Shown: piece by piece, positions 1 through 64,000 of the stretch | Numbering within the stretch: the stretch's first letter is position 1 | How the letters are laid out: the number at the start of each line of letters is the position of its first letter | Source of the DNA: Candidatus Nomurabacteria bacterium | GTDB taxonomy: Bacteria; Patescibacteriota; Minisyncoccia; Phycocordibacterales; SBAW01 | NCBI GenBank assembly: GCA_943349945.1 | Contig: CALQZS010000001.1 | Coordinates: 130,803-194,802, forward strand | Reading direction: 5' to 3' | Length of the DNA: 64,000 bases | Notes under the pieces: model-generated | What the model was told of the DNA's origin: nothing | The model's input: the letters and a program-made list of their open reading frames with translations, nothing else | Database searches by the model: none | Program-made: the position numbers and the translations under genes

Positions 1-483
1 CTTCCAGCTTACGGTCACCGTTACTGACTGCTCGTCCGTGTTGCTTGCTACAGAAGAAATAGTAACTTTGCGGGTAAAGATGGTTGGCTTAATCGTATCT
101 GTGGAGACCGTGGAGTCGTACGTGTACCAACTTTTTGTTTCGTTGTAGTTAAGTACAGGACACGTGCCGGTGCAAGCTACAATGGTATTTTCCCGAGAGT
201 CTACGCGGCAACCATCCGCCCCTGTGCATCCACCCATACCAGCCAAGTAGTCGAGATCTTTTAGTTTGTTAGTGTCGCGCACAAACCGCATATATTCCAC
301 TGCATCCTGCGCCAAGAAAAATGCGATGGTCTGGTCTTTAGCGATAAGTGCCGAGCTCATGGCCTTGGCCGCAATGGTCAAAGGCGCCGCCAAAGACACC
401 GCCAAAATAAGCACCGCGAGCAGTGTTTCAATAAGAGTGAATCCCCGTGCCGCACGCTCTGTATGTGTGTGATTAGAGATCAT
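1..483 (-). CDS. prepilin-type (pseudo)pilin, 5' complete, 3' truncated by window edge
   Basis: Minus-strand ORF starts at ATG 483..481. It reads MISNHTHTERAARG/FTLIETLLAVLILAV... (class III signal plus hydrophobic helix) and continues in frame to position 1 without a stop. It overlaps the stop of the next pilin by a few nt. Confidence 0.7.
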   Translation of the reverse strand, partial: MISNHTHTERAARGFTLIETLLAVLILAVSLAAPLTIAAKAMSSALIAKDQTIAFFLAQDAVEYMRFVRDTNKLKDLDYLAGMGGCTGADGCRVDSRENTIVACTGTCPVLNYNETKSWYTYDSTVSTDTIKPTIFTRKVTISSVASNTDEQSVTVTVSWK

Positions 484-1078
484 AAATGCGTTGGGTCACA
501 CTTGTTTGTAAATTAAACCACGATCTTTGCGTCGACTTTATCACCACGTACGCCCGTACCAAAATAGTGACCTTGGGTTGCGTGGTGTCAGCCGACGCCG
601 CTTGCTTGGGCTCTGCACCGGTTACATAAAAGCTCAAGTTCTCGACCACAATGTCCGGAGCCGTCAGCGGCAAAAACACCGACGATGCACAGTTGGTACT
701 GAGCGACCCCGGAACACCTGCCTGTATCACTTGCCGCTTTATCGCCCCATCATCAAAACAGTAGGCAACCTTGGCACCATCTGCCGCAACAAACGCTATG
801 TAGGTACCCGGCGTGGTGCCGCTTGCCCCACCCGCACCACAGTCTTTGGGTGTCGCCAGGGTACCTCCGGTGGTGCAGTGGTAGTTAGTGCCGGTGCGCA
901 GTGCGCGCGACATACTGTCGAGCGCGAAGCTCACGTTGTTTATAGATGCATTCAGCAAGTCGGCTTTGCGATTTGCTTCAGAGAGCGAGAGTAGGGCGCC
1001 CAGTGCAATAACCATCACCACAGTAAACACTGCGGTCGACACCAAAAGTTCTATCAAAGTAAATCCGCGTTTTATCAT
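473..1078 (-). CDS. type IV pilin / pseudopilin
   Basis: N-terminus [30 protein letters not shown]: prepilin cleavage/methylation motif (G|FTLIEL) followed by a hydrophobic alpha-1 helix. Confidence 0.85.
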   Translation of the reverse strand: MIKRGFTLIELLVSTAVFTVVMVIALGALLSLSEANRKADLLNASINNVSFALDSMSRALRTGTNYHCTTGGTLATPKDCGAGGASGTTPGTYIAFVAADGAKVAYCFDDGAIKRQVIQAGVPGSLSTNCASSVFLPLTAPDIVVENLSFYVTGAEPKQAASADTTQPKVTILVRAYVVIKSTQRSWFNLQTSVTQRIYDL

Positions 1079-1722
1079 ATAGGGTCGGTATTAGGCGCCA
1101 ACACACTCACCTGGCCTGTTGCATACACAAGTACGTTGCGGTAGGTGCCTTCATTGGAGCGTATCTGAATATATGCGCTTGCATACAACTCGCCAGGGAA
1201 TGCGCTTCCTCCTGCATTGAGCAGCAAAAACTGTGCATCAGGATTGGGACGTTTAAACAAAATCTGGAGCGACCCCACAGCACTGTCACCCGGCGAGCAG
1301 TGGTAGTTTGAGGCAAGTCGAGCGCACAACTTGCTGATGCGGTAGTTGTTGCCCAACGAAAATACTTTTATCTCTTCGCCCGCATCGTATCTGCCGTTTA
1401 CGGGAGCTTGGTCGGCAAACAGTGTGTAGTAGTCATTATCAGTTGCAGAAAAATGTACGCCGTATGCAGGGGCAAACGCGGTGTCGCTTGCGCCGGTACC
1501 CAGCACACTAGTGCCGTACACTTGCGCTTGCCGCACCGACAACGCGGTGCTGTAGGCCAAGCTGCGCAAAATGGTGGCACTATCAAACCGCGACTGCTGG
1601 AACAAAAACACCGCAGTCAAAATCATAATGATTGCCGCGACCACAAGCATCTCTATCAAGGTGAATCCGGCACAGACGGCGCGTTTACCAAAGAAGCGAG
1701 ATTGTTGAGAAGAAATTAACAT
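1075..1722 (-). CDS. type IV pilin / pseudopilin
   Basis: Internal Met at aa 120 of the 334-aa ORF gives MLISSQQSRFFGKRAVCAG/FTLIEMLVVAAIIMILTAV. The upstream 119 aa are Cys/Arg-rich and overlap pilD, so they are rejected as coding. Confidence 0.75.
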   Translation of the reverse strand: MLISSQQSRFFGKRAVCAGFTLIEMLVVAAIIMILTAVFLFQQSRFDSATILRSLAYSTALSVRQAQVYGTSVLGTGASDTAFAPAYGVHFSATDNDYYTLFADQAPVNGRYDAGEEIKVFSLGNNYRISKLCARLASNYHCSPGDSAVGSLQILFKRPNPDAQFLLLNAGGSAFPGELYASAYIQIRSNEGTYRNVLVYATGQVSVLAPNTDPI

Positions 1723-2503
1723 TGAAAAAATATACGAGCGCCGCACCAGCAGCCAAGAACGGTGCAAACGGTATCTCGCTCTTAATTGTAAGCTGCCCGC
1801 CAGGCAAATGAAAGGCTTTTTGTAGCCACACTGTGGAAGAGTGTTTGCTCTGTGCCAAACGCTGCAACGCCATGAGTAACAGTCCAGCAGCAGCCCCAAA
1901 CCACACCGCAAGCATGAGCGCAGTGAGCCCCATAGACAACCCAAGCAGCCAGCCCAAAGACAATTCAAACGCACTGTCCCCCCACCCCATCCACGTGCCG
2001 CGCGATACCAGCGAAAGCAGGAACAGGGGCAAAGCCAACAAAGGCCCGGCAAGCAGCGCCCACATGTCCGGCGCACCACCTACAAACAAAGACACGAACG
2101 CGACACCCATAAGCGTGAGCGAGAAGGTCCACGGTATTATGGTGTGCCGCAAATCATACACGCCAATAAACAGTATGGTGAGCCACGCAAACAAGAACAG
2201 CGTGTACAACCCTGGAGTCGGCGAGACGAAGTACACACCAACAGACAGTAGTGCGGCACACACTTCAACAAGCGGGTACTGAGGCGACAACTTTGCCCCG
2301 CAGTAGCGGCACTTGCCGCCAAGCCACACATACGAGAGCACCGGCACCAAGTCTTTGGCTGCAAGCGTATGCCCACAGCACATACACCGAGACCGTCCGC
2401 CCATGCCGCGGCCCGTGTTAAAGCGGAAAGACAGGGCGTTTAAAAAACTCCCCAGTATGGCGCCAAGTACCGCTGCCGCCACTACCAACAATGGGTCATG
2501 CAT
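1685..2503 (-). CDS. pilD: prepilin peptidase (A24 family, PilD-like)
   Basis: N-terminal tetracysteine (CMCCGH...CRYCG), multi-TM, and a conserved FIGVYDLRHTIIPW block typical of prepilin peptidases. It sits among pilin genes. Confidence 0.85.
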   Translation of the reverse strand: MHDPLLVVAAAVLGAILGSFLNALSFRFNTGRGMGGRSRCMCCGHTLAAKDLVPVLSYVWLGGKCRYCGAKLSPQYPLVEVCAALLSVGVYFVSPTPGLYTLFLFAWLTILFIGVYDLRHTIIPWTFSLTLMGVAFVSLFVGGAPDMWALLAGPLLALPLFLLSLVSRGTWMGWGDSAFELSLGWLLGLSMGLTALMLAVWFGAAAGLLLMALQRLAQSKHSSTVWLQKAFHLPGGQLTIKSEIPFAPFLAAGAALVYFFNVNFFSTISLLW

Positions 2504-2511
2504 ACTAGTGG

Positions 2512-3120
2512 CTAGTTGGTTACGTCGTAGCAGGTCTCGGGATTAGTGGTGCCTGGTGCTGCTGCGCCCGCAGCACCCGAACACATCTTAGGCGTAGCGG
2601 TGTAGCTCAAGCCAGAAAAGTCGCTGTTTACGCTAGTCGAGCATTGCGAGTATGCAACACCGCCCACGGTTGGGTTTGCAGCCTGGTCGGCATCTTGCAG
2701 GAGACTCGCATTGTTAGACAACTCAAGCGAGGCGCCAAGGTGGTACCTGTCGGACAAAGAACAAGAGCCCCCCGCAGGAGAAAGCGCCGCATATATATAG
2801 CAACTTACTTGTGTACCGCTGGTACAAGCGGCACTACTGTTTGGGTCGCTAGGTACTGTAGCTAGATATACTGATGTTTTGTTGAGCGAGCCGTTGGCCG
2901 TGCCATATACGCTAGTTGGGTACGACAAGTTGTCGCTATAGTACGTCTCGAGCGCAAGCTGAATTGTTTTCACATCCACAATACGTCGCGCGTCGCGCGC
3001 CTTTTGTCGTGCAGTCACCAAAGACACCATCACCACCGAAGACAAGATGCCGATAATAGCAATTACCACCAGGAGCTCTATAAGAGTAAAACCTCTTTGC
3101 TTTTTTATACGCATATACAT
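2512..3120 (-). CDS. type IV pilin
   Basis: Start [30 protein letters not shown]. The ORF track begins 22 aa earlier without a plausible signal. Confidence 0.8.
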   Translation of the reverse strand: MYMRIKKQRGFTLIELLVVIAIIGILSSVVMVSLVTARQKARDARRIVDVKTIQLALETYYSDNLSYPTSVYGTANGSLNKTSVYLATVPSDPNSSAACTSGTQVSCYIYAALSPAGGSCSLSDRYHLGASLELSNNASLLQDADQAANPTVGGVAYSQCSTSVNSDFSGLSYTATPKMCSGAAGAAAPGTTNPETCYDVTN

Positions 3121-3195
3121 ACCCACAAGTATACCCCCAAAATCAAAATCCCCACCGCAAGGGTGGGGATTTTGCATACACAAGAGTGCGAGTGC

Positions 3196-3723
3196 TTAGC
3201 AGCCAGCAACTACGCTGCCGCCAGTGCCGCTACTGACATGTACTGAGCCAAAAGTTGCTGCAGTACCTCCGTAAGTAACGTTACCTGCCTCTAGCACTGT
3301 GCAGATTTTGTAGTTTTGGGTTGTTGCACCTGCTGCAGGCGCTGCACCTACCGCTGTGTCTGTACCTATAACGTACTGACATGCTGCTGATGCAACTGCG
3401 CTACTTGCCGCTGGTGCACATGCTGTACCTGCTGTACCTACTGTTGGGTCTCCATATGCAGAGAAGCTTACAGGACTTGGGCCAGTACAGGTGTTTGCTT
3501 TTGCACTTGCGCCTGTGCAGGTTGCCAAGGCAACTGCGGGGTCAGTGTCGGCAAGCTGTATTGCCTTTGCCATTTCTTTAAGTGACGAGACGCGTTCTGC
3601 ATCACGTGCCTTGCCGCGAGCACTATTAAGAGAAACCAGCACAATAGATGCCAAGATACCGATGATGGCGATAACCACCAAGAGTTCTATAAGGGTGAAA
3701 CCTTTCGTAAACGTTTTGCGCAT
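3196..3723 (-). CDS. type IV pilin (Ala/Gly/Thr-rich C-terminal domain)
   Basis: [28 protein letters not shown] prepilin motif. Confidence 0.85.
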
Positions 3724-3828
3724 AGAAATCTTCTATTTATTAATAATCTGCCATTAATAGTGACTCGCAGATATGCCGTAAGTATATCCTACCCCGCTTT
3801 GCCGCCAGGCCGCTTGTGTGGATAAGCC

Positions 3829-3872
3829 CACCCGCGGGTTAAACCCGCAGGTGGAATGTGTGGTGTAATATA
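3829..3872. repeat. REP-like ~45-nt repeat with palindromic core (acccgcgggt taa acccgcaggt), upstream copy
   Basis: Direct repeat of 4574..4618 (cacctgcgggttaaaccagcaggtgaaatgtgtggtgtaatatat), about 85% identical. Together they bracket the RAYT gene. Confidence 0.7.
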
Positions 3873-4556
3873 CTTATGTCAAATCGGGCACCCATAGCCA
3901 CGGGCGAGTGGTACCATTGCTACACTCGCGGAGTGGACAAGCGTATCGTCTTTGAAACCCGATCTGACTATGAGCGTTTCTTGGCATACCTTTATATAGG
4001 AAACGGTACCAACCTGCTCCGTCTTTCAAACATACAAGACAAGCGTTTGGTGTCCGTACTCACCAATACACGTCTGCAGCGCGGAGAGCCCTTGGTCGAC
4101 ATAGGCGCATACACCCTTATGCCTAATCATGCGCATTTTATATTACGACAAACACACGACCAGGGCATCGCCACCTTTATGCAGCGAGTTTTTACTGGAT
4201 ATACACAATACTTCAACAACAAACACGAACGGACGGGAGCGCTCTTTTCAGGAACATACAAGTCGAAACACATACTGGACGACCGCTATCTAAAGCAAGT
4301 AACTGCCTATGTATTGCTAAACCCGGTGGAATTATTTGAACCCGCATGGAAAGAAGGAGTGGGCAACTTGAACCACATCGAAAAACAGGTTCGCACCTAT
4401 CCTTATTCTAGTCTCGTTGATTTTTATGGGTCACAGCGCCCAGAAAGCAGTATCACGACAAACACGCTGCACGCGTACTATGATCAGCGTCCTAGCCTTA
4501 CAGACATGCTTGCGGACGCGCAGGCATTTTATAGAGAACACGAGCCTAAAGCTTGA
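3858..4556 (+). mobile_element. IS200/IS605-like Y1 (HuH) transposase, REP-associated tyrosine transposase (RAYT)-like
   Basis: WYHCYTRG...LMPNHAHFIL (HuH motif) ...SGTYKSKHI (catalytic Tyr region), inserted on the opposite strand between pilC and the pilins. The first ATG lies inside the repeat, so an alternative start at 3876 (MSNRAP) is possible. Confidence 0.8.
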
Positions 4557-4573
4557 AACACCGCCCGCTCCCC

Positions 4574-4618
4574 CACCTGCGGGTTAAACCAGCAGGTGAA
4601 ATGTGTGGTGTAATATAT
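4574..4618. repeat. REP-like repeat, downstream copy
   Basis: See 3829..3872. Stem cacctgc/gcaggtg with loop gggttaaacca. Confidence 0.7.
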
Positions 4619-4655
4619 TTTGAGAAGTAAAAAGGGAGGGGTTGTTTGTGTTGTG

Positions 4656-5870
4656 CTAGATGCTGGTGGTGCTGCTGTAGATAGGGAGCAAGACTGCCGC
4701 CAACAAAAAGCCCACACCCACCGCAAGCGCCACAATAAGCACAGGTTCGATGAGCGACACCAAAGTGTCGACCGCTGCATTTACCTCGCGGTTATAGAAC
4801 TTGGCCATACGCTCCAAAATGTTGCCCAACTCGCCTGTTTCTTCACCGATCTGGAGCATCTGCACCATAATGGCTGGTATTTCGTCTGGATATTGCGCAA
4901 GCGTCTGCGACATAGGACTACCGGCCTTCACTCCTTCGAGCGCTTCGAGCAAAATGGTTTGGTAGACTGCGTTTTCTATAACTGACGAAGTGATTTCGAG
5001 TGAGCGTACTGCCGATATACCGGAAGACAACATCACATGCATGTTGTCTGCAAAGCGAGACAGGTAGAGTTTTTGGTAGAGTGTGCCCACGTACGGAATA
5101 GAGAGCTTTGCACGCGCCATACTAAGTCGTCCACGCGGCGTCTGGCTGTAGCGATACAAAAAGTATCCGCCGATAATAAGCGCCACGAACAAGAATATGC
5201 CATAGTCGGTCAAAAACGCACTAAAGCCAAGTATGACTTTGGTGTATACGGGCAACTCCTGCCCACTTTCCGACAAAATAGAACCTATTTTTGGAATAAC
5301 CACCGTAAGCATCAGCGTCATCACCGCAAAGAAAGTAAAGAGAATGAACGCCGGGTAGATGAGCGCATTGCGAGCCTTGGAAGTCAGCTCGTAGGAGCGG
5401 TCTATGTAGTCGGCCAAAAATTGGAAGGTCTGGTCGAGCTTGCCGGACTCCTCGCCTGCACGAACCATGTTGACATAAAAGTCAGAAAAAACTTTAGGGT
5501 GCTTTACCAGCGCTTTGGAGATGCTGTTACCCGCCTGCAAGTCGTCGCTTATTTCGGTAAGAACCGTGCGCAAGTAGGGCTTTTCTGCCTGCTCGGCCAA
5601 CAAACGGAAAATACGCAGTGCAGAAACTTGCGCCTCGAACAAGGTCGCCAACTGGCGAGAAAGGAGCACCACATCGCGGCCAGTTACGCCGCCAAAAAAT
5701 GGCAGCTGCACGGTCAAACCATGTAGTCCTTTTGGCGCATCGCTGGTGAGCGCCGTGATGGTAAATCCTTTGCGCTGCAGCGACTCAATAGCCGCGTCTT
5801 GTGTGGCAGCGTTTACTACACCGGCTTGTGCCTTTCCTGCTTGGTCGAGTGCTTCGTATTTAAATTCCAT
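4656..5870 (-). CDS. pilC: type IV pilus assembly platform protein PilC (GspF family)
   Basis: 404 aa with two GspF-type repeats and multiple TM segments. Adjacent to pilT/pilB. Confidence 0.85.
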   Translation of the reverse strand: MEFKYEALDQAGKAQAGVVNAATQDAAIESLQRKGFTITALTSDAPKGLHGLTVQLPFFGGVTGRDVVLLSRQLATLFEAQVSALRIFRLLAEQAEKPYLRTVLTEISDDLQAGNSISKALVKHPKVFSDFYVNMVRAGEESGKLDQTFQFLADYIDRSYELTSKARNALIYPAFILFTFFAVMTLMLTVVIPKIGSILSESGQELPVYTKVILGFSAFLTDYGIFLFVALIIGGYFLYRYSQTPRGRLSMARAKLSIPYVGTLYQKLYLSRFADNMHVMLSSGISAVRSLEITSSVIENAVYQTILLEALEGVKAGSPMSQTLAQYPDEIPAIMVQMLQIGEETGELGNILERMAKFYNREVNAAVDTLVSLIEPVLIVALAVGVGFLLAAVLLPIYSSTTSI

Positions 5871-5907
5871 AAATCTGTGCTAAGTGAGTGAAATAAACAT
5901 GCTTCGA

Positions 5908-6975
5908 TTATAACAGCCGCTCAAGGGTCTTTGGATTCCAACTAAGGTTGTATGCGCTCTCGACTGTTATCTCGCCTGCACGCACAAGTTCTGCAAGAGA
6001 GCGGTTCATGTCTATCATACCCTCTTCGGCACCGGTCTCTATCACCGTCTGGAGTTCGTGCGTGCGCTTTTCTCGGATAAGGTTGGCGACTGCGTTGTTG
6101 TTTATAAGCAGCTCGCACGCAGGCACCAGCCCGCCAGAAATGCGCGGCACCAAACGCTGCGAAAAGATACCTGCCAACGACCCCGCCAGCTGGATACGAA
6201 TTTGGTCTTGTTGCCCCGCGGGGAACGAGTCGATGATGCGGTCGATGGTTTGTGCTGCGTTGTTGGTGTGGAGTGTTGAAAACACCAAGTGCCCCGTCTC
6301 GGCGGCAGTTACGGCTGTGGCCATGGTCTCGGGCGTGCGCATCTCACCTATCATCAACACGTTTGCATCCTGACGAAACACCGAGCGCAGCGCCGAGTCA
6401 AAGTCGGCCGTGTCCACACGAACCTCGCGCTGGTCTATGAGTGACTTTTTATTTTCGAACAAGTATTCAATAGGGTCTTCTATGGTGACAATATGCTCGG
6501 TACGTTCGGTGTTTATCTTCTCGAGCAATGCAGCAAGTGTCGTAGTTTTACCCATACCCACCGGCCCCACCACCAAAAAGAACCCCTGTTTGCGTGACGC
6601 AAACGTCTCCAAAATTGGAGGCAACCCAAGCTCGCTGAGCGAGCGTATTACCTTGGGGATAAGACGCAGCGCCACGGCGACGTGCCCGCGCTCGACAAAC
6701 CCGTTGCCACGGAAGCGCGTTTTTTCTTGGTGCGAGTAGGAAAAGTCTATTTCTTGTGTCTCTAAAAAGCGTTTTTTGTGCTCGGGGCTCAACATCTCCG
6801 ATAACAGGCCGATAATTTCGTCGTTCGTTAAGACCGACTCAGACAAAATAGGTGTCAGCGCACCCGACACACGTATGATGGGTTGTGCACCCACAGACAA
6901 GTGCAAGTCCGAAGCACCTTGCGCGACCAACAAATCAACCAACTCTGCTACTTTCTTTTTAAAATCAGTTATCAT
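5908..6975 (-). CDS. pilT: twitching-motility retraction ATPase PilT
   Basis: Walker A GPVGMGKTTT, Asp box, His box (FSTLHTNNAAQTIDRI). 355 aa, lacking the N-terminal domain of PilB. Confidence 0.9.
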   Translation of the reverse strand: MITDFKKKVAELVDLLVAQGASDLHLSVGAQPIIRVSGALTPILSESVLTNDEIIGLLSEMLSPEHKKRFLETQEIDFSYSHQEKTRFRGNGFVERGHVAVALRLIPKVIRSLSELGLPPILETFASRKQGFFLVVGPVGMGKTTTLAALLEKINTERTEHIVTIEDPIEYLFENKKSLIDQREVRVDTADFDSALRSVFRQDANVLMIGEMRTPETMATAVTAAETGHLVFSTLHTNNAAQTIDRIIDSFPAGQQDQIRIQLAGSLAGIFSQRLVPRISGGLVPACELLINNNAVANLIREKRTHELQTVIETGAEEGMIDMNRSLAELVRAGEITVESAYNLSWNPKTLERLL

Positions 6976-8846
6976 ACTTGGACTTCTTTTACATTTTCAT
7001 CAGGGATATCTTCTTCTCTTAGTGCTTCTGGCTTGGCGACAGGTTGTTCCAGTGGCGGAGCTTCATCTGCCAAGTCGTACTCGCCGCCGAGTGTGTTCAC
7101 TTCTTCAAACGGAATAACCCCTTTGGCTGATTTTATAATAGCATCTTCTTTCATTGTAAACATGCCACTTTTGCGCACTGTTGCGAACATCTCTTCTTCG
7201 GGTTTGTTGGCAAGTATGGCACGCTCAAGTTCTGGATTCATCTCAAATGCCTCAAACACCGCAATACGGCCCTTGGTACCCGTTGGGCAGTCGGCTGTAG
7301 GGTTTAGGCGATACACTTCGTCTAGTGGAGGAATATTTTTTTCGTATGCAGGAGGTAAGTCGGCAAACTCTTTTTTAAACATCTCTTGCATACTGGCATC
7401 GACCTTCATCTTTTTGCCACCGCCCGGGCACAAGGTGCGCACCAAACGCTGCGCCATGCCCAAAATAAGCACCGGAGGTATAAGGTAGGGCTCGATACCC
7501 ATGTCGAGCAAGCGAGGCACAATACCCACAGCGTTGTTGGTGTGGATGGTAGACAACACAAGGTGGCCGGTGAGCGCGGCTTGCACAGCCAAGTCTGCTG
7601 TCTCACTGTCGCGGATCTCGCCGACCATGATGATGTTTGGGTCTTGGCGGAGTGTAGTGCGGAGCCCTGTGGCAAACGTGTAGCCAATTTCGGGCCGCAC
7701 CTGACTTTGCGACACGCCGGGTATGGTGTATTCCACCGGGTCTTCAAGCGACAGCACGTTCTGCCTTTCTCGGTCTATCTCGTTCAAAATCGCATAGAGT
7801 GTGGTGGATTTACCCGAACCGGTTGGCCCCGACACCAGCACGAGCCCGTAGGGTTTTTTAATTGCTGCGCGTATAAGCGCCAAGTCGCGGTCAGAAAACC
7901 CAAGACTGTCCAACCGCAGGTCCTTTGCGGCCGAACCCAAAATACGCATCACCACCTTTTCGCCATAGTACGTGGGGAATGTGGATACACGGAAGTCTAC
8001 TTTGTTGCCGCCCACCCGGGCAGAAAAGCGGCCGTCTTGCGGTTTGCGTTTTTCGTCGAGTCGCATGTTGGAAAGCACCTTAATACGTGCCACCACCGAG
8101 CTGTGTACCTTGGACGGCAAGGTGATGTTGACTATGAGCACACCGTCGATACGAAACCGCACCCGTGTTTGGTCGACCATAGGCTCAATGTGGATGTCGG
8201 ACGCGCGCTGCTCGGCAGCATGGCGCAGCACCGTAGCCACAATCTTGGTTACCGGTGCGTCTTCGGTAATAGCGGCAGCTTCGGTGTCGGTTATCTGGTC
8301 TTCTTCGACCGATATGTTGCGTTTGTCATTCTTTCCCAGCTTCTTAGCGTCTACTCCTATTTCTGTCTCTAGCTCGCTCAGTGCTTTGCCCACTTCGCCC
8401 GAGAGACCTTTGTACTGTGTGAGCAGTTTTTCGAAGTCGGTTTCGTTTATCAAAAAAACTTTGTACGGCATGCCCACCTTGGCCGAAATAAAAGACAAGG
8501 CGTCCCGCGCCTCCAAGTTGTCTGGGTCGGTGACCCCAACCTCAAGCACGCCGTCGGCGAGCCCCAAAGGGGCGAGCCTGTAGTGCCGCGCCGACTCCTC
8601 GGGTATGTAGCCCAAAATATCAAACGGCACCGACCTGTCGCCCAACTCGCGCGTCGGCACACCAAAATAGTCTCCCTTGGCTTTAAGCAGCGCCGCCGGG
8701 GTAATACCCGCAGTTTCAAGCGCCAACTCTGTCTTAGCCGGAGAGTCCCCTGCCGCGGTTTTTGACTTACTTAAAGTGGCGCGCAGCTCGGTAGCCCGAG
8801 CTTTGTCCACGACGCCGCCTTCTTCCAAAACAGTTACCAGATCCAT
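6972..8846 (-). CDS. pilB: type IV pilus assembly ATPase PilB (GspE family)
   Basis: 624 aa. N-terminal GSPII_E_N-like region, Walker A GPTGSGKSTT, tetracysteine region (LCPGGGKK...ADCPTG), TGHLVLSTIHTNNA. Confidence 0.9.
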   Translation of the reverse strand: MDLVTVLEEGGVVDKARATELRATLSKSKTAAGDSPAKTELALETAGITPAALLKAKGDYFGVPTRELGDRSVPFDILGYIPEESARHYRLAPLGLADGVLEVGVTDPDNLEARDALSFISAKVGMPYKVFLINETDFEKLLTQYKGLSGEVGKALSELETEIGVDAKKLGKNDKRNISVEEDQITDTEAAAITEDAPVTKIVATVLRHAAEQRASDIHIEPMVDQTRVRFRIDGVLIVNITLPSKVHSSVVARIKVLSNMRLDEKRKPQDGRFSARVGGNKVDFRVSTFPTYYGEKVVMRILGSAAKDLRLDSLGFSDRDLALIRAAIKKPYGLVLVSGPTGSGKSTTLYAILNEIDRERQNVLSLEDPVEYTIPGVSQSQVRPEIGYTFATGLRTTLRQDPNIIMVGEIRDSETADLAVQAALTGHLVLSTIHTNNAVGIVPRLLDMGIEPYLIPPVLILGMAQRLVRTLCPGGGKKMKVDASMQEMFKKEFADLPPAYEKNIPPLDEVYRLNPTADCPTGTKGRIAVFEAFEMNPELERAILANKPEEEMFATVRKSGMFTMKEDAIIKSAKGVIPFEEVNTLGGEYDLADEAPPLEQPVAKPEALREEDIPDENVKEVQV

Positions 8847-8852
8847 AGGCGG

Positions 8853-9197
8853 CTAGTAGGCGTTAAGTGGCCGTATTGAAGAATTTGTTGGACCAACTGC
8901 CGTGTACGGCAAGAATGGATTTCGACGACCAATAGGCTCTTGCGGGATAACTACACCAAAGTCGCTCAAAGACATAAAGATTGGGTCTCTAAAAATGGCA
9001 TCATTGAGCTCTATAGAGCGCAAGTTCGACAGTGTAACCAGCAGCTCTTGCGTAACCGGTGATGCTCCGGTTACATCTGTCTCGGTCAAAAGCGAGTCTG
9101 TGCTGCTTGCGGCAAATACAAAGTAGTAGAGCAACACCCCAAGCCCCAGCACCGCTGCGCCTGAAAGTAGTTTGTTTTGTTTGATAAAATCAATCAT
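8853..9197 (-). CDS. small membrane-anchored hypothetical protein in the pilMNO operon (possible PilP-like)
   Basis: N-terminal TM (LLSGAAVLGLGVLLYYFVFAA). Call is by position only. Confidence 0.4.
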   Translation of the reverse strand: MIDFIKQNKLLSGAAVLGLGVLLYYFVFAASSTDSLLTETDVTGASPVTQELLVTLSNLRSIELNDAIFRDPIFMSLSDFGVVIPQEPIGRRNPFLPYTAVGPTNSSIRPLNAY

Positions 9198-9200
9198 ATA

Positions 9201-9752
9201 TTACTGTAGCCAATAGGTACGGATAGTAAATTCATAGCTATTGCGTATAGCGCTCTCTGCACTAAAGTTTACCTCTATCACATCCACGATGCGCAAACTG
9301 TGCTCGAGGTCTTGCAAAAATGCCAGGTAACCGTCGTAGTCTGCAAGCAAGGTAAAGCCCACTTCCACCGAGCCAATTGGATCCCCTGAAGATCCAACGG
9401 CGCCGTCTGCACGCGGTGCGCTGCGGTCTGATATCTCGCCAAGCGACACGTCGGTCAAGGTTAGGTTGTGTCGCACGGCAATGTTGTTGATGTCTATGAT
9501 GAGTCGGATGTTGTCGACGTTGTCGGGCAGCATGCGTTCAAGCTTGACCACATCGCTGTTGGCAAAGGCATTACGCTTTTGGAGCAAGGTGTCACGTACC
9601 GTCCGCAGCTCTTGCGCTTTGACCAGCGCGTCTTCATACGCGTCCGCCTGCACCGCCAAAGGCTGTGTGCTTTTGTACACCGGGTTGGTATACATCACAA
9701 AGAGGCCTATAGCGGCTATGACGAGTATGAGAGGTATAAAAAATCGTGCCAT
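9201..9752 (-). CDS. pilO: PilO-like pilus assembly protein
   Basis: N-terminal TM, coiled-coil region, then a C-terminal domain. Third gene after pilM. Confidence 0.55.
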   Translation of the reverse strand: MARFFIPLILVIAAIGLFVMYTNPVYKSTQPLAVQADAYEDALVKAQELRTVRDTLLQKRNAFANSDVVKLERMLPDNVDNIRLIIDINNIAVRHNLTLTDVSLGEISDRSAPRADGAVGSSGDPIGSVEVGFTLLADYDGYLAFLQDLEHSLRIVDVIEVNFSAESAIRNSYEFTIRTYWLQ

Positions 9753-9758
9753 ATAATT

Positions 9759-10457
9759 TTATTGAAATGCTGATGATGTGGCCATGCTTGGGGTCGATGA
9801 CGAGACGGTAGTCTGTACTATTGGCGTCGTGGTTGCTTGTGGCTGCACCGCTGCCCCTGGCACCATATTAAGGTTTTTGCCGTAGTTAATAAGAGATGGG
9901 TCCACCGTTGCGGTTACGGTAAAGGTCACCTTGCCCTGTGGGTCGACGGCGATGTCTGAGAACACAATATCCTTGAGCGCTTTGCTTGCGGCAAACTGGT
10001 CGCTCTGTAGCGCCACAGTAGAAAAGCCCGCGGCAATACCCTCGAGCTCTACCTCAGCCGACCCGTCGTCTTGGAGTGCGTAGTTAAAGCTGGTGAATTG
10101 TAGGTTTTGGAGCGTCTGGAGCGAAAGGAAAGAGAATATAGCCGACGCTGCAACGTGGCGCTGCAACAAGGTACCCGCTTGTTTGATACGCAGGTCGATA
10201 CGCAGAAGGTTTTCTATAGCAGAGAGGTCGAAGGCTTCTTTTGTTTTTTGGAGTGAGGCGCTTTTGTCGGCGATAGATTTGACCAAGTATCCTTTGTAGG
10301 CAAAGGTAGCGCCCGCCGCAACGATGGATACTATAAATAGAAAGACACCGACCAAAAACAGTAAGCCTCCGAGCGCGCCGCTATTGCGCGCGCGAGCGCT
10401 AGTATCGAGCGACTTTTTTGGAATAAAAGATGCCGGCGTCTGCGGGTCCATGTACAC
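9759..10457 (-). CDS. pilN: PilN-like pilus assembly protein
   Basis: Single TM after a basic N-terminus and a coiled-coil region. Follows pilM. Confidence 0.55.
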   Translation of the reverse strand: MYMDPQTPASFIPKKSLDTSARARNSGALGGLLFLVGVFLFIVSIVAAGATFAYKGYLVKSIADKSASLQKTKEAFDLSAIENLLRIDLRIKQAGTLLQRHVAASAIFSFLSLQTLQNLQFTSFNYALQDDGSAEVELEGIAAGFSTVALQSDQFAASKALKDIVFSDIAVDPQGKVTFTVTATVDPSLINYGKNLNMVPGAAVQPQATTTPIVQTTVSSSTPSMATSSAFQ

Positions 10458-10528
10458 CTAGTATATACTCATTTTTTTGTCCACCAGTATAAAGTTGTGG
10501 CAGTGTGGGGACAAACTAAAAACAACAC

Positions 10529-11629
10529 TTACCCTATTTCTTGCAAACGACGGAGTGCCAAGCCCACTGCCACACAAAACTCTGGTCCTGCTTCTTTTAA
10601 AATCTCTTCCAAAAATGCGGGCGCCTCTGTTTTACCAAAAGGGTCTGCAAGACGGATTTCTGTTTGTATTTTGCCTTGTGCAAAAGCCTGCATACCTTTA
10701 AGCGTGGCGCCACCACCAGTCAAAATGAGCGCACTCAAAGACTGATTCATCCGCGCCTCGTATGCCGCCACCGTGCGCGAAATATCGGACAACAAAGGAG
10801 ACAGAGAAAGTTCGAGTGATTTTTGTAGCTCTGCCCAGCCGCCCGGGTCTGTAGCAGACCCACCACCAGTAAGCCCGAATTTGCGCTTGCGTTCTTCTGC
10901 TTCGGCAACAGAAATATTGAGCGCACGCGAAGCCGCAAGTGTAAGGTCTTGGCTGCCGTGGTTGATGATGTGACTCTCGTGTATAAGCCCGCGCTCGACG
11001 ACATAAAACTTGGTAGTGGCCGCACCCATGTCGACCACAGCCACCGGTGCTATGCCATGGTCGAGCGCGGCACGCACTGCACTAAAGACCTCTATCTCAA
11101 AAAATCCAGTAACCAACCCGGCGTCGCTAGATATAGTACGGAACTTGGCCAGTGTGTCGTTGTGTATAGCAACAAGCAAAACTTCTATTTTGTCGGATGG
11201 CTCGGCGCTTTTACCTCCGCCACCCACCACAAACCAGTCGAGCATTACCTCGTTAATAGGCACGGGGATGTATTTGCGCGCCTCAATAGGCACCACTTGC
11301 GCCAGCTGTTTTTCTACGGACGCAGGTAGGCGCAAAATTGAGATCAAGCTCGACGAGTATGGTATAGCGATGCCCGCGTCTGTGGTGGTTACGTTTGCCT
11401 CGCGTATGACGTCTTTAAGCGCCTCGGCGATTTTCTCAGCAGGAAGGGCAGTGGCGCGGCCAATTTCTATATCGGCATACGGCCCAAGCGCTATGGCGCC
11501 ATACGTCTCGAGTATCACCTTACCCCTATCGCGCCGCAGTTGTACAACCTTAATGGACGAGGTGCCAATGTCGACACCAAGTACACTTTTTTGCGGCTTA
11601 TTAAAGAATGTTGAAAAGGAAAATGCCAT
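10529..11629 (-). CDS. pilM: type IV pilus assembly ATPase-like protein PilM (actin/FtsA fold)
   Basis: VLGVDIGTSSIKVVQL... and ...ILTGGGA motifs of the actin-like ATPase fold. 366 aa. Confidence 0.85.
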   Translation of the reverse strand: MAFSFSTFFNKPQKSVLGVDIGTSSIKVVQLRRDRGKVILETYGAIALGPYADIEIGRATALPAEKIAEALKDVIREANVTTTDAGIAIPYSSSLISILRLPASVEKQLAQVVPIEARKYIPVPINEVMLDWFVVGGGGKSAEPSDKIEVLLVAIHNDTLAKFRTISSDAGLVTGFFEIEVFSAVRAALDHGIAPVAVVDMGAATTKFYVVERGLIHESHIINHGSQDLTLAASRALNISVAEAEERKRKFGLTGGGSATDPGGWAELQKSLELSLSPLLSDISRTVAAYEARMNQSLSALILTGGGATLKGMQAFAQGKIQTEIRLADPFGKTEAPAFLEEILKEAGPEFCVAVGLALRRLQEIG

Positions 11630-11641
11630 ACTAGCTTACGT

Positions 11642-12271
11642 TTGTTACCATTATATACTATGTGGGAATCTTTTTTATCTTCCCTACTCGACTACCTAGT
11701 ACTGCCGCGCAAAACAGACCAGATCGTGCGCACACTAACACTCGACGAGCTCTACTCGTTAGTGTTGCACTCTGAAGACCAGGGGCTGTTGCCCTACCAA
11801 GACGAGCGCGTGCGCGCCTTGGTGTGGGAGCTTAAATACTATGCAAATAAACACGCCGCAGCGCTTGCCGCCCTCGTCTTGCATGAAACCCTCATAACAA
11901 TAGCCTCAGAGGAGTTGGGCAAGCCACTACTTATCCCCGTCCCCATGCACAAGGCCCGCAGGCGCGCACGAGGCCATAACCAAACAGAGGTATTGTGTGA
12001 AGCGCTGCTCGCCCATGTGGGCGAGTTTTTTGTATACGCACCAGATGTGTTGGTGCGCCATATGCATACCGAGCAACAGCAGGGGCTGCAAAAAGATAGG
12101 CGGCTCAAAAATGTTGCGGGCTCTATGCACAGCAAGCCGCAGGTCCAAGGCCGCACGTGCGTGGTCGTAGACGACGTCACAACCACCGGTGCCACGTTTG
12201 CCGAGGCCACGCGCGCACTCAAAGAGGCCGGGGCACAGCGCGTGATATGCGTTGCTTTGGCAAAATCGTGA
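11642..12271 (+). CDS. comFC: ComF family protein (ComFC phosphoribosyltransferase-like)
   Basis: C-terminal PRTase motif CVVVDDVTTTGATF. Divergent from pilM. Confidence 0.8.
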   Translation: MLPLYTMWESFLSSLLDYLVLPRKTDQIVRTLTLDELYSLVLHSEDQGLLPYQDERVRALVWELKYYANKHAAALAALVLHETLITIASEELGKPLLIPVPMHKARRRARGHNQTEVLCEALLAHVGEFFVYAPDVLVRHMHTEQQQGLQKDRRLKNVAGSMHSKPQVQGRTCVVVDDVTTTGATFAEATRALKEAGAQRVICVALAKS

Positions 12272-12766
12272 CTAATTGGAAACTTGGAAGTATATATTCG
12301 ACCCGTTTGGTCCTGCAGCCGCGGCAGCAAATGCGCCTGTGCCGCCGCCCGGCGTAGGCGCGGTTATAGACAGCGTCGTAGGCGTCTCTGCTTTTTCTAA
12401 ATTGGTATAGAGCGCGCACGCGCTGCCCGACACCACATACCTGTAGTGCGTTTGCGTAGCGCTACCGATACTTGGGTCTTTGGGGACTTGTGCCAACTGT
12501 GCAGCATATTGTGGATATTTGGCCGCAAGTTCGGGCACCAAGTCTGCCAAGTCATAGTTGCCTGCACCCGCAACAGGCGTATAGCACGCCCCGGTGAGTA
12601 AACGCCCCATTTGCGACACTTCTGCTTTGCGGCGTGCATCACGTGCACCCTCGCGCGCACCACCAAGCGCCACAAACACAATCGAGGCCAAGATACCGAT
12701 AATAGCGATGACTACCAACAGCTCCACTAACGTGAATCCTTTATGAGAAATACGTTGCATATACAT
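12272..12766 (-). CDS. type IV pilin
   Basis: Internal start [34 protein letters not shown]. The upstream 39 aa of the ORF are not supported. Confidence 0.8.
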
Positions 12767-12865
12767 AACTATAGCTGCAAAATAGCATCTTCGTAAGAGA
12801 AGTTTGACACACACCACCCCATAGCGGACACTGGGCCTAGATGATCTTCGAAAGGAGACTTTATT

Positions 12866-13453
12866 ATGCCCAAAGGGGTACAAACAAGCCCACGCATAGA
12901 CTGGAACGACGACATTCTTGCCCGTCTGCGCCTACTATGGAGCCAAGGCCTGAGCACCGCAAAAATTGGCCGGCGCCTGGGAGTCAGCAAAAATGCCATA
13001 ATCGGCAAAGCTAAGCGGATCGGCCTGCCCGAACGCCAATCACCCATACGCCGCAGTAGCAATAAAGGAGCGCCCCGCACCCGCCAGACAAAAGCCCCCG
13101 CAACCCTGCCGCCACTGACAAGCTTGGCGCAGCCTGTCGTGCATCCAAAGCCCGCCCCCCTTGCGACAGAGCCCGAGGCGCCAGCGCCACCAGTGCTAAC
13201 GGCGGCGGAGATAGTACACGAAAATCCGCTACCTCCTCGCCCTATGTACGTGCCGCCCATCGAAAGTACACAGGCGGCCCACACCACTGAGCAACGCAGT
13301 TGTTGTTGGCCGCTGGGCGACGTGGGCACGCGGAGTTTCCGCTTTTGTGATGCACCAATAGCGACAAGGAAGCCGTATTGCAGCACACACGCCAAAGAAG
13401 CGTATGTAAAAGCACGTGACAGACGTGAGAACGCAGACGCTTTTATACAATAA
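12866..13453 (+). CDS. gcrA: GcrA-like cell-cycle regulator family protein
   Basis: N-terminus [42 protein letters not shown], a Pro-rich linker, and C-terminus [35 protein letters not shown]. This architecture matches the GcrA family. Strong RBS aaaggaga. Confidence 0.75.
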
Positions 13454-13478
13454 GACCCCAACGGGTCTTATTTTTTTA
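13452..13478 (+). terminator. intrinsic terminator after gcrA-like gene
   Basis: aagacccc aacg gggtctt followed by a T-run. Confidence 0.7.
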
Positions 13479-13484
13479 TAGAAA

Positions 13485-14027
13485 TTAAACTTTTGAAGAC
13501 AAGAAATCTTTGAGTGCGGCGAAGGGTTTTATTTGCAAATATGTTTTTTCGTACTCAGCCTCGTTCATTTGCGCACGGGTTTGTGTGCAGCCGCTTGGAA
13601 TAAATATTTTGTCCCAGCCGTATCCTCCATCCCCCATTGGGGTTTGCGCTACCTCGCCGTCCATAGCACCTTCAAAAAGTTTGAGTGTCTCGCCGTCGTA
13701 ATATCCAAACACACACTTGGCCGTCGCTTTGCGGTTTTTGTCATTAAGCATCGAACAGATACTTTCAAACGAGAGGCGCTCGATAAAGAATTTTATAAAC
13801 GGCCCGGGCAAACCGCCCAACGCCTCAAACTCGAGCGACACGTCTTCGACAATAACGGGCGTCTTAATTTTCTCATACGCCTGCCGTACCTTGTGCCCCA
13901 CAATCTCTTTTAAATCCATCGATTGCAGCTCGTCCAAGTCGAGCTTTACATGGCTCACAGGCAACCCCAAATACCGGGCCAAGTAGTCGGCCTTTTTTTG
14001 GTTACCGGTGATGAAGGTGATTTGCAT
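13485..14027 (-). CDS. rdgB: non-canonical purine NTP pyrophosphatase (Ham1/RdgB family)
   Basis: MQITFITGNQKK...VEDVSLEFEALGGLPGPFIKF... Confidence 0.85.
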   Translation of the reverse strand: MQITFITGNQKKADYLARYLGLPVSHVKLDLDELQSMDLKEIVGHKVRQAYEKIKTPVIVEDVSLEFEALGGLPGPFIKFFIERLSFESICSMLNDKNRKATAKCVFGYYDGETLKLFEGAMDGEVAQTPMGDGGYGWDKIFIPSGCTQTRAQMNEAEYEKTYLQIKPFAALKDFLSSKV

Positions 14028-14036
14028 TGTGGTAAA

Positions 14037-14474
14037 TTACATCTTCCTCGAGTCATACGCCCAATGCAACAGCGCTTGCCGCTGTTTTGGGCGACAAAAA
14101 ATATCTCCAGTTCTACAATTATTTTTGATTTGCATTATATGCCTACGCATAGCGAGCCACCTTTTTATTTGCTTCTCGTCATCATCGGTCCTACGACCCA
14201 TAAAATATCTGCAGTACCACTGAAACCACCCGCGCGGGTCTTGCGGATGTATCCAGCCTTTTGCCTGCCATACCGCAAGCGACTGACTCGCGTTTATGCC
14301 AAAGTAATTCAGCTCTTTGTGCCGCTTCCCATCGGGTGATAATTTTGCACTCTTCCACCAACCTTTTGGGAACTCCTTTGGCTTGTCAGAAAAATATAAT
14401 CCACCGAACACACCAAGCTCGAGCATCTCTTTTGGCGTCAGGTCCGGCGTAAAGCGCGGGTCGAATTTCGTCAT
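14037..14474 (-). CDS. conserved hypothetical protein (W/Y-rich: GVFGGLYF...GWFQWYCRYFMGRRTDDDEKQIKRW)
   Basis: Clean ORF but no family recognised with confidence. Confidence 0.5.
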   Translation of the reverse strand: MTKFDPRFTPDLTPKEMLELGVFGGLYFSDKPKEFPKGWWKSAKLSPDGKRHKELNYFGINASQSLAVWQAKGWIHPQDPRGWFQWYCRYFMGRRTDDDEKQIKRWLAMRRHIMQIKNNCRTGDIFCRPKQRQALLHWAYDSRKM

Positions 14475-14480
14475 AGTTTG

Positions 14481-15245
14481 TTATTTCCTCGGCAATGGGA
14501 TAAATATACTTGTTTTCCTTTTGTACTCTGCAAACTCAGGGTTCCCCTCCAGTTTCTTTTCAAGCATCGGAACGCCAGACACTTTCAAGATCAAAAAAGT
14601 TATAGTCATAGGCCCAACAATACCAAGCCAGGCGCCGGGTACAGAGAGAGCGATGAGCCACAGCCCCCACCACTGCACTACCTCGCCAAAATAATTTGGA
14701 TGACGAGTGTACGCCCACAACCCGCTTTGCATCAACTTTCCCTTGTTCTCTGGATTTTTAATAAACCGCGCAAGTTGTGCATCGCCCAAAGCTTCAAAAT
14801 AAAAACCAACAAGCCACACAGCTACGCCTAGAAAATCGAGCAGCACAAGACTCGGCCCAGCATTTTTGTTGATAAGCAGTACCGGCGAAACAATGAGGAA
14901 CAAAAACAGGCCTTGCAAAAGATACACTTGAAAATACGAACGGATATAAAACCACTTGCCCCATTCTTTCCTCCAAGCTAGATAGCGATAGTCCTCTGCT
15001 TTGCCTTTGTTGCGTCTGTGTATGTGCCACGCTAAACGCAAACCCCAAATACTTACCAACACTCCTACCAACATCCCTCGTATACCAGAATCACCGGAAA
15101 GAAAAAAGGATGCCCCTGTCATCAGTACAAACCCGAGCCCCCACGCCACATCGGCCACATCGTTTCTTTTCCTAATCAAAGAAACCACGAACCATAGGCT
15201 CATGTACACAAGCAGTATGGCGATAAGAGTTACAAAATAACTCAT
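14481..15245 (-). CDS. DUF1295 / steroid 5-alpha-reductase-like membrane protein
   Basis: Multi-TM with a C-terminal RHPNYFGE motif. Start taken at MSYFVTLIA. Confidence 0.7.
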   Translation of the reverse strand: MSYFVTLIAILLVYMSLWFVVSLIRKRNDVADVAWGLGFVLMTGASFFLSGDSGIRGMLVGVLVSIWGLRLAWHIHRRNKGKAEDYRYLAWRKEWGKWFYIRSYFQVYLLQGLFLFLIVSPVLLINKNAGPSLVLLDFLGVAVWLVGFYFEALGDAQLARFIKNPENKGKLMQSGLWAYTRHPNYFGEVVQWWGLWLIALSVPGAWLGIVGPMTITFLILKVSGVPMLEKKLEGNPEFAEYKRKTSIFIPLPRK

Positions 15246-15640
15246 AAACCGATCTTGGTTGCGATGAAGTAGGTTACCGCAGAAACAGACGCCGCGAGCA
15301 CTGCACCCCACACTAAGTCAACGATGGTTACAAGAAGCGGCCAATCTTTGGTGACGGCAAGGTTAGTAAGGTCGTACGTTGCATAACAAACCAAACCAAA
15401 TAGCGCACCGAACAAAAGTGCGTGCGTCCATGAATTCTTCTCTATGGCCGGCATAATTACAAAAACCACAAGACCGACAACAAACAAAAGATAAAAGATA
15501 ATAGCCGCCGTCCAGTTTACATCTGGCTTTAGGAGCGGACCGATTTGTTTAGCGTAAAAACCCTTTGCAACGAGTCCAAGCCACACCATGTCGATGGCAA
15601 AGAAAACAGGGAGTGCTATTGCATAGAGTTTTATGAACAT
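15242..15640 (-). CDS. DUF2177-like small membrane protein
   Basis: Four predicted TM helices, 132 aa. Confidence 0.55.
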   Translation of the reverse strand: MFIKLYAIALPVFFAIDMVWLGLVAKGFYAKQIGPLLKPDVNWTAAIIFYLLFVVGLVVFVIMPAIEKNSWTHALLFGALFGLVCYATYDLTNLAVTKDWPLLVTIVDLVWGAVLAASVSAVTYFIATKIGL

Positions 15641-15651
15641 AAAAGATAGGA

Positions 15652-16302
15652 TTAATTAATAATTTCCACCAACACTTCATTGCGATACATCCACGGTGGA
15701 GTCCATGGTGCGCTGTATCCAGCGTATGCAGTGCTTCCCTTTGTCGCCACTCCATCACGGGCAAGTGCCGAAGCTAATTTTTCTTGCATGTCTTTTACCC
15801 GCGTATCCGAGCGATACCCCGAGAATTGCAGTACTGCATATTTCTTGGTAGGGATCATCACGATTTTCACTCTCGGATCATTTGGTGTCGGTAATGTTTC
15901 AAGGGTGTACGAGCGGGGCATACCAAAAGATATTATTTGCGAGTCACCATCAGTCGTCGCTACTACCGGTGCAGTCATAGCAATATTTTCTGATGTTTTT
16001 TCGCCTCCTACTTTTTGCGCGATGACTGGAACGGTCATCGCTATACTTTCTTTTTTTGTATTTCCGCCAAAGATATACCCAGCAACAATTCTAAAACCAT
16101 TATTCATAGATTCTCCATAAGAACCCTTTACCGTAGTCTGCGCTACGATATGTGCCGGATATTCTCGTATTTCATATCCATCTTTTATCTCAATGACAGT
16201 ATAGTCAGCTTGCTCAACACGCGAACCAAAAAATCCTGAGATAGACCAAAGCACCACAATAACAAGCAAAGCGATAAGTATAGTGCTCATATTTTTATTC
16301 AT
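15652..16302 (-). CDS. SOUL/HBP heme-binding family protein
   Basis: YEIREYPAHIVA...NNGFRIVAGYIFGGN...IAMTAPV...WMYRNEVLVEI. Signal/TM at the N-terminus. Confidence 0.7.
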   Translation of the reverse strand: MNKNMSTILIALLVIVVLWSISGFFGSRVEQADYTVIEIKDGYEIREYPAHIVAQTTVKGSYGESMNNGFRIVAGYIFGGNTKKESIAMTVPVIAQKVGGEKTSENIAMTAPVVATTDGDSQIISFGMPRSYTLETLPTPNDPRVKIVMIPTKKYAVLQFSGYRSDTRVKDMQEKLASALARDGVATKGSTAYAGYSAPWTPPWMYRNEVLVEIIN

Positions 16303-16393
16303 ATAGCTTTAGTATATAATAGTATATACTAAACTATAATAATATTAGTTTAGTATATGCATTAACAATATTTAATCAATTTAAAATAAATAT
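16303..16393. promoter_or_regulatory. AT-rich divergent intergenic region with reiterated TAGTATATA motifs
   Basis: tagtatataa / tagtatatac / tagtttagtatatgc occur between divergently transcribed SOUL and fasciclin genes. Confidence 0.35.
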
Positions 16394-16795
16394 ATGCAAA
16401 ATATCGTAGAAACAGCTGTCGCAGCAGGATCATTTAAAACACTGGTCACTGCAGTGCAAGCGGCAGGATTAGTAGACACTCTATCTGGTGCAGGTCCCTT
16501 CACTGTATTTGCTCCAACTGATGAGGCTTTCGCCAAAATTCCAAAAGAGACTCTCGACGCAGTCCTTGCGGATAAAGCAAAGCTAACATCTATACTTACG
16601 TACCATGTGGTGGCAGGAAAAGTAATGGCTTCTGATGTAATGGGCCTGACTTCTGCAAAGACAGTACAAGGTGATGAAGTTAAAATAGAAACTGCAGATG
16701 GAGTTATGGTAAACGACGCCAAAGTAGTACAAACAGACATAGAATGCACAAACGGAGTAATCCATGTCATCGATTCAGTCTTGATGCCAAAATAA
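16394..16795 (+). CDS. fasciclin (FAS1) domain protein
   Basis: [31 protein letters not shown]...[13 protein letters not shown]. Confidence 0.8.
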
Positions 16796-16814
16796 ATACA
16801 TCCGAAATAAAAAT

Positions 16815-16846
16815 AAAAAACTCTAACTTTTGTTAGAGTTTTTTAT
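16815..16846. terminator. bidirectional intrinsic terminator between convergent genes
   Basis: aaaaaa ctctaac tttt gttagag tttttt. Confidence 0.75.
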
Positions 16847-16855
16847 TTTTATTGA

Positions 16856-17245
16856 TTAGGCGTCTATTTTTGCCGCAAGAATAAAATCATTTTGAGAGAG
16901 TCCGTTAATTGCATGGGTGGACAGCGTGAGCTCTACAAATTTGTAGTTTTTCAGATATATGTCCGGATGATGCCCCTCTGATTCAGCCAAAACGCCAACC
17001 TTATTTACAAAAACAAGAGCTTCATTGAAGTCCTTAAAACTATATCGCTTGGCGATACTTTTAGCATCAAGCGAAATATCCCAGCCGGGAATTTGCTTGC
17101 ATAATATATCTGCCTCTATCTTTGAAAAAGGAATGACACCACCATCGCATGCCATGCATTTTTGTTGAGTCAGTGGCGAGTTAGTTTTAGGAGTAGGGGC
17201 CTGACTCTGTATAGTTGTATGTTCCATATGCTTGTAGTATAGCAA
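16856..17245 (-). CDS. pterin-4a-carbinolamine dehydratase (PCD/DCoH)
   Basis: EGHHPD motif (VLAESEGHHPDIYLKNYKFVELTLSTHA). Confidence 0.8.
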   Translation of the reverse strand: MLYYKHMEHTTIQSQAPTPKTNSPLTQQKCMACDGGVIPFSKIEADILCKQIPGWDISLDAKSIAKRYSFKDFNEALVFVNKVGVLAESEGHHPDIYLKNYKFVELTLSTHAINGLSQNDFILAAKIDA

Positions 17246-17268
17246 AATTAAGAATGGCTACAAATTTT

Positions 17269-18939
17269 TTATTTCGTATCAATATGATTCCACGCAAAAC
17301 CCTTGTCTCCATACACTTTTTTACCTGGGTTTAAAATAGCAAGCGGGTCAAAAATATCTTTTGTCTTTTCAAAGAGACGTACGATCTCAGGGGTAAACAT
17401 CTGCGAAAGGTACGAGGTACGTAAAAGTCCGTCATTATGTTCTCCAGACATAGAACCTCCATACTGAAATACGAGAGTATAGACTTCATCCATGAGTGTA
17501 TGGAGAGTCTCAACTATTCCTTCTTTATGAATGTCAATAAGCGGAATAATATGAAAGTTTGCATCTCCCATATGTCCGGCCACAGTATAAATAAGATCAT
17601 ATTTCGAAAAAATAATTTCAAGTTTGGGAAGAAACTCCGGGAGATCTTTTGTGTGTACGACAATATCATCAATTGTGGGTGCCGTTCGATACCCTCGCAA
17701 CTTCTGGCGAAGCAGGTTGAAGCTTTCGCGCCTGAATGTCCAATACTTTTTTGCTTCTTGTTCCGAGTGCGTCAATGTAATAGGAAATCCGAATACCTTC
17801 ATCTCGTTATATGCTGACTGTACCTGCTCTGCAACTTCTTCTTCAGTATCCCCTGCAAATTCTGCCATGAGAATTATCTTTGGAACTCCGCCAGTGATTG
17901 CCATCCAAAACTCAGGCAAAAATTGGAACCCGAGCGTCAACATAGTACCCCCCATGCTTTTTGCAATTGAACCAAAGAATTTAATCGCTATTTTAAACGT
18001 ATGATCATCATAAGATTCGATGGTTTCAGGTGTATGTTTTAAAAGTCTTGGAATTATTTCTCCTAGTTGCGTTGTGGCTGGCAAAAACATAACGAGCATT
18101 CTGGAATGTTTTTTGGGGACAATTCCACTCAATGTCGCTTCAGTCACACAGGCAAGGGTTCCCTGACTGCCCACAACGAGCTTTGATAGGTCAAATACTC
18201 CTGATTCTTTATCGTAGACATTCCAAAGATAGTACCCTGAAGAATTTTTTGTTACTGTCGGTTTTGCTTGTTGCAGTACATCATAGTTGTCCTTTACAAG
18301 GGCAAATATCTCTCGATGAATGCGCCCGCTTTCAGTTTGTTCTTCGCATTTTGCGATAAGTTTCTCTGCATGAAGTGGTTCTAGAACATCTTCTTCTCCA
18401 TTTGCAAATACAACACGAAGCGAGCGAACATACTTTTCCGTCTTTCCATAGGTAAGTGTCTTTTCACCTCCTGAGTTATTAGAGACAATACCTCCAATCG
18501 CAGCCAAATCACGAGACGCCGGATAGCTTGGCAAAAGCCAGCCGTGCGCAAGAGTCTTTTTCTCAAAATCACTATAGTATACCCCCGGCTCTGTTATGGC
18601 TTCTGTGTCGGTGACAGAAAATACATGATTCATGTATCTCATTGTGTCTACGACGATGGATTCCGAAAGTGGGCCACCGGTCATACAGGTACCGGCGGCA
18701 CGCATGGTGAGGGATAACGGTACACCCTGATCTATATCTTTAGTTTTTTTTGCATGCACATAAGCAACAAGTTTTGCAATGTCTTCTTTACTTTTTGGGT
18801 AGACAACAATGCGGGGTTTTACATAAAAAAGGCTTGTGTCTCGCGCAGCTTTTTCTCGATCACTGTCTAAGATAGAAATATCTCCTTTGATTATTGTACG
18901 CAAATCACCAGCGACATCCGTATAAAAAATTTCATTCAT
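17269..18939 (-). CDS. FAD-linked oxidase (GlcD / D-lactate dehydrogenase-like)
   Basis: 556 aa. FAD-binding PCMH-type N-terminal domain (RAAGTCMTGGPL..., AAIGGIVSNNSGG) plus a C-terminal oxidase domain. Confidence 0.75.
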   Translation of the reverse strand: MNEIFYTDVAGDLRTIIKGDISILDSDREKAARDTSLFYVKPRIVVYPKSKEDIAKLVAYVHAKKTKDIDQGVPLSLTMRAAGTCMTGGPLSESIVVDTMRYMNHVFSVTDTEAITEPGVYYSDFEKKTLAHGWLLPSYPASRDLAAIGGIVSNNSGGEKTLTYGKTEKYVRSLRVVFANGEEDVLEPLHAEKLIAKCEEQTESGRIHREIFALVKDNYDVLQQAKPTVTKNSSGYYLWNVYDKESGVFDLSKLVVGSQGTLACVTEATLSGIVPKKHSRMLVMFLPATTQLGEIIPRLLKHTPETIESYDDHTFKIAIKFFGSIAKSMGGTMLTLGFQFLPEFWMAITGGVPKIILMAEFAGDTEEEVAEQVQSAYNEMKVFGFPITLTHSEQEAKKYWTFRRESFNLLRQKLRGYRTAPTIDDIVVHTKDLPEFLPKLEIIFSKYDLIYTVAGHMGDANFHIIPLIDIHKEGIVETLHTLMDEVYTLVFQYGGSMSGEHNDGLLRTSYLSQMFTPEIVRLFEKTKDIFDPLAILNPGKKVYGDKGFAWNHIDTK

Positions 18940-18961
18940 ACATTTATTATAACATTATCGG

Positions 18962-19445
18962 ACTCATTTTACTTAGCGTTTGCTTCGAGTTTTTCTTCGC
19001 TGTATATACCAGTACACATAGAGAGAAAGTAGAAGGATTATATTCGGAATAAATATGATTGGTTGACCCCAGGATATTCCATTGATATGGAAGTCTGAAA
19101 TCGGCCACAAAAAAGGCGTTGGGAAAAAGGCAAAATCGTGTGTAGGTATATCAACTAAAATATGAAGTGGCCACGCGAGCGTAAGCTTGGCAAAATGCTT
19201 TTTGCCAAGAATAACGCATAAACGACCAAGCTATGAGTAATACCATAGACGGTGAAGACGTACGGCGGAATCGTTTCTAAGCTTGGCCGACCCATTGCGC
19301 CACCAGAAACTAGATTTATTATAAAAAGAGGCGCGAACGCCAAGAGGTCTGGCCCTATACCAAAGAGAAATGCAGTCACATAATCCCGCCTGCGCATGCG
19401 ACCAAATGCAACACCTCCATATAATCCGTGAGAGATAATGTCCAT
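18962..19445 (-). pseudogene. YdjM/DUF457-like membrane-bound metal-dependent hydrolase, apparently frameshifted
   Basis: The ORF at 19155..19445 ends with ...RGHFIF*. The +2 frame immediately downstream reads DIPTHDFAFFPTPFLW...YWYIQRRKTRSKR* (contains a D..TH His motif) to a stop at 18962. Combined length of about 155 aa fits the family. Confidence 0.4.
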
Positions 19446-19473
19446 ACATTTATTATACTATTTGTATGTGAAA

Positions 19474-20934
19474 TTATTTTTTAGACAGATACTCCTTTGC
19501 AATTTTTAAATAATTTTCTTTTTTCTTTTTTTCCATCTTATCAAAAAGTCTCGGCATCATCGATAGTCGATGATTACTTGTGAAAAAGTCACGGTGACTA
19601 GCTATGAAATTCCAATACAGTGCAGTCCACTTCTCTTCCCAATCGCCACCAGTATAATCTGACATTTTTTTAATGTAATTGCTACCCGAGATATATGGTT
19701 TGGTAGCAAAAATACCACCATCAGCGAACTGACTCATCCCATATACATTTGGTACCATTACCCAATCATACGCATCAACATACATTGCCATAAACCATTG
19801 ATACACATAATCGGGATTAACCTGAGAAAGCAACATAAAGTTACCGATAACCATCAATCGTTCGATATGATGATTGTATCCATAGTGCAGAGCTTTCTTG
19901 ATAGCGCTGTCGACCGGAGCAATACCAGTATCTCCAGTCCAAAATCCTATTGGCAAGTTGCGGGAATGTTTCCAAAAATTCTTCGTGCGCATGACGGCAC
20001 CATCACACTCATAGGAAGCGCGCATAAACTCACGCCACCCAATGATCTGTCGTACAAAACCTTCGAGTGAATTTATAGGTATAGCGTGAGTATCTGCATA
20101 TACTATTGCACTATCGATTACCTGCCTTGGGTCGAGCAATCCAATATTTATGAGAGCTGACAATGTAGAATGAAAAAGCCGTACGCTTTTCGTAGAAAGC
20201 GCGTCCTCATACACACCAAAATCTGCAAAGCGGTCTTCTAAAAATACCTGCAAAAATTTTTTGGCATCCTTGTGTGTATATGGTAGCCAGCAGGCTATCT
20301 CTCCATATTTTTCAGCTTGTATTGTATCGAGCCACTTCTTCATTTTTGATACATCAAAATCATTTTCAAAAACAGTATCCTTGGGGAGAGTTGTATCTCG
20401 AGCAAGTTTTTTTCGATTGTCTGCATCAAAGCTCCACGCTCCCCATCTGGGCTTTCCATGTCCGTCCATCAAGATACCCAAGTCCACTCGAATTTTCTTG
20501 TAGAACATCGCCATATTTTTCTTTGAGCTTTTGTATCTTGCTATTGATTCCTCCTTTGGCAAAATAAAAAGTGGTGACTCATACCAAACCCGCTTTATCT
20601 TGGAAGCTGTTATAGCCCGCTCCAAATAGAAGTCAGTAGTATCGACAATATGAAGTTCTTGTATCCCTTCTTTTTTTAAATAATCAAAAATATCTTTCGT
20701 CTTCGGATACTGTTCAATCGTCAGGCATTTTACTTTGTACCCCTCTTTTTTCAAAAGCTCTGCATATGCGCCCATACTTAATTTGTGCAAAATTAGCTTT
20801 TGATAATGAATGGGGTTGTGCGACAGAATCAAGGGCTCTTCAATCAAAAAAATAATCCGTGCTTTTTGTATAGCCGGTGATTTTATAAAAAGTTGATGAG
20901 GATAGACCAATGTTGCTTCTTTCATAGTATTCAT
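19474..20934 (-). CDS. cryptochrome/photolyase-related protein (COG3046-like)
   Basis: 486 aa. N-terminal alpha/beta region plus a C-terminal FAD-binding-7-like region (GWREFMRASY..., W-rich). Family call by overall resemblance. Confidence 0.65.
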   Translation of the reverse strand: MNTMKEATLVYPHQLFIKSPAIQKARIIFLIEEPLILSHNPIHYQKLILHKLSMGAYAELLKKEGYKVKCLTIEQYPKTKDIFDYLKKEGIQELHIVDTTDFYLERAITASKIKRVWYESPLFILPKEESIARYKSSKKNMAMFYKKIRVDLGILMDGHGKPRWGAWSFDADNRKKLARDTTLPKDTVFENDFDVSKMKKWLDTIQAEKYGEIACWLPYTHKDAKKFLQVFLEDRFADFGVYEDALSTKSVRLFHSTLSALINIGLLDPRQVIDSAIVYADTHAIPINSLEGFVRQIIGWREFMRASYECDGAVMRTKNFWKHSRNLPIGFWTGDTGIAPVDSAIKKALHYGYNHHIERLMVIGNFMLLSQVNPDYVYQWFMAMYVDAYDWVMVPNVYGMSQFADGGIFATKPYISGSNYIKKMSDYTGGDWEEKWTALYWNFIASHRDFFTSNHRLSMMPRLFDKMEKKKKENYLKIAKEYLSKK

Positions 20935-20937
20935 CTA

Positions 20938-21204
20938 TCAGGTTGATAGTATTAAAATCAAAATAGCGAAGTATACGATCAGATAAAAACGATAGAAATT
21001 AATCACCCGCAACTCTGCACTCTTCGTGCGCTGATGAAAGCCAAAAAGCACTTTGATCTCCTCCCAAAAAACGGGCTTTACATTAATCCACCAGCTATCA
21101 GTTTGATAGACCATCTTCCTAAATCGACTGCGAAACAATCCCAAAGGAAAACTCCAGATAAAAAACGCAACGATGGCAATCGTGTGTATGGTTATAGTAT
21201 CCAT
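20938..21204 (-). CDS. small 2-TM membrane protein
   Basis: 88 aa, translationally coupled downstream of the photolyase-like gene. Confidence 0.4.
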   Translation of the reverse strand: MDTITIHTIAIVAFFIWSFPLGLFRSRFRKMVYQTDSWWINVKPVFWEEIKVLFGFHQRTKSAELRVINFYRFYLIVYFAILILILST

Positions 21205-21325
21205 TTATGCCTCTTCAGTCCTTACTTCTATTATAAACTTTATTCTCTCAAGAGCTACCATTCCCTCCCCCTCCTTTTTGCGAACCTCGACCTTCAGGGG
21301 CAAAAGATACTTTGGCCATAAATTT

Positions 21326-22225
21326 TTACTCCACCGGACAGGTGTTTTTGCCCATCGCGGCGTAGAACCCACACCAGCTAAATATTGCTTCAAAGAATGC
21401 AAGGCCGGAGAAGAAGATGAGGATGGGGCTCCAGGTGGTGGTGATGGCCCATAGGAGCAATGCAATGCCAATGGCGAGGCGGACGAGTCGGTCGGACTTG
21501 CCGATATTTTTAGCAACTCCACGCACAGAGTTTTTAGCAACCTTTTTCAAAATCGCGCGGTAGACGAAGCCCACGATGAACGCAAGAATATATATAATGA
21601 CAATCAGTCCCCACCCAAAGGGCGAGAGGATAAAGCCGATTGGCGATTCGTTAAAAAAATCCTTTTTAATCTGCGGGATGAGCGTGAGTGCGTTTAAGCC
21701 TTCTTTGCCGTCAAACTTCTCTATCTCACCGATGGCGAGCGAGTACTTGCTGTCGTTGTTGGGGCTTGTCACACGGATCTCGTAGATGCCTACATCAGCA
21801 CGCGCTTTATACTCTGGTCCTTGCCAGTAGGTGTCGTAGCCAAATGGTTCAAAAAACTGTTTCCATGCAAATGTCGCGCCATCGAGCACGGCGATTTGCT
21901 TGCCGTCTTTTAGTACCACAGCGGAGACATCTTTCTTTTGCCCTGCAATGTCTGGCACCAAGACTCCGACATACAGATTAAACGCTTGCTTCGCATCTAT
22001 AGTATATACATCCGGCTCGCCCATGAGCTTGCCATAATATGCTTTGGAAACTTCGGGGTCAGTAACTGATGTAAGTCTATCCTCTGTAATTCGAGGCTGA
22101 TGTGCGGAAGCCAAGCTCGGAGTCAACGTAAATATAGAGACAAACAACGCAAGCAGCGTGAGTGATAGTAGTTTGGAATTTATGTTATATCCGAAAACGT
22201 TCAAGATGCACCTAGTATACAGCAC
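21326..22225 (-). CDS. exported protein with C-terminal DUF2892-like (YgaP-like) membrane domain
   Basis: Signal peptide, then C-terminus ...LLWAITTTWSPILIFFSGLAFFEAIFSWCGFYAAMGKNTCP. Confidence 0.5.
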   Translation of the reverse strand: MLYTRCILNVFGYNINSKLLSLTLLALFVSIFTLTPSLASAHQPRITEDRLTSVTDPEVSKAYYGKLMGEPDVYTIDAKQAFNLYVGVLVPDIAGQKKDVSAVVLKDGKQIAVLDGATFAWKQFFEPFGYDTYWQGPEYKARADVGIYEIRVTSPNNDSKYSLAIGEIEKFDGKEGLNALTLIPQIKKDFFNESPIGFILSPFGWGLIVIIYILAFIVGFVYRAILKKVAKNSVRGVAKNIGKSDRLVRLAIGIALLLWAITTTWSPILIFFSGLAFFEAIFSWCGFYAAMGKNTCPVE

Positions 22226-22230
22226 CTAGT

Positions 22231-22599
22231 CTAGAAGTAAGGGATGAGTAAACTAAGTCCCTTCCCCATCAGAAAGCTGTATATCAGCAACCCAATGAAC
22301 GGTAGAGGCACCAGCCATAAAAACCATCTTGGATGGTCAGGTTTTTTTGAAAAAACCATGTACCAATTCAACGCAAATATAAGAGGTGTACAAATTGACA
22401 AGAGAGCACTTGTACCAAAACCGAGCAGTCCAAACACTTCCCCACTACTCCATACGAAAGAGTCGTCCTGCACAATAAACAAAAAGGCTACGCTCGACCA
22501 AACAACAGCTATTAGAAACACCTTTACTAAAAGCGCTTCGTAAATTCCAATAGCAGCCAAAACTATTTTTACAGGCGTGTTGATGGTGAATCTATGCAT
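22231..22599 (-). CDS. hypothetical membrane protein
   Basis: Start trimmed to MHRF because the upstream part of the ORF overlaps a tRNA gene. Confidence 0.45.
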   Translation of the reverse strand: MHRFTINTPVKIVLAAIGIYEALLVKVFLIAVVWSSVAFLFIVQDDSFVWSSGEVFGLLGFGTSALLSICTPLIFALNWYMVFSKKPDHPRWFLWLVPLPFIGLLIYSFLMGKGLSLLIPYF

Positions 22600-22625
22600 G
22601 TAGGTAATTATATACCCATAACCGT

Positions 22626-22715
22626 TGCGGAGAGAGCGAGATTCGAACTCGCGGGCCCAATTAAGGGCCGACAGTTTAGTAAACTGTTGATTTAAACCAC
22701 TCATCCATCTCTCCA
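22626..22715 (-). tRNA. type II (long variable arm) tRNA, Ser-like identity (G73), apparent anticodon ACU
   Basis: Minus-sense fold: GGAGAGA UG GAU gagugguuuaa AUC A ACAGU uuACUaa ACUGU cGGCCCuuaauuGGGCCc GCGAG uucgaau CUCGC UCUCUCC G. All stems are canonical. The 7-nt anticodon loop UUACUAA gives A34-C35-U36. Confidence 0.65.
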
Positions 22716-22926
22716 TATATTCGCACTGCTCAAATGGAGCTGCTCGGCGCAGATCGATGGAATCGTGGTCGGCACATGGTGCCGGCTTGAGAAGAAGCAG
22801 TTCTTCTCTTCGCCCATCTCATCCATCTCTCCTTGCCCTTGAGGATACTACAGTATATAGAGGAGCTCAATTAAAGCCTTTTTGAGCGTGTAAAGTAGCC
22901 CCTATTATGGTACTGTGGCGTGTATT

Positions 22927-23011
22927 GGAGACGTGTCAGAGTGGTCGAATGTGCCTCCTTGCTAAGGAGGTAGGGCGCAAGCCCTCGTGGGTTCGAATCC
23001 CACCGTCTCCG
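22927..23011 (+). tRNA. tRNA-Ser(GCU)
   Basis: GGAGACG...CCUCC uuGCUaa GGAGG, long variable arm GGGCgcaaGCCC, T-arm GUGGG uucgaau CCCAC, acceptor CGUCUCC, discriminator G. Confidence 0.9.
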
Positions 23012-23052
23012 CAAAGCTAAATTTTGATATATTCTCCTATCTAAATTTTGCT

Positions 23053-23167
23053 TATGTGTGAACGGGAGAGGGATTCGAAGGACGGAAGAAAAGCTCTGGG
23101 AGAGCTTTTCTGAGTCGGGGTCGCGAGATTTTTCAGCAGAAAAATACTTGTGACCGAATCCCACTGT
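23053..23167. repeat. tRNA 3'-end-like fragments
   Basis: GTGACCGAATCCCACTGTCCACA (23143..23167) resembles the tRNA-Ser(GCU) 3' end GTGGGTTCGAATCCCACCGTCTCCGCA. gggagagggattcgaaggacgg (23053..23078) resembles a tRNA T-arm/acceptor in reverse orientation. Confidence 0.35.
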
Positions 23168-23298
23168 CCACAAATACTACGCGGCGTAGAATTGAGTCGA
23201 AGCCGAATCGTTTTAATCGTCTCCGCTTAGTTTTTTGTAGTGTTCTACTGTAGAGCATTTTATGTGGTATAAACAAGCCATATCATTAATTTTTTAAT

Positions 23299-23931
23299 AT
23301 GTCTCGACAAACGATATTAATATTAGTCCTTATTGTTTTGGTGGTTGGCGTAAGCGGGTATTGGTATTTTAGTCACCAAAGCAAGGTTACCGACGTACCT
23401 ACAGAGGTGGTTGCAACGACAAATACTACCCATGTAGAAGAAGTAAAGGTGGAAAATAATCGAAAAAGTGCCGTAACGTCTAATGGTTTGGAATTTGACC
23501 CGGCTAAGGTACAGCCCGGGGAAAAATTCGGTGCGTTTACAGTTATTGCTTCGAGCGCTTATACGATTGGCGATGAACACTCTTACTCAGTAAGTTTCAA
23601 AGGACCTGTAAATATCCAGGGTGTATTAAACAATTTTGAGCCTAGTATGTGTGGTGCAGTACTGGAGATTTCTACATCAACTTCCGAAACCTTGCCTAGA
23701 GTGAGCGGTGAAAAGGTGGGGAGCATGAATGTATACCTTGACCTAGATGGTTTGCCAGAGGCAGAGCGTGTTACTTATACGAGCGCCGGTTTTACAACCC
23801 CTTCCGGGCAACTACTCCAAGAGGGTGATGTGTTAGAAGTAACTGTTGATACGTTTTTGGCTTCGCACCAAGGGAAAGATTGTAGCGGCAAGAGGATACA
23901 GGTCACCTCATTTAAGAAGCTTTCTATCTAA
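23299..23931 (+). CDS. hypothetical membrane-anchored/exported protein
   Basis: N-terminal TM ILILVLIVLVVGVSGYWYF. No recognised family. Confidence 0.5.
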   Translation: MSRQTILILVLIVLVVGVSGYWYFSHQSKVTDVPTEVVATTNTTHVEEVKVENNRKSAVTSNGLEFDPAKVQPGEKFGAFTVIASSAYTIGDEHSYSVSFKGPVNIQGVLNNFEPSMCGAVLEISTSTSETLPRVSGEKVGSMNVYLDLDGLPEAERVTYTSAGFTTPSGQLLQEGDVLEVTVDTFLASHQGKDCSGKRIQVTSFKKLSI

Positions 23932-24075
23932 CTGCGCAGCAAAATAGAAAACTTCGCCTCAGTACATATTTGTGACCGAGTCTCACTCTCTCTCCGCCAT
24001 ACATATACAACTTTTTTAAGAGTTGATATCCGCATTGACAATATCAACTAAACAGTATAAACTGTTGACATTCAT

Positions 24076-25257
24076 ATGAGCAACATCAATAGACCAAAAA
24101 TAGGTCGCTACGTAGCCCAAAAAGAGGGGTTCAAATCCTTCACCCCTTATGACTTTCCACCCAAGGAAGGCTTTGTTATTAGTCCTAAATTGTATAAAAA
24201 ACTTGAGGATGCGATTCGACTAGTCGGCAAGCTTGACGGTATCACTCGCCTGCTACCCGACAAAGACTTCTTTCTTCTTATGTTCATCAAAAAGGACGCC
24301 GCCTATTCAAGTCAAATAGAAGGCACCAAAGCTACCCTACAGGATGCCGTGGCGGCACCAGTTACAGAAGAAAAATCACGTCGACATCCTGATGTAGATG
24401 ACATAGTCCATTATGTTGAGGCCGTAAACTATGGCATCAAACGAAGCGAGACACTCCCTATTTCTCTGCGGTTAGTACGAGAGATACACGAGAAGTTAAT
24501 GACAGGTGCACGCGCCACACAACATGCCTATCCTGGCGAATTTAGACGTTCCCAAAATTGGATTGGGGGTAAAATTCCTCAAGATGCCTCCTTTGTGCCA
24601 CCTGCGCCGCACGATATGGACAAATCACTGGATGATTTGGAAAAATTCATCCATGCAAAAGATGATTACCCCTCACTTATAAAAGCGGGTCTTTTGCATG
24701 CCCAATTCGAAACAATTCACCCATTTACAGACGGCAACGGACGTACAGGACGCATGCTTATTGCTATGTACATGCACCACACAAAACTTCTTGAATTACC
24801 TATATTGTATCTATCTAGTTACTTCAAAAAGTATCAAAAACTCTACTACCAAAAGCTTCAGAATTACCATGAGGAAGATTCCGATATAGAAGGTTGGCTA
24901 GAGTTCTTTCTTGAAGGTGTTGCTGAAATTGCTGAATCTTCAATCGAAACCTGTACTAATATCACAGCCCTTCGAGACCGAGACTTTGCGAAAATGCAAA
25001 AACTTGGCAAACAGTCTGCTGAATCAACACTCGAAGTGGTGCGCAAACTCTTCAGCCAACCAATAGTCGGGGTTGCAGAAATAATAAATTGGACTGGGTT
25101 TAGCCCACAAGGGGCGTACAACATGATTGAGCGACTTAAAGCTCTAGGAATTCTAGAGCCTCTTGGTGATGCAGAATATGGACAAAAATACATCTATGCA
25201 GACTACTACAGGCTCTTTGATGATACTTTTAATACAACAAAAGTAAGCAAAAAATAG
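24076..25257 (+). CDS. Fic family protein (AMPylase-type, with auto-inhibitory motif and C-terminal wHTH-like region)
   Basis: Fic motif HPFTDGNGRTGR. Upstream S/TxxxEG-type inhibitory motif (YSSQIEGT). 393 aa. Confidence 0.85.
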   Translation: MSNINRPKIGRYVAQKEGFKSFTPYDFPPKEGFVISPKLYKKLEDAIRLVGKLDGITRLLPDKDFFLLMFIKKDAAYSSQIEGTKATLQDAVAAPVTEEKSRRHPDVDDIVHYVEAVNYGIKRSETLPISLRLVREIHEKLMTGARATQHAYPGEFRRSQNWIGGKIPQDASFVPPAPHDMDKSLDDLEKFIHAKDDYPSLIKAGLLHAQFETIHPFTDGNGRTGRMLIAMYMHHTKLLELPILYLSSYFKKYQKLYYQKLQNYHEEDSDIEGWLEFFLEGVAEIAESSIETCTNITALRDRDFAKMQKLGKQSAESTLEVVRKLFSQPIVGVAEIINWTGFSPQGAYNMIERLKALGILEPLGDAEYGQKYIYADYYRLFDDTFNTTKVSKK

Positions 25258-25258
25258 T

Positions 25259-25828
25259 ATGAAAAAACTCATCCTCGCTTCTACATCACCCCGACGCAAG
25301 GAGGTGCTCGAGAAAACAGGCCTATCGTTTGAGATTGTGCCAAGCGACTACGAAGAAGACATGACCCTCGACATGCCGCCCGAGGAGTTGGCCGAGTATC
25401 TTTCGGCTGGCAAGGCGCGGGCCGTTGCGGCCAAAAACCCAGGAGCCGTAGTTATTGCGGCCGACACCTTTGTAGTGCACGAGCATCATCGCCTGGGCAA
25501 GCCACACACCAACGAGCGCGCAAAAGAGATGCTAGAGATGCTCAGCGGCAAAGCACACTATATAGTAACCGGTGTGACTATTGTCGCTGGCGACCAAGTG
25601 TGCTCCTTCCACGAAAAGACTTCGGTGCACATGGCAGAGTTGTCGGAAGCGTTAATAGAGCAATATATAGCCACCGGCGAGCCACTCGACAAAGCTGGCG
25701 CCTATGCGCTGCAAGAGCTGGGCGCTATGCTTATAGAAAAAACAGAGGGTGACTTTTTTAATGCCATGGGCCTGCCGCTCCGCCGGCTTGTGCACGAGCT
25801 CCGGGCCTTTGGGGTGGAGGTTTTGTAA
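25259..25828 (+). CDS. maf: Maf-like nucleoside triphosphate pyrophosphatase
   Basis: MKKLILASTSPRRKEVL...AADT... Confidence 0.85.
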   Translation: MKKLILASTSPRRKEVLEKTGLSFEIVPSDYEEDMTLDMPPEELAEYLSAGKARAVAAKNPGAVVIAADTFVVHEHHRLGKPHTNERAKEMLEMLSGKAHYIVTGVTIVAGDQVCSFHEKTSVHMAELSEALIEQYIATGEPLDKAGAYALQELGAMLIEKTEGDFFNAMGLPLRRLVHELRAFGVEVL

Positions 25829-25927
25829 GACAGAACATAACCTCTTGCGGTACTTATAATGCATGGTACTGTATCGCCAGTAGCCGTGCGTATTCCATTA
25901 CCCACAAAAGTTGGAGAGGAACGATCC

Positions 25928-26149
25928 ATGAACAGCGCGCACATCTCCGGCTCGCAACACACTCCTACGACAGTAGGCGGGGGCACGCTCCACGACATCG
26001 CCGAGGACACGGTCTCATCTACCAACGACCCTTCCTTATTTCCTCGGTCTGTAACAGGCTCCACCTTCACCTGCGACCATGGAAATTGCGGGTGCATGGT
26101 GCAAATCGTGTTCAGGACGGTCACCCGAAACAACCCCTTCGACAACTGA
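25928..26149 (+). CDS. small hypothetical Cys-containing protein (73 aa)
   Basis: RBS ggagaggaa 6 nt before ATG, followed by an intrinsic terminator. Contains TCDHGNCGCM. Confidence 0.4.
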   Translation: MNSAHISGSQHTPTTVGGGTLHDIAEDTVSSTNDPSLFPRSVTGSTFTCDHGNCGCMVQIVFRTVTRNNPFDN

Positions 26150-26153
26150 CCCA

Positions 26154-26187
26154 CCGCCGGCCCACAAGCCGGCGTTTCTTTTTTTGT
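26154..26187 (+). terminator. intrinsic terminator
   Basis: ccgccggc ccacaa gccggcg tttctttttttg. Confidence 0.7.
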
Positions 26188-26188
26188 A

Positions 26189-27643
26189 TTAAAACTCGAT
26201 CTTTCTATATTCAGGTTTAAACGCACACCCTGCACATGCCACGTCGGACACAGCAGCACCTTGCGCAATCGCCTCGCCCAACCAGCCGGTAAGCCGCGTC
26301 GTGTCTTCCGTATAGTCACTCGAGCGCAACACAATAACCGCCACTCTGTGTTTTTCTGGCCCGTTTGATACGGTAAATACCGACACCATGGTCTCGCCTG
26401 CCGCAGTCGTCTGCCCCACCTTGCCGCCCACAAAGCTTTTTTCGCCCGAAAAGATATTGAGGTTTTGGAGCGCATATACCGCGCCATCGTTTGCTTTAAT
26501 CGTCTTGGCCGGAGCGCGCGTAATATCCCACACAAACGACTTTTTATTTGCCAAGTACATAGCTAAACGAAACAGATCGTCGGGAGTTGATTTGTTGTAT
26601 GGCGACATGCCGCTTGGGTCGGCAAACTGGGTCGCAGTCATCCCCAGTGCCTCTGCGGTAGTATTCATCCATTCTACAAAACCCTTCGTACCATAAAAAC
26701 TGGCCAACATGTCGGCCACGTGGTTGTTAGACTCCATCAAAAGTGGGTACAGCAAGTCGCCGATAAAAAATCTTTTCTGCTCTGTACTGCTTGCAAGCGC
26801 GCGCGACAGCTCCCCTTCCCGCACGGGCACCTCCTTTTCAAAACTGATTATCTCGCTGGCCACCAGTGCGGTCATGAGCTTGGCTACAGACGCCACAGGC
26901 ATCTCTCGGTCTGCGTTGCGCTCGAGGTACACATCGCCGGAGTCTATGTCGGCCACCAAGTAGGCTTCGGCCGAAACAAGCGGCGCTTCCAACTGTGCCA
27001 ACACCCACGGCGTAGTAGACGCCGCCCCATGCGCATCATAGACAAACAATCCCGTACCCTTGTCGGCAAAAGCAAAAATCTCTTGTGCATCTTCGGTCGA
27101 GAGCCGTATGCACCCACCCGAGAATGTCGAGGCCACCGGCGTGCCGTCTGGATAGGTTGGCCACCCATGGATAAAGTAGTTGCCATAAAACTGCATGCTG
27201 TAGGGCATGTTGACGCTCCCTATGGTCGAGAAGTGATTCTCTTCTTTTGTTTGTACCGAATAAAATCCGCTTGGCGTCTCCCACGGCGTCCCCGGCTTGC
27301 CTTTGGTCAAAATGGGGTACGTGGCGGTGGTGGTGCCATTTTCATACAAAGACACCTGCATAGCATCCAGGTCGGCGACCACAAACTTGCCTGTGTGCGG
27401 CACCACCTGTGCAATAGACAGCGCGTTAATTACCCGCTTGGGTGTGCGCGGCGTTATTACGGGTGTGGACGTCGCAAGCGGCACTTCCGCAACAGTCGCC
27501 ACAGATTGTGTGTTTGGCCATGTTTGCAAGTACAGCAGCCCCGCACGCCCACCCAACCCCACCACAAGCACTAGCGCCACAAAAATACCCACAAAGTACA
27601 AACCTCGCTTGTCGACTGCATGCTCTATACCACCGTACTCCAT
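26189..27643 (-). CDS. fusion protein: L,D-transpeptidase (YkuD) domain plus serine-type D-Ala-D-Ala carboxypeptidase (S11/PBP5-like) domain
   Basis: N-terminal TM. YkuD catalytic block HGWPTYPDGTPVASTFSGGCIRL. Then SxxK (ASVAKLMT), with SNN/KTG-like motifs downstream. Confidence 0.7.
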   Translation of the reverse strand: MEYGGIEHAVDKRGLYFVGIFVALVLVVGLGGRAGLLYLQTWPNTQSVATVAEVPLATSTPVITPRTPKRVINALSIAQVVPHTGKFVVADLDAMQVSLYENGTTTATYPILTKGKPGTPWETPSGFYSVQTKEENHFSTIGSVNMPYSMQFYGNYFIHGWPTYPDGTPVASTFSGGCIRLSTEDAQEIFAFADKGTGLFVYDAHGAASTTPWVLAQLEAPLVSAEAYLVADIDSGDVYLERNADREMPVASVAKLMTALVASEIISFEKEVPVREGELSRALASSTEQKRFFIGDLLYPLLMESNNHVADMLASFYGTKGFVEWMNTTAEALGMTATQFADPSGMSPYNKSTPDDLFRLAMYLANKKSFVWDITRAPAKTIKANDGAVYALQNLNIFSGEKSFVGGKVGQTTAAGETMVSVFTVSNGPEKHRVAVIVLRSSDYTEDTTRLTGWLGEAIAQGAAVSDVACAGCAFKPEYRKIEF

Positions 27644-27644
27644 A

Positions 27645-28472
27645 CTATATATGTGGCTGCAGCACAGGCACCAAAGCGCCCTCTGGGGTTATGTCGTAGG
27701 TGATGCCCAACGGGTCTTGCGGCAGCTCGCGCAACACACCCGCCCGCACCAAGTCTTCTAGAGTACTTGGGTACGCCCCCACAGCGCTGTGGTATTGCTC
27801 GACCGCCTGCTCCAGCATGCTGCGCAGCTCTATATGCAGCACATTATGTAGCGCCTGGGCGCGCACCACCTCGTCGGCAGAGTTTTCATAAATAGCTATC
27901 CAGATTTGTTTTGTCTCTTCTCGGATGTCACCCCGCAACCCATAGTTGTGCGCAGACAGTTTGATACCCTCGGGCACGCCCGGGGTGTTTGCAGCGATGT
28001 TCATATACAGTGCTGCATTTGTTGAGTCTTTGAGCGCCAGATGGTACGCAGTGGCTACGTAGTATGGTATGCGCCAGTCGCCCAAGTTTTGTGCGACTCC
28101 TTGCCGGCCAATGGCTATGGCGCGCTCTGTTGCCTCTTGGTCGTTGTGCGGCGCCATCAAAGTTACAAAAGCATACAGGTAGCTAAACTGCGGGTCCAGA
28201 GCCACCATGGCCGCTATGCGCATGGCCGCACTGTCGAGCGCCGCGCCGCCTGTGCCGCCTATGTCTTGTATGAGCCCGAGCCAAAGCAGCGACGCCATAG
28301 CCGAAGACAAACCCAGCGTAGCGCCACGCAACACCGGGGCCGGGAGTGGCTGGTGCGGTTGGTATGGCACCGACGTTTGGTATTTGTCGTGTACCAGCTG
28401 CACAGCAGCCACCGCACACAAGAGTGCCACCAGCACTGCGCCGCATATGGTTTGTATATGCCACTTTGCCAT
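27645..28472 (-). CDS. hypothetical exported/membrane protein
   Basis: N-terminal TM. 275 aa. Confidence 0.5.
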   Translation of the reverse strand: MAKWHIQTICGAVLVALLCAVAAVQLVHDKYQTSVPYQPHQPLPAPVLRGATLGLSSAMASLLWLGLIQDIGGTGGAALDSAAMRIAAMVALDPQFSYLYAFVTLMAPHNDQEATERAIAIGRQGVAQNLGDWRIPYYVATAYHLALKDSTNAALYMNIAANTPGVPEGIKLSAHNYGLRGDIREETKQIWIAIYENSADEVVRAQALHNVLHIELRSMLEQAVEQYHSAVGAYPSTLEDLVRAGVLRELPQDPLGITYDITPEGALVPVLQPHI

Positions 28473-28475
28473 AGG

Positions 28476-29246
28476 CTATAGTTCGCGCTTACCCAGCAAA
28501 AGCGACGCGCCAAACAAAAGCACCCCCGCGTAGAGCACCGCGTAGGCAACAGTGGTGAGCATGTGCGCCGTGGTGGGCACCCCGCCGTACAGCACCAACT
28601 CGCGCACGTTAAACTTTTCGAGGTTGGGCAATATGTAGTAGAGGCTCGTCAGCACCGGCTGCAGCGCGGCAGGCGCCGACAGCGCCGGCAAGAGCGACAA
28701 AGAATGCCCGATGTATAAACAGACAATAGTGTAGACCGTGGACGCAAGCGGCCGCGCAAAGGTAGAAAAAAATATAGCCAACGCGATGATGAGCCCTAGC
28801 TCCAACAATTCGTACCCCACGGCAAACATAGCCCCCGTATCTACCCCGCCGCCGCCGTACCACACCAGCCCCAGGTATACCGCGAGCATCCCCGCCACCG
28901 ACACCGCCACGCTGGCAAGCAGGCCACTAAACTTGCCCACCACCATTTGCCAACGGCTCACCGGCTTGGACAAAATAAAGTATGCGGTTTTTCTTTCGAG
29001 CTCTTTAAACACCAAGGACGTCGCCAAAAAGATGGTGATGAGCAAGCCAAAGAGATACATCCCCGCCAACCCCAAACTCCGCACTATGTGCAAGTTTTCG
29101 CCCAGCGATATCGAACCCAAAAACAGCGTAAAGGTGCTAAAGATAAACGCAAAAATCCAGATGCCGTACAGCACCTTGTCGCGCACATTTTCTATAAACG
29201 TGCTCTGCATCAATACAAACAGGGTATGTGCTATGCGGGATATCAT
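28476..29246 (-). CDS. ABC-2 type transporter permease
   Basis: Six predicted TM segments. Overlaps the upstream ATPase gene by 4 nt. Confidence 0.7.
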   Translation of the reverse strand: MISRIAHTLFVLMQSTFIENVRDKVLYGIWIFAFIFSTFTLFLGSISLGENLHIVRSLGLAGMYLFGLLITIFLATSLVFKELERKTAYFILSKPVSRWQMVVGKFSGLLASVAVSVAGMLAVYLGLVWYGGGGVDTGAMFAVGYELLELGLIIALAIFFSTFARPLASTVYTIVCLYIGHSLSLLPALSAPAALQPVLTSLYYILPNLEKFNVRELVLYGGVPTTAHMLTTVAYAVLYAGVLLFGASLLLGKREL

Positions 29247-29953
29247 GCTGTTTTGGTTATGGCGGTAATGGTGTCTACAAACTGCTCTTCGAGCGAGCGT
29301 CCGTGGGTAAACGCGTCGACCGCCCCCGCATACACCAGTGAACCCCGGTGCAAGATGCCTATCTGGTCGCAGATTTCTTCCATATCAAACAAAATATGCG
29401 AGTTAAAGAAAACTGTTTTGCCTTGTGCCTTGAGGTCGAGGATTATTTTTTTTAATTCCAAGCGGCCAATAGGGTCCAAGCCGTCGAGCGGCTCATCCAA
29501 AAAGATATAGTCGGGGTCGTTGACTATTGCTTGGGCAAACCCCAGGCGCTGCTTCATACCTTTGGAGTAGTCGGCTATGGTGAGGTCGCGCGCCTCGTAT
29601 ATCCCCACCCGCTCTAACAACTCGCCGCAGGCCTGTTTTGTTTTAGGGTAGCGAAAGAGGTGCGAACAAAAACACAAAAACTCTAGACCCGTCAGGTGGC
29701 CATAGTAGTGCGGCGTCTCGGGCATAAAGCCGATGCGCTCGCGCACCGAGCGGTGCGTCGGCGCCACTTTGTCTATCAAAATAGAGCCTGCATTTGGCTG
29801 GTTGAGCCCCACCAGCATTTTGATGGTGGTGGTTTTGCCCGCGCCGTTTTGCCCCAAAAAACCAAACACCGTGCCTTGCGGCACGGTAAACGAAACGTTA
29901 TCGATCACAACTCGACCAAGGATTTTTTTGTGTATACCCTGCACTTCTAGCAT
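29243..29953 (-). CDS. ABC transporter ATP-binding protein
   Basis: Walker A GQNGAGKTTT, signature-like region, Walker B IFLDEPLDGLD. Confidence 0.9.
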   Translation of the reverse strand: MLEVQGIHKKILGRVVIDNVSFTVPQGTVFGFLGQNGAGKTTTIKMLVGLNQPNAGSILIDKVAPTHRSVRERIGFMPETPHYYGHLTGLEFLCFCSHLFRYPKTKQACGELLERVGIYEARDLTIADYSKGMKQRLGFAQAIVNDPDYIFLDEPLDGLDPIGRLELKKIILDLKAQGKTVFFNSHILFDMEEICDQIGILHRGSLVYAGAVDAFTHGRSLEEQFVDTITAITKTA

Positions 29954-29985
29954 AGAGCTATTATACGCAGTGCAGGTGCCCCGTG

Positions 29986-31104
29986 CTAGTCATTGTCTGG
30001 CAGCAAATCAATATCGCCCACGCGTGGCAGCGCGCCATCAAAGCGTCGCTCCGCCTTGAGGTACGTCTCGAGTTCTACAGCGCTCTGCAGCGCAGTATCA
30101 AACTGCACCACCGCCGTGTCATAGTCGGCTGCACCAAAGGCAGTGTCGCCCGCACTCATCAGCACGCTGGTCGAAGCAAGCACGGTTTGGACATACTCTG
30201 CCAATTTTTCATCTTTTAGAGAAAGAGCGTGGATACGCCCAAGCACCAAACGCGTACGCGCCTTCAATTGTGCTGCAACAGCTTGGCCACTAAGCGACCC
30301 TTCGTCTGGCGCCGGCGCAGCCACCTGCGGCACTGGCTCGCTGGTTGTTGCCGCTATGGACATCACTTTGGCTGCTTTTGCAGCCACTGCCACAGGCTCG
30401 CTCCGGCGCTCCAAGACCACACGCTTACTTTCTTTGACAGGCTTGTTTGCCTCTGCTGCTGCGGTGGCGTGCATCCGCACCCGTACCGCAAACTTTCGCG
30501 ATGTGTTTTTTGTTTCTTCGTCGGGACTTTGTTCGCCCAAGTGGCTCAACACTGCATCGTTGACCGCCAAGGACGACGCGAGTTGCGTGCTAATTTGTGC
30601 TGCGGCACCTGGGTCCTCTATCTCGAGCACCTCTGTCAAAGACTGCGCTGCCGCCACATGCTCGTCGAGCTGCAGCTGCAGCTGCTCTGCCACGGTGGTC
30701 GTAAACTTGCCCTGCGAGGCAAGATCTTGTGCCTCTTCTACGCGACGCTCGGCCAATACTGCTTGCGCCTCGGCTTTGGCGGTGGGCGTTGTGGCAAGTG
30801 CTATTTCTACAAACTCGTTTACGTGGATCTTCACCGCGTACAGCAAGTCGCCAGGCAATGCGGTTTGTGCCGCGTAGCTGGTGCCGCCGCCGCTACCCGC
30901 TACAAACACAAACAATATGAGTGCCGCGAAGGTACGCTGCAATACTACATGGTTGAATATAAAAAAGTGATACGGACTTTGCACCAAGGGAGACGCGGGG
31001 TTAAGCGCCATGCGCTCGCTCAGGCGGGCACGCAAAGTAGCCTTCTCTTGTACAGTAAGGCGGACACGCAAACCTTCGTTTTTAAATTCTTCGGTAAATT
31101 TCAT
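29986..31104 (-). CDS. DUF5667-like membrane protein, putative anti-sigma factor partner
   Basis: Overlaps the ECF sigma gene by 4 nt. Single TM, Ala-rich helical C-terminus. Confidence 0.45.
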   Translation of the reverse strand: MKFTEEFKNEGLRVRLTVQEKATLRARLSERMALNPASPLVQSPYHFFIFNHVVLQRTFAALILFVFVAGSGGGTSYAAQTALPGDLLYAVKIHVNEFVEIALATTPTAKAEAQAVLAERRVEEAQDLASQGKFTTTVAEQLQLQLDEHVAAAQSLTEVLEIEDPGAAAQISTQLASSLAVNDAVLSHLGEQSPDEETKNTSRKFAVRVRMHATAAAEANKPVKESKRVVLERRSEPVAVAAKAAKVMSIAATTSEPVPQVAAPAPDEGSLSGQAVAAQLKARTRLVLGRIHALSLKDEKLAEYVQTVLASTSVLMSAGDTAFGAADYDTAVVQFDTALQSAVELETYLKAERRFDGALPRVGDIDLLPDND

Positions 31105-31637
31105 GATTGTGCTTCTGGTTCCATGAGCGTACGGAGCTTTTTGAGCCCGCGGTGTATCCGCACCGATACCACATTTTCGCTCTCTTCTATCGACTCTGCA
31201 ATCTCTTTTGGACTAAAGCCCTCTATATAGCGCAGCGCCAACACCTCGCGGTATGGGTCGGCCAACTTGGCCAGCGCCGCGAGCGCGCGCTTGCCGTCGA
31301 AGCGGTCCATAGCAGCTTCGAGCGCGTTTGTCTCGTCGGCAGGTAAAAGGGACTCCACCGTCTCGCCGCCCTCGCCGCTTTCGACCATCTGTTCGAGCGA
31401 TGTGGTTTTGTGCTTGCGGTACTCGTCGACAATAAGGTTATGTAGCGTGCGGTAAAAGAAGGGACGGTAGTCGTGGATTTCTTCGCCGCGCGAGACATAG
31501 GCCCACGCACGCAGAAAAGTCTCTTGCGTCAAGTCGAGCGCCCGCTCCCTGTCGGAGAGCCTGAGTGTCGCATGCCGGAAAAGCTCGTCGGCATACCGCT
31601 CAAAGGCAGCAGTAAATTGTTTTTCTGTGTCTACCAT
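31101..31637 (-). CDS. ECF-type RNA polymerase sigma-70 factor
   Basis: Region 2 (FLRAWAYV...YRTLHNLIVDEYR) and region 4 HTH (LRYIEGFSPKEIAESIEESENVVSVRIHRGLKKL). Confidence 0.85.
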   Translation of the reverse strand: MVDTEKQFTAAFERYADELFRHATLRLSDRERALDLTQETFLRAWAYVSRGEEIHDYRPFFYRTLHNLIVDEYRKHKTTSLEQMVESGEGGETVESLLPADETNALEAAMDRFDGKRALAALAKLADPYREVLALRYIEGFSPKEIAESIEESENVVSVRIHRGLKKLRTLMEPEAQS

Positions 31638-31713
31638 ATATAGAGACGGATGAGAGCCTCTACTCTTTCATCGCCTACCTATTCTACCCTATACAACCCG
31701 TACACTAGACGCA

Positions 31714-31746
31714 AAAACACCACCCCTAAACAGGGTGGTGTTTTTA
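31714..31746 (-). terminator. intrinsic terminator (minus strand) ending the hammerhead-containing transcript
   Basis: Minus sense ACACCACCC uguuuag GGGUGGUGU followed by UUUUUG. Also works on plus (bidirectional). Confidence 0.65.
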
Positions 31747-31866
31747 AACATCCATAGGGCCACGAGCCATGCACAGTGGTTAGAGGAGAGAGTTTTTTGC
31801 TCCGTCTTGGCTAGTGCAATTTGGAGCTTCTCACACAGCGTGACTCATGACCCTATAGAGATTTTT

Positions 31867-31917
31867 ACCTTTTCGTCCTTTTGGACTCATCAGCCCGGGC
31901 ACACACCCGAGGAAAGT
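31867..31917 (-). ncRNA. hammerhead self-cleaving ribozyme motif, type III
   Basis: Minus sense: GACUUUC^CUCGGG-UGUGUG-CCCGGG-CUGAUGA-GUCC-AAAA-GGAC-GAAA-AGGUA. All invariant core nucleotides are present (CUGAUGA, GAAA, U16.1-H17 = UC). Stem I is 6 bp with a 6-nt loop, stem II is 4 bp with an AAAA loop and the G10.1-C11.1 closing pair, and stem III is 5 bp and open. Predicted cleavage lies between plus coordinates 31912 and 31911. Confidence 0.7.
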
Positions 31918-32009
31918 CGGACGACACGCAGCGTTGTTGCGCCGTGTCGCCCGTTAGCCCCGGACTAGCCGGGGCGGCCGGGGATGATTTTGCGGTAATC
32001 ATCCTGTTG

Positions 32010-32402
32010 TTAGGTGCCGCATATAGCGGCCACGAACTGCTTCGCAAGTTCTTGGCGATTCAGTTCTGACGCCCGATCGTCGCTGGGGACGCACGGGGAC
32101 TTAGTTAACCCGTACGCCAAAGAAGCGTAACTCACCGCCATCGACGGATTGTAACCGCCCCAAAAGCGAGCGGCCTCAGCCGCTGCCAGAACGGCGAACT
32201 TCTTCGCCGCCTGTGAGTCCTCAATGGACACATCGAATGGTCGGTCAGCGTGACCGAAAACCCCAAAAAGGGCCCTTTCGATTTCATAGAGTACCCGCTC
32301 TGAAATCTCTCCACCCACTATCATCCATTGGACGACCTGTGGGTTGGGCATCCACAGCCCAGCGACAACAAGCGCTGCCATTCGCGCATGTACTATTGTC
32401 AT
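32010..32402 (-). CDS. hypothetical protein (130 aa)
   Basis: RBS GGAGAG 4 nt before ATG. Preceded by a ~365-nt structured leader and consensus promoter, followed by the hammerhead ribozyme. No family recognised. Confidence 0.45.
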   Translation of the reverse strand: MTIVHARMAALVVAGLWMPNPQVVQWMIVGGEISERVLYEIERALFGVFGHADRPFDVSIEDSQAAKKFAVLAAAEAARFWGGYNPSMAVSYASLAYGLTKSPCVPSDDRASELNRQELAKQFVAAICGT

Positions 32403-32770
32403 TTTACTCTCCGTTTTTTTGAGCGTTGGATTTTGCCAACGCTCGGGTTTAGAACATCAGGGTGCAATTTCTTGCGATCCCTCTTGCCGCACCGAGCATT
32501 AGAGTGCATCCATCTGCACTAGGCAGACAGGCTCATGACTCGGTAAGGCGAAGAGGAACAACAAAGGTGATCTTTCGATCGTTTGTTATTTCCCGACGCC
32601 AATATTTGGGTCGGGATCCCGACTTTGCGGGATCTATTCGCTATTCTTTTGTCAAAGAATGTCTCTCTTTCGAGAGAAGTCGGATGGCAAAATGGGCCAA
32701 ATATAAAAGATGTGCCTTTTGCCGTCCGGCTTCTCCCTACGACTCTCTCCTCTAAGAGGTAATCGTTAAA
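32403..32770 (-). promoter_or_regulatory. long highly structured 5' leader (candidate riboswitch / regulatory RNA)
   Basis: About 365 nt between the predicted TSS and the ORF. Contains a ~19-bp helix (GAGAAGCCGGACGGCAAAA...UUUUGCCAUCCGACUUCUC), several GAAA-tetraloop hairpins (CUCUC GAAA GAGAG, GAUC GAAA GAUC), and palindromes (GUCGGGAUCCCGAC). Confidence 0.45.
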
Positions 32771-32776
32771 CCCATT

Positions 32777-32805
32777 ATACCCCCTTATTCCGAGTTTGTC
32801 AAGTA
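32777..32805 (-). promoter_or_regulatory. consensus sigma70-type promoter (TTGACA-17-TATAAT) on minus strand
   Basis: Minus sense TTGACA (32805..32800), 17-nt spacer, TATAAT (32782..32777). Confidence 0.55.
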
Positions 32806-32889
32806 GTTCGAGGCGCTCATAACCAAACAGGCAAAATAGCCCTATACATAAGGCTTTTTAGGCACTCTAGAGCCTGCCTTGCTTTGTAG

Positions 32890-34056
32890 CTACCGCACAG
32901 CCTTTGCAACCGCCTCCATGACCCCTTTGTCGAAGGGCCCAGGGATTATTTTGTCTGCCGTAGGCTTTTTGACCAGCGCAGCCAAGTTGTGGGCGGCAGC
33001 CAACTTCATCTTGTCGGTGATTTTGGTGACCTTGTGGTCGAGCGCTCCGCGGAAGATGCCGGGGAATGCTAGCGAATTGTTGATTTGGTTTGGGAAGTCG
33101 CTCCGCCCTGTGGCCACCACAGCTGCCCCTCCCCGCATAGCATCGCCCGGCATAATTTCGGGAGTCGGGTTGGCAAGCCCAAAAACAATCGCACGCGGTG
33201 CCATCATTTGCACGTGCCGCGCCTGCATCAGCCCCGGGCCAGAAACCCCCACCACAGCGTCCGCCCCCGCAAGCGCATCTTCTAAACCTCCCTGTATCTT
33301 GCGTGGGTTTGTGTGTTTGGCCAGCGCCTGCTTGTGCGGCTCGTTACTATTCACCGTGATGATTCCTTTACTGTCGAGGACGATTACATCTTTAACACCC
33401 GCCAAGAGCAGCAGCTTGGTTACGGCGGTGCCTGCAGCACCCGCGCCAGCCACTACTACTTTTAATTTCTTTAGATCTTTCTTTACCACCTTTGCTGCGT
33501 TAATGAGCGCTGCGAGCACCACAATTGCTGTGCCGTGCTGGTCGTCGTGCATCACGGGGATGTTGAGCGCCGCCTTTACCCTGTCTTCTATCTCAAAACA
33601 ATTGGGCGCAGTAAAGTCTTCGAGGTTGATGCCACCGAATGCGGGCGCAATGCGCACAATAGTCTCGACAATCTCGTCGACGTTTTGTGTATCGAGCACA
33701 ATCGGGAATGCGTCTACGTCTGCAAACGACTTAAACAGCGCAGCCTTACCCTCCATAACCGGCAGCGCACCATAGGGCCCGATGTTGCCCAACCCCAACA
33801 CTGCCGAGCCGTCGGAGATAACCGCGACCATGCGTTTTTTTATTGTGTATTCTTTTGCGAGCGTCTCTTGTTTTTTTGTTGGGTGGAGTTTGCCTTTAGT
33901 GCCCGCGACAAGTGTCGACACCGCCGCCACGCCCGGCGTGTATACCAAACTCAAGTCGTCTCTGTTTGTAACGGGCGCTGCTGCCTGGATGCGAATTTTA
34001 CCCCCGAGTTTTTTGTGTAATGCAATTGCCTTTGCTGCGGTGTCGTTTTTTGCCAT
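32890..34056 (-). CDS. NAD(P)-dependent malic enzyme
   Basis: Start at MAKNDTAAKAIALH (internal Met of the longer ORF). VYTPGVAAV..., GLGNIGPYGALPVMEGKAALFK, VVAGAGAAGTAV Rossmann motif. 389 aa. Confidence 0.85.
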   Translation of the reverse strand: MAKNDTAAKAIALHKKLGGKIRIQAAAPVTNRDDLSLVYTPGVAAVSTLVAGTKGKLHPTKKQETLAKEYTIKKRMVAVISDGSAVLGLGNIGPYGALPVMEGKAALFKSFADVDAFPIVLDTQNVDEIVETIVRIAPAFGGINLEDFTAPNCFEIEDRVKAALNIPVMHDDQHGTAIVVLAALINAAKVVKKDLKKLKVVVAGAGAAGTAVTKLLLLAGVKDVIVLDSKGIITVNSNEPHKQALAKHTNPRKIQGGLEDALAGADAVVGVSGPGLMQARHVQMMAPRAIVFGLANPTPEIMPGDAMRGGAAVVATGRSDFPNQINNSLAFPGIFRGALDHKVTKITDKMKLAAAHNLAALVKKPTADKIIPGPFDKGVMEAVAKAVR

Positions 34057-34116
34057 GCGGTTGGTCAGATAAATGGATATGCCTTTATTGTAGCAAGCTT
34101 TTGGTATGATTGTTGC

Positions 34117-36378
34117 ATGGAGCTTGCCGACCTGCTTACCCAACACTTCCGCCTGAGCGAGCCACACAGGCAAGCGCTGCACAAGCTCGGCATACACAGC
34201 ATTGGCGACCTTGTGCACCACTTCCCCTCTCGCTATGAGGCGCCAGGCAATGAGTCGGCCATTGCGGGGCTCACTCTTGGCATGGACGCAGCCGTTACCG
34301 GGGTACTAGAAAAATTGGAGACAAAAAAGTCGTGGAAGCGGCGCATCCCCGTGTCGGAAGGATATTTGCGTGACAGCAGCGGACACATCAAGCTGATGTG
34401 GTTTAACCAGCCATACATAGCCAAGATGTATATGGACGGCACGACGGTGCGTGCCACGGGCAAAGTGTCGGGCTCGGCCGGAAAACTCTACCTCGCCAAC
34501 CCGCAGCTGGAAAAAGTTTCTGCTACAGAAGACGAATTGTTTACGGAGCAGCAGCATCCTGAAGAAAATGGTCTGGCCTCGCTTGCCCGACGTCCCGGCT
34601 CGCCGGGACTTGCGGGCGACGAGGAGAACCGAGGACCTTTTCGGAAGGATGCTGCTGCGAAGTTGTTCGCCGTCTATCCCGAAAGCCGCGGGGTTACATC
34701 GCTGTGGCTACGGCACGCAATACAAAAAATACTCTCCCACTCTGTACAAGGGTTACCCTTGGTAGAGCAGGTGCAAGACCCCATCCCGCCCGAGATTTTA
34801 AAACGCTACAACCTCCCCACCCTTAAAGCCGCTTTGGTGTGGATCCACACCCCCGAAAAACAAAAAGACGCCGACGCGGCGCGCAAGCGCTTTGCCTTTG
34901 AAGAAGTTTTTTTGATCCAGCTCGAGCGCAGGCAAGAGCGCATGCGCGCACTGCACGAGCAAAGCTTTGCGGTGGATGCACCGCCCCAGGCAATTGCCGA
35001 GTTTATGCAGACCTTCCCCTTTGCGGCAACGGGTGCGCAGCAGCGCGCGGTCGAACATATATTGACCGACATGCGCTCCGGCCAACCTATGTCGCGCCTG
35101 CTCGAGGGCGACGTAGGCAGCGGCAAAACTGCAGTAGCCGCCACCGCCGCATACGCGGCGGTACGCACACGCCCCACAAACCAAAACTTCGGCACACTCC
35201 AAGTAGCCTACATGGCGCCCACCGAGATTTTGGCCAAGCAACATTTCGAGTCGTTTATAAAATATTTTGTCCCCTTCCCCATAAACATCGGACTCATCAC
35301 CGGCTCGGGCTGTTTTAAATTCCCCTCTAAAGCGAGGCGAGGCGAAGCCACCACCATCTCGCGCACGCAACTGCTCAAGTGGGTGGCGGGGGGCGAAATT
35401 CCAATTTTAATTGGCACGCATGCACTTATTGAAAAGGCAGTGCAGTTTAAACACCTGAGTCTGGTGGTGATAGACGAGCAGCATCGCTTTGGCACCAACC
35501 AGCGCAAAAAGCTTGCCCGCAAAAACGGCGACGCGCGGATCCCCCACCTTCTTTCTATGACCGCCACCCCAATACCCCGCACCTTGGCGCTGACCGCCTA
35601 CGGCGACCTAGACCTGACGCTACTCGACGAGATGCCCGCAGGCCGCAAACCAATTATTACGGAAATTGTAAAACCCACAGAGCGTTCGCGAGCGTACGCA
35701 AAAATGCACGAGCAGCTGGCGGAAGGTCGCCAAGCGTATGTGATTTGCCCGCGCATAGACGAACCAGACCCAGAAAAAGCATTCGCTCTTCAAGCCAAGT
35801 CTGTCACCGCCGAGGCCAAGCGACTTAAAAAAGAGGTCTTCCAACAATATGAACTTGCGATATTACACAGCAAGATGACCCCAAAAGAAAAAGACGAGGT
35901 TATGGCGCGCTTTGCCCGGCACGAGATAGACATCCTGGTGGCCACGTCTGTGGTCGAGGTGGGGGTCAACGTGCCCAACGCGACTATGATCTTTATCGAA
36001 GGTGCCGAGCGTTTTGGCCTAGCCCAGCTGCACCAGCTGCGCGGGCGCGTGGTACGCTCCAACCACCAGGCATACTGTTTTGTCTGCCCCGAAAGCCGCG
36101 GAGAACATACACTCGCAAGACTCAAAGCCTTGGTAACGGCAAAAAATGGGTTCGAGTTGGCCGAGCAGGACTTGATGCAGCGCGGCCCCGGCGAACTTTC
36201 GGGCCGCAAACAATGGGGCATCTCGGACATCGGCATGGAAGCGCTTAAAAATATAAAACTGGTAGAAGCGGCACGCACTGAAGCGCTCAACATAATAGAA
36301 ACAGATGCCGAGCTTGGGCACTACCCACTCCTTAAAGAGGCACTTGCCCTAAGGGCCAAGGCACTACATTTCGAGTGA
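34117..36378 (+). CDS. recG: ATP-dependent DNA helicase RecG
   Basis: 753 aa. Walker A GDVGSGKT, DEQHRFG (DEAH-type), C-terminal helicase motifs (QLHQLRGRVVR). Confidence 0.9.
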   Translation: MELADLLTQHFRLSEPHRQALHKLGIHSIGDLVHHFPSRYEAPGNESAIAGLTLGMDAAVTGVLEKLETKKSWKRRIPVSEGYLRDSSGHIKLMWFNQPYIAKMYMDGTTVRATGKVSGSAGKLYLANPQLEKVSATEDELFTEQQHPEENGLASLARRPGSPGLAGDEENRGPFRKDAAAKLFAVYPESRGVTSLWLRHAIQKILSHSVQGLPLVEQVQDPIPPEILKRYNLPTLKAALVWIHTPEKQKDADAARKRFAFEEVFLIQLERRQERMRALHEQSFAVDAPPQAIAEFMQTFPFAATGAQQRAVEHILTDMRSGQPMSRLLEGDVGSGKTAVAATAAYAAVRTRPTNQNFGTLQVAYMAPTEILAKQHFESFIKYFVPFPINIGLITGSGCFKFPSKARRGEATTISRTQLLKWVAGGEIPILIGTHALIEKAVQFKHLSLVVIDEQHRFGTNQRKKLARKNGDARIPHLLSMTATPIPRTLALTAYGDLDLTLLDEMPAGRKPIITEIVKPTERSRAYAKMHEQLAEGRQAYVICPRIDEPDPEKAFALQAKSVTAEAKRLKKEVFQQYELAILHSKMTPKEKDEVMARFARHEIDILVATSVVEVGVNVPNATMIFIEGAERFGLAQLHQLRGRVVRSNHQAYCFVCPESRGEHTLARLKALVTAKNGFELAEQDLMQRGPGELSGRKQWGISDIGMEALKNIKLVEAARTEALNIIETDAELGHYPLLKEALALRAKALHFE

Positions 36379-36531
36379 CAAGAAGAAAGGGATTTCCCCT
36401 TACAGGGGCAGTACAGGTCTCGTATCGCACTTCATAAACTTTATGCGATATACTCGACCTTTTCAATCCCTGCACATACAGTGCATAGGCACTGTATTCG
36501 CGCCAATACTCGCTATGCTCGTTCTATTGTG

Positions 36532-36603
36532 TGGGCGCGGCAGGGATTGAACCTGCGACCAGTCGTGTATAAGACGACCGCTCTACCACTGAGCTACGCG
36601 CCC
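36532..36603 (-). tRNA. tRNA-Ile(UAU)
   Basis: Minus sense GGGCGCG UA GCUC aguggua GAGC G GUCGU cuUAUac ACGAC uggUC GCAGG uucaauc CCUGC CGCGCCC A. Anticodon loop CUUAUAC gives UAU. Confidence 0.8.
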
Positions 36604-36681
36604 GTGCTTCATACTCTATCTCAAACTAGGTCTTCATGCTATCCTGCCGGAGGTATCAACAGTACACAAGGAGGACTACCC

Positions 36682-37599
36682 ATGAAAGCTCCAAAAAGGC
36701 GTCTCCAGCACGTCCTCGAAGCGCAGCAGTTCGGGAATGACCCAGAGTTGCTGGGCGAAGTCTTCAAGTTGGCCCAATTCTTCCAAAAAGGAGGAGAGAG
36801 CGACTGCATGCGGGGTAGAATACTCGCGTCGCTCTTTTATGAGCCCAGCACGCGGACAAGACTCTCTTTCGAATCTGCTGCACTCAGACTGGGCGGCGGT
36901 GTCATCGGCACAGAAAGTGCCGAGCAATTCTCCTCGGTCGTCAAAGGCGAATCGCTACCTGACACTATCCGCATTATAAGTGCGTATGCGGATGTTATCG
37001 CACTGCGACACAAAGACAACAACGCCGCAGAAGATGCCGCTCGGGTAGCCACCGTACCCATCATCAACGCCGGCTCCGGTGCACACCAACACCCGACCCA
37101 AGCCCTGCTCGACTTGTACACCATCGAGCAGGAATGCGGTACGTTTGAAGGACTCACCGTAGCCTTTGTGGGCGACCTCAAACACGGTCGCACAGTGCGG
37201 TCGCTGGCGTACTTGCTGGGCAAGTTCCCGCAAAGAAAAATCGTCTTCTCTTCACCTGTGGACTTGCGTATTGGCAAAGACATCAAAGACTATCTCGACG
37301 AGAGAGGCGTCCAGTATGTCGAGACGGACATACTGGGTACCGAAGTACTACAAGCAGACGTGGTCTACATGACCCGCATGCAGACAGAGCGGCACGCCAG
37401 CACACACAACAGAGACTACAGCCAGTTCCATTTGACTGGCCGGGTAGCTCGGTCTGTGCGAGGCGCCATACTGCACCCGCTGCCGCGCAATAGCGAACTC
37501 GACCCGGTGATAGACACTCGCCCGAATGCAGCGTACTTTCGCCAAGCGCGAAACGGACTCTACGTCCGGATGGCGCTACTGCACATCCTCTTCGCCTAA
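36682..37599 (+). CDS. pyrB: aspartate carbamoyltransferase catalytic subunit
   Basis: Start at MKAPKRRL with RBS aaggagga. Motifs STRTR, HPTQ, HPLP. The upstream 67 aa of the ORF overlap the tRNA on the other strand and are rejected. Confidence 0.8.
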   Translation: MKAPKRRLQHVLEAQQFGNDPELLGEVFKLAQFFQKGGESDCMRGRILASLFYEPSTRTRLSFESAALRLGGGVIGTESAEQFSSVVKGESLPDTIRIISAYADVIALRHKDNNAAEDAARVATVPIINAGSGAHQHPTQALLDLYTIEQECGTFEGLTVAFVGDLKHGRTVRSLAYLLGKFPQRKIVFSSPVDLRIGKDIKDYLDERGVQYVETDILGTEVLQADVVYMTRMQTERHASTHNRDYSQFHLTGRVARSVRGAILHPLPRNSELDPVIDTRPNAAYFRQARNGLYVRMALLHILFA

Positions 37600-37617
37600 A
37601 CTGTGGCCTTGTGCCAC

Positions 37618-37649
37618 AACCCGCCTCACAATGAGGCGGGTATTTTTTA
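37618..37649 (+). terminator. intrinsic terminator after pyrB
   Basis: cccgcctca caa tgaggcggg tatttttt. Near-identical copy at 38697..38731. Confidence 0.75.
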
Positions 37650-37709
37650 TCGCACAATATTTTTTGCTATGGTAGGCTTTTGGGCAGACGAACAACCCAG
37701 GAGCAGAAC

Positions 37710-38714
37710 ATGATACTGCGCAACATCGACTTTGGCCCCTGCTTGGATGCAGCCGGCACGAGGGGATTTTTTGGCCGGGGATATCCAGCGCATCGGATCC
37801 CGGTCTTAGGACCTTGGCTGTGGAACTTTACCGGCTCGACCTTTGTGGCGAAGACCACGACCACGCCCATACAGTACGGCAATATGCCGCTCAGGGGCAG
37901 CGAGTATGACTTCGAGCCCGAAGGTTGGTTCCCTCAGTGCATTTGGTCAGACATGCAGGACCAAATAGCACTAAACGCGGTCGGCCTCTCGGGCCCAGGC
38001 GCGTACCAACTGATGGCGCAGCAAAAATGGCAAAAGCATAAAGAGCCATTTATGGTGTCGTGGGCGCCCGTGGGGCCAGAAAAGGAGTGGGAGGCTCAAG
38101 CGCGGAAGTTTGCATACAACTGGGACATATACATGTCCGGGCAAAAGCTACAGGTCGGGCTGCAGGTCAACATAAGCTGCCCCAACACAGGCACAGACCT
38201 TGCAAGACTTGTGCAACAAACACACGTGCTGCTCGATATCTTGCGCAAACTCTGCATACCACTTGTCGTCAAGCTGAATTTGCTTGTCGACCCTGCCCGC
38301 GCAGTCGAGATCTCAGAGCACCCTGCGTGCGACGCTCTGTGTGTCTCGAACACCATACCCTTTGGGGAGTTGCCCAATGAGATAGATTGGGATCAATTCT
38401 TCCCTATCGGCTCGCCGCTCGTACGACGCAACCCCGCCTTTGGTAACGGTGGACTCTCGGGCAAGCCGTTGTTGCCGTTGGTTATCGAGTGGCTGCGGCA
38501 CGCTTTTGACGCCGGGCTCAAAAAGCCAGTCAACGCCGGCGGCGGCATACTCGAAGCCAACGACGTCGACTTTTTGGTCGAAAACGCATCTCTTCGACCA
38601 GGCATCGACTCGATATTTATTGGGTCGATAGCAATACTCAACCCGCTGGGCATCCGCTCGACCATACGCCGTGCACACAAACTGCTTGGATCACAAAAAC
38701 CCGCCTCAACATGA
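37710..38714 (+). CDS. pyrD: dihydroorotate dehydrogenase-family (PyrD-like) oxidoreductase
   Basis: RBS aggag. GLQVNISCPNTG active-site block, FGNGGLSG. Start at MILRNIDFG. Confidence 0.6.
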   Translation: MILRNIDFGPCLDAAGTRGFFGRGYPAHRIPVLGPWLWNFTGSTFVAKTTTTPIQYGNMPLRGSEYDFEPEGWFPQCIWSDMQDQIALNAVGLSGPGAYQLMAQQKWQKHKEPFMVSWAPVGPEKEWEAQARKFAYNWDIYMSGQKLQVGLQVNISCPNTGTDLARLVQQTHVLLDILRKLCIPLVVKLNLLVDPARAVEISEHPACDALCVSNTIPFGELPNEIDWDQFFPIGSPLVRRNPAFGNGGLSGKPLLPLVIEWLRHAFDAGLKKPVNAGGGILEANDVDFLVENASLRPGIDSIFIGSIAILNPLGIRSTIRRAHKLLGSQKPAST

Positions 38715-38731
38715 GGCGGGTAATTTTTTAT
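38697..38731. terminator. bidirectional intrinsic terminator (pyrD-like / ftsH)
   Basis: aaacccgcctca aca tgaggcgggt aattttttat. Confidence 0.75.
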
Positions 38732-38747
38732 ATATTGAGAGAAAGGT

Positions 38748-40727
38748 TTAGAAATCGACCACCACCGGCTTTGGTTCTATGTCTTGCTTCTTTTTTGGGG
38801 TGATGCCGTGGGCTATGAGTATAGTCTCAAACTCCTCGCGCTCGAGCGTCTCTACTTCTACCAAGCGCTCGGCTATAGCATCCAGTACTTTGCGCTGGTG
38901 GGTAATGATGTCGTGCGCTTTTTTGTATGCACCGTCTATGATGTGCTTGACCTCTGCATCAATCTCGCCCGACACCTTTTCGGAATACTCGCGGCCATCC
39001 ACCCCCGCACCAAACATAGCGCGGCCGCCGTCGCCCACCAACGCAATAGTGCCCACTTTGTCGGACATACCCCAACGGGTCACCATGTTGCGTGCCAAGT
39101 TGGTAAGCACCTGTATGTCGTTTGAAGGGCCAGTGGTGACGTCGCCAAAGACCTCTTTTTCGGCAACATAGCCACCAAGCGACATCGCGATATCATCCAA
39201 AAACTCTTTTTTGCTCTGCATGCGCTTGTCTTCGAATGGGAGCTTGAGGGTGTAGCCCGCTGCGCGGCCACGAGAGATGATGGAGATTTTGTGCACAGGG
39301 TCGGCGTAGGGCAACACGGACGCAACGAGCGCGTGCCCTGCTTCGTGGTATGCGGTTATCTCTTTCTCGCGGGCGTTCATCACGTTGGTCTTGCGCTCGG
39401 GGCCAAGCATCACCTTTTCTATAGAGCGGATGAGGTCGAACTGTGCGACGGTTTTGCGGTTTTCGCGTGCTGCAAGGATGGCAGCCTCGTTCATCAGGTT
39501 GGCCAAGTCGGCGCCACTAAACCCAGGCGTGCGCTCGGCTATGACGGCCAAGTTTACATCTTCGGCCAGTGGCTTTTTGCGCGCATGGATGTGCAAAATC
39601 TCGACGCGGTCTTGGCGGTCGGGCAGGTCTATCATCACGCGACGGTCAAAGCGGCCCGGGCGCACCAGCGCTGGGTCCAAAACGTCGGGGCGGTTGGTTG
39701 CAGCCATCACAATTACCTTTTCGTTTGGCTCAAAGCCGTCCATCTCGACCAGTATTTGGTTGAGTGTCTGCTCGCGTTCGTCGTTGCCCCCGCCTACACC
39801 CGTGCCGCGCACGCGGCCCACGGCATCAATTTCGTCGACAAAGATAATAGCGGGTGCTGCGCGCTTGGCTGTCAAAAAGAGGTCGCGCACACGACTTGCG
39901 CCCACACCCACAAACATCTCGACGAACTCCGAACCCGAGATAGAGAAGAAGGGCACCCCCGCCTCGCCCGCCACCGCGCGCGCAAGCAAGGTCTTGCCTG
40001 TGCCGGCTGAGCCCATCAACAAAATACCCTTGGGGATGCGTGCACCAATGTCCAGAAACTTCTTTGGGTTTTTAAGAAAGTCGACAATCTCCAAAAGCTC
40101 TATCTTTGCTTCTTTGGCGCCTGCAACATCTTTAAAGGTTACGCGCGAGCCCTTGTCGTTGGGGTCGGTTACTTTGGGGCGGCTTTGCCCAAACGAGAAT
40201 GCCTGCATCCCCGCCCCCTTTACTTGGCGCGAGAGATACCAGACAAAAAACGCAATCAAAAGTAGCGGCACCAAAAACGGCGCAAGCGCGGTGAGCCAAA
40301 ACTGCCACGAGCTTTGGCGCTTGATAGTAACCTCTACTTTGTCGAGTGCCTCTTTAGAGACGCTGTAGTTGGTGAGTGTTTGCGACAGCGCGGCGTCTGG
40401 CTCTTTTTTGGATACCTTTTCTATTGCCTCGGCGCCCTCGGATTCGGGGACATAAGTGATGGTGAGGTCGTTACCGTCGACAAGCACCTTGGACACAGTG
40501 CCTGCTTGGATGTCGGCCGCCAATTGCGAGATAGGTATGTCGACGGGCTTTTTTTCATCGCTAACAAAGTAGGTGTACGCACCCGCCAAGAGCATCAGCA
40601 CCAACACGCTGCTGGCCAAGTTGACCCAAAACGAATCACCCTGGGGCATCTGCGGCATAGGCATGCGCGGTCCACCCTTTTTTTGCTGAGGAGATTTTTG
40701 TTCGGCCATTGCTTTACATACTAGCAT
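38748..40727 (-). CDS. ftsH: ATP-dependent zinc metalloprotease FtsH
   Basis: TM, AAA+ Walker [12 protein letters not shown], zinc motif HEAGHAL. Confidence 0.9.
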
Positions 40728-40777
40728 CTACCCTGCGGTGGAGCAAAAAGAATTTCTAATCGTGGTATATTCAGCTC

Positions 40778-41239
40778 GTGAGCCTTATAGAAAGTAAAAA
40801 AGCCCGGCTAAACTATGACATCCTCGAGGAATTTGAGGCGGGGTTGGAATTGGTGGGTAGCGAGGTAAAGAGTGTCCGCGCCGGCCACGGCAAGCTCGAC
40901 GGTGCACATATTATTGTGCGCCCCACCGCGCGCGCAGGGGGCCTAGAGGCATACGTGGTGGGCATGTCTGTGCCTCCATACCAAGCCACCAACACCCCCG
41001 CCGACTACGAACCCGAGCGCACACGCAAACTCCTGCTGACTAAAAAAGAATTGCAAACGTTGGCCGGGTTTGAAAAGCAGAGCGGCTTGACAATAGTGCC
41101 ACTTTCGGTGTATAATAAAGGGAGAGTACTGAAGCTGCGTTTGGCGGTAGCCCGCGGCCGTAAGAAATACGACAAGCGCGCCGTCTTAAAGGAAAGAGAC
41201 ACCAAGCGCGACATACAAAGGCTAAAACGACAATTATGA
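40778..41239 (+). CDS. smpB: SsrA-binding protein SmpB
   Basis: ARLNYDILEEFEAGLELVGSEVKS..., basic C-terminal tail. Confidence 0.9.
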   Translation: MSLIESKKARLNYDILEEFEAGLELVGSEVKSVRAGHGKLDGAHIIVRPTARAGGLEAYVVGMSVPPYQATNTPADYEPERTRKLLLTKKELQTLAGFEKQSGLTIVPLSVYNKGRVLKLRLAVARGRKKYDKRAVLKERDTKRDIQRLKRQL

Positions 41240-41264
41240 AATTTGTCGTTCGCCCGACAAATAG
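41221..41264. repeat. direct repeat copy 1 (smpB 3' end plus hairpin tttgtcg ttcgccc gacaaa)
   Basis: gctaaaacgacaatt...tgtcgttcgcccgacaaatag. Matches 41591..41631 (ggctaaaacgattacc...aatcgttcgcccgaacaaatc). Confidence 0.6.
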
Positions 41265-41325
41265 CTATGCTATTTGTTTAGGGACTTTGAAAAAAGAATA
41301 AACAGACCTGGCCGTCGCCTAAAAT

Positions 41326-41586
41326 ATGTCTTGGACTGTATATATCCTATATAGCTTAAAAGATAAGAGGTTGTATGTAGGCTGTACTTCTGATCTTGAG
41401 AAAAGGATTGGGAGGCACAGCAAAGGATATGTATTAGCCACTTCTCATCGAAGACCTTTGGTTTTGATTCATTCAGAATTATTCAAACAAAAAGGAGAAG
41501 CTTTTCAACGAGAGAGATTTTTGAAAAGCCTTTGGGGAGCACGAGAAAAGAAAAAGATTCTAAAAAAGTACTTAGAATCAGAATGA
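41326..41586 (+). CDS. GIY-YIG nuclease family protein (UPF0213-like)
   Basis: YILYSLKDKRLYVGCTSDLEKRIGRH, 86 aa. Confidence 0.8.
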   Translation: MSWTVYILYSLKDKRLYVGCTSDLEKRIGRHSKGYVLATSHRRPLVLIHSELFKQKGEAFQRERFLKSLWGAREKKKILKKYLESE

Positions 41587-41590
41587 ATTG

Positions 41591-41631
41591 GGCTAAAACG
41601 ATTACCATGCAATCGTTCGCCCGAACAAATC
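41591..41631. repeat. direct repeat copy 2
   Basis: See 41221..41264. Confidence 0.6.
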
Positions 41632-41652
41632 TTGGCACAAGATTTGTTTTAG

Positions 41653-42028
41653 GGGGATGCCAGGCCTAGACAATGAAGACGCCTGTTGAATGCGCGCAGT
41701 AGAAGTCTGGACCTTCTTAAAAATCCGGAAACAATAACTGCAAAAAACAGTGTTTCGCCGTATTTCGCGGCGAACGACTTCCAGTTCGCGTTCGCGCGAG
41801 CGTAAGTCGCATCTACCCTTCCTCTCTCTTGCGGGTTGGGATAGGTGTTATATAGCAAGAGTATAGTTGCAAGAGCCGCTCTGACTTGCATCCGAACATA
41901 AGAGCTGCAGGAAGTTATGATTTCGTTTGCTTTGCCCATAACAGCCTAAAGAAACAACAAGCGAACTACACTACGTAGAAGCTTCAGCAGCACTTCATTG
42001 CACGGCGGTTCAATTCCGCCCATCTCCA
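41653..42028 (+). ncRNA. ssrA: tmRNA (SsrA)
   Basis: 5' GGGGAUG pairs with 3' CAUCUCC (G3:U70 Ala identity, A73). T-arm GGCGG uucaauu CCGCC. Internal tag ORF GCG GCG AAC GAC UUC CAG UUC GCG UUC GCG CGA GCG UAA gives (A)ANDFQFAFARA*. Located directly downstream of smpB. Confidence 0.8.
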
Positions 42029-42040
42029 CATAAAAATAAA

Positions 42041-42068
42041 ACGCGCCCATAGTTGGGTGCTTTTTATT
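42041..42068 (+). terminator. intrinsic terminator after ssrA
   Basis: gcgccca tagt tgggtgc ttttt. Confidence 0.55.
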
Positions 42069-42319
42069 TTCCCTGTCACCTCTGCCCCACTCGGCGAGTT
42101 GTCATAAGTGTCTAGCAATAAAACAAACACACCATGGAACACTTGAGTTAAGCCGAGGAGGCTGCCACCCCAAGGGGACGCGGCCTCCTCGGCGCACATG
42201 GTGCGTTTTGCACCCCTGTTTTTTGCATATGCACACAGATGGTGGTATGTTCAAAAAACGTACAGCGTTTGTTTGTTACGTACTGCACGTCCTAACTCAA
42301 GACTATTTGGGGAAAGCCG

Positions 42320-42496
42320 TTGAAAATCATACTAGCAAAGGGTGTAGCGGCAGGTATTGCCCTGCTACTCATACCCACAAGTACATCCAAAGCTGGCCAA
42401 GTGTGGCCAAGCCAAACACCCCTGATCCTTGCAGGCGGGGTGCTGTTGATCTTTCTATTGACGATATTACTAGGCCACCGGCGCAACAAGCGCTAG
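42320..42496 (+). CDS. possible small membrane peptide (58 aa, TTG start)
   Basis: RBS ggggaaag. Reads (M)KIILAKGVAAGIALLLIPTSTSKAGQVWPSQTPLILAGGVLLIFLLTILLGHRRNKR, i.e. an N-terminal hydrophobic segment, a C-terminal TM and a basic tail. A terminator follows. Confidence 0.3.
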   Translation: MKIILAKGVAAGIALLLIPTSTSKAGQVWPSQTPLILAGGVLLIFLLTILLGHRRNKR

Positions 42497-42530
42497 CGAC
42501 CAATCCCCCTACCGCTGCAGTAGGGGGATT
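42492..42530 (+). terminator. intrinsic terminator
   Basis: aatccccctac cgctgcag tagggggatt ttttat. Confidence 0.65.
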
Positions 42531-42532
42531 TT

Positions 42533-43039
42533 TTATAACTCCCCTTTTATCTTTTCTATCAAAGGCCCCGGCTCCAAGCGGATAATAAGCCCGCTGGGCA
42601 GTGTGATGTCGTGCGTGGTGTGGTGCGGGCGCTCCACGTGGACAAGCTGCTCGCCCCCTTTCTGTAGCAAGTCCACCAACATGTCGTACGTAGTAGGCGC
42701 CACAGGGTAGAGTTCGAGGTGGTCCAGCCCGCTGCTTTGGCTGCCATCTGGCTTTTGGTCTGAAAGTTCGACAAACCACACATCCCCCAAACCGGTTGGC
42801 AATGGGGCCGCCAACTTTACATAGGCAATGCGCCGGCCCGATATAGTTGCCTGGTGCATATATGCAGCACCTTTCTCTAATATGGCACGCACTTCTTCAA
42901 ACTCCTTGGCCGAGCCGCACTTGTAGCACACATGGTCTGCCAAAGCCAAACCGCCAAGCCCGTGTTTTTTAAAAAAGAGGTCAAAGTGCTCGGTGGCCTC
43001 TTTTGCCTGCGCATAAAAGCTCAATAGGTCGTCTACCAT
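42533..43039 (-). CDS. hypothetical protein (possible VOC/glyoxalase-like fold)
   Basis: 168 aa. No motif recognised with confidence. Confidence 0.4.
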   Translation of the reverse strand: MVDDLLSFYAQAKEATEHFDLFFKKHGLGGLALADHVCYKCGSAKEFEEVRAILEKGAAYMHQATISGRRIAYVKLAAPLPTGLGDVWFVELSDQKPDGSQSSGLDHLELYPVAPTTYDMLVDLLQKGGEQLVHVERPHHTTHDITLPSGLIIRLEPGPLIEKIKGEL

Positions 43040-43113
43040 ACATATATTGTATCACCTACACAAAAAGTCGATACTCTGGTATAGTGTTGGCAACCGCTTT
43101 GGATACCACCCGC

Positions 43114-43614
43114 ATTAATCACCAGATCCGCGCAACAGAAGTGCGCGTCATAGGCCCCGAGGGGGAGAATTTTGGCGTTTTAGCCGTATCTGAGGCTATT
43201 GCCAAGGCAGAGGAGCTGGGGTTCGACCTTATTGAAATATCCCCTGGCGCCGTCCCACCAGTTGCAAAAATAATGGAATATGGTAAATTCCAATACGAGC
43301 AGGAGAAGAAACGCCGAGAAATAAAGGCCAAATCCCACACTACGGAGACCAAAAGTGTCCAGGTAAAGATAGGCACCGGCGAAAACGACCTTAATTTGAA
43401 GGCAAAAAGGGCGGCAGCGTGGCTCAAAGAGGGGCACCGGGTCAAAATAGACCTTTTTCTGTGGGGGCGATACAAGTACATGGAGTTTGGCTTCCTAAAA
43501 GAGCGTTTGGAGCGATTTTTGAAACTTATCCCCGAGGAATACAAGATAGGCGACCCTATAGCCAAAAGCCCCAAAGGCCTGACCACCGTTATCGAGCGCG
43601 CAGCTAAAAAGTAA
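43114..43614 (+). CDS. infC: translation initiation factor IF-3 (AUU start)
   Basis: INHQIRATEVRVIGPEGENFG... Begins at an in-frame ATT, consistent with the atypical start codon IF3 uses for autoregulation. The annotated ORF extends upstream only because no stop intervenes. Confidence 0.75.
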   Translation: MNHQIRATEVRVIGPEGENFGVLAVSEAIAKAEELGFDLIEISPGAVPPVAKIMEYGKFQYEQEKKRREIKAKSHTTETKSVQVKIGTGENDLNLKAKRAAAWLKEGHRVKIDLFLWGRYKYMEFGFLKERLERFLKLIPEEYKIGDPIAKSPKGLTTVIERAAKK

Positions 43615-43623
43615 GAAATTACC

Positions 43624-43824
43624 GTGAAAACAAATAAATCATTTACGAAACGTCTCAAACTTACCCGCAACGGCAAGGTTATTGCGCGCAAGCCAGGACA
43701 GAACCATTTCAACGCAAAGGAGGACCGCTCGGGCCAGATGAGCACACGCCGCACCCAGCTCCTCACCCTCACCAAAAAGGTCTCTCAACGTTTTATCAAG
43801 ACAGTAACGCCCTCAAAGCGCTAA
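43624..43824 (+). CDS. rpmI: 50S ribosomal protein L35
   Basis: 66 aa, highly basic, infC-rpmI-rplT synteny. GTG start. Confidence 0.8.
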   Translation: MKTNKSFTKRLKLTRNGKVIARKPGQNHFNAKEDRSGQMSTRRTQLLTLTKKVSQRFIKTVTPSKR

Positions 43825-43847
43825 CTTAATCGACTTATCACACCACT

Positions 43848-44216
43848 ATGGCACGCGTAAAAGGAGGAACAACCGCGCTCAAGCGCCGCAAAAACATCTT
43901 GGCGATGACCAAGGGCTACCGCTTTGGCCGCTCGACCAAGACCAAGCAAGCTAAAGAGGCTATATTCCACGCAGGTAAGTACGCCTTTGCACACCGCAAA
44001 GACAAAAAGAACGACTTCCGCCGCCTGTGGAATGTACGCATCAACGCAGGTCTCGACACCTCGGGCGCACTCGCCTCAACAGGCAAGCCACTTTCGTACA
44101 GCCGCCTTATAAACGCGCTCAAAACAGCAAACATCACCCTCAACCGCAAAATGCTCGCAACGCTTGCCGAGCAGTCCCCCGCAACGTTTGATCGTATTGT
44201 TAAAAAAGTATCATAG
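43848..44216 (+). CDS. rplT: 50S ribosomal protein L20
   Basis: MARVKGGTTALKRRKNILAMTKGYRFGRST... Confidence 0.9.
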   Translation: MARVKGGTTALKRRKNILAMTKGYRFGRSTKTKQAKEAIFHAGKYAFAHRKDKKNDFRRLWNVRINAGLDTSGALASTGKPLSYSRLINALKTANITLNRKMLATLAEQSPATFDRIVKKVS

Positions 44217-44220
44217 TTAA

Positions 44221-44305
44221 TCCCGACGTTTCAGTCGGGACCCCGACCAAAGCGTCGGGGAAAGGTCTCCTAACAAAAAACTCCCTACGGGGAGTTTTTT
44301 GTTTT
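44221..44305. terminator. three tandem hairpins, the last a bidirectional intrinsic terminator
   Basis: tcccgac gtttca gtcggga; ccccgac caaagc gtcgggg; aaaaaa ctccc tac gggag ttttttgtttt. Confidence 0.7.
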
Positions 44306-44306
44306 A

Positions 44307-44969
44307 CTACTCTGTGGGCTGCACAAACCGGAATGACGCCCGGTTTATTTTGTCTTTTTGTACCAGCTCTATCACCCGCTCTACCAGTGCCTTTGGGTCC
44401 GAGTCGAACACGATACGGTCGTTGGGGCGATGGCCACTTTTGAGTATCCCTTTAATGACCTCGTCCGTCTCCCAATCTGCCTCTAAAATGCCAATAGGCT
44501 TTTTGTCTTCAAACGCGATAGTAAATTCGTGTATGGTCCCTATGCGTCCGCAGCCAAAAAGCAGCGCGTCAGACGACCGGGTAAAAATCAGGTCCCGCCC
44601 AGGGAAGCCAAACCCCGTGTACACAATAACGTCCATGTATTCCACCGGTAGGTTATACATCTCGATGTGCTCTTTTTCTGAGTTAGCAGGAGAAAACCCA
44701 ACGGACACCCCGCCCAATTCCTTGGCGCCCATAGCCGACCACAAGGGGAAGCCCGTAGTCGCCCCCGTTACAAGCACCGCGCCGTGGCGTGCCACTTCGC
44801 GGCCCAGCTCCAAACCTTTGTCGTACGCATCAATGCCGCAGTGGCCTGTTTCTGCCGCGCCCGAGACACCCAACTTTATCTGCAGATGCGGATGATTAGG
44901 CGACATAGGCTGCACAGTACCTGCTTCTTTTGTCTCTGGAGCAGGCGCAGTAGTAGTGGTCATATGCAC
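44307..44969 (-). CDS. Rossmann-fold nucleotide-binding protein of the LOG/TIGR00725-like family
   Basis: LGVSGAAETG...VLVTGATTG...LLFGCGRIGTIHEF. Confidence 0.55.
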   Translation of the reverse strand: MHMTTTTAPAPETKEAGTVQPMSPNHPHLQIKLGVSGAAETGHCGIDAYDKGLELGREVARHGAVLVTGATTGFPLWSAMGAKELGGVSVGFSPANSEKEHIEMYNLPVEYMDVIVYTGFGFPGRDLIFTRSSDALLFGCGRIGTIHEFTIAFEDKKPIGILEADWETDEVIKGILKSGHRPNDRIVFDSDPKALVERVIELVQKDKINRASFRFVQPTE

Positions 44970-44979
44970 TATTCTAGCA

Positions 44980-46371
44980 TTAGAAATTAATTATCGCGCT
45001 GTCCCCAGCTTCGGGTGCGGTGGCTTTTACCCCCAAGTAGTCGCGCACCCGCTGCACCAAAAACCCCGACGCTGCTGGCTCCCCCATCACCACAAACGCC
45101 TGCTCAAGCACGCCGCCTCCTTGCGGTGGGTTGGCCACACTGTTTACAAACTCAAGCAGCTGTTCGCTGTCCATGTGTGCCGAATAGCCATACATAGCAG
45201 CTACGGTGCAGCGCACCGCCACTTCCTCGCCCCGGATTTCTACTTTTTTTGCACCCTCGATGAGCTTGCGGCCCAAACTCCCCGCAGACTGGTAGCCCAC
45301 AATAAGCAGCGTCGAGTGCTCGTCGGGCAAGAGCGCCGCCTCGTGCGCCACAACCCGGCCGCCGTTGCTCATACCCGAGCCTGCCAAAATAATCTTCGGC
45401 CCCGGTTTGTTACGCATGTTTTCCGACTCGGCAGCACCTTCGACAAACTGCAACTCAGGAAAGTCGAAAATATGCTCGCCTCCTGCAATGCGCTTTTGCA
45501 TCTCGTCGCTAAAGTATTGGGGATGTGCCAGGTAGGCAGCGGTGATTTTTTGTGCCAAGGGTGAGTCCAGATACACCGGCATAGACGGCACGCGTTTTTC
45601 TAAAAAGAGCGAGCGGATTTCAAACAGCAAGTCTTGCGTACGCTCGGTCGAAAACGCAGGGATAAGCAGCGTGCCGCCTTTTGCAGCCACGTTTTCTATA
45701 TGGTTTTCCAATATATCACGCCTGTGTGCATCCTCTTGCCGCACACGGTCTCCGTACACACTCTCGACCACCAGGTGGGCTATGTCCCCCGGGACCTCTG
45801 TCTTGGCCAACAGCGGCGAGTTACCCCCGCCCAAGTCGCCCGTAAAGGCCACCTTGCTGCTGTCTGGCTGCGCCTTGCGGCTGAGCACCGCTATGGCCGA
45901 GCCCAAGATGTGCCCCGCATCAAACAGCTCCAAGGTTACCCCGCCGCCCACATCCTCGAGCTGGTGGTAGGGTATCCCCTTCCATTGCCGCATAGCCTGT
46001 GCGATATCTTTTTCTGTATACAAAGGCTCTTTGCCCAAGCGCTCTGCAGTGCGCGCAGCAAGCTCCATAGCGTCCAGCAAGAGCGGCTCCGCGAGCGCGC
46101 GGGTAGCCTCGGTGGATATAATGGGCCCCCGGAAACCGTCTTTTACTAGTTTGGGGATACGGCCAATATGGTCGATGTGTGCGTGCGTGTTTATAAGCAC
46201 CGACACTTCTGCCGGGTTATACGGAAAAGGGTCCCAGTTGGTGTTTTCGAAAGAGTGCTTGCCCTGGAAGAGCCCACAGTCGACGGCAATTTTGACCTCT
46301 CCTGTATCGAGCAAAAAGTTAGACCCCGTTACCGACCCTGCCCCGCCGTAAAAGTATATGGTTGATTGCAT
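44980..46371 (-). CDS. MBL-fold beta-CASP RNA-metabolising hydrolase (RNase J/CPSF-like)
   Basis: THAHIDHIG metal-binding motif, beta-CASP region. 463 aa. Confidence 0.8.
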   Translation of the reverse strand: MQSTIYFYGGAGSVTGSNFLLDTGEVKIAVDCGLFQGKHSFENTNWDPFPYNPAEVSVLINTHAHIDHIGRIPKLVKDGFRGPIISTEATRALAEPLLLDAMELAARTAERLGKEPLYTEKDIAQAMRQWKGIPYHQLEDVGGGVTLELFDAGHILGSAIAVLSRKAQPDSSKVAFTGDLGGGNSPLLAKTEVPGDIAHLVVESVYGDRVRQEDAHRRDILENHIENVAAKGGTLLIPAFSTERTQDLLFEIRSLFLEKRVPSMPVYLDSPLAQKITAAYLAHPQYFSDEMQKRIAGGEHIFDFPELQFVEGAAESENMRNKPGPKIILAGSGMSNGGRVVAHEAALLPDEHSTLLIVGYQSAGSLGRKLIEGAKKVEIRGEEVAVRCTVAAMYGYSAHMDSEQLLEFVNSVANPPQGGGVLEQAFVVMGEPAASGFLVQRVRDYLGVKATAPEAGDSAIINF

Positions 46372-46420
46372 CAGTGCATTATACGTTTTTTACTACCCTT
46401 CGACTATTCTTTAGGCACAA

Positions 46421-46458
46421 AAAAACCCGCACCAGGAGCCCGGTGCGGACTTTTTTCG
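46421..46458. terminator. bidirectional intrinsic terminator
   Basis: aaaaaaa cccgcacc aggagc ccggtgcgg a cttttttcgg. Confidence 0.65.
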
Positions 46459-46620
46459 GACTCCGGAAGCAAGTGTCTACCGTGTATTAGGTGGGTGCTC
46501 TAAGCGGTACACCACGGTGCCCCGCCACAGCGAGCTCCCGGTAGATTCACTTAAGGACATTTGCCTCCGGGGTCCTGCCGCTATTGTATCAAATTTTTAC
46601 TACAATCCCCCACCCCTTCT

Positions 46621-46645
46621 AACCCACAAGTCTGACTTGTGGGTT
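46621..46645. repeat. REP-like hairpin aacccacaag tctga cttgtgggtt (inverted orientation relative to the other two copies)
   Basis: Same palindromic stem as 47598..47622 and 48348..48371. The loop is reverse-complemented (tctga vs tcaga). Confidence 0.75.
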
Positions 46646-46675
46646 TAGGTTTTACCCGAGCTATAATCTATAGAC

Positions 46676-47539
46676 TTATTTTGTCACAGCAGCCTTTCGC
46701 ATATATACAGAGACGTCTCCATATACGCCCCCAAGCAATGCTCCATCTTTTCCTGATGCCACCAGAAGTTCTATGTTTTTATCTTTAAGGGCAGCAAGAA
46801 TTGCATCGCCACGCACATCTCCCAGTGTGGCGTACATGCGACGAAATGCCTCAAAATCTTTAATAAAACAATCGCCCCCAGCCCCACGTCCTCCACTATG
46901 TACAGGGTTAGTGTGGCTAGCACCGACACGAGGGTCATGCACCAACGCATCGCGCACTCCTTCCCAGTCTCCTCCTTTCGCTTGCACCAGGTCATAGAGC
47001 AAGTTAGTAAACATGACTTTGGTGTATAAAAAACAATTGCCTGCATATTTGACCAACTCTGCATCACAGGCCAAAAGTATACGCGCGTACGGCGCCTCAG
47101 GCAGCACACTAAGCACTGCGCGGGCTTTTTCTTGGTACACAGCAGAGTCTACGGGGATTCCTACAATATTACGATGAGGGTGCGCTGCATCATGCGCCGC
47201 CGTAGCCTCGGTCAAAAACTCAGGGCTGTGTAGCACAAAAATGTCAGGGTATATTTGCTGAAACATCTCTGTCGTGCCTGGCAGTATGGTTGACTTAATG
47301 ACCGCCACTTTTCCTTTGCCCACAAGAGGCAGTACGCGCGCAATAATGGAGCTGTCGAACCCCTCTGGAGTGGTAGGGGTTGGCACCGCAATAAACACAA
47401 TGTCGCACCGGGCTATACGATCTTTGTTTGCTCGATATGGCTCTTCAAGCGCGTAACGTACAACCGTATAGCCACGGTTTTCAAAATCATCTGCATAATG
47501 TCTGCCGATCCACCCCTGCCCAATAAATCCTATGTGCAT
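46676..47539 (-). CDS. nucleotide-sugar (UDP-glucose/GDP-mannose) dehydrogenase-family protein, short form
   Basis: N-terminal Rossmann GFIGQGWIG. Catalytic-Cys block GGRGAGGDCFIKDFEAF resembles GGSCFPKD of UDP-glucose dehydrogenases. 287 aa, shorter than typical. Confidence 0.55.
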   Translation of the reverse strand: MHIGFIGQGWIGRHYADDFENRGYTVVRYALEEPYRANKDRIARCDIVFIAVPTPTTPEGFDSSIIARVLPLVGKGKVAVIKSTILPGTTEMFQQIYPDIFVLHSPEFLTEATAAHDAAHPHRNIVGIPVDSAVYQEKARAVLSVLPEAPYARILLACDAELVKYAGNCFLYTKVMFTNLLYDLVQAKGGDWEGVRDALVHDPRVGASHTNPVHSGGRGAGGDCFIKDFEAFRRMYATLGDVRGDAILAALKDKNIELLVASGKDGALLGGVYGDVSVYMRKAAVTK

Positions 47540-47597
47540 TCCCTAGTAACTCGACGACTGAACACAAAGTTACTCGTCGACACCAAACCAGTGTCCA

Positions 47598-47622
47598 ACC
47601 CACAAGTCAGACTTGTGGGTTA
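47598..47622. repeat. REP-like hairpin aacccacaag tcaga cttgtgggtt
   Basis: Immediately flanks RAYT copy 2. Confidence 0.75.
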
Positions 47623-48321
47623 TTATTCCAGAATCGCCAAACTGCTCAATTCTGGCACACGTCCCAAGATTAAATCTTGAGCATTCGTACGAAAATCTGC
47701 CGGTGAACAAAATATTTCTGCGAGAATATCCTTTTCAACAACTGCCGCATATATAGAGTTTTCTCCAGCATACTCTTTTAAGCTCGAAAAAGGATACGTA
47801 TCGACAGCCCACTTCCACGCCTCATTAAAATTTTTTGCAGCAGTCACATATCCCCCTGGATATAATTCGAACACATTTTTTACTACTATATACGGGACCA
47901 CGTAACGCAAATGTCGGTCTGTCTCAACTGTACGACTACGATATGCACCTTGGAAAATACTACCTCGCTCACTATATTTTTCGTTAAAATATCGGGACAT
48001 ACTGCCACAAACACTTTGCATAAATCGCGCCACCCCTCTTTCTTGAGTTTCTTTAAGCAAAAGGTGGAAATGGTTCGGCATCAACGTCCAAGCAAGTACC
48101 TTTACTAATGGTCGACGTTCTGGCCAAACAGCAGGGCGTTCAAACATTCCCAGATCACAAATATCTCTCTCCCAAAAATCGGAGCGATGTTCGTCGTTTA
48201 AATAATAAAGGAGTTTTACAAAACGCCGCTTATCAGCCTCATCACGAGTGATAGGCATGCCGCGCGCTCCGCGTTTAACAACATGAACAAAAGAACCCAC
48301 TTCATGAGGTTCCACTCTCAT
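47623..48321 (-). mobile_element. second IS200/IS605-like Y1 (HuH) transposase, RAYT-like
   Basis: WTLMPNHFHLLL HuH motif. GAYRSRTVETDRHLRYV catalytic Tyr region. N-terminal VHVVKRGARG. Only distantly related to the copy at 3858..4556. Confidence 0.8.
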
Positions 48322-48347
48322 ACCCTTATAGTAGCCCCAAAATCTAA

Positions 48348-48371
48348 ACCCACAAGTCAGACTTGTGGGTG
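48348..48371. repeat. REP-like hairpin aacccacaag tcaga cttgtgggtg
   Basis: Immediately flanks RAYT copy 2 on the other side. Confidence 0.75.
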
Positions 48372-48377
48372 CAAAAA

Positions 48378-48977
48378 CTACTCGTCGATGCCGAAGCGCT
48401 TGTACTTGAAGATGGTTTGTTTACCAAACCAGTGCTCGATTTCGTGCTTTGCTTCCTCTGGAGTCTCAGACGCATGGACCAAGTTGTAGACTGCGCGTTT
48501 TTCGATGTTTGCAGAAATAGCAGAGTCTGCCGAGTAGTCGCCGCGGATGGTGCCCATCTCTGCCAAGTACGGCATAGTAGGCCCCACGATTTTGCGCACC
48601 ATGTCCACCGCGTGCACGCCCTGCACCACCATCTTGACCATAGGGGCCGAGATCATAAAGTCGATAAGCCAGCCGCGTACCACTTTACCAATTTTAAGAA
48701 GGTCGTCGGTACCAAAGTCTTTTTTCACATCATGTCCGTACTTTTGGTAGGTGCCGGTTGTCTTTTCGCCAATGCGCTTGAGCCACGCCTCGTCTTTGGG
48801 ATAGTGTTTGTCCATCTCGGCCTTAGACGGCTGGAACATCTCTAGAGCTACGACTTTGAGGTCGCGCTGCTCCATGCGTTTAATGATCTCGCCCGTGAGC
48901 CCTTTGCGTACGCCGTCGGGCTTTATGAGCACAAAAGTTTTTTCCTCCTTGGGATGTTGCATGCGAGCACTATACAA
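48378..48977 (-). CDS. ndk: nucleoside diphosphate kinase (extended form)
   Basis: TFVLIKPDGV...NLVHASETPEEAKHEIEHWF. The true start may be the second Met (48962). Confidence 0.85.
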   Translation of the reverse strand: MYSARMQHPKEEKTFVLIKPDGVRKGLTGEIIKRMEQRDLKVVALEMFQPSKAEMDKHYPKDEAWLKRIGEKTTGTYQKYGHDVKKDFGTDDLLKIGKVVRGWLIDFMISAPMVKMVVQGVHAVDMVRKIVGPTMPYLAEMGTIRGDYSADSAISANIEKRAVYNLVHASETPEEAKHEIEHWFGKQTIFKYKRFGIDE

Positions 48978-48999
48978 TAGTATGTAAGATTTTGCAATA

Positions 49000-49764
49000 T
49001 CAAAACGGCGTCAACACCTCGCACCCGTCTTTTGTCACCATCAGCGTTTGCTCAAACTCAGTACTGCGCAAACCGTCGCGCGTGTGGTAGGTCCACTCGT
49101 CTTTTGCCAAGGTGATGTGCGGCTTACCCTCGCAAAAAATAGGCTCTATGGCGATGATTAACCCTTCTTTAAGAATCTCCCCCGTGCCCGCCTCCCCTTC
49201 GTTTGGTATGTAGGGTTTTTCGTGCGGGACTTTACCCAGCGCGTGGCCCCCTAGGTCTTTTGCAATAGTAAAGTTGTATTTGCGGGCAACACGCTCGATA
49301 GCCGCACCGATGTCGCCCACATGCGCACCCGCTTTGACCACCTTGAGCGCCTCGGCAAGCGCCTCGCGCGAGGCATTAAGGAGCTTCATCCCCTCTGCAT
49401 CTACCGCGCCCACCGGCACCGTCAGCGCTGCGTCGGCAAAAAAGCCATTGTAAGAAACCCCAAGGTCGAGCATCACCAAGTCGCCGTCTTTGACTACCTT
49501 GTCTTCTGTGGGGATGCCGTGCACCACTTCGTCGTTTATAGAAACACACAGCACGGCAGGAAACGGGTACGCAGCCCCGCTTGGTTTGTAGTTTAAAAAC
49601 GCGGGCTTGCCACCCTGCTCTTGTATGATGCGCTCGGCAGCCAAGTCGAGCTCCGCAGCAGTGACCCCAGGCACCACCAGCTTTGCCGTCTCGGTGAGCG
49701 CATGCGCCAAGATGCTGCCTGCTTTGCGCAAATTATCTATGTCTGACTGGGCGGTTGCTATCAT
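49000..49764 (-). CDS. map: type I methionine aminopeptidase
   Basis: VVHGIP...DLGVSYNGFFAD... metal ligand blocks. Confidence 0.9.
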   Translation of the reverse strand: MIATAQSDIDNLRKAGSILAHALTETAKLVVPGVTAAELDLAAERIIQEQGGKPAFLNYKPSGAAYPFPAVLCVSINDEVVHGIPTEDKVVKDGDLVMLDLGVSYNGFFADAALTVPVGAVDAEGMKLLNASREALAEALKVVKAGAHVGDIGAAIERVARKYNFTIAKDLGGHALGKVPHEKPYIPNEGEAGTGEILKEGLIIAIEPIFCEGKPHITLAKDEWTYHTRDGLRSTEFEQTLMVTKDGCEVLTPF

Positions 49765-49767
49765 AGT

Positions 49768-50367
49768 CTACGCGAGCCCTAGTTTGGCCAAAATGTCGGC
49801 GTGGATTGCTTCGACAGTGCGCTCGCCGTCTATGTCGACCACACGGTACAGTGGGTTTGCACGGAACCACTCGATGTTAGGCATCGTATCTTTGCGCGAC
49901 CAAGCAAGCCGTTTGCGGATACTCTCTTCGGTGTCGTCATGGCGGCCGCGCTTAAGCAGCCGGGCAACTGCCTCGTCGTCCGAAATGTTGATGCACACCA
50001 CCGTAGGCATGTCGCGTTTATAAAACTCCACCAAGGCCGAGTCCAGCGTAGGCACCTGTGTGGCCGTGCGCGGAAAGCCGTCGATGATCAAATCCTCCTC
50101 TCCGGTGTGCATAGTGTCCATCAGATATTGTGCAAACAAACTTGCACTTATGGCGTACGGTATCAAACCACCCTGCTGCAATATTTCATTCGTTAGCCGC
50201 CCCGTGTAGTCGTCTTTTGTAGCAAGCTCGCGCAGCTGTTTGCCCATCTCGAAGTGGACTATTTTGCGCGTCGCATCTTGCGCCACCATTGCCTCTTTAA
50301 GCAGCTGTATTTGCGTCCCCTTGCCCGAGCCTTGTGGCCCTAAAAAAATTGCAGTGAGTTTGTTCAT
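49768..50367 (-). CDS. adk: adenylate kinase (short, no zinc lid)
   Basis: IFLGPQGSGKGTQ P-loop. 199 aa. Confidence 0.9.
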   Translation of the reverse strand: MNKLTAIFLGPQGSGKGTQIQLLKEAMVAQDATRKIVHFEMGKQLRELATKDDYTGRLTNEILQQGGLIPYAISASLFAQYLMDTMHTGEEDLIIDGFPRTATQVPTLDSALVEFYKRDMPTVVCINISDDEAVARLLKRGRHDDTEESIRKRLAWSRKDTMPNIEWFRANPLYRVVDIDGERTVEAIHADILAKLGLA

Positions 50368-50966
50368 GCGTGTATATTGTACCCTTCTTTTTCAAGAATA
50401 GAGATCGTTGCCAGGACGGCATCTTCTAATTTACCGTTTGCGTTTACGACCTCATAATCATAAAAAGATCGCTCATCGCGCACCTCACTCACTGCATTTT
50501 CGTATCTTTTTGCGATTTCCTCCTCCGACATTTCTGGATTGCGGGCACGAAGCCGTGCTGGCAACTCATTTAAATCACCTGGCAAAATAAAAATGGTAGT
50601 TGCGTTGTAGCGCTCTTTATAAAACTTCGCCCCTACAATATCAGGGTTCACTAGGACAATGTTTCCTTTTGCTAATTTATCTGCCAAATCTGGCCCATAG
50701 GCGCCGTAGTACGTATCTCGATTTTCAATATACGTTACTTCAAGTATCTCTCCTGCTTGCTGTTTTTGTAAAAAATCTTCTTTGCTAAAAAAATAGTAGT
50801 CTTTACCATGTTCTTCTCCGGCGCGAGGAGTGCGCGTGGTTGCCGTAACTAGTCGGGCAGCATTTGGGCATCTATCGATTATCGCTTTTGTGATAGTGCT
50901 CTCGCCGCTCCCGGTCGGCCCTGCTATCACCGCAATCTGTTTTGGTTTAGCAGTAGGAATAGTCAT
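50364..50966 (-). CDS. gmk: guanylate kinase
   Basis: AGPTGSGEST P-loop, ATTRTPRAGEEHGKDYYF. Sits between secY and adk. Confidence 0.75.
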   Translation of the reverse strand: MTIPTAKPKQIAVIAGPTGSGESTITKAIIDRCPNAARLVTATTRTPRAGEEHGKDYYFFSKEDFLQKQQAGEILEVTYIENRDTYYGAYGPDLADKLAKGNIVLVNPDIVGAKFYKERYNATTIFILPGDLNELPARLRARNPEMSEEEIAKRYENAVSEVRDERSFYDYEVVNANGKLEDAVLATISILEKEGYNIHA

Positions 50967-50976
50967 GACAATAGTG

Positions 50977-52248
50977 TTAGTACTCCCGGATGGAGATTTG
51001 CGCGTCGATACGACGCGAGAGGTCGAGCACCACCGACACTACGATGAGCAGCGCGGTACCGCCCAAGGTAAGCGACTGGATGCCTGTGAGTGACTGCATA
51101 GCGATTGGCAAGACAGCGATAAGACCCAAGAAGAATGCTCCTACGAAGGTGATGCGGGTGATGACTTTGCTCAAGTGGTCGACCGTCGAGCTGCCTGGTC
51201 GGACACCTGGCACAAAGGCGCCGTTTTTCTGCAAGTTTTCTGCTATTTGGTGCGGGTCGAAGGTTACTGCGGTGTAGAAGTACGTAAAGAAGAACACCAA
51301 GGTAAAGTATAGGAGTCCGTAGATGCCTAGGTGCTGCAAGGCTTGAAGTACAAAATTGGCAGCCTGCGCCACCCACACCAAAGATGAGGTAGCAAAAAAG
51401 GTAGCCACCATTTGCGGCACCAACAAAAGCGACAAGGCGAAGATGATTGGGATAACGCCAGCCTGGTTAAGGCGCAGTGGCAAGTAAGTTGCAGAGCCGC
51501 CAAAAGTCTTCATCCCGCGTACCTGCTTGGCGTACGTAACAGGGACAGGACGCTCTGCTTCGGTAACCACCACCACAGCGGCCACCACGGCCACTGCAGC
51601 CGCTATAAACGCCAAGTATATAGGCAGCTGTGACGGTACAAAAGAGAACAGCGCTTGGCTCACGGTACTTGGCAAGCTTGCGACGATGCCGCCGAAGATA
51701 ATAACCGAGACACCATTGCCCAACCCAAATTCAGAAATAAGCTCGCCCAGCCACATTAGGAACATCGACCCTGCCACCACCACCAAGAGGTTAACCCCAA
51801 ATTGGAAGGCGCTGAGGTCTGGCAACACGCCTTGGCGCTCCAAAATAAGCAAAAAGCTGATGCCTTGCAGCACCGCGAGCGGCAACGACAGCATGCGTGT
51901 GTATTGGCTAAAGCGTTGGCGTCCTGCCTCACCCTCTTCTTGATAGAGCTGTTTGAGGCGCGGCACCATGATGGTCGACACCTGCATGATGATGGACGCG
52001 GTGATGTATGGCCCAACGCCAAGCAGCACTATAGACAAGTTGGCGAGCCCACCGCCAGAGAATAGGTTAAGTAGGCCAAAAAATTGGTTGCTTGCAAAAA
52101 AAGCTTGGAGCTGCAGTGTGTCTATACCTGGCACTGGCATTGCCGCCAACAGACGAAACACGGCGAGTACTCCCACCACAAACAGCAATCGGTTGCGGAG
52201 TGACCGGTCTGCAAACAAGAGTTTGAGTTTTTGACTAAAAGTACCCAT
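50977..52248 (-). CDS. secY: preprotein translocase subunit SecY
   Basis: 423 aa, 10 TM, conserved SecY blocks. Confidence 0.9.
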   Translation of the reverse strand: MGTFSQKLKLLFADRSLRNRLLFVVGVLAVFRLLAAMPVPGIDTLQLQAFFASNQFFGLLNLFSGGGLANLSIVLLGVGPYITASIIMQVSTIMVPRLKQLYQEEGEAGRQRFSQYTRMLSLPLAVLQGISFLLILERQGVLPDLSAFQFGVNLLVVVAGSMFLMWLGELISEFGLGNGVSVIIFGGIVASLPSTVSQALFSFVPSQLPIYLAFIAAAVAVVAAVVVVTEAERPVPVTYAKQVRGMKTFGGSATYLPLRLNQAGVIPIIFALSLLLVPQMVATFFATSSLVWVAQAANFVLQALQHLGIYGLLYFTLVFFFTYFYTAVTFDPHQIAENLQKNGAFVPGVRPGSSTVDHLSKVITRITFVGAFFLGLIAVLPIAMQSLTGIQSLTLGGTALLIVVSVVLDLSRRIDAQISIREY

Positions 52249-52277
52249 TAGATATTGGTGGGGCCAGTGACCCCGAA

Positions 52278-52718
52278 CTATGCTACCGAACCGCCCGCTG
52301 CTTCTATCTTTGTCTTTGCACTTGCCGACACCACACAGCCCGAGATGTTTAGTTTTTTGGCAAGCTCGCCATCGCCCAAGATCTTAACGACTGGTGCAGA
52401 TTTTTTCGGCGTACGCACCAACCCACGTTCTACCAAAACACTAGGAGTTATAGTATCACCTGCAGCGAATGCTGCATTAAGAGCCGCCACGTTTACTACC
52501 AATGGCTTGTTTTGGATACTTATCAAACCTTGGATACCACGACCACGGAGTTTAGGAATCTTCTTGAGCTGCTCGCGGATGTCTGGGCGGATAGAGTGGC
52601 CTGCGCGCGCCTTCTGACCCTTGGTGCCGCGACCCGAAGTCTTACCACGCCCACCACCGCGGCCCACGCGCTTTGCGGTTTTGTTTGGGGTTGCTCGTTT
52701 AAGTTCGTGAAGTTGCAT
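52278..52718 (-). CDS. rplO: 50S ribosomal protein L15
   Basis: Gly/Arg-rich GRGGGRGKTSGRGTKGQKARAG. Confidence 0.9.
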   Translation of the reverse strand: MQLHELKRATPNKTAKRVGRGGGRGKTSGRGTKGQKARAGHSIRPDIREQLKKIPKLRGRGIQGLISIQNKPLVVNVAALNAAFAAGDTITPSVLVERGLVRTPKKSAPVVKILGDGELAKKLNISGCVVSASAKTKIEAAGGSVA

Positions 52719-52727
52719 ATAAATTTT

Positions 52728-53360
52728 TTACGCCTTGAGTTTTTTAAGCGCCTCAATTGCTGCACGCGCGTTGTTGAGTCCGTTTTTACTGCCCGAGTGG
52801 ACTTTCGCAACCACGTTGGTTACACCCGCAAGCTCAAGCACTGGACGCACCGACGAACCTGCCACCAAACCGCGACCATGCGCTGGCATCATAGAGATGC
52901 GTGCGGCGCAGTACTTTGCCTCGGTTTCGTGTGTGATTGAGTTGTCCTTGGTAAGCGCCACAGTGATCATGTGCTTTTTTGCATCACGCACTGCTTTGTC
53001 TATAGCCAAGGTAGTGTCCCCTGCTTTGCCAAGACCCACACCTACTTTGCCTTTTTTGTTGCCGATAATAATCGCAACCGAGAAAGAGAAGCGGCGACCG
53101 CCGGCGACCACACGCGACACGCGACGGATGGTGATCATCTTTTGGTCAAACTCGCTGCGCGCACGTGGAGGGCGAGACGAGGCACGGTTTGGACGGCCAC
53201 CACGCTCGCCGCCGCGGCCACGCAAAGGGCGGTTTGCACCACGGCGGTCTTCTGGGGCTGCAGGTGCTGCAGGCACAGCCGCAGCCTCTGCCACAGCAGC
53301 AGGCTCCGCGGCAAGCGGTGCAGTCTCTTCGATTATGTCTTTTTCTGTTTCCATATGCAT
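52728..53360 (-). CDS. rpsE: 30S ribosomal protein S5 with ~80-aa Ala/Pro/Arg-rich N-terminal extension
   Basis: Core RRVSRVVAGGRRFSFSVAIIIGNKKGKVGVGLGKAGD... No L30 gene lies between rpsE and rplO. Confidence 0.9.
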   Translation of the reverse strand: MHMETEKDIIEETAPLAAEPAAVAEAAAVPAAPAAPEDRRGANRPLRGRGGERGGRPNRASSRPPRARSEFDQKMITIRRVSRVVAGGRRFSFSVAIIIGNKKGKVGVGLGKAGDTTLAIDKAVRDAKKHMITVALTKDNSITHETEAKYCAARISMMPAHGRGLVAGSSVRPVLELAGVTNVVAKVHSGSKNGLNNARAAIEALKKLKA

Positions 53361-53719
53361 TAAAATTTCAACCCGCCCTCTCGTGCTGCCTCTGCTACTG
53401 CTGCAACTCGGCCAGTATAGCGGAAACCGCCTCGGTCGAACACCACCGACTCAATACCTGCAGCTTTTGCCTTTTTGGCCAACTCCGCACCAAGCGCTTT
53501 TGCAGCTTCGCCTTTTTTTGCGGCCACCTTTGCACCTACCTCTTTGGTGCTGCCTGCTACCAAGGTTTTGCCTGCAGCGTCGTCGATAATTTGCGCATGA
53601 ACGTAGCGGTTAGACTTGTATACCGCCAAACGTGGGCGCGCTGCCGTACCCACCACGCTCTTGCGGATGCGGTTGTGTCGACGCTCTCGTCCTAATTGTT
53701 TTTTGCTTGCGGTATTCAT
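53360..53719 (-). CDS. rplR: 50S ribosomal protein L18
   Basis: [20 protein letters not shown]. Confidence 0.9.
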
Positions 53720-53725
53720 ACTAGT

Positions 53726-54259
53726 TTATGCGGTCTTTTTACCTTGTTTGCGGCGGATAACCTCGCCATCATAGCGGATGCCTTTACCTTTGTACGGCTC
53801 TGGTTTTTTGAGTGCGCGCACATTTGCAGCAAACTGCCCGACCATCTCTTTGTCAAAGCCCGAAATAGTAAGTGCGTTCTTCTCGGCAACCACGGTCAAT
53901 CCTTCTGGGATTGCCATAGTTACGGGGTGAGAAAACCCAAGAGACAAATTAAGTGTCTTGCCCGACACATCCCACTTAAAGCCCACACCTTCGACAATGA
54001 GCTTTTTTGCAAAACCCTCTGTAACCCCGTGCAACATGTTGCGCACGTGTGATGCGTAGGTGCCCAAGGCTGCACGCGCTTCGATAGAGGTGCCTTTAGG
54101 GCTCACCTGCACGCCTTCTGGAGTCACCTCGATAGCAATAAGGCGGTGACCACGCTTCTCTAGCGTGCCTTTAGGGCCTTTGACGCGGATGTCCCCTTCC
54201 GAAACGGTAATTTCGGCTTGTTTGGGAATTGCGATTGGTCGTTTTGCTAAGCGTGACAT
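53726..54259 (-). CDS. rplF: 50S ribosomal protein L6
   Basis: Start MSRLAKRPIAIPK. Two L6 repeats. Confidence 0.9.
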   Translation of the reverse strand: MSRLAKRPIAIPKQAEITVSEGDIRVKGPKGTLEKRGHRLIAIEVTPEGVQVSPKGTSIEARAALGTYASHVRNMLHGVTEGFAKKLIVEGVGFKWDVSGKTLNLSLGFSHPVTMAIPEGLTVVAEKNALTISGFDKEMVGQFAANVRALKKPEPYKGKGIRYDGEVIRRKQGKKTA

Positions 54260-54266
54260 ATATTTT

Positions 54267-54656
54267 TTACCAAATTTCAAACAGGGCTTCTCCGCCAACG
54301 CGCTTTATCTGCGCCTCTTTGCCTGTGGCTATACCCGCTGGAGTCGAGAGCACCAACAGACCGTGGCCGCGCTTGACTGGGCGCACATCGCGCACACCCA
54401 TGTAGATGCGGCGAGATGGCTTGGAGATGCGCTTTACGCCTTGGATAGTTGGCTTGCCGTCTTTGTAGGCAAGGACCACAGACAACACGCCACCTTTTTT
54501 AGACTTTTTGTCGACCGAAGCGATGTAGCCTTCGCGCTCCAAGATTTCGGCTATCGCAAACTTCATTTGAGAAAACGGCAAAGAAACAGTCTCTTTGCCC
54601 GCGCGAGACGCGTTTTGGAGGCGGATTATAAAGTCTGAAATTGAGTCAGTTACCAT
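54267..54656 (-). CDS. rpsH: 30S ribosomal protein S8
   Basis: [21 protein letters not shown]... Confidence 0.9.
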
Positions 54657-54835
54657 GATGATTTACGGACGCCCGGGATAAGCCCTTCGTTGGCTGCCTC
54701 GCGGAAGCAGGCGCGGCACATACCGAAGTCGCGCATAAAGGCGCGCTTACGGCCGCAGCGGAAACAACGACGAACAACACGCGAAGCGAACTTCGGTGTT
54801 TTGTTAGAGCGAGCTATAGTGGATTTTTTGGCCAT
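54650..54835 (-). CDS. rpsZ: 30S ribosomal protein S14 type Z (zinc-binding, 61 aa)
   Basis: [61 protein letters not shown] with a CxxC...CxxC motif. Confidence 0.85.
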
Positions 54836-55008
54836 TATTGAATGGTTACTCCCCATGCCTTGGGAGTTACGATTCTGTCGGTTTGCCTCGCCTTGCGACT
54901 AAGCGGCACCTAACAGAAAAAAGGAGCCCTATGGGGCTAGAGGGATACTAGCACAGCCCCCCTTGGGGTGCAAGCAAAGGGCCAAAAACGCCTAGCTTAG
55001 GAGGATAA

Positions 55009-55036
55009 TTGACAAAGCTGTGCGTAATGCTATAAT
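55009..55036 (+). promoter_or_regulatory. consensus sigma70-type promoter TTGACA-16-TATAAT
   Basis: ttgaca aagctgtgcgtaatgc tataat, about 65 nt upstream of the RlpA-like ORF. Confidence 0.55.
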
Positions 55037-55101
55037 TAATAAAAGAGGAGGCGTGCGGCGAAATACTCGCATCTTCCCCACCACTGCAAGGACGTCGGTT
55101 A

Positions 55102-55521
55102 ATGAAGTCTGTACTAGTACTTATCGCTTTTGCACTGGCCACGCTACCCAGCCTCGCTAGGGCAGCATGTCCACTACAAGAGGGAGTACTGGTTGCGCGT
55201 GCAACCTACTACAACCTGCCGGGCAAACAGATGGCCAATGGCCGCAAGTTTGACCCAAAAAACAGTGCCATGGCAGCAACTCCAAAGAATTTCTTTCCTT
55301 TGGGGACAGTGCTGCTTGTCACCAACCCGTCGACCAGCAAATCTATCATTGTCCGCGTGACTGATAGGATGCCAAAAATACAGAGGTGGCGCATGCCCCC
55401 AAAAGCACAGCACATTACAACCAAGCAACGTCTAGACTTAACGCCACGCGGCGCGGACATCTTAGGGTTTTACCCGACCCAAGGTGTCGCCTGCGTCGAA
55501 GTCCGACCCCTTAGGGGGTAA
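55102..55521 (+). CDS. RlpA-like double-psi beta-barrel (DPBB) domain lipoprotein/exported protein
   Basis: Signal peptide. ATYYNLPGKQMANGRKFDPKNSAMAATPKNFFPLGTVLLVTNPSTSKSIIVRVTDRMP. Opposite strand, inserted between rplE and rpsZ. Confidence 0.7.
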   Translation: MKSVLVLIAFALATLPSLARAACPLQEGVLVARATYYNLPGKQMANGRKFDPKNSAMAATPKNFFPLGTVLLVTNPSTSKSIIVRVTDRMPKIQRWRMPPKAQHITTKQRLDLTPRGADILGFYPTQGVACVEVRPLRG

Positions 55522-55524
55522 TTA

Positions 55525-55582
55525 AAAAGCCGTCGCAATTGCGACGGCTTTTCCCTTTAAATACATAGGCCGGGCCTATGTA
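55525..55582. terminator. pair of hairpins forming bidirectional terminators (for the RlpA-like gene on plus and rplE on minus)
   Basis: aaaagccgtcgc aatt gcgacggctttt; atacataggc cggg cctatgtat followed by tttttt. Confidence 0.7.
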
Positions 55583-56122
55583 TTATTTTTTGAATGGGAG
55601 CCCCAAGTGCGCCAAGTAGGCGTGCGCTTGTTTTTTGCCTTTTGCAGTAGTAACGATAGTTACCGCCATGCCGAATACGTCCTTAAGCTCTTCGTCTGCA
55701 GTCTCGGGGAACACTGAGTGCTCGCGGATACCTAGGGTGTAGTTGCCCATCTCGTCGATTGCGGTTGCAGAGATGCCTTTAAAGTCTTTGGTGCGAGGAA
55801 GTGCCACGTGTATGAGGCGGTTAAGGAAGTCTTGTGCGCGTTTACCGCGGAGTGTTACTTGGTAGCCTACGCGGTCGCCGATACGTGTCTTGTAGGTAGC
55901 GATGGACTTCTTTGCACCGCGAGTCACCGGCTTTTGGCCAGTAATGGTTGCAAGACGCTTTGCCACCAGCTCGACTTTTTGCTTGTCCTTTGCCATCTTA
56001 CCCACACCCACAGAGACAACCACCTTGGCTACCTTAGGTACTTGCATGACGTTCTTCCACCCAAAGTCGGCTTTGAGCGCATCAAATGTTGTTTTTTGCT
56101 GTTCTTGTAAAAGGTTTGCCAT
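55583..56122 (-). CDS. rplE: 50S ribosomal protein L5
   Basis: 179 aa. Conserved L5 blocks. Confidence 0.9.
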   Translation of the reverse strand: MANLLQEQQKTTFDALKADFGWKNVMQVPKVAKVVVSVGVGKMAKDKQKVELVAKRLATITGQKPVTRGAKKSIATYKTRIGDRVGYQVTLRGKRAQDFLNRLIHVALPRTKDFKGISATAIDEMGNYTLGIREHSVFPETADEELKDVFGMAVTIVTTAKGKKQAHAYLAHLGLPFKK

Positions 56123-56125
56123 ATA

Positions 56126-56410
56126 CTATTTTGTCTTAGCCGCTTTCTTACTGCCTGCCTGCGCAGACAGGCGCTCTTTGTGTGCTGCTGCGAGCATGAC
56201 CTTGCTTGCGCTGATAGGGTGCTGCTTGTCTATCACTTGGCCCTGCTGTCCTTCGCGACGAGGCTTTTGGTGCTTTTTGCGCATCCCTACCCCCTCCACA
56301 AGCACCATGCCAGTTTTTGGAAATACTTCCGTAACCTTGCCGGTCTTGCCCTTTTCGTTGCCCGAAAGGACGACCACCGCATCACCTTTTTTAATGTGTA
56401 GAGTATTCAT
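56126..56410 (-). CDS. rplX: 50S ribosomal protein L24
   Basis: KGDAVVVLSGNEKGKTGKV. Confidence 0.9.
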   Translation of the reverse strand: MNTLHIKKGDAVVVLSGNEKGKTGKVTEVFPKTGMVLVEGVGMRKKHQKPRREGQQGQVIDKQHPISASKVMLAAAHKERLSAQAGSKKAAKTK

Positions 56411-56421
56411 ATTGGTATGCG

Positions 56422-56802
56422 TTACACGACTTCTGGTGCGCGAGAGATAATAGTCTGGTAACCAAGCTCTTGCAGCTCGCGAGGTATTGGGCCAAAGATG
56501 CGACCTGCCTTTGGCTCTTTAGGACCCTTGCCGGTACCTTCGATAATAACCACGGCATTGTCGTCGAAGCGCAAGTACGAACCGTCTTTGCGACGAAATG
56601 GCTTGCGCTGGCGCACCACCACAGCCTTAAGCACGTCTTTTTTCTTGACCGCTTTGCGAGGCTCTGCAGTCTGCACAGACAACACCACTATCTCGCCTAT
56701 CTCTGCGTAGCGTTTCTTAGAACTTCCGGGAATCTTGAAAATGCGTCCAATCTTGGCGCCTGAGTTATCTGTAACTACAACGAGTGAGCGATCTTGAATC
56801 AT
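56422..56802 (-). CDS. rplN: 50S ribosomal protein L14
   Basis: MIQDRSLVVVTDNSGAK. Confidence 0.9.
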   Translation of the reverse strand: MIQDRSLVVVTDNSGAKIGRIFKIPGSSKKRYAEIGEIVVLSVQTAEPRKAVKKKDVLKAVVVRQRKPFRRKDGSYLRFDDNAVVIIEGTGKGPKEPKAGRIFGPIPRELQELGYQTIISRAPEVV

Positions 56803-56808
56803 ATAATT

Positions 56809-57054
56809 TTATGCAAACACAATTTCAAACGACTTACGCTTGGACAGCGGGCGGCACGAGCGGATGGTCACCTTCTCCCCTTCCTTGGCACGGTTGCCCG
56901 GGTTGTGCGCGTGGTATCGCTTGGTCTGGCGCATGTACTTTTTGTACTTAGGGTGCTTCACATAGCGCATCACCGACACCACAGCAGTATCCTGCATCTT
57001 GTCAGATACCACAGTGCCTTGGAGTGTTTTTTTGTTTGGGGTAGTTTTTTCCAT
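56809..57054 (-). CDS. rpsQ: 30S ribosomal protein S17
   Basis: LQGTVVSDKMQDTAVVSV... Confidence 0.9.
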   Translation of the reverse strand: MEKTTPNKKTLQGTVVSDKMQDTAVVSVMRYVKHPKYKKYMRQTKRYHAHNPGNRAKEGEKVTIRSCRPLSKRKSFEIVFA

Positions 57055-57055
57055 A

Positions 57056-57256
57056 TTACTTTGTGTCGACTGGGCGCAGCTGCAGCTCGGTCAAGCCTCG
57101 CGCAATGGTTTTGCGGAGAGTCCGAGCAAGCTTCACATTGCGATTTTTACTCCCTGCGACGGAAAAACGCAAGGTGCGCAGTTCTTCACGCTTGGCAGCA
57201 ACCAAGGTTTGTATGTCTTGTGGAGTATGCTTTTTGAGTGTTGTTTTTTTAGTCAT
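57056..57256 (-). CDS. rpmC: 50S ribosomal protein L29
   Basis: Start MTKKTT. ELRTLRFSVAG. Confidence 0.8.
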   Translation of the reverse strand: MTKKTTLKKHTPQDIQTLVAAKREELRTLRFSVAGSKNRNVKLARTLRKTIARGLTELQLRPVDTK

Positions 57257-57263
57257 GATGGTA

Positions 57264-57689
57264 TTAGTGGCCCGAGCGAGAAACAACTTTAGCCTTAAGT
57301 GGCAGCTTTTTAGCCGCACCTACAAGCGCTTTGGTAGCCACCGCGTCAGATACGCCGTCCACCTCGAACAAAACGCGGCCTGGCCAAATGTCTACCTCGT
57401 AGCCCACTGGGTCGCCCTTGCCTTTGCCGAGCTTAACCTCTGGAGGCTTCTGGGTAAAGGGCTTGTCTGGGAAGATGCGCACCCATGACTTGCCGGTTTT
57501 GCCCAAGTTGCGGGCAATAACCTTGCGGGCGCTCTCTATCTGGTTAGACCGCAAACGTGCGTGTGTTACCGCCTTGAGCGCATGGCTACCGAAGGCCACC
57601 GTAATACCACGAGACGCCACCATGTCTCGCTTGGGGTTGCGGCGCATAGTGTGCCATTTTCTAAATTTTACTTTTTTGGGGAATAACAT
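57264..57689 (-). CDS. rplP: 50S ribosomal protein L16
   Basis: MLFPKKVKFRKWH. Confidence 0.9.
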   Translation of the reverse strand: MLFPKKVKFRKWHTMRRNPKRDMVASRGITVAFGSHALKAVTHARLRSNQIESARKVIARNLGKTGKSWVRIFPDKPFTQKPPEVKLGKGKGDPVGYEVDIWPGRVLFEVDGVSDAVATKALVGAAKKLPLKAKVVSRSGH

Positions 57690-57706
57690 ACGGTTTTATA
57701 GATCGC

Positions 57707-58375
57707 TTACTCGTCCTTGCTGCCGGCAGCAAATACCTCGCCGCGGTAGATCCACACCTTGATGCCTATAACACCAAGCGGTAGGTTTGCGCGCTCGCGA
57801 GCATAGTCGATGTCTGAGCGGAAGGTTTGTAGCGGGATGCGGCCTTTCTTGAGCTCTTCTTTGCGTGACATAGAGCCGCCGCCGAGCATACCGCCCAAAG
57901 AGATACGCACACCCTTAACGTCGCGGTTTGCCATCACTTTTTCGATAGTCTGCTTGAGCACGCGGCGGAAAGGCATACGCTTTTCAAGCCCTTCGGCCAC
58001 CATGTAGGCCACAATAGCGGCGTTACTCTCGGGCGAGCGGATCTCTTCGATATCAAGCTTGATTTCCGGAGTTGGAAGTTTGCGTTTTGTAAGAAAAGAG
58101 ACGATTTTGTTTTTGAGCTTGAGTGAGCCCTCGCCTGAGCGGCCGATGATGAGGCCCGGGCGAGAGGTTTGTATCATGATGCGGAGTGTTTTTTCATTGC
58201 GCTCTATCTCGATGCCGCCAATGTGCATACCGCGAAGGTCTTTTTGCAAAAATTCACGGAGCAGGATGTCTGCTTTGAGATTCTGTTGGTACTTCTCGCC
58301 CACCGCAAACCAGCGATGACGCCAGTCACGCAAAATTCCTAAACGGTGTGCAAATGGGTGTACGATTTTAGACAT
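57707..58375 (-). CDS. rpsC: 30S ribosomal protein S3
   Basis: KH domain plus S3 C-terminal domain. Confidence 0.9.
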   Translation of the reverse strand: MSKIVHPFAHRLGILRDWRHRWFAVGEKYQQNLKADILLREFLQKDLRGMHIGGIEIERNEKTLRIMIQTSRPGLIIGRSGEGSLKLKNKIVSFLTKRKLPTPEIKLDIEEIRSPESNAAIVAYMVAEGLEKRMPFRRVLKQTIEKVMANRDVKGVRISLGGMLGGGSMSRKEELKKGRIPLQTFRSDIDYARERANLPLGVIGIKVWIYRGEVFAAGSKDE

Positions 58376-58379
58376 AATA

Positions 58380-58760
58380 TTATTTATCCTCCTCTGGCTG
58401 TGCCACAGAGGTTTTTGCTGCTTTTTTAGGCGCCTTTGGCCCTACGGTCAAAGTGATTTTGCTGCTCTTTTTGCGGATAGCCGATGCGCGACCGCGTGCG
58501 CGAGGCATCGAACGACGAAACACTACCCCACTGTTTACCTCGATAGTGGAGATAACCAGGTTTCGTGCGCCGCCCTCTATCCCAGCGTTTGCAACTGCAG
58601 ACTGGATGAGTTTTGCCATAGGCTCTGCGGCGCGCTTGGGCAAAGCAGAAAGCAGCGCGAGTGCGTGCTCCGCAGTTTTACCACGAACCAAGTCAGCAAC
58701 CAAGCGCACCTTGCGGGGCGACTGACGGTAGTTTTGAAGTGATGCGGTTGCGGTTGCCAT
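58380..58760 (-). CDS. rplV: 50S ribosomal protein L22
   Basis: 126 aa. Conserved position in operon. Confidence 0.9.
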   Translation of the reverse strand: MATATASLQNYRQSPRKVRLVADLVRGKTAEHALALLSALPKRAAEPMAKLIQSAVANAGIEGGARNLVISTIEVNSGVVFRRSMPRARGRASAIRKKSSKITLTVGPKAPKKAAKTSVAQPEEDK

Positions 58761-58763
58761 AAA

Positions 58764-59120
58764 TTATTTCTTCTTTGCAGCGTCCTTGGTGCTTGCGGCA
58801 GCCTTGGCAGCCTGGGCTGAAGCAATTTCAGACTCCTTGGCCTTTTGCTCCATCTCTTTCTGCATTTTACCGCCGTGACGTACGAACTTCTTGGTAGGAG
58901 AAAATTCGCCCAAACGGTGGCCTACCATGTCTTCCGATACCAAGACCTCGACGTGTACGCGGCCGTTGTAGACCCCAAATTTAAAGCCAACCATCTCTGG
59001 GGCAATCTGGGAGCGGCGTGCCCACGTCTTAATAACCGCTGCGGTTTGCGGCTTTTGCCCCTCAAGCTTTTTGAGGAGTTTTTCATCTACGTATGGGCCT
59101 TTTTTGAGACTGCGTGCCAT
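58764..59120 (-). CDS. rpsS: 30S ribosomal protein S19 with ~35-aa Lys/Ala-rich C-terminal extension
   Basis: Start [12 protein letters not shown]. Confidence 0.85.
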
Positions 59121-59226
59121 GTTTTCGAAAATAAAACCCGCCAAGCGGGATTGGTGAGATAGTACAGGAAAGGGATTGAAGAGTCAACTAAAATGCAAAA
59201 CCCGGCTTTTTGCCGGGTTTTGTTTG

Positions 59227-60075
59227 TTACTGCTTCTTGCTTCGTTTGCCAACTTTGCGACGAGAGACGATAAGGTAGTTTGAATATTTCTTTGGAGAAC
59301 GGGTTTTTTGGCCCTTGCCCGATGGCTTACCCCAAAGGGTCTTTGCCCGGCGGAGACCGCGGCCCTGGCGGCCTTCACCGCCGCCGTGTGGGTGGTCTAC
59401 AGGGTTCATAGCGGTACCGCGCACAGTAGGGCGGATGCCCTTCCAGCGCGAGCGTCCTGCCTTGCCGAGTGTCACCAAGTGATGCTCGTCGTTGGACACC
59501 TCGCCCACTGTTGCCCAGCAAGTCTCCAACACTTTGCGTACCTCGCTGGATGGCATTTTGAGGTCTACATAGCCATTGTCGCGGGCAATAACCTCGATGT
59601 GTGTACCTGCCGAACGGCCAAGCTTGCCGCCGTTGCCGGGCTTGAGCTCGACGTTGTAGACAAAGCCACCGATAGGGATATTTTTAAGCTGTGTGCGGTT
59701 GCCGGGTGCAATTGGCGCATCCTCTGCAGTCACAATAGTGCTGCCGGCAATAACGGTGCCCGGGAGCAGTGCGTAGCGGCGCTCGCCGTCTTTGTAGAGC
59801 AAGAGGCCGATAAAGCCCGAGCGGTTTGGATCGTATTCGACAGTCTCCACAACTGCTGGGACGAGTTTTTTGTATGTAAAGTCTACCGCACGGTAGAGGC
59901 GTTTGTGTCCGCCGCCTTTGTGGCGCACGGTGATGCGGCCCGCGTTGTTGCGGCCCATGTAGCGTTTGCCGCCCTGGGTAAGGGCTTTGTGCGGCTCTGA
60001 CGCAGTCAGCTTGTCTTTAAAGCTGATGGTCGTCATGTGCCGACGTGATTTTGTGTATGGTTTGTATTTTTTCAT
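59227..60075 (-). CDS. rplB: 50S ribosomal protein L2
   Basis: 282 aa. GGGHKRLYR, HPHGGGEG. Confidence 0.9.
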   Translation of the reverse strand: MKKYKPYTKSRRHMTTISFKDKLTASEPHKALTQGGKRYMGRNNAGRITVRHKGGGHKRLYRAVDFTYKKLVPAVVETVEYDPNRSGFIGLLLYKDGERRYALLPGTVIAGSTIVTAEDAPIAPGNRTQLKNIPIGGFVYNVELKPGNGGKLGRSAGTHIEVIARDNGYVDLKMPSSEVRKVLETCWATVGEVSNDEHHLVTLGKAGRSRWKGIRPTVRGTAMNPVDHPHGGGEGRQGRGLRRAKTLWGKPSGKGQKTRSPKKYSNYLIVSRRKVGKRSKKQ

Positions 60076-60082
60076 ACGATTA

Positions 60083-60370
60083 TTACACTACTTCAATAGT
60101 CTCTCCTTTTTTGAGGTAGACGTAGGCTTTTTTGCCACCAGCAGTTTGCCCCATGCGGTTACTCCCGCGTGCGCGCACCTGTTTGCGAGGCAAAGTAACC
60201 ATGCGCACCAGACGAGGCATCACCTTGTACAGTTCATGTACTGCTGCAGCCACCTCAAACTTGTTTGCGCCAGGAGCTACGTTAAATACGTACGCACCTT
60301 GTGCAGACAGGTAGGCACCCTTTTCGGTAATGCGTGGCGAGAGGATAATTTTTCCAGTGTGTTTTTGCAT
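60083..60370 (-). CDS. rplW: 50S ribosomal protein L23
   Basis: 95 aa. Confidence 0.9.
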   Translation of the reverse strand: MQKHTGKIILSPRITEKGAYLSAQGAYVFNVAPGANKFEVAAAVHELYKVMPRLVRMVTLPRKQVRARGSNRMGQTAGGKKAYVYLKKGETIEVV

Positions 60371-60374
60371 AGTA

Positions 60375-61088
60375 TTATTGCGCCTTTACTATCTTTTTCT
60401 TCGACAGCGTCTCAAACGCAGCCTCAGGGTTGGCGATGATGAGGTACTTGGTGGAAAGGACGCTGAGTGGGTTTAGGTTACGCACCTCTTCCACCACTAC
60501 GTTACCGATGTTACCAAAGCTCTTCATGGTTGGGATATGTGCTACTGGCAAGGCCAGCAATGCTGCGTTGCGCTTTTTGTCGAGCGCAAACCCTGCCTTA
60601 GACAAGCCATGCATGATGTTTTTTGCCTGTGCAGTCTTTGGCACCTCAAGTTCGAGAGAGTCAACAAAAATAATCTCTCCGTCTTTTGCTTTGCGCGACA
60701 ACACCACGAGCAATGCCTTTTGGCGTGCCTGGCGGTTTATCTTTTGTGCGTAAATCTTTTCGTTGCGAGGACCGTGTGTCATACCGCCGCCCTTCCAAAT
60801 TGGAGAACGTGATGAACCATGGCGGGCACGGCCGGTGCCTTTTTGCTTCCAAGGCTTTTTGCCGCCGCCTTGCACCTCGCCACGGTCTTTGGTGTGCGCA
60901 ATAGGGCCGCGTGCATTTGCCTGCATCGCAGTGGTGGTCAAGTGCACCAAGTCAGCATTCCAAGGAAGGCCGAAGATGCTCTCGGGCAAGTCCACTGTCC
61001 CCTTCTGTACACCAGCACTGGTGTACAGTGGCGCTTGAAGCGCACCTGTAGGCATTTTTTCTTTTTTTGTTTTAGTAGTCTTTTCCAT
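60375..61088 (-). CDS. rplD: 50S ribosomal protein L4
   Basis: 237 aa. Confidence 0.9.
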   Translation of the reverse strand: MEKTTKTKKEKMPTGALQAPLYTSAGVQKGTVDLPESIFGLPWNADLVHLTTTAMQANARGPIAHTKDRGEVQGGGKKPWKQKGTGRARHGSSRSPIWKGGGMTHGPRNEKIYAQKINRQARQKALLVVLSRKAKDGEIIFVDSLELEVPKTAQAKNIMHGLSKAGFALDKKRNAALLALPVAHIPTMKSFGNIGNVVVEEVRNLNPLSVLSTKYLIIANPEAAFETLSKKKIVKAQ

Positions 61089-61102
61089 AAAAATATTCTG
61101 GT

Positions 61103-61768
61103 CTAGCCACGCACTTCGACAAGCGTGCCTGGGCGACCAGGTATTGCCCCCGCTATCACCAGCTCGTTTGTGCCAGGATGCACCTGCAGCACACGCAAAT
61201 TGCGCACTGTTACTTTGTCGCTACCCATGCGGCCTGCCATGCGCATACCCTTGGCCACACGACCGCCGGCACGACCACCGCCGCCGCCGATAGAACCAGG
61301 CGAGCGCTCGGAGTGCTTTTGACCGTGGGAGCGTGGGCCGCCGTGGAATCCATGGCGCTTTATAACACCTTGGAAGCCTTTACCTTTGGAGGTTGCCGAC
61401 ACCGTAACGGTGTCCCCTTCTGCAAAAGCCGACACATCGACTGTTGCACCTGCTTCAACGCCTGCAGGCAGTTGACCGTCGCGCTGGCGCATTTCTTTAA
61501 AGTGTTTGAGCGCTTTGCCCTTAGCGTGGCCAAGCTGTGCTTTGTTGACACGGACGTCTTTTGTTTCGACTGCGCCAATTTGCACCGCGTTGTAGCCGTC
61601 TTTTTCGACTGTTTTGACTTGAGTCACCAAAACGGGTGCTGCCACCACCACGGTTGCAGCAAAAGCCCGGCCGTCTTCTGTAAAGACGGTCGTCATTTTA
61701 CCTTTTGTGCCAAGTATAAATTTAACCATGTTGTCTATTGGTCCCTTCTGGGCAAGCGCCCGGGACAT
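61103..61768 (-). CDS. rplC: 50S ribosomal protein L3
   Basis: 221 aa. Confidence 0.9.
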   Translation of the reverse strand: MSRALAQKGPIDNMVKFILGTKGKMTTVFTEDGRAFAATVVVAAPVLVTQVKTVEKDGYNAVQIGAVETKDVRVNKAQLGHAKGKALKHFKEMRQRDGQLPAGVEAGATVDVSAFAEGDTVTVSATSKGKGFQGVIKRHGFHGGPRSHGQKHSERSPGSIGGGGGRAGGRVAKGMRMAGRMGSDKVTVRNLRVLQVHPGTNELVIAGAIPGRPGTLVEVRG

Positions 61769-61844
61769 GGATCAACTCTATGTGAGAGTCCAAGAGACTA
61801 TACACCAGGGCAATTTAGTATGCAAGGCCACGGGGCACACACAA

Positions 61845-61872
61845 CAAAACCCACCAAAATGGTGGGTTTTGT
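61845..61872. terminator. bidirectional hairpin plus T-run in rpsJ-rplC spacer
   Basis: aaaa cccacc aaaa tggtggg ttttg. Confidence 0.5.
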
Positions 61873-62071
61873 TGTAGAAATTTCTTTTATTGGTACTCGA
61901 TGCCACGACGTCCACCTTGGAAACCCTAAGAAAGACGTACCCTCGGGCTGTTTGAGACCCAATAAAAAAATCCGAGACATTCTCTCAGACGAAATTCTGA
62001 CTTGCTCGTGATCACGAACTAATGAGCAACTTTTATTGAGTATACAGCAAACCATACATGTTGCAAACAAA

Positions 62072-62100
62072 AAACTCCGCCAAAGCGGAGTTTTTTGTGG
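62072..62100 (-). terminator. intrinsic terminator directly after rpsJ
   Basis: Minus sense ACUCCGC uuug GCGGAGU UUUUUGUUUG. Confidence 0.7.
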
Positions 62101-62111
62101 ATAGAGGTTAC

Positions 62112-62483
62112 TTAGACCATTTTGACATCAATCGTCACACCCGATGGGAGCGACAAGTTTGTCAGCGCTTCAATAACTTTTGGCGCTGGGTCTAGGATGT
62201 CTATCAATCGTTTATGAATGCGCATCTCAAACTGCTCGCGTGCGTCTTTGTAGACGAAGGTTGAGCGGTTTACGGTGTACTTTTTTATCTCTGTAGGAAG
62301 CGGTATCGGGCCTGCAATTTTGGCATCATAGCGGAGCGCCGTGTCCATGATTTGGCGCACTGACGTATCAAGCACCTTGTGCTCGTAGGCACGTACTTTG
62401 ATGCGCAGACGCTGTACTTGGGCAGGAGCTGCTGCCTTGCGAGGCCGCTTTACGGGAGTCTTTTTTGTTTCTTCGGTAGCCAT
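62112..62483 (-). CDS. rpsJ: 30S ribosomal protein S10 with ~22-aa N-terminal extension
   Basis: QRLRIKVRAYEHKVLD... Confidence 0.9.
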   Translation of the reverse strand: MATEETKKTPVKRPRKAAAPAQVQRLRIKVRAYEHKVLDTSVRQIMDTALRYDAKIAGPIPLPTEIKKYTVNRSTFVYKDAREQFEMRIHKRLIDILDPAPKVIEALTNLSLPSGVTIDVKMV

Positions 62484-62588
62484 ATTTTTTATTGAGTCTA
62501 GTTCTCTCCGACCTTGCGGAGTAACCTATACCCGGTTAGCTTACTCACTAATAACAGTACGCAACTTCTATTTAATTTAAAATAGTCG

Positions 62589-63788
<1,200 letters not shown>

Positions 63789-64000
63789 ATACTAACTACT
63801 TCTAAATCGATTAATAAGTGCCGAGATTAAACCCTTCGTTTGCCATACATCCGCCCCAAGGGAGCTAGATTTCTGAACAAACAAACAGGGCAAACAAAGG
63901 AAAACCACGCACGGATGCGTTCTCGCCATGATAGCAAACCCACACAAAGAGTCAATGCGCCCACCCCTATCCGGGAGTAGGCGCATCGCGCTTTTTAGAG

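Follow-up and report, generated by a model that had tools for sequence, protein, structure and literature searches.

A serine-type tRNA gene with the anticodon ACU lies on the minus strand, at positions 22627-22714, of the stretch of DNA analysed here (64 kb, hereafter the window). This tRNA-Ser(ACU) is very probably a functional, conserved tRNA gene, and the reading that we prefer, with a probability of roughly 0.6, is that of a genuine elongator, which would decode AGU by means of an unmodified A34. The gene contradicts a rule that is stated as universal: split-box ANN tRNAs other than that of Ile are described as "universally missing", A34 in the Ser-Arg box likewise (Ehrlich et al., PMC8007984), and the other fifteen ANN anticodons are described as absent across bacteria (bioRxiv 10.64898/2026.05.15.725136). 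As the original prediction had remarked, bacteria very rarely have A34 in any tRNA but tRNA-Arg(ACG). No description of a tRNA-Ser(ACU) from CPR (Patescibacteria, ultra-small bacteria) was found in the full-text literature, the coverage of which is incomplete, so that a prior notice elsewhere is possible; as far as could be found, the family is previously undescribed.

In the whole window, ARAGORN called four RNA genes (two tRNA-Ser, one tRNA-Ile and a tmRNA) and assigned the anticodon act to the gene at 22627-22714. Rfam model RF00005 agrees over its full length (model positions 1-71): tRNA-Ser(ACU) scores 55.8 bits (E = 2.6e-9 over the window) and the neighbouring tRNA-Ser(GCU) 54.5 bits, both far above the gathering threshold of 29 bits. 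The canonical fold and the ACU anticodon that had been proposed for this gene are thus confirmed by two methods. The acceptor stem has 7 bp (GGAGAGA/UCUCUCC), the D stem 3 bp, and the anticodon and T stems 5 bp each; the variable arm of 16 nt contains a 5-bp stem, as in a type-2 tRNA-Ser, the discriminator is G73, and no CCA is encoded. The anticodon loop, UUACUAA, occupies 22676-22682 on the minus strand, both by reading of the sequence and in the Infernal alignment, and consists of U32-U33-A34-C35-U36-A37-A38. A34 is the complement of the plus-strand t at 22680, followed by C35 at 22679 and U36 at 22678; the original prediction had placed A34 at 22679, one base off. In the minimum free energy structure of RNAfold, U32-A38 and U33-A37 are closed, leaving a loop of only three nucleotides. 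As the loop of the GCU tRNA is closed in the same way, this does not represent an alternative anticodon.

The A itself is not an assembly artefact, since the 88-nt gene is base-identical in three assemblies (ENA ERZ27280263, ENA ERZ27280265 and Logan ERR5863109) that represent the same organism, are independent and come from different samples; the Fic protein of the window served as the query with which contigs encoding it were found.

The exact 21-mer CAACAGTTTACTAAACTGTCG, corresponding to the ACU anticodon arm, is present in at least 120 species genomes of GTDB, scanned with one genome per species. The anticodon is fixed by the design of this pattern, which shapes both the invariance of the arm and the species count; the latter is a lower bound that covers one arm sequence. 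All of the matching loci hold a Ser-type tRNA with ACU: 116 were called by ARAGORN, and four are cut by contig ends. By record label, nearly all of the genomes are Patescibacteria/Paceibacteria, including Paceibacteria/Parcubacteria, Nomura-, Kaiser-, Adler-, Lloyd- and Taylorbacteria, three Magasanikbacteria, and Minisyncoccia, on contigs of up to 1.17 Mb. Four matches are labelled otherwise. Mis-binning is the likely cause, as at least two of their tRNAs (L157 and L165) are near-identical to those of Magasanikbacteria MAGs. The nearest relative of the window among the matches listed is an Adlerbacteria MAG, with 78% nucleotide identity over one gene. Judged from this distribution, the family appears to be specific to the Patescibacteria lineage, mainly Paceibacteria/Parcubacteria with some Magasanikbacteria.

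Genome and metagenome matches, pooled, yielded 129 unique ACU tRNAs, of which 122 were aligned. Their RNAalifold consensus is a cloverleaf with 99-100% pairing per helix; a single pair of the variable arm is weaker. Between two and five types of Watson-Crick pair are found at acceptor pairs 4-7, D-stem pair 11:24, the variable-arm stem and the T-stem pairs; these compensatory substitutions indicate purifying selection on the structure. G73 is found in 122 of the 129 unique tRNAs, and G1-C72, G2-C71 and A3-U70 are invariant in the aligned ones. Together, G73 and these three pairs form the bacterial Ser identity set, which the family therefore carries. CCA is encoded by 36 of the 116 genes.

A second scan, of metagenomes, used the D-arm and anticodon stem of the window tRNA with all seven loop bases left free. 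As only the stem of the window was covered, its invariance follows from the design of the query, and all counts are minimum values. The anticodon is ACU in 80 of the 103 matches, with the loop UUACUAA in 75 and CUACUAA in five. The others comprise 20 tRNAs with the Ser anticodon UGA (CUUGAAA), two with AGA (CUAGAAA), another A34 tRNA for Ser, and one with an aberrant loop (UCGCUAA). The normal GCU loop, UUGCUAA, was encountered in none of the 103 matches. A34 is fixed in the tRNA-Ser(ACU) family.

The 20 tRNA-Ser(UGA) (e.g., L197 and L246) agree exactly with the ACU family in their D-arm and anticodon stem, and in some of them the acceptor and T arms are near-identical as well. This common arm and stem hints that the ACU lineage may have arisen from a UGA-type Ser tRNA, or may exchange sequence with it. 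The two AGA tRNAs, at L177 1922-2011 and L240 4261-4350 on two metagenome contigs, also have this D-arm and stem in common with the ACU family. An A34 tRNA of a different split box, a tRNA-His(AUG), was observed at L239 5708-5783 on a metagenome contig, within an array of 13 tRNAs.

The partner tRNA-Ser(GCU) is located at 22927-23012 on the plus strand (ARAGORN and Rfam), in divergent orientation, with the anticodon stem CCUCC/GGAGG. It shares with tRNA-Ser(ACU) the type-2 architecture with its long variable arm, G73, the pairs G1-C72, G2-C71 and A3-U70, the 3-bp D stem, the codon box and, except for position 34, the loop UU-N-CUAA. The two differ in having A34 or G34 and in their expected reading (AGU only for the ACU tRNA), and they are separate paralogues: in the window, they are about 60% identical, with differences in every stem, and inside one genome the median identity is 63% (75 genomes). 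Between genomes, the ACU tRNAs have a median identity of 83%, or 79% without the searched 21-mer, and the GCU partners of 80%. A tRNA-Ser(GCU) is found within the same 8 kb locus in 75 of the 116 genome loci, mostly 10-350 nt away (typically ~100 nt); the orientation is divergent in 44 of these pairs, and 29 are on the same strand. Since the divergence between genomes is similar for both and the identity within a genome is only 63%, the ACU and GCU tRNAs are old, co-inherited paralogues. Vertical inheritance of tRNA-Ser(ACU), which co-exists with and usually adjoins a separate tRNA-Ser(GCU), is best able to explain these sequence comparisons.

The original prediction had also considered that the gene might be a copy of the neighbouring tRNA-Ser(GCU) which had mutated recently or become a pseudogene. 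Such an origin, or a sequencing or assembly error at position 34, could be suspected because the gene adjoins tRNA-Ser(GCU) and the locus contains tRNA fragments as well as DNA that varies between strains. However, the low identity to the neighbour, the identical gene in independent assemblies, the spread over at least 120 species with compensatory substitutions and the absence of the normal G34 variant among the 103 loop-free matches refute it, and we regard this explanation as wrong, with a negligible residual probability.

The decoding of the AGN box was derived from blastp alignments between the ORFs of ACU-bearing loci (pairs of 40-85% identity), in which AGN-box subject codons were left out to prevent circularity. 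AGU and AGC have an equal, Ser-like profile: they align with UCN-Ser in 20-21% of the cases, followed by Thr, Asn, Ala and Gly. For AGA, the aligned residues are CGN-Arg in 43% and Lys in 25% of the cases, and Ser in less than 2%. A reassignment of AGA, or of the AGN box, to Ser was therefore rejected. The ACU-bearing genomes use the standard code, with AGY = Ser and AGR = Arg. Per 1000 codons, the ACU-bearing loci contain 13.9 AGU, 7.7 AGC and 10.6 AGA, the last being their commonest Arg codon. Their GC content ranges from 0.28 to 0.55 (median 0.38), and the share of AGU falls with rising GC. In the window (GC ~0.52), AGC is preferred by about 2:1 (13.9 per 1000, with 7.3 for AGU).

In the decoding mechanism that we propose, tRNA-Ser(ACU) would be charged by SerRS, which would read the long variable arm, G73 and the acceptor pairs, not the anticodon. 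Aminoacylation by SerRS is the probable outcome as judged from the identity elements. Bacterial SerRS does not read the anticodon; the change from G34 to A34 would therefore cost nothing in aminoacylation. In other split boxes, by contrast, position 34 is reported to be a synthetase identity element for several amino acids. The second requirement concerns deamination. CPR appear to be without tRNA-Arg(ACG), with GCG used instead (Shulgina and Eddy, PMC8629427), which implies that no TadA is present to turn A34 into inosine. In the related loci, two Arg(GCG) genes were detected, along with a single Arg(ACG) in a 22-tRNA array of doubtful origin. With an E. coli TadA query, tblastn detected no TadA homologue in the 64-kb window, and in ~1.5 Mb of related loci it gave one weak match below cut-off (L184), which was not repeated. 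On the basis of the literature statement on CPR, A34 would stay unmodified where the TadA inosine system is missing. It would then form a Watson-Crick pair with AGU, leaving AGA and AGG to tRNA-Arg(UCU), with tRNA-Ser(GCU) covering AGC. The task of tRNA-Ser(ACU) would be to decode AGU alone, which predominates among the AGY codons in most of these AT-rich genomes. This suggests that only a lineage in which both constraints, deamination and recognition of position 34 by the synthetase, are missing would tolerate an AGU decoder and, if AT-rich, perhaps favour it.

An analogue is offered by an orthogonal tRNA whose ACU is unmodified: it decoded AGU at 9.4%, and no decoding of AGC or AGA was detectable (PMC11066159). 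By this analogy, the original prediction that a genuine ACU tRNA would read AGU only is kept as the most likely decoding. Two observations count against this reading: tRNA-Ser(GCU) is already able to read AGU, which makes the selective benefit hypothetical, and the genome of the window prefers AGC.

Deamination of A34, by TadA-like or other enzymes, would instead result in a Ser(ICU) tRNA reading AGU, AGC and AGA, with AGA being ambiguous or recoded. The loop is compatible with this to some extent: U33-A34-C35 matches the core of the natural TadA target UACG, although position 36 is U, not G. In E. coli, which contains TadA, engineered split-box ANN tRNAs are converted to I34 and tend to be harmful (bioRxiv 10.64898/2026.05.15.725136). 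Moreover, a gene with a TadA-like cytidine/adenosine deaminase fold adjoins the GCU/ACU pair in one metagenome locus (L184 5929-6498, minus strand). With 73.5 bits against the NCBIfam TadA model, this gene is nevertheless far below the cut-off of 150, and it is the sole such match in the ~1.5 Mb of loci. Furthermore, the ACG/inosine system is reportedly missing from CPR (PMC8629427), and tRNA-Arg(UCU) genes are present in related loci. A further objection is AGA itself: an inosine form would misread this abundant codon, the commonest for Arg, which aligns with Arg and Lys. The misreading of AGA by a deaminated form, raised in the original prediction, is thus real in principle and unlikely here, and we consider inosine at position 34 quite improbable.

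It is also conceivable, though rather unlikely, that tRNA-Ser(ACU) is charged with Ser and has mainly a non-decoding role, as a donor for cell-wall or lipid aminoacylation, or that a novel modification of A34 alters its reading. Dedicated tRNAs for such purposes are known from some Gram-positive bacteria. Redundancy with tRNA-Ser(GCU) in decoding would fit such a role, as would the strict conservation as a separate paralogue and the lack of any other split-box ANN tRNA accompanying it: in the related loci, none was found except the one His(AUG) in its tRNA array. On the other hand, the fixed ACU, U33, A37, the 7-nt loop of standard form and the normal T arm are the features required for decoding, and no conserved transferase neighbour was noticed at the loci, which were inspected unsystematically. 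We retain the AGU elongator as the preferred reading.

Gene-encoded A34 is known from other bacterial tRNAs. In tRNA-Arg(ACG), as in the extra A34 tRNAs of Leuconostocaceae (Leu-AAG and Thr-AGU), it serves a family box and is tied to deamination by TadA, whereas I34 in the ACU anticodon would misread AGA, which is still Arg here. A closer parallel is the tRNA-Thr(AGU) of Mycoplasma, which has an unmodified A34 (as cited in PMC11066159). It is likewise a natural bacterial A34 tRNA of a reduced-genome lineage with simplified wobble-modification machinery. This Thr tRNA, however, serves a four-codon family box, in which loose reading by A34 is harmless, and tRNA-Ser(ACU) belongs to the split Ser/Arg box. 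Among engineered systems, the M. jannaschii orthogonal tRNA(ACU) shows that an unmodified ACU decodes AGU specifically (PMC11066159), and ANN tRNAs on native E. coli backbones are translationally active (bioRxiv 10.64898/2026.05.15.725136). These are laboratory constructs, in contrast to tRNA-Ser(ACU), a natural family kept across many species. Allo-tRNAs and tRNA-Sec also combine a SerRS-type identity with a non-standard anticodon. They have an 8/4, 9/3 or 8/5 acceptor/T-stem organization and read non-Ser codons, whereas tRNA-Ser(ACU) is a 7/5 cloverleaf for a Ser codon; with its 7-bp acceptor and 5-bp T stem, it was not assigned to these groups.

Whether Patescibacteria indeed maintain a natural, translationally active split-box tRNA with an unmodified A34 is, on these sequence data, close to an even bet. 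If they do, the rule that no living organism has split-box ANN tRNAs would meet its first exception. The rule would then seem to depend on two constraints that can be removed, deamination by TadA/ADAT and recognition of position 34 by the synthetase, both of which would be lifted only for Ser in a lineage without TadA. More radically, a new modification or a partial deamination of A34 may lead to a regulated ambiguity of AGA. For the question of why split-box ANN tRNAs are absent elsewhere, tRNA-Ser(ACU) represents a direct natural test case: it predicts that the presence of a deaminase and anticodon recognition by the synthetase are the constraints that matter. It would also provide a natural backbone for the study of decoding by unmodified A34, and it gives annotation pipelines a reason to keep Ser(ACT) calls in CPR, instead of dropping them as pseudogenes or errors.

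Both Ser tRNAs are situated near the right edge of a low-GC stretch (~14500-25500; GC 0.39-0.46, compared with 0.52-0.56 elsewhere), which encodes a pterin dehydratase, an FAD oxidase, a photolyase-related protein, a YgaP-like membrane protein and the Fic protein. Two fragments resembling tRNA 3' ends are present on the plus strand to the right of the GCU tRNA. The first, at 23144-23175, resembles the T-arm and acceptor strand of the GCU tRNA; the second, at 23966-23997, ends in TCTCTCTCCGC and resembles the 3' acceptor strand of the ACU tRNA. In a strain variant (L003), unrelated DNA is found 3' (left) of tRNA-Ser(ACU), containing an att-like tRNA 3' fragment at ~95-130. All three fragments have the common prefix TGTGACCGA(A/G)TC. 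Such 3'-end-like fragments downstream of the Ser tRNAs suggest repeated integration and excision of elements at these genes. When the far end of the low-GC stretch was searched for an att-like partner, no fragment came up besides these two on the right side of the GCU tRNA in the window. The recombination-prone nature of the locus, as originally predicted, is supported by the tRNA-end fragments, by a 15-nt repeat at 22818-22832, and by the variant flank of L003 and its lack of a 118-nt segment.

This setting raises the possibility that a mobile element or phage carries tRNA-Ser(ACU) as cargo and distributes it horizontally among CPR, in which case it would not be a core host gene. Its place at the edge of the low-GC stretch (14.5-25.5 kb), the variation of the DNA 3' of the tRNA between strains and one viral contig with a Ser(ACU) tRNA are in favor of this. 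Yet the pairing with a host-type tRNA-Ser(GCU) is kept across 75 genomes, the divergence of the ACU tRNA matches that of its GCU partner, and the flanks can be variable because tRNA genes are integration sites. In addition, when viral contigs were scanned with N at position 34, A34 was encountered in only one of 46 matches to the anticodon arm; the arm with G or U34 is common in the Ser(GCU) and Arg(UCU) tRNAs of phage arrays. With this single ACU case, a phage origin was set aside, and transport as mobile cargo is very unlikely. The one case, at L027 2900-2989 on an IMG/VR contig classed as viral, is a Ser-type tRNA with the anticodon ACU and U as discriminator.

Between a likely promoter and tRNA-Ser(ACU), a structured element of 118 nt is present at 22715-22832 on the minus strand. 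It starts, at 22818-22832, with an exact copy of nucleotides 1-15 of the tRNA, and in L003 exactly this segment between the repeats is missing. At least six other species have homologues of ~100-118 nt directly upstream of their ACU tRNAs (L084 7189-7304, L156 5877-5992, L131 6571-6688, L215 6424-6540, L249 491-594 and L109 1000-1101), and each starts with a copy of the 5' end of its own tRNA. For the seven copies, RNAalifold predicted 30 pairs, 15 of them with compensatory changes. With a covariance model, the element was recovered from about 10 of the 223 loci, always upstream of an ACU tRNA, and no second copy was found in the window. No Rfam family matched it, and a hammerhead-like reading, made by eye, was discarded as the core motifs do not fit. 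The element may represent a small insertion that duplicated a 15-nt target (D-loop region), or a structured or processed leader. A sigma-70 consensus scan gave sites no more frequently than in shuffled sequence.

The two remaining RNA genes called by ARAGORN in the window are the tmRNA, at 41653-42029, and tRNA-Ile(tat), at 36531-36603 on the minus strand. The latter, with the anticodon UAU, implies decoding of AUA without lysidine; this anticodon occurs 18 times in the related Patescibacteria loci.

What the first reader, a model, noticed from the sequence alone, without database searches (positions are those of the whole stretch)
31867..31917. Complete type-III hammerhead ribozyme motif between a small ORF and the ECF-sigma envelope operon
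On the minus strand the RNA reads GACUUUC^CUCGGG-UGUGUG-CCCGGG-CUGAUGA-GUCC-AAAA-GGAC-GAAA-AGGUA. Every invariant hammerhead nucleotide is in place (C3-A9 = CUGAUGA, G12-A14 plus A15.1 = GAAA, U16.1-C17 cleavage dinucleotide, G10.1:C11.1 closing stem II). Three coaxial stems have the right topology: stem I is 6 bp with a 6-nt loop, stem II is 4 bp with a tetraloop, and stem III is 5 bp and open. The motif sits in the 3' region of a promoter-driven transcript (leader, 130-aa ORF, structured RNA, ribozyme, then an intrinsic terminator at 31714-31746), about 230 nt upstream and on the same strand as an ECF sigma / anti-sigma / ABC / L,D-transpeptidase operon. Self-cleavage here would trim the 3' end of the small-ORF mRNA, or process a read-through transcript entering the sigma operon. 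A ribozyme in this context, paired with an unusually long structured leader, is not a described arrangement.
Basis: seen in the sequence. Interest (0 to 1): 0.8.

Follow-up and report, generated by a model that had tools for sequence, protein, structure and literature searches.

The report
Hammerhead ribozyme preceding a conserved RNA
The motif is very probably a working self-cutting hammerhead RNA in a Saccharibacteria (CPR) genome, and it sits exactly at the 5' edge of a conserved, undescribed rod-shaped RNA, so it most likely cuts that RNA free from the messenger RNA upstream rather than serving the sigma-factor operon downstream.

Summary
Window 31866-31918 (minus strand) carries a complete type III hammerhead (HH), with cleavage predicted between 31912 and 31911. 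Rfam's Hammerhead_3 scores it 31.0 bits, below the gathering score of 48.5. Comparative evidence is strong: the HH is kept in five related Saccharibacteria loci. In 20 related HHs, 94.7% of cells pair and 12 of 17 pairs show compensatory changes. It belongs to the same subclass (loop 1 UGUGUR, stem II GUCC-NAAA-GGAC) as many HHs on phage contigs.

The link to the ECF-sigma operon is not supported. A terminator intervenes, and relatives that lack the sigma genes keep the HH.

Sequence conservation starts exactly at the HH and runs through a ~119-nt rod-like RNA (31864-31746). This RNA is absent from Rfam, occurs in about 45 metagenome loci, and is 94.7% paired with 19 of 33 pairs compensatory. 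Its invariant loop, CUCUCUCCUCUAA, is the perfect complement of a site 13-25 nt into the same transcript's leader (32755-32743). In other members the HH position is taken by two unclassified structured elements.

Best reading: the HH separates the upstream mRNA from the rod RNA, which may then pair with the leader. Cleavage and pairing are inferred, not shown.

The parts
32774..32802 (-). Sigma-70-type promoter, TTGACA-17-TATAAT. The presumed transcription start is near 32767.
   Evidence: 12 of 12 consensus matches, the only promoter-like site in 31500-33000. The same promoter is conserved in L122 and L125.
32403..32767 (-). Leader RNA of about 365 nt with sequence blocks shared with distant loci, including a long hairpin GGGAGAAGCCGGACGGCAAAAGG...UUUUGCCAUCCGACUUCUCUC.
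   Evidence: Alignments show blocks shared with L123, L127 and L210. No Rfam family matches at E<=10.
32743..32755 (-). Leader site UUAGAGGAGAGAG, about +13 to +25 of the transcript. It is the perfect reverse complement of the rod-RNA loop motif.
   Evidence: It is unique in the 64-kb window at 0 mismatches. The predicted 14-bp duplex is -24.1 kcal/mol, against -12.7 +/- 3.3 for shuffled loops. Across about 50 rod loci there are 18 upstream same-strand sites and 0 downstream.
32010..32402 (-). ORF130, a small lineage-specific protein of unknown function that acts as the cargo ORF of the unit.
   Evidence: No Pfam hit. Only six homologue clusters exist in two very large protein libraries. The AlphaFold model is all-helical but unreliable, with mean pLDDT 51.
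31919..31952 (-). Hairpin H1 (GGGCGACACGGCGC-AACAA-CGCUGCGUGUCGUCC), ending directly 5' of the hammerhead's stem III strand. After cleavage it would sit at the 3' end of the upstream RNA.
   Evidence: Sequence and folds. An equivalent G+C-rich hairpin abuts the HH, or the element that replaces it, in most related loci (by inspection).
31866..31918 (-). Type III hammerhead ribozyme. Predicted cleavage is 3' of C31912, between 31912 and 31911.
   Evidence: Rfam Hammerhead_3 31.0 bits, E 7.5e-5. A purpose-built model scores it 73.1 bits. Covariation across 20 HHs is. It is conserved in L122, L123, L124, L128 and L258.
31746..31864 (-). Rod-like structured RNA, short form. The base helix pairs 31858-31841 with 31769-31752. 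GUGUGAG follows, then a variable hairpin (GCUCC...GGAGC), then the conserved apical strand.
   Evidence: About 90-97% identical in window, L122, L123 and L128, while both flanks are unalignable. Homologues occur in about 45 metagenome loci. 94.7% of cells pair, 19 of 33 pairs are compensatory, and 0 of 500 shuffles reach the observed values. No Rfam family matches.
31780..31797 (-). Invariant apical motif AAAAACUCUCUCCUCUAA of the rod RNA (core CUCUCUCCUCUAA at 31792-31780).
   Evidence: Shared between the window and L127. It was used as the search pattern. Its complement lies in the leader.
31711..31745 (-). Intrinsic terminator hairpin (ACACCACCC-UGUUUA-GGGGUGGUGU) followed by UUUUU. It ends the unit before the ECF sigma gene.
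   Evidence: Sequence and fold. The simple scan did not list it because the T-run is borderline.

Best explanation
The segment is an active type III hammerhead ribozyme inside one transcription unit of a Saccharibacteria chromosome. The unit runs: promoter (32802-32774), 365-nt leader, ORF130, hairpins, hammerhead, rod-like RNA, terminator (31745-31711).

As the RNA is made, the hammerhead folds and cuts after C31912. This produces two RNAs:
- The leader-ORF130 mRNA, which now ends in hairpin H1 plus GACUUUC with a 2',3'-cyclic phosphate.
- An RNA of about 200 nt with a 5'-hydroxyl, consisting of the hammerhead body, the rod RNA and the terminator.

The ribozyme therefore defines the 5' end of a conserved non-coding RNA and uncouples it from the mRNA. 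It does not process the ECF-sigma operon.

The rod RNA displays an invariant pyrimidine loop, CUCUCUCCUCUAA, which can form a perfect 13-14 bp duplex with UUAGAGGAGAGAG(U) at the 5' end of the leader. The released RNA probably feeds back on its own unit by pairing with that site, in cis before cleavage or in trans after it.

Shown here: the motif, its conservation, covariation of all three hammerhead helices and of the rod RNA, the exact conservation boundary, and the complementarity with its one-sided distribution.

Inferred: self-cleavage itself, co-transcription of all parts, the pairing, and any regulatory outcome.

My step-wise confidence is about 0.85 that the ribozyme cleaves, about 0.65 that its role is to mature or release the rod RNA, and about 0.45 that loop-leader pairing is functional.
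For: 1. Complete core and three helices. The core pattern occurs once against 0.00 expected.
2. The HH is retained downstream of ORF130 homologues that are 76%, 69% and more distantly related (L122, L123/L124, L258), and also in L128, which has a different upstream ORF. The only substitutions in the stems keep pairing: U:G to U:A in stem I and G.U to G:C in stem III. A 16-nt hairpin is tolerated in loop 2.
3. A genome scan that specified only the core, stem II and the 3' strand of stem III returned 5 hits, 4 of them in Saccharibacteria or Magasanikbacteria MAGs. All 5 have a proper stem I, stem III, U16.1 and a non-G residue at position 17.
4. In 20 HHs, 94.7% of cells pair and stem I is 100% paired with 6 of 7 pairs covarying. 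Overall 12 of 17 pairs are compensatory, no shuffle of 500 reaches the covariation score, and slid controls give 32-49%.
5. The model built from these HHs scores the window at 73.1 bits. It also finds further HHs between ORFs, for example four on one strand in L183, the last one directly before a rod RNA.
6. Conservation starts at the stem III 5' strand and ends at the 3' end of the rod RNA. Both flanks differ between lineages.
7. The rod RNA is a real structured RNA on the same strand: G.U pairs far outnumber A.C mismatches and 19 of 33 pairs are compensatory. Among about 46-49 rod-RNA loci, about 17 have a type III HH within roughly 150 nt upstream.
8. The leader site is a perfect complement, with 18 upstream same-strand sites against 0 downstream and a predicted duplex of -24.1 kcal/mol.
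9. L123, L124 and L128 lack the sigma and anti-sigma genes but keep the module.
10. Precedent: bacterial hammerheads that cut polycistronic RNAs, shown active in vitro and in vivo (PMC3088659).
Against: - There is no experimental or transcript evidence for cleavage, for the transcript boundaries, or for a stable ~200-nt RNA.
- The Rfam score is below the gathering threshold.
- In nearest-neighbour folding, the hammerhead fold in context is 3.4-6 kcal/mol less stable than the minimum-energy fold. Stem III is weak.
- Both the rod loop and the leader site are invariant, so no covariation supports their pairing. Purine- and pyrimidine-rich strings pair fairly well even when shuffled.
- Only 14 of 34 loci with at least 1 kb of upstream sequence show a site with <=1 mismatch.
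- In L156 the same purine motif sits 8-9 nt before AUG codons, where it looks like an ordinary Shine-Dalgarno sequence.
- L125 and about 30 metagenome members have the rod RNA without a hammerhead. A ribozyme is therefore not obligatory, unless the elements that replace it do the same job.
Confidence: 0.6

Rival explanations
1. The hammerhead mainly serves the upstream mRNA. Cleavage creates a defined 3' end, hairpin H1 plus a short tail with a cyclic phosphate. This stabilises or limits the ORF130 message, as in phage and prophage polycistronic transcripts, and the downstream RNA is incidental.
For: A G+C-rich hairpin abuts the 5' side of the hammerhead in the window and in most related loci. 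Hammerheads of the same subclass lie between ORFs with no rod RNA after them, both in L183 and on many phage contigs, up to 5 per contig. L131 and L130 have HHs just upstream of ORFs. Tandem hammerheads cutting polycistronic RNAs are documented (PMC3088659).
Against: In L128 the upstream ORF is replaced, while the HH and rod RNA are kept nearly unchanged. Conservation starts at the HH, not in the upstream 3' UTR. The rod RNA is itself under structural selection. The two readings are not exclusive, because one cut produces both ends.
Confidence: 0.2
2. One reading: the ribozyme processes read-through transcripts that enter the ECF sigma / anti-sigma / ABC / L,D-transpeptidase operon, and so tunes envelope-stress gene expression.
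For: The HH is on the same strand, 230 nt upstream of the sigma gene. The same order, HH-rod then sigma or ABC operon, is seen in the window, L122, L125 and L258. L123 and L128 have the ABC genes only.
Against: A strong terminator hairpin with a U-run lies between them. L123, L124 and L128 lack the sigma and anti-sigma genes yet keep the HH and rod. In L258 an oppositely oriented PemK gene is inserted between the rod and the sigma gene. L127 and the metagenome members have unrelated downstream genes. The shared order among close relatives is explained by synteny.
Confidence: 0.07
3. The unit (leader, cargo ORF, hammerhead, rod RNA) is a remnant or a live copy of a mobile or phage-derived cassette. 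The ribozyme is inherited baggage with no present role for the host. The 13-bp leader/loop complementarity is a DNA-level inverted repeat, such as transposon ends, rather than an RNA-RNA contact.
For: The HH subclass is abundant on viral contigs. The region between the malic-enzyme gene and the ECF/ABC operon is variable among relatives and holds small unknown ORFs and a ParE-like gene. Rod RNAs often lie next to tRNA genes, and toxin, GNAT, Fic and DUF3800 genes lie downstream. Cargo ORFs are unrelated between loci. An inverted 13-mer flanking variable cargo is what terminal inverted repeats look like.
Against: The exact rod motif gave only 6 hits on viral contigs, none of them family-like. 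No transposase, integrase or phage protein was found among 42 upstream ORFs. Conserved RNA structure extends well beyond the 13-mer on both sides and is strand-specific, rich in G.U pairs. The promoter lies outside the repeat, and the leader motif is often present in 2-5 direct copies. The module is kept at one syntenic site across relatives whose orthologous proteins are only 52-95% identical.
Confidence: 0.1
4. The motif is a chance look-alike with no ribozyme activity.
For: The Rfam score is below the gathering threshold. Stem III is short and A/U-rich, and a competing fold is more stable in silico.
Against: The core pattern alone is expected 0.00 times in the window. The motif is conserved in five related loci with structure-preserving changes, and stems I to III covary across 20 sequences. 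It scores 73 bits with a subclass model that also hits 80 sites in the 100 viral loci searched, all pre-selected for the stem II pattern.
Confidence: 0.03

Closest known systems
Type III hammerhead ribozymes (Rfam RF00008), in particular the sTRSV-like design and the many hammerheads on tailed-phage contigs
   Same: The core is identical (CUGAUGA, GAAA, U16.1-C17, G10.1:C11.1). Stem III is open. Stem I is 6 bp capped by a UGUG-type loop, and stem II is the 4-bp GUCC/GGAC helix with a 4-nt loop. The 359-nt viral-collection record L071 reads ACCGGA-UGUGCUU-UCCGGU CUGAUGA GUCC-GUGA-GGAC GAAAC; I recognise it from memory as the sTRSV hammerhead. The model built from the CPR hammerheads hits 80 sites in the 100 viral loci searched (pre-selected for the stem II pattern), at 34-71 bits and up to 5 per contig.
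   Different: It lies in a cellular Saccharibacteria chromosome, as a single copy in 64 kb. It scores below Rfam's gathering threshold. Position 15.2:16.2 is A:U rather than the usual C:G. Some relatives carry a 16-nt hairpin inserted in loop 2. Activity is untested.
Tandem hammerheads that cut bacterial polycistronic transcripts in prophage-like regions (Perreault et al. 2011, PMC3088659)
   Same: The ribozymes lie in intergenic positions of co-directional gene strings of mostly unknown function. L183 has four in one operon-like string. That paper showed cleavage in vitro and in vivo for such arrangements, with the purpose unknown.
   Different: Here the last, or only, hammerhead directly precedes a conserved structured RNA rather than the next ORF. 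No phage proteins were found in the units.
3'-UTR to 5'-UTR base pairing within one bacterial mRNA, as in icaR of Staphylococcus aureus, where a UCCCC anti-SD motif in the 3' UTR pairs with the SD region (recalled from memory, not checked here)
   Same: A pyrimidine-rich, anti-SD-like motif at the 3' end of a transcript is complementary to a purine-rich, SD-like site at its 5' end.
   Different: Here the 3' element is a separate, covarying ~119-190-nt rod RNA conserved across CPR lineages, and a ribozyme is placed to sever it from the mRNA. The leader site is not next to a start codon in the window. Nothing about function has been tested.
Rod-shaped small RNAs whose 5' and 3' ends pair: Y RNAs, 6S RNA and 4.5S/SRP RNA (resemblance recalled from memory)
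   Same: A long terminal helix is formed by the two ends, an exposed pyrimidine-rich strand lies at the far end, and many members have a U-tail.
   Different: No Rfam model of any of these, or of any other family, matches at E<=10 in the window or E<=0.5 in eight members. L161 and L205 hold two rod copies each. The neighbours are variable unknown ORFs, not Ro60, ygfA or ffh.
Conserved RNA motifs with 3' terminators and nearby-gene associations: drum, DUF3800-I, skipping-rope and FuFi-1 (Weinberg et al. 2017, PMC5737381)
   Same: These are highly conserved structured RNAs that end in or are followed by a terminator. They are not in 5' UTRs and lie in variable gene neighbourhoods. One rod locus has a DUF3800-IX RNA and a DUF3800 gene next to it.
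   Different: All of those motifs are in Rfam and none matches the rod RNA. That paper does not report a ribozyme at their 5' edge.

Membership tests
Hammerhead ribozyme, type III (RF00008) | Invariant core: C3 U4 G5 A6 N7 G8 A9 between stems I and II, and G12 A13 A14 between stems II and III. | tested here: met
   CUGAUGA at 31893-31887 and GAA at 31874-31872. These columns are invariant in 20 related HHs.
Hammerhead ribozyme, type III (RF00008) | Cleavage-site context: an A15.1:U16.1 pair followed by H17 (any base but G). | tested here: met
   A31871:U31913 and C31912. The U:A pair is present in 20 of 20 sequences, and H17 is C, A or U in all of them.
Hammerhead ribozyme, type III (RF00008) | Three helices around the core. 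Stems I and II are closed by loops, stem III is open (type III topology), and G10.1:C11.1 closes stem II. | tested here: met
   Stem I is 100% paired with 6 of 7 pairs covarying. Stem II is 100% paired, with G:C in 20 of 20. Stem III is 85% paired with 4 of 6 pairs covarying. Slid controls give 32-49%.
Hammerhead ribozyme, type III (RF00008) | Score at or above Rfam's curated gathering threshold (48.5 bits). | tested here: not met
   31.0 bits, E 7.5e-5 on 401 nt, and no hit at gathering. Other clear members of this bacterial subclass also fail it: L148 scores 33.1 bits, and none of six HH-bearing loci was reported at gathering. A subclass model gives 73.1 bits. I read this as a limit of the curated model for this subclass, not as evidence against membership.
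Hammerhead ribozyme, type III (RF00008) | Loop 1 - loop 2 tertiary contact that makes natural hammerheads fast at physiological Mg2+. | not testable with these tools
   Only indirect support. Loop 1 is conserved as U-GUGU-R and loop 2 as NAAA, or a hairpin ending in ..CAA, across the 20 sequences. The geometry (6-bp stem I, 4-bp stem II) matches the sTRSV-type design.
Hammerhead ribozyme, type III (RF00008) | Site-specific self-cleavage giving 2',3'-cyclic phosphate and 5'-OH ends. | not testable with these tools
   This needs in vitro transcription or end-specific RNA-seq.
Any described RNA family (Rfam 15) for the downstream rod RNA and for the leader | A covariance-model match. | tested here: not met
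   Apart from the HH there is nothing credible at E<=10 in window 31700-32100 or 32380-32900. Nothing appears at gathering in 29 related loci, nor at E<=0.5 in 8 members.
Other self-cleaving ribozyme classes (twister, twister-sister, pistol, hatchet, HDV-like) for the elements that replace the HH (class B, element X) | A covariance-model match to the Rfam models of those classes. | tested here: not met
   No such hit in L125 4380-5300 at E<=5, nor in L185, L174, L182, L213 or L146 at E<=0.5. Whether these elements cleave themselves is not testable here.

The most novel reading that the evidence does not exclude
The hammerhead may be one interchangeable punctuation part of an undescribed RNA-framed gene cassette, so far traced by record title only to Saccharibacteria among CPR lineages. 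Such a cassette would have four parts:
- A conserved 0.3-0.9 kb 5' leader RNA carrying one to five AGAGGAGAGAGU boxes.
- Variable cargo ORFs of unknown function.
- Processing elements after a hairpin: a type III hammerhead, or one of two unclassified structured elements that could be new self-cleaving ribozymes or nuclease sites.
- A 3' rod RNA whose invariant loop pairs with the leader boxes.

In this reading, ribozyme cleavage turns a cis-linked 3' domain into a trans-acting regulator of its own unit.
Probability: 0.3. Interest if true: 0.85.

Novelty: new variant of a known kind. Interest (0 to 1): 0.62.

Why it matters
Thousands of bacterial hammerheads are known, but what they are for is still largely open. 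Here the ribozyme has a concrete, testable job. It sits exactly at the 5' boundary of a conserved structured RNA, which implies ribozyme-made 5' ends for a non-coding RNA and separation of that RNA from an mRNA.

I found no paper in the searchable literature that discusses hammerheads in Saccharibacteria or other CPR bacteria. The companion rod RNA, its complementary leader site and the two elements that replace the hammerhead are absent from Rfam 15. They therefore offer a new RNA family, a candidate 5'-3' RNA contact, and two candidates to test for self-cleavage, all in a poorly understood part of the bacterial tree. If the elements that occupy the same position cleave themselves, that would repeat the association-based route by which twister-sister, pistol and hatchet were found.

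Tried and rejected
1. Rfam at curated thresholds on the whole window found only tmRNA and three tRNAs. E-value mode was needed to see the HH.
2. A search of species-representative genomes for ORF130 relatives found nothing. ORF130 has only a handful of homologues, no Pfam domain and an unreliable AlphaFold model (pLDDT 51). No fold search was run because the matches would be meaningless.
3. I first concluded that L125 lacks the module, on the basis of a misaligned intergenic region. I corrected this: L125 has the rod RNA further downstream, preceded by element X instead of an HH.
4. I tried to identify the rod RNA and the leader as known families (drum, DUF3800 motifs, 6S, Y RNA, SRP, RNase P, intron domains). 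No Rfam hits were found. A literal-sequence search of the literature returned only unrelated papers. My memory that drum RNAs follow ribozymes was not borne out by the paper.
5. I considered whether class B elements are promoters. I rejected this because the spacing between the hexamer-like parts varies from 23 to 28+ nt and the intervening stem covaries (by inspection).
6. I looked for a protein partner. The 42 upstream ORFs are mostly unrelated and have almost no Pfam, PADLOC or PHROG hits. Downstream genes are a mixed set including GNAT, Fic, PemK, Zeta, NYN and DUF3800. One locus has a MoxR AAA+ and VWA pair. There is no consistent association.
7. I checked for viral origin of the rod RNA. 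The 18-nt motif gave six viral hits, none family-like.
8. Thermodynamic folding as a test of the HH was not decisive. The HH fold is 3.4-6 kcal/mol above the minimum-energy fold in context.
Full report
**1. The observation**

- Every invariant hammerhead position is present: C3-A9, G12-A14, A15.1:U16.1, C17 and G10.1:C11.1.
- The topology is type III: stems I and II are capped and stem III is open.
- The predicted scissile bond lies between 31912 and 31911.

Rfam's Hammerhead_3 aligns end to end (model positions 1-54) at 31.0 bits, with E = 7.5e-5 for a 401-nt search. That is below the curated 48.5-bit threshold, so the whole-window scan at gathering thresholds shows only a tmRNA and three tRNAs. 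The 13 specified bases of CTGATGAG-N10-CGAAA occur once in the window, with 0.00 expected from 100 shuffles. The three helices make chance far less likely still.

**2. Is it a real hammerhead? Comparative evidence**

The upstream 130-aa ORF (32010-32402) has very few relatives. Their contigs give orthologous loci with the same gene order: RecG, malic enzyme, small ORFs, then an ECF sigma / DUF5667 / ABC operon.

The hammerhead is present in these loci:
- L122, where ORF130 is 76% identical.
- L123 and L124, at 69%.
- L258, a more distant homologue.
- L128, a GTDB record titled uncultured Candidatus Saccharibacteria, where the upstream ORF is a different one.

The stem differences all preserve pairing: U:G to U:A in stem I and G.U to G:C in stem III. 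Four of these lineages carry a 16-nt hairpin inserted into loop 2, a position where hammerheads tolerate insertions.

A scan of species-representative genomes with only the core, stem II and the 3' strand of stem III gave five hits. Three are Saccharibacteria, one Magasanikbacteria and one a gammaproteobacterial MAG. All five turned out to have a correct and different stem I, a stem III, U16.1 and a non-G residue at position 17.

I then aligned 20 non-identical hammerheads: the window, its relatives, the GTDB hits, and those found next to the downstream RNA in metagenomes. The alignment gives these results:
- 94.7% of cells are paired.
- Stems I and II are 100% paired.
- 12 of 17 pairs have compensatory changes.
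- No shuffle of 500 reaches the covariation score.
- Sliding the 3' partners by 1-3 columns drops pairing to 32-49%.
- Loop 1 is conserved as U-GUGU-R and loop 2 as NAAA. This is what one expects if the loops make the tertiary contact of natural hammerheads, although that contact cannot be tested here.

A covariance model built from this alignment scores the window at 73.1 bits. It also finds 80 sites in the 100 viral loci searched (all pre-selected for the stem II pattern), at up to 71 bits and up to five per contig (raw sequences). The window's ribozyme therefore belongs to a subclass that is common on phage contigs. It resembles the sTRSV design, which I recognise from memory in the sequence of L071.

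The one soft spot is thermodynamics. In context, the hammerhead fold is 3.4-6 kcal/mol above the minimum-energy fold, mostly because stem III is weak. Nearest-neighbour models ignore the tertiary contact and co-transcriptional folding, so I do not weigh this heavily.

**3. What it belongs to**

Aligning the window with L122, L123 and L128 shows where the conserved block lies:
- It begins exactly at the 5' strand of stem III. L128 is unalignable upstream of that point.
- It continues through the hammerhead and about 140 nt beyond it, to ...GGCUCGUGGCCCUNUGGA.
- Past that point the lineages diverge again.

These genomes are not close: orthologous proteins are 52-95% identical. The block is therefore under purifying selection. 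It contains non-triplet indels and no conserved ORF (by inspection).

The block folds into a rod (window 31864-31746). Its parts are:
- A base helix rich in G.U pairs (31858-31841 with 31769-31752).
- A GUGUGAG element.
- A variable hairpin.
- An apical strand, AAAAACUCUCUCCUCUAA.

L127, a more distant Saccharibacteria MAG, has the same arrangement: hammerhead, then a rod with a different, covarying base helix and the same apical motif.

About 45 of them are clearly the same RNA. They come in a long form of about 140-180 nt and a short form like the window's, for example L186. On 13 long-form sequences the consensus structure is 94.7% paired, and 19 of 33 pairs are compensatory. None of 500 shuffles reaches the observed values on four of the five measures (2 of 500 on the fifth), and slid controls give 43-55%. 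G.U pairs are frequent and A.C mismatches rare, so the structure belongs to the RNA of the hammerhead strand.

No Rfam 15 family matches this RNA, neither at curated thresholds nor at permissive E-values.

About 17 of these rod RNAs have a type III hammerhead within roughly 150 nt upstream. In L183, four hammerheads on one strand sit between ORFs, and the last lies directly before the rod.

**4. Not the sigma operon**

Several observations count against a link to the ECF-sigma operon:
- A terminator hairpin with a U-run (31745-31711) separates the module from the ECF sigma gene.
- L123, L124 and L128 lack the sigma and anti-sigma genes but keep the module.
- L258 has an oppositely oriented PemK-like gene inserted between the two.
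- L127 and the metagenome members have unrelated downstream genes.

The shared order in close relatives is therefore synteny, not function.

**5. A clue to function: complementarity with the leader**

A perfect consensus promoter (TTGACA-17-TATAAT, 32802-32774) lies 370 nt upstream of ORF130. Thirteen to 25 nt into the predicted transcript sits UUAGAGGAGAGAG (32755-32743). This is the exact reverse complement of the rod loop core, CUCUCUCCUCUAA (31792-31780). It is unique in the 64-kb window.

The same holds in other loci:
- Perfect 13 of 13 matches occur in L122, L123/L124, L125, L169, L183 and L210.
- Matches with one mismatch occur in seven further loci.
- The sites lie 0.66-5.5 kb upstream on the same strand.

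Within +/-6 kb of the rod in about 50 loci there are 18 upstream same-strand sites, 0 downstream, and 0 on the other strand apart from additional rods.

In larger loci the purine box AGAGGAGAGAGU recurs two to five times in an ORF-free 0.3-0.9 kb region. That region shares further sequence blocks with the window's leader. The predicted duplex is 14 bp at -24.1 kcal/mol.

There are caveats:
- Both partners are invariant, so no covariation exists for this contact.
- Shuffled pyrimidine loops still pair at -12.7 +/- 3.3 kcal/mol.
- In L156 the box looks like an ordinary Shine-Dalgarno sequence in front of AUG codons.
- Only 14 of 34 loci with enough upstream sequence show a site with <=1 mismatch.

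**6. Mechanism proposed**

Shown: the motif, its conservation, covariation of the hammerhead and of the rod RNA, the boundary of conservation, the promoter and terminator consensus matches, and the one-sided complementarity.

Inferred: one transcript runs from about 32767 to about 31711, and the hammerhead cuts it after C31912.
- The upstream product is the leader-ORF130 mRNA. It ends in hairpin H1 (31952-31919) plus seven nucleotides and a cyclic phosphate. Similar hairpins abut the ribozyme in most related loci.
- The downstream product is an RNA of about 200 nt. It starts with a 5'-OH at 31911 and carries the rod RNA and the terminator.

The released RNA can then pair through its loop with the leader box of its own unit. 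That would be an autoregulatory contact in trans, or a 5'-3' contact in cis that cleavage dissolves. Whether the outcome is repression, stabilisation or something else cannot be said from sequence.

**7. Elements in the hammerhead's place**

L125, where the ORF130 homologue is about 61% identical, has the rod RNA but no hammerhead. Directly 5' of the rod, after a hairpin, lies a different conserved structure, which I call element X: CCCUUUUAAGCNCUUCA...UGGAGAAUUUAAAAGGGGAAUGUUCCCC. It recurs between ORFs in L125 and L123, with one compensatory change in its outer helix.

About 20 metagenome members instead have a hairpin followed by CUUUAUUGAGC-[variable, covarying stem]-GCUCAUAGAG, which I call class B.

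Neither element matches any Rfam ribozyme model. They may be other processing signals, either ribozymes or nuclease or protein sites. That would fit the idea that making the rod's 5' end is the conserved requirement. This remains untested.

**8. Cargo and neighbourhood**

- The ORFs between leader and rod are mostly unrelated to each other. They have almost no Pfam, PADLOC or PHROG matches.
- L169 carries a MoxR-type AAA+ and VWA pair.
- Downstream neighbours include GNAT, Fic, PemK, Zeta-toxin, NYN and DUF3800 genes.
- tRNA genes are often adjacent.

This looks like variable, island-type DNA. However, no mobility genes were seen, and the exact rod motif is not found in rod-like form on viral contigs.

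**9. Comparison with what is known, and novelty**

As a ribozyme, this is a new member of a well-known class. Its closest relatives are the phage-borne and sTRSV-like type III hammerheads, and the closest functional precedent is the set of tandem hammerheads that cut bacterial polycistronic RNAs (PMC3088659).

Several things are not described in Rfam 15 or in the papers I could search:
- Hammerheads in Saccharibacteria or other CPR bacteria.
- A hammerhead placed at the 5' boundary of a conserved structured RNA.
- The rod RNA itself.
- Its complementarity to the leader.
- The alternative elements in the ribozyme's position.

I therefore rate the finding as a new variant of a known kind. Interest is moderate to high, because the locus gives the long-standing question of what bacterial hammerheads do a specific, testable answer.

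Noticed in passing
L125 4425-4490, 5073-5147 and about 3940-4000; L123 about 3545-3640 and 3930-3990; possible degenerate copy in window about 32425-32470 (-): Element X is a repeated intergenic structure that follows a GGCGAC...GUCGCC hairpin: CCCUUUUAAGCNCUUCA-[variable]-UGGAGAAUUUAAAAGGGGAAUGUUCCCC. It has a 9-bp outer helix, one copy of which shows a compensatory change (CCCUCUU/AAGAGGG). In L125 it occupies the position that the hammerhead holds in the window. It has no Rfam match and is a candidate processing element or ribozyme.
   Followed up: partly
for example L201 about 11040-11110 (+), L163, L169, L187, L207, L210, L217, L218, L232 (upstream of their rod RNAs): Class B element: a G+C-rich hairpin is followed by CUUUAUUGAGC-[variable, covarying stem]-GCUCAUAGAG. 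This forms a helix with one bulged U and a conserved base. It precedes the rod RNA in about 20 metagenome loci that lack a hammerhead. It has no Rfam match.
   Followed up: partly
window 32403-32767 (-); L169 1400-2150; L183, L195, L199, L201, L205, L175, L217: The 5' ORF-free region of these units is itself conserved across distant loci. Shared blocks include UCGUUGGAAGAAGCCGG.CGGC, CCUCCGACUUCUCUC, UUCUUGACAAAAGAAUAG, UUGUUGUUCCUCGUUGCC and GGUACGGUACGAGGGAUCGCA. It carries 1-5 AGAGGAGAGAGU boxes. It may be a second undescribed structured RNA; no Rfam family matches.
   Followed up: partly
L183 4086-4034, 3712-3660, 2464-2400, 827-775 (-); L131 2690-2743 and 3569-3622 (+); L202 892-956 and 2494-2549 (+): Several hammerheads of the same subclass lie on one strand within a few kb, between ORFs. 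One L131 copy has CUGACGA (C at position 7), an allowed variation. RNA between two such sites would carry 5'-OH and cyclic-phosphate ends.
   Followed up: partly
viral loci L009, L018, L028, L030, L032, L042, L047, L059, L067, L089: Phage contigs carry three to five type III hammerheads each with the same loop 1 (UGUGUG/UGAGUG) and stem II design. Many are followed by an A-rich stretch (..GAAACGGAAAC..), presumably ahead of the next gene.
   Followed up: no
window 41653-42031 (+); 36532-36603 (-); 22628-22714 (-); 22927-23011 (+): A tmRNA gene (101.9 bits) and three tRNA genes are the only Rfam matches at curated thresholds in the window.
   Followed up: no
L163 3368-3436 (+) and the ORF at 3460-4116 (-): A DUF3800-IX RNA (46.2 bits) lies close to a rod RNA (4165-4301). 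One downstream ORF in the scanned set has a DUF3800 domain, but one search does not say which; it may be the adjacent L163 ORF. The DUF3800-associated RNAs are themselves of unknown function.
   Followed up: no
L169 3345-4646 and 4815-6212 (+): The cargo of one unit is a MoxR-type AAA+ ATPase followed by a VWA-domain protein. Related VWA proteins are the cargo in L195 and L199.
   Followed up: no
L199 7758-8013 (-); L140 415-503 (-): A group I intron (69.2 bits) and an AdoCbl-II riboswitch (42.2 bits) lie on contigs that also carry rod RNAs. They appear unrelated to the finding.
   Followed up: no
L122 3032-3563; L258 811-1107 (-); region between the malic-enzyme gene and the ECF/ABC operon in L122, L123, L125: This interval varies among related Saccharibacteria genomes. 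It holds a ParE-like toxin gene (L122), a PemK-like gene (L258) and strings of small unknown ORFs of 142, 87 and about 120 aa (L123, L125). The window holds only ORF130 there.
   Followed up: partly
L161 (motifs at 1630 and 2735), L205 (two rods about 2.3 kb apart), L151: L161 and L205 carry two rod RNAs on one strand (L151 shows a second motif hit that was not examined). In L161 the first is preceded by a hammerhead (1469-1521). This argues against a single-copy housekeeping RNA.
   Followed up: no

Follow-up and report, generated by a model that had tools for sequence, protein, structure and literature searches.

What is the long, heavily structured RNA that lies between a consensus promoter and a small gene of no known family, and does it regulate that gene? 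This question is raised by a 1.25-kb unit in a 64,000-nucleotide stretch of DNA (hereafter the window) from a Candidatus Nomurabacteria bacterium. An earlier note on this DNA described a perfect promoter, a hairpin-dense leader and an orphan 130-aa ORF, and likened the leader to a riboswitch, another cis-regulatory RNA or an sRNA locus. CPR bacteria (Patescibacteria) have tiny genomes and, to our knowledge, very few described regulatory RNAs; our literature search turned up no study that connects CPR or Parcubacteria with hammerheads or structured ncRNAs. We compared the locus with related loci (designated by L numbers), all of them MAG and metagenome DNA. Coordinates are those of the window, and all features lie on its minus strand.

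Promoter and leader RNA

The sigma-70 consensus promoter TTGACA-17-TATAAT is an exact 12/12 match at 32774..32802, 3 nt away from the position first given for it (32805-32777). Perfect consensus promoters occur three times in the 64-kb window against 0.03 expected, so this genome uses the consensus and the match is not due to chance. The promoter is kept in all leader-bearing loci, with a TATACT variant in L002 and L068, and transcription is predicted to start near 32767. Upstream, a terminator-like hairpin, AGCCTTATGTATAGGGCT followed by a U-run (32838..32855), is kept in L001, L004 and L002 and forms the left edge of the conserved island; it belongs to the upstream gene, a malic enzyme in the window and a RelB/ParE-like pair in some relatives.

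Downstream of the promoter, the 373 nt from 32775 to 32403 fold at -149.4 kcal/mol, compared with -98.2 +/- 5.4 kcal/mol for dinucleotide shuffles (z = -9.44), and none of 100 shuffles folded as well, in agreement with the original description of an untranslated region dense in hairpins. The leader had been taken as about 365 nt long. After analyzing nhmmer, alignment and cmsearch results, we assigned about 295 nt (~32473..32767, ending in AAGAGGGAUCGCA) to a constant leader RNA, and the remaining 65-70 nt or so to the 5′ UTR of the ORF cassette. The block had also been called GC-rich, which did not hold, as the GC content of the leader is 46-49% compared with 54-61% in the flanking genes.

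The leader begins with the P1 hairpin ACGAUUACCUCUUAGAGGAGAGAGUCGU (32739..32766), which is invariant in the genus; in the diverged leader copy of a second genus (L068), the 3′ arm has U in place of G and the 5′ arm correspondingly A in place of C, as read from the sequence. P2 (32672..32737), identified from fold and alignment, is a long irregular hairpin of ~24 bp with bulges and corresponds to the ~19-bp helix noticed earlier; its upper helix in L068 has a different sequence with the pairing kept (GUCGGC/GCCGAC). The P2′ hairpin CUCUC-GAAA-GAGAG (32663..32676), an example of the GAAA-tetraloop hairpins already described, becomes CUCCC-UUCU-GGGAG in L059, a compensatory change, and CUCUC-AGCGAC-GAGAG in L068. 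P2′ excludes the base of P2, and the two may therefore represent alternative pairings. The alignment further defines P3 (32643..32660) with the conserved motif CUUUGACAAAA, of which L068 keeps the motif and not the stem. An internal promoter at the conserved TTGACAAAA in P3 was rejected, as no -10 element was seen by eye at 16-18 nt in any lineage. The variable region P4 (32566..32632) occurs in a longer version in the window and L058 and as a shorter nested hairpin in other lineages; the reported palindrome GUCGGGAUCCCGAC (32623..32610) is indeed there, within the longer version. In the 3′ domain (32473..32565), helix P5 (CCUCUU-C-GCC/GGC-AAGAGG; CCUCGU/ACGAGG in L068) encloses a covarying helix and hairpin; compensatory pairs support this domain. 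A simple stability element would not need so elaborate a fold as these six helices, which are conserved in two genera; this speaks against a stability role.

Past GGGAUCGCA (32473), leaders diverge according to the ORF in first place, and the stretch at 32403..32472 comprises, according to the alignment, the lineage-variable leader end and the 5′ UTR of the first cassette. The Hc hairpin (32481..32460) straddles this boundary, with its first 9 nt inside the constant leader and the rest in the variable end. The UTR of the 130-aa cassette begins with UGAUGUUCUAAACC (32459) and contains the hairpin GAGCGUUGG...CCAACGCUC (32444..32421; one covarying pair, C-G to U-A), an A-run and the SD GGAGAG (32412..32407), which lies 4 nt before the AUG at 32402, just as the GGAGAG-n4-AUG of the earlier note implied. 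The sequence from 32459 onward also precedes 130-aa homologues that stand behind junction elements in L004, L057 and L062. In the minimum-energy fold, GGGUUUA at the very start of the RNA forms a long-range helix with UAAACCC in the cassette UTR; we dropped this helix because it is not conserved where other cassettes lead. A terminator scan found no convincing intrinsic terminator between the leader and the 3′ module, and its sole candidate within the leader was the P2′ hairpin, with a poor U-run.

Judged from its sequence, the leader region is a genuine conserved structured non-coding RNA behind a strong promoter, without an Rfam family. Leader identity is 86-94%, compared with 55-67% at 4-fold sites of the neighboring malic enzyme gene, and 96.3% of cells in the leader alignment are paired. 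Double changes were found at seven leader pairs, compared with 0-3 in slid controls, in a set of 7 distinct sequences from two genera in which most pairs never vary; L068 adds further compensatory changes in P5, P4 and upper P2. Coding on the other strand in homologs, which had been raised as a concern, found no support: no open frame is conserved on either strand, the longest frames shift frame and strand among four lineages, and leader indels are not multiples of 3. An antisense ORF of 97 aa, called by gene finders in two relatives, was set aside, as its frame is not conserved.

The failure to match any known RNA class by eye was borne out by covariance-model searches. With Rfam 15 run over the whole window, no match on 32403-32805 reached the gathering score, and at E <= 10 on 31400-33000 the leader received chance-level miRNA matches only (E > 3); the homologous L004 island, searched to E <= 10, gave the same negative result. 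Additionally, in nhmmer and cmsearch runs over ~0.7-0.77 Mb covering ~50 other Paceibacteria loci, neither the leader nor a junction element or 3′ module turned up again. Signs of a phage origin were likewise missing: none of 50,697 phage records matched the 1.25-kb block in blastn, and IMG/VR did not contain the exact patterns of leader or junction element. Two metagenome_contigs scans gave no match, which is weak evidence, since that collection lacks a JGI contig known to carry the pattern.

Orphan cassettes between constant RNA ends

The ORF behind the leader (32010..32402) was confirmed as an orphan. Pfam, PADLOC and PHROGs contained no family for it and gave nothing significant for nine other cassette ORFs, and a profile search of 1.84 billion representatives returned only in-clade relatives and one spurious repeat protein. 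Its codon positions 1+2 are more identical than position 3 in all comparisons, which indicates that it is coding and fast-evolving. An AlphaFold2 model of the protein is not confident (pLDDT 51).

The leader is not tied to this ORF. In six related Paceibacteria (CPR) lineages, the same leader precedes four different first ORFs; those found in relatives encode 116 aa, 142/149 aa or 174 aa, and also 43 aa, and all are orphans. The 130-aa ORF is one cassette of an array, and in other arrays its homologue comes fourth or fifth, behind a junction element instead of the leader. Thus, the view of a cis-regulatory RNA upstream of the 130-aa ORF stood as regards a conserved structured non-coding RNA, and fell as regards a dedicated link with this ORF.

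The whole unit is ordered as follows: promoter and leader, one to six orphan ORF cassettes, a hammerhead or junction element, a ~115-nt 3′ module and a terminator. The cassettes are promoterless, share one orientation and the promoter at the head, carry their own SDs and are separated by junction hairpin elements of ~60-110 nt. Cassette number and order vary between close relatives, and the array ends are constant. The junction element has two conserved boxes, CCCUUUUAAGC and UUUAAAAGGG, and it is here that cassette-linked sequence has its breakpoints; most of each junction hairpin travels with the downstream ORF, not the upstream one. The 3′ domain of the leader may be weakly related to these elements: the leader covariance model gave one weak match on a junction element (L004:2563-2664; 20 bits, E = 0.08).

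A type III hammerhead, reported earlier at the end of the block, is present at 31865..31919 and is conserved in relatives, with a score of 31.0 bits (E = 3e-4 for a 1.6-kb search) that is below the RF00008 gathering score of 48.5. Its sequence is GACUUUC/C...CUGAUGA-GUCC-AAAA-GGAC-GAAA-AGGU, in which the slash marks the predicted cleavage between 31912 and 31911, after the triplet UUC. The catalytic core of RF00008 comprises C3-A9 (CUGAUGA), G12-A14 (GAA), A15.1-U16.1 and H17. This core is complete here and invariant in 6 aligned sequences, and the motif CUGAUGA...GAAA occurs once in the window against 0.01 expected. Of the three stems, I and II are loop-closed. Stem II reads GUCC/GGAC in the island compared with GCUC/GAGC in the related hammerheads of L028 and L047, and stems I and III differ in sequence with pairing kept, so that all three helices covary as read by eye; L001, L002 and L061 also conserve the hammerhead, each with a hairpin inserted in stem II. 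Cleavage would leave an mRNA that ends in the stable hairpin just upstream, GGGCGACACG...CGUGUCGUCC (31919..31952), which we read from the sequence. In sister lineages, the position before the 3′ module is occupied by a junction hairpin that does not look like a ribozyme.

Behind the hammerhead follows the conserved structured 3′ module (31750..31864), closed by the 15-bp helix CUAUAGGGUCAUGAG/CUCGUGGCCCUAUGG. Its internal hairpin exists in three unrelated sequences (the window type, L008 and L061) between invariant flanks. The description as an sRNA locus, once applied to the leader, fits this module better. The unit ends in a conserved terminator hairpin that is bidirectional in form, AAAAACACCACCC-UGUUUA-GGGGUGGUGUUUUU (31713..31745), which we read from the sequence; the terminator scan did not list it, probably because its A-run pairs with its U-run. 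Weak Rfam matches at this place (mir-2822, RNAI and Phe_leader) reflect the hairpin.

The unit is a lineage-specific insertion in a narrow group of ultra-small (CPR) bacteria. The island lies between the malic-enzyme and ECF-sigma genes in one genus-level Paceibacteria (CPR) clade, and the sister lineage L066 has the empty site, with 53 nt between malic enzyme and sigma. A second genus carries a diverged version. A toxin-antitoxin pair adjoins the array in some lineages.

Complementarity of the two ends and readings of the leader

The two constant ends of the unit share a perfect 14-nt complementarity between a leader box within P1, UUAGAGGAGAGAGU (32742..32755), and a box with A-rich flanks in the 3′ module, ACUCUCUCCUCUAA (31780..31793). 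As unconstrained RNAduplex of leader against 3′ module returned a meaningless full-length pairing, we assessed the complementarity by counting exact complements and by shuffling. The 14-nt complement joins only these two places in the window, and no complement longer than 11 nt appeared in 1000 shuffles. It has the same arrangement in every lineage of the genus with both ends, 6 in all. The 3′ box has a mean predicted unpaired probability of 0.71, compared with 0.32 for the whole module, and the predicted duplex of the boxes (-22.8 kcal/mol) is stronger than P1 (-9.8 kcal/mol). Both boxes are invariant within the genus, and the pairing is therefore without covariation support. In L068, the leader box is changed, no 3′ module is recognizable and only the 8-mer CCUCUAAC is found in the terminator loop. 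Therefore, the pairing cannot be ancestral or the only function of the leader.

We tentatively propose, with a probability of roughly 0.4, that the leader is a generic structured 5′ UTR of the cassette-array unit, which works with the 3′ module through 5′-3′ pairing. Whatever cassette follows, the leader would set the stability or translation of a transcript that is predicted to read through to the 3′ module. In this genus, the P1 arm would base-pair with the single-stranded box of the 3′ module. This could happen in cis, so that the transcript is closed in the manner of the hbs and icaR mRNAs, or alternatively in trans, after self-cleavage by the hammerhead had released the 3′ module and terminator as a small RNA. 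By opening P1, the pairing would release the 5′ arm of this hairpin, which is pyrimidine-rich and anti-SD-like. Since the leader box lies ~340 nt upstream of the first SD, any effect on translation would have to be indirect.

The leader could instead be a sensor RNA, that is, a riboswitch or protein-binding leader responding to a small molecule, an ion or a protein. CU-rich and GA-rich tracts would then switch their pairing between the base of P2 and P2′, P1 and P5, and would expose or hide a generic anti-SD that acts on the SD of whichever cassette leads. Such a sensor would suit the conservation of a complex fold across two genera, the mutually exclusive P2 and P2′, which are both compatible with the observed substitutions, the several CCUCUU/CUUCUCUC and GAGAG/AAGAGG tracts, and a P3 motif that is conserved though its stem is not. 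However, no Rfam aptamer matched even at E <= 10, nothing links the leader to a ligand, the genes that follow are orphans that vary and share no pathway, no terminator-type expression platform is recognizable, the minimum-energy fold leaves the SD of the first ORF unpaired, and the L070 homologue of one cassette gene has a plain promoter and a short UTR. We consider a sensor unlikely, and the riboswitch likeness proposed earlier was not supported. The leader might also be an independent non-coding RNA, released from the primary transcript by a cut at its junction-element-like 3′ domain and acting elsewhere, with the cassettes merely sharing its promoter; junction elements and hammerhead would likewise cut the array into monocistronic pieces. 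The leader has one of only three consensus promoters in 64 kb, is as conserved as codon positions 1+2 of housekeeping genes and resembles a junction element in its 3′ domain, and the positional alternation of hammerhead and junction element suggests that the junctions are RNA-processing sites. We nevertheless think an independent RNA very improbable, because there is no terminator or known processing motif at the leader end, the junction elements look like simple long hairpins in which few unpaired bases are conserved and match no known ribozyme family, and the distribution is very narrow, with no other match in 770 kb of related CPR loci.

A role at the DNA level would account for the boxes in another way. 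They might be inverted repeats for a site-specific invertase that turns the array ON or OFF, or the leader 3′ domain and junction hairpins might be attI/attC-like recombination sites of an integron-like cassette system, served by a recombinase encoded elsewhere. The boxes form a perfect 14-bp inverted repeat with sharp edges that brackets the cassettes. Cassette number and order differ between close relatives with ends constant, the breakpoints lie in the two junction-element boxes, and promoterless co-oriented cassettes stand behind one promoter in an island that is itself an insertion. However, we found no recombinase among the neighboring genes checked (RecG, malic enzyme, ECF sigma factor, a DUF5667 protein and an ABC transporter), the junction elements do not have the RYYYAAC/GTTRRRY signature of attC, and the boxes have the same orientation in all nine contigs that carry both. 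Moreover, the right-hand box lies inside a structured RNA domain and is spanned by its closing helix, and the change of the left box in L068 is compensated inside the P1 hairpin, which indicates a constraint at the RNA level. We hold a DNA-level role to be highly unlikely.

Significance and comparison with known systems

The locus would add to the CPR a structured RNA family of ~300 nt, a second conserved structured RNA behind a hammerhead and a repeated junction element. The genes of the unit that holds them change from species to species, whereas its RNA ends are fixed. If the proposed 5′-3′ pairing is true, end-to-end mRNA control of the hbs/icaR type would be extended to a modular platform for any inserted gene, and a bacterial hammerhead would gain a concrete job, the release of a 3′ regulatory RNA. 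If the junction elements are processing or recombination sites, the unit would be a compact model of how orphan genes are acquired and expressed in ultra-small symbionts. Owing to its consensus promoter and size of 1.25 kb, it is directly testable in E. coli or in vitro.

Like the orphan leaders and riboswitch candidates obtained from comparative genomics, the leader is a long and conserved 5′ UTR of several helices, which shows some covariation and has no coding potential. In contrast to these, it is associated with no coherent gene function, has no recognizable expression platform and has an extremely narrow range (7 distinct sequences, two genera). The hammerhead shares the full catalytic core and three stems with RF00008, and differs in a score below the gathering threshold.

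The array as a whole recalls integrons and CALINs, which are attC clusters without an integrase. It has a promoter at the head, promoterless and mostly orphan co-oriented ORFs, a structured repeat at each junction, variable content and order and, in some lineages, a toxin-antitoxin pair alongside. However, the R″/R′ cores of integron attC sites read RYYYAAC...GTTRRRY, and neither strand of the junction-element boxes has an AAC...GTT core, so that we rejected an attC identity. No integron integrase was found among the neighboring genes checked, and most of the junction hairpin travels with the downstream ORF, unlike in integrons. Integrons are also not known to have a ribozyme, a structured leader RNA of this length or a structured 3′ end that stays constant. 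We speculate, while rating this as quite unlikely, that the CPR possess an integrase-independent, RNA-organized cassette system, in which orphan genes are held between a pairing leader and a 3′ RNA with interchangeable junctions, and which would both express and reshuffle accessory genes. One of these junctions is the hammerhead; on this reading, the other, the ~60-110-nt hairpin, would represent either a novel element for RNA processing, perhaps one that cleaves itself, or a novel type of recombination site.

In mRNAs of the hok/sok type, the outermost 5′ and 3′ sequences pair with each other: fold-back pairing of 5′ tac with 3′ fbi locks the message for a small protein in a single state, which lasts until the 3′ part is lost. 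Here, by contrast, neither an antisense RNA gene nor a toxin family is recognizable, several unrelated ORFs are involved, and removal of the 3′ part would be by a ribozyme, not an exonuclease.

The closest parallels to the proposed pairing are two mRNAs whose own 5′ leader and 3′ UTR are perfectly complementary over a short stretch. In the B. subtilis hbs mRNA, the interaction of the 5′ and 3′ UTRs spans 14 bp (PMC5737220), the same length as here. In S. aureus icaR, the 3′-UTR pairs with the SD region through a pyrimidine-rich, anti-SD-like partner (PMC3868564), and the effects reported for the two concern RNase access and translation (PMC5737220, PMC3868564). The present case, recognized from sequence alone, differs from both in that the leader box is distinct from the SD of the first ORF and that the partners are constant modules bracketing variable genes. 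Furthermore, the 3′ partner lies in its own 115-nt folded domain behind a hammerhead, and for this reason it may act in trans.

Promoter, leader and surrounding genes

Downstream of the malic-enzyme gene, which ends at 32890 (-), and of a terminator-like hairpin (32855..32838, -), we located a sigma-70 consensus promoter, TTGACA-17-TATAAT, matching at 12 of 12 positions (32802..32774, -). The earlier note was right about the perfect consensus, and its coordinates were off by 3 nt. The window contains three such promoters against 0.03 expected; therefore, this genome does use promoters of this type, the present one included. The two further TTGACA-N16-18-TATAAT promoters lie at 41087-41116 (+), approximately 540 nt 5′ of the tmRNA gene, and at 55009-55036 (+). 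The promoter is followed, all on the minus strand, by the structured leader, the 130-aa ORF (32402..32010, AUG at 32402), a stable hairpin, a type III hammerhead (31919..31865), a block of approximately 115 nt (the 3′ module) and a terminator hairpin (31745..31713), downstream of which is an ECF sigma/DUF5667 operon. The malic-enzyme ORF itself (32890-34221, -) can be read back to a GTG at 34221, giving 443 aa and an overlap with the start of the divergent RecG gene (34117, +); in relatives the gene is called with 387-388 aa, which puts the true start probably near 34053.

From the -10 element down to the start codon at 32402, 373 nt in all, the RNA has a folding energy of -149.4 kcal/mol, compared with -98.2 ± 5.4 in shuffles (z = -9.4). 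The long helix, GAAA-loop hairpins, palindrome GUCGGGAUCCCGAC and GGAGAG-4-AUG noticed earlier were all found, but the region is not GC-rich as claimed (46-49% GC, below its flanks). Rfam returned no family for the leader, whether at the gathering score or with E <= 10, in agreement with the earlier note, which could not match it to a familiar RNA class, and the 130-aa ORF is an orphan as described, with no family in Pfam, PADLOC or PHROGs. The possibility that homologs encode a protein on the other strand had also been raised; indels among lineages have lengths not divisible by three, and neither strand keeps a reading frame across lineages, which leaves the leader non-coding. Gathering-level Rfam matches in the window comprise only the tmRNA (41653-42031, +; 101.9 bits) and three tRNA genes (36532-36603, -; 22628-22714, -; 22927-23011, +).

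RNAalifold predicted the following minus-strand helices in the leader: P1 (32766..32739), the long hairpin P2 (32737..32672), a small hairpin P2′ that competes with the base of P2 (32676..32663), P3 (32660..32643), P4 in a variable region, and a 3′ domain in which P5 surrounds a further helix and a hairpin. The 5′ arm of P1, GAUUACCUCUUA (32762-32751, -), resembles the anti-SD tail at the 3′ end of 16S rRNA; the window itself has no rRNA. Across six sequences, 96.3% of cells are paired, and seven pairs changed on both sides, compared with 0-3 when partners were slid by 1-3 columns. Covariation support for the fold is genuine but modest because most pairs are invariant, and the statistics are weak since the sequences are few and related. 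P2′ reads CUCCC-UUCU-GGGAG in L059 instead of CUCUC-GAAA-GAGAG. Additionally, a diverged leader (nhmmer, 40 bits; covariance model, 76 bits) is present in L068 (JGI 3300072492), a locus from another genus, with unchanged element order and extra compensatory changes, several of its pairings being judged by eye. Its P5 is CCUCGU/ACGAGG, compared with CCUCUU/AAGAGG elsewhere; the P4 inner hairpin and P2 upper helix differ in sequence yet pair; one P1 arm changes from G to U and the other, matching, from C to A; P2′ is retained, as is the motif CUUUGACAAAA, whose stem is lost.

A constant leader in a mosaic cassette array

Judged by its sigma-factor gene, the window belongs to Paceibacteria (CPR/Patescibacteria); the closest GTDB genome is labelled 'Ca. 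Nomurabacteria'. Three proteins led us to syntenic loci: the 130-aa protein, a second cassette protein and the sigma factor. Their housekeeping proteins are 92-95% identical to those of the window, and four-fold-site identity is merely 55-67% in the malic-enzyme gene and 58-75% in the sigma gene, so the loci represent distinct species of one genus. Using nhmmer and alignments, we found the promoter and approximately 295 nt of leader in six lineages (the window, L001, L002, L004, L058 and L059), with the 5′ half 86-94% identical versus 55-67% at adjoining neutral sites. The first ORF behind it belongs to the 130-aa family in the window, L001 and L059, and is a 116-aa membrane-like protein in L004, a 142/149-aa protein in L002 and a 174-aa variant of the 142-aa protein in L058. 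The leader is therefore a constant module, not one dedicated to the 130-aa ORF. A homologue of this ORF occurs further down the array in L004, L002, L057 and L058, and the final ~65 nt of the originally proposed leader, containing UGAUGUUCUAAACC, a covarying hairpin, an A-run and the SD, accompany it at every location. One homologue of the 142-aa cassette protein, 54% identical and located in L070 (880-1004), has a plain TTGACA-type promoter, a ~60-nt UTR and no leader; cassette genes thus also occur outside the array.

Between cassettes sit repeated junction elements of approximately 60-110 nt, consisting of a variable hairpin, box A CCCUUUUAAGC, a variable inner hairpin, box B (G)AAUUUAAAAGGG (also written UUUAAAAGGG) and a last hairpin. 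More than 12 distinct copies came from L002 (3550-3661, 3866-3945), L004 (2563-2664, 3863-3946, 4408-4485, 5044-5145), L057 (829-914, 1346-1403, 1875-1985), L058, L059 (7689-7774), L062 and L068 (8331-8433, 8497-8560), and none of the elements matched Rfam. The two boxes pair with each other and covary, reading CCCUCUU/AAGAGGG in L002 and L068. Sequence tied to the upstream or downstream cassette switches partner at one box or the other, which indicates that the arrays are mosaics produced by recombination at the boxes; the inner hairpins are exchanged without regard to either flank. The leader 3′ domain closes with AAGAGGG plus a hairpin, as junction elements do, and gave one weak covariance-model match on a junction element.

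A sister lineage with RecG/malic/sigma synteny has 53 nt at the island site; therefore, the entire unit is an insertion. Between malic enzyme and island, a RelB/ParE-like toxin-antitoxin pair is present in L001 (3032-3563), L004 (1239-1770) and L058 (198-729) and missing from the window and L059. Downstream of the L002 island (4640-5300) there is no ECF sigma/anti-sigma pair, and other sequence replaces the terminator region before an ABC transporter. The leader, junction element and 3′ module were absent from ~50 other Paceibacteria loci, and from the phage/viral and metagenome collections scanned, an absence that is only partly informative.

The hammerhead and the 3′ module

The site before the 3′ module is occupied by a hammerhead in the window, L001, L002 and L061, and by a junction element in L004, L057, L058, L059 and L062. 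The window copy scores 31 bits against an Rfam gathering score of 48.5 and is, judging from its sequence, an ordinary, low-scoring type III hammerhead. The core is invariant, a hairpin is inserted in stem II of L001, L002 and L061, and stem pairings were judged by eye. Two other Paceibacteria have similar hammerheads with covarying stems and the same loop 1 (L047, ~5945-6010, +; L028, ~6410-6340, -; loop 1 UGUGUG/UGUAUG, stem II GCUC-AAAA-GAGC), each within a short interval separating two ORFs of one strand. In CPR bacteria, hammerheads between genes may be a recurring feature. CUGANGA...CGAAA strings within coding regions at 28652, 39497 and 20724 (all -) were judged chance matches to a loose pattern; the first, which is also conserved in L006 and L007, lies in an ABC-transporter gene. 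The 3′ module (31864..31750, -) is a conserved folded domain with a 15-bp closing helix, an internal hairpin of three unrelated sequences among lineages, and no match in Rfam 15.

Putative pairing between the leader and the 3′ module

The segment UUAGAGGAGAGAGU (32755..32742), comprising the P1 loop and 3′ arm, exactly complements ACUCUCUCCUCUAA (31793..31780) in the 3′ module. This 14-mer occurs at just these two places in 64 kb, and its inverted arrangement is identical in every locus holding both ends. In 1000 shuffles of the 3′ module, the longest complement was <=11 nt. The predicted duplex has -22.8 kcal/mol, compared with -9.8 for P1, and the 3′ box, located between A-runs, is predicted to be mostly unpaired. 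We tentatively propose, with a probability of about 0.4, that the leader is a generic structured 5′ UTR serving any cassettes in the array and, in this genus, coupled to the 3′ module through base pairing, acting either in cis or in trans. Cutting by the hammerhead at 31912|31911 would give an ORF mRNA ending in the stable hairpin and an RNA of ~200 nt containing the ribozyme body, 3′ module and terminator. Three points count against pairing as the whole story: as both boxes are invariant, the pairing lacks covariation support; L068 has the leader without the 3′ module, retaining just CCUCUAAC in a terminator loop; and so elaborate a fold, kept in both genera, points to a further specific partner for the leader.

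The elaborate fold shared by two genera would also suit a ligand or protein sensor working via the competing CU/GA tracts. We consider such a sensor rather unlikely, given that we found no known aptamer, no coherent regulon and no convincing terminator, and that the SD is predicted to be free. It is still less probable that the leader is a stand-alone noncoding RNA processed at its junction-like 3′ domain: hammerhead and junction elements are positional alternates, but the leader end carries no processing motif. A role at the DNA level, as an invertible segment between the 14-bp repeats or as attI/attC-like sites, seems equally improbable. Cassette turnover and sharp repeat edges speak for it; however, there is no recombinase nearby, the attC core is absent, orientation is uniform in 9 contigs and the P1 compensation is at the RNA level.

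Overall, the architecture, as we read it, draws on known kinds: one-promoter cassette arrays, 5′/3′-UTR pairing, 3′-derived small RNAs and intergenic hammerheads. Our literature search did not find this combination described, and Rfam 15 had no match for the leader, junction element or 3′ module. The architecture therefore appears to be a new combination. This view draws on two genera with 7 distinct leader sequences between them, and every sequence used is from a MAG or metagenome contig. The proposed pairing resembles the 14-bp 5′/3′-UTR interaction of Bacillus subtilis hbs mRNA, which modulates how RNase Y cleaves within the 5′ UTR (PMC5737220), and that of Staphylococcus aureus icaR, in which the 3′ UTR pairs with the SD region, blocking translation initiation and creating an RNase III substrate (PMC3868564).
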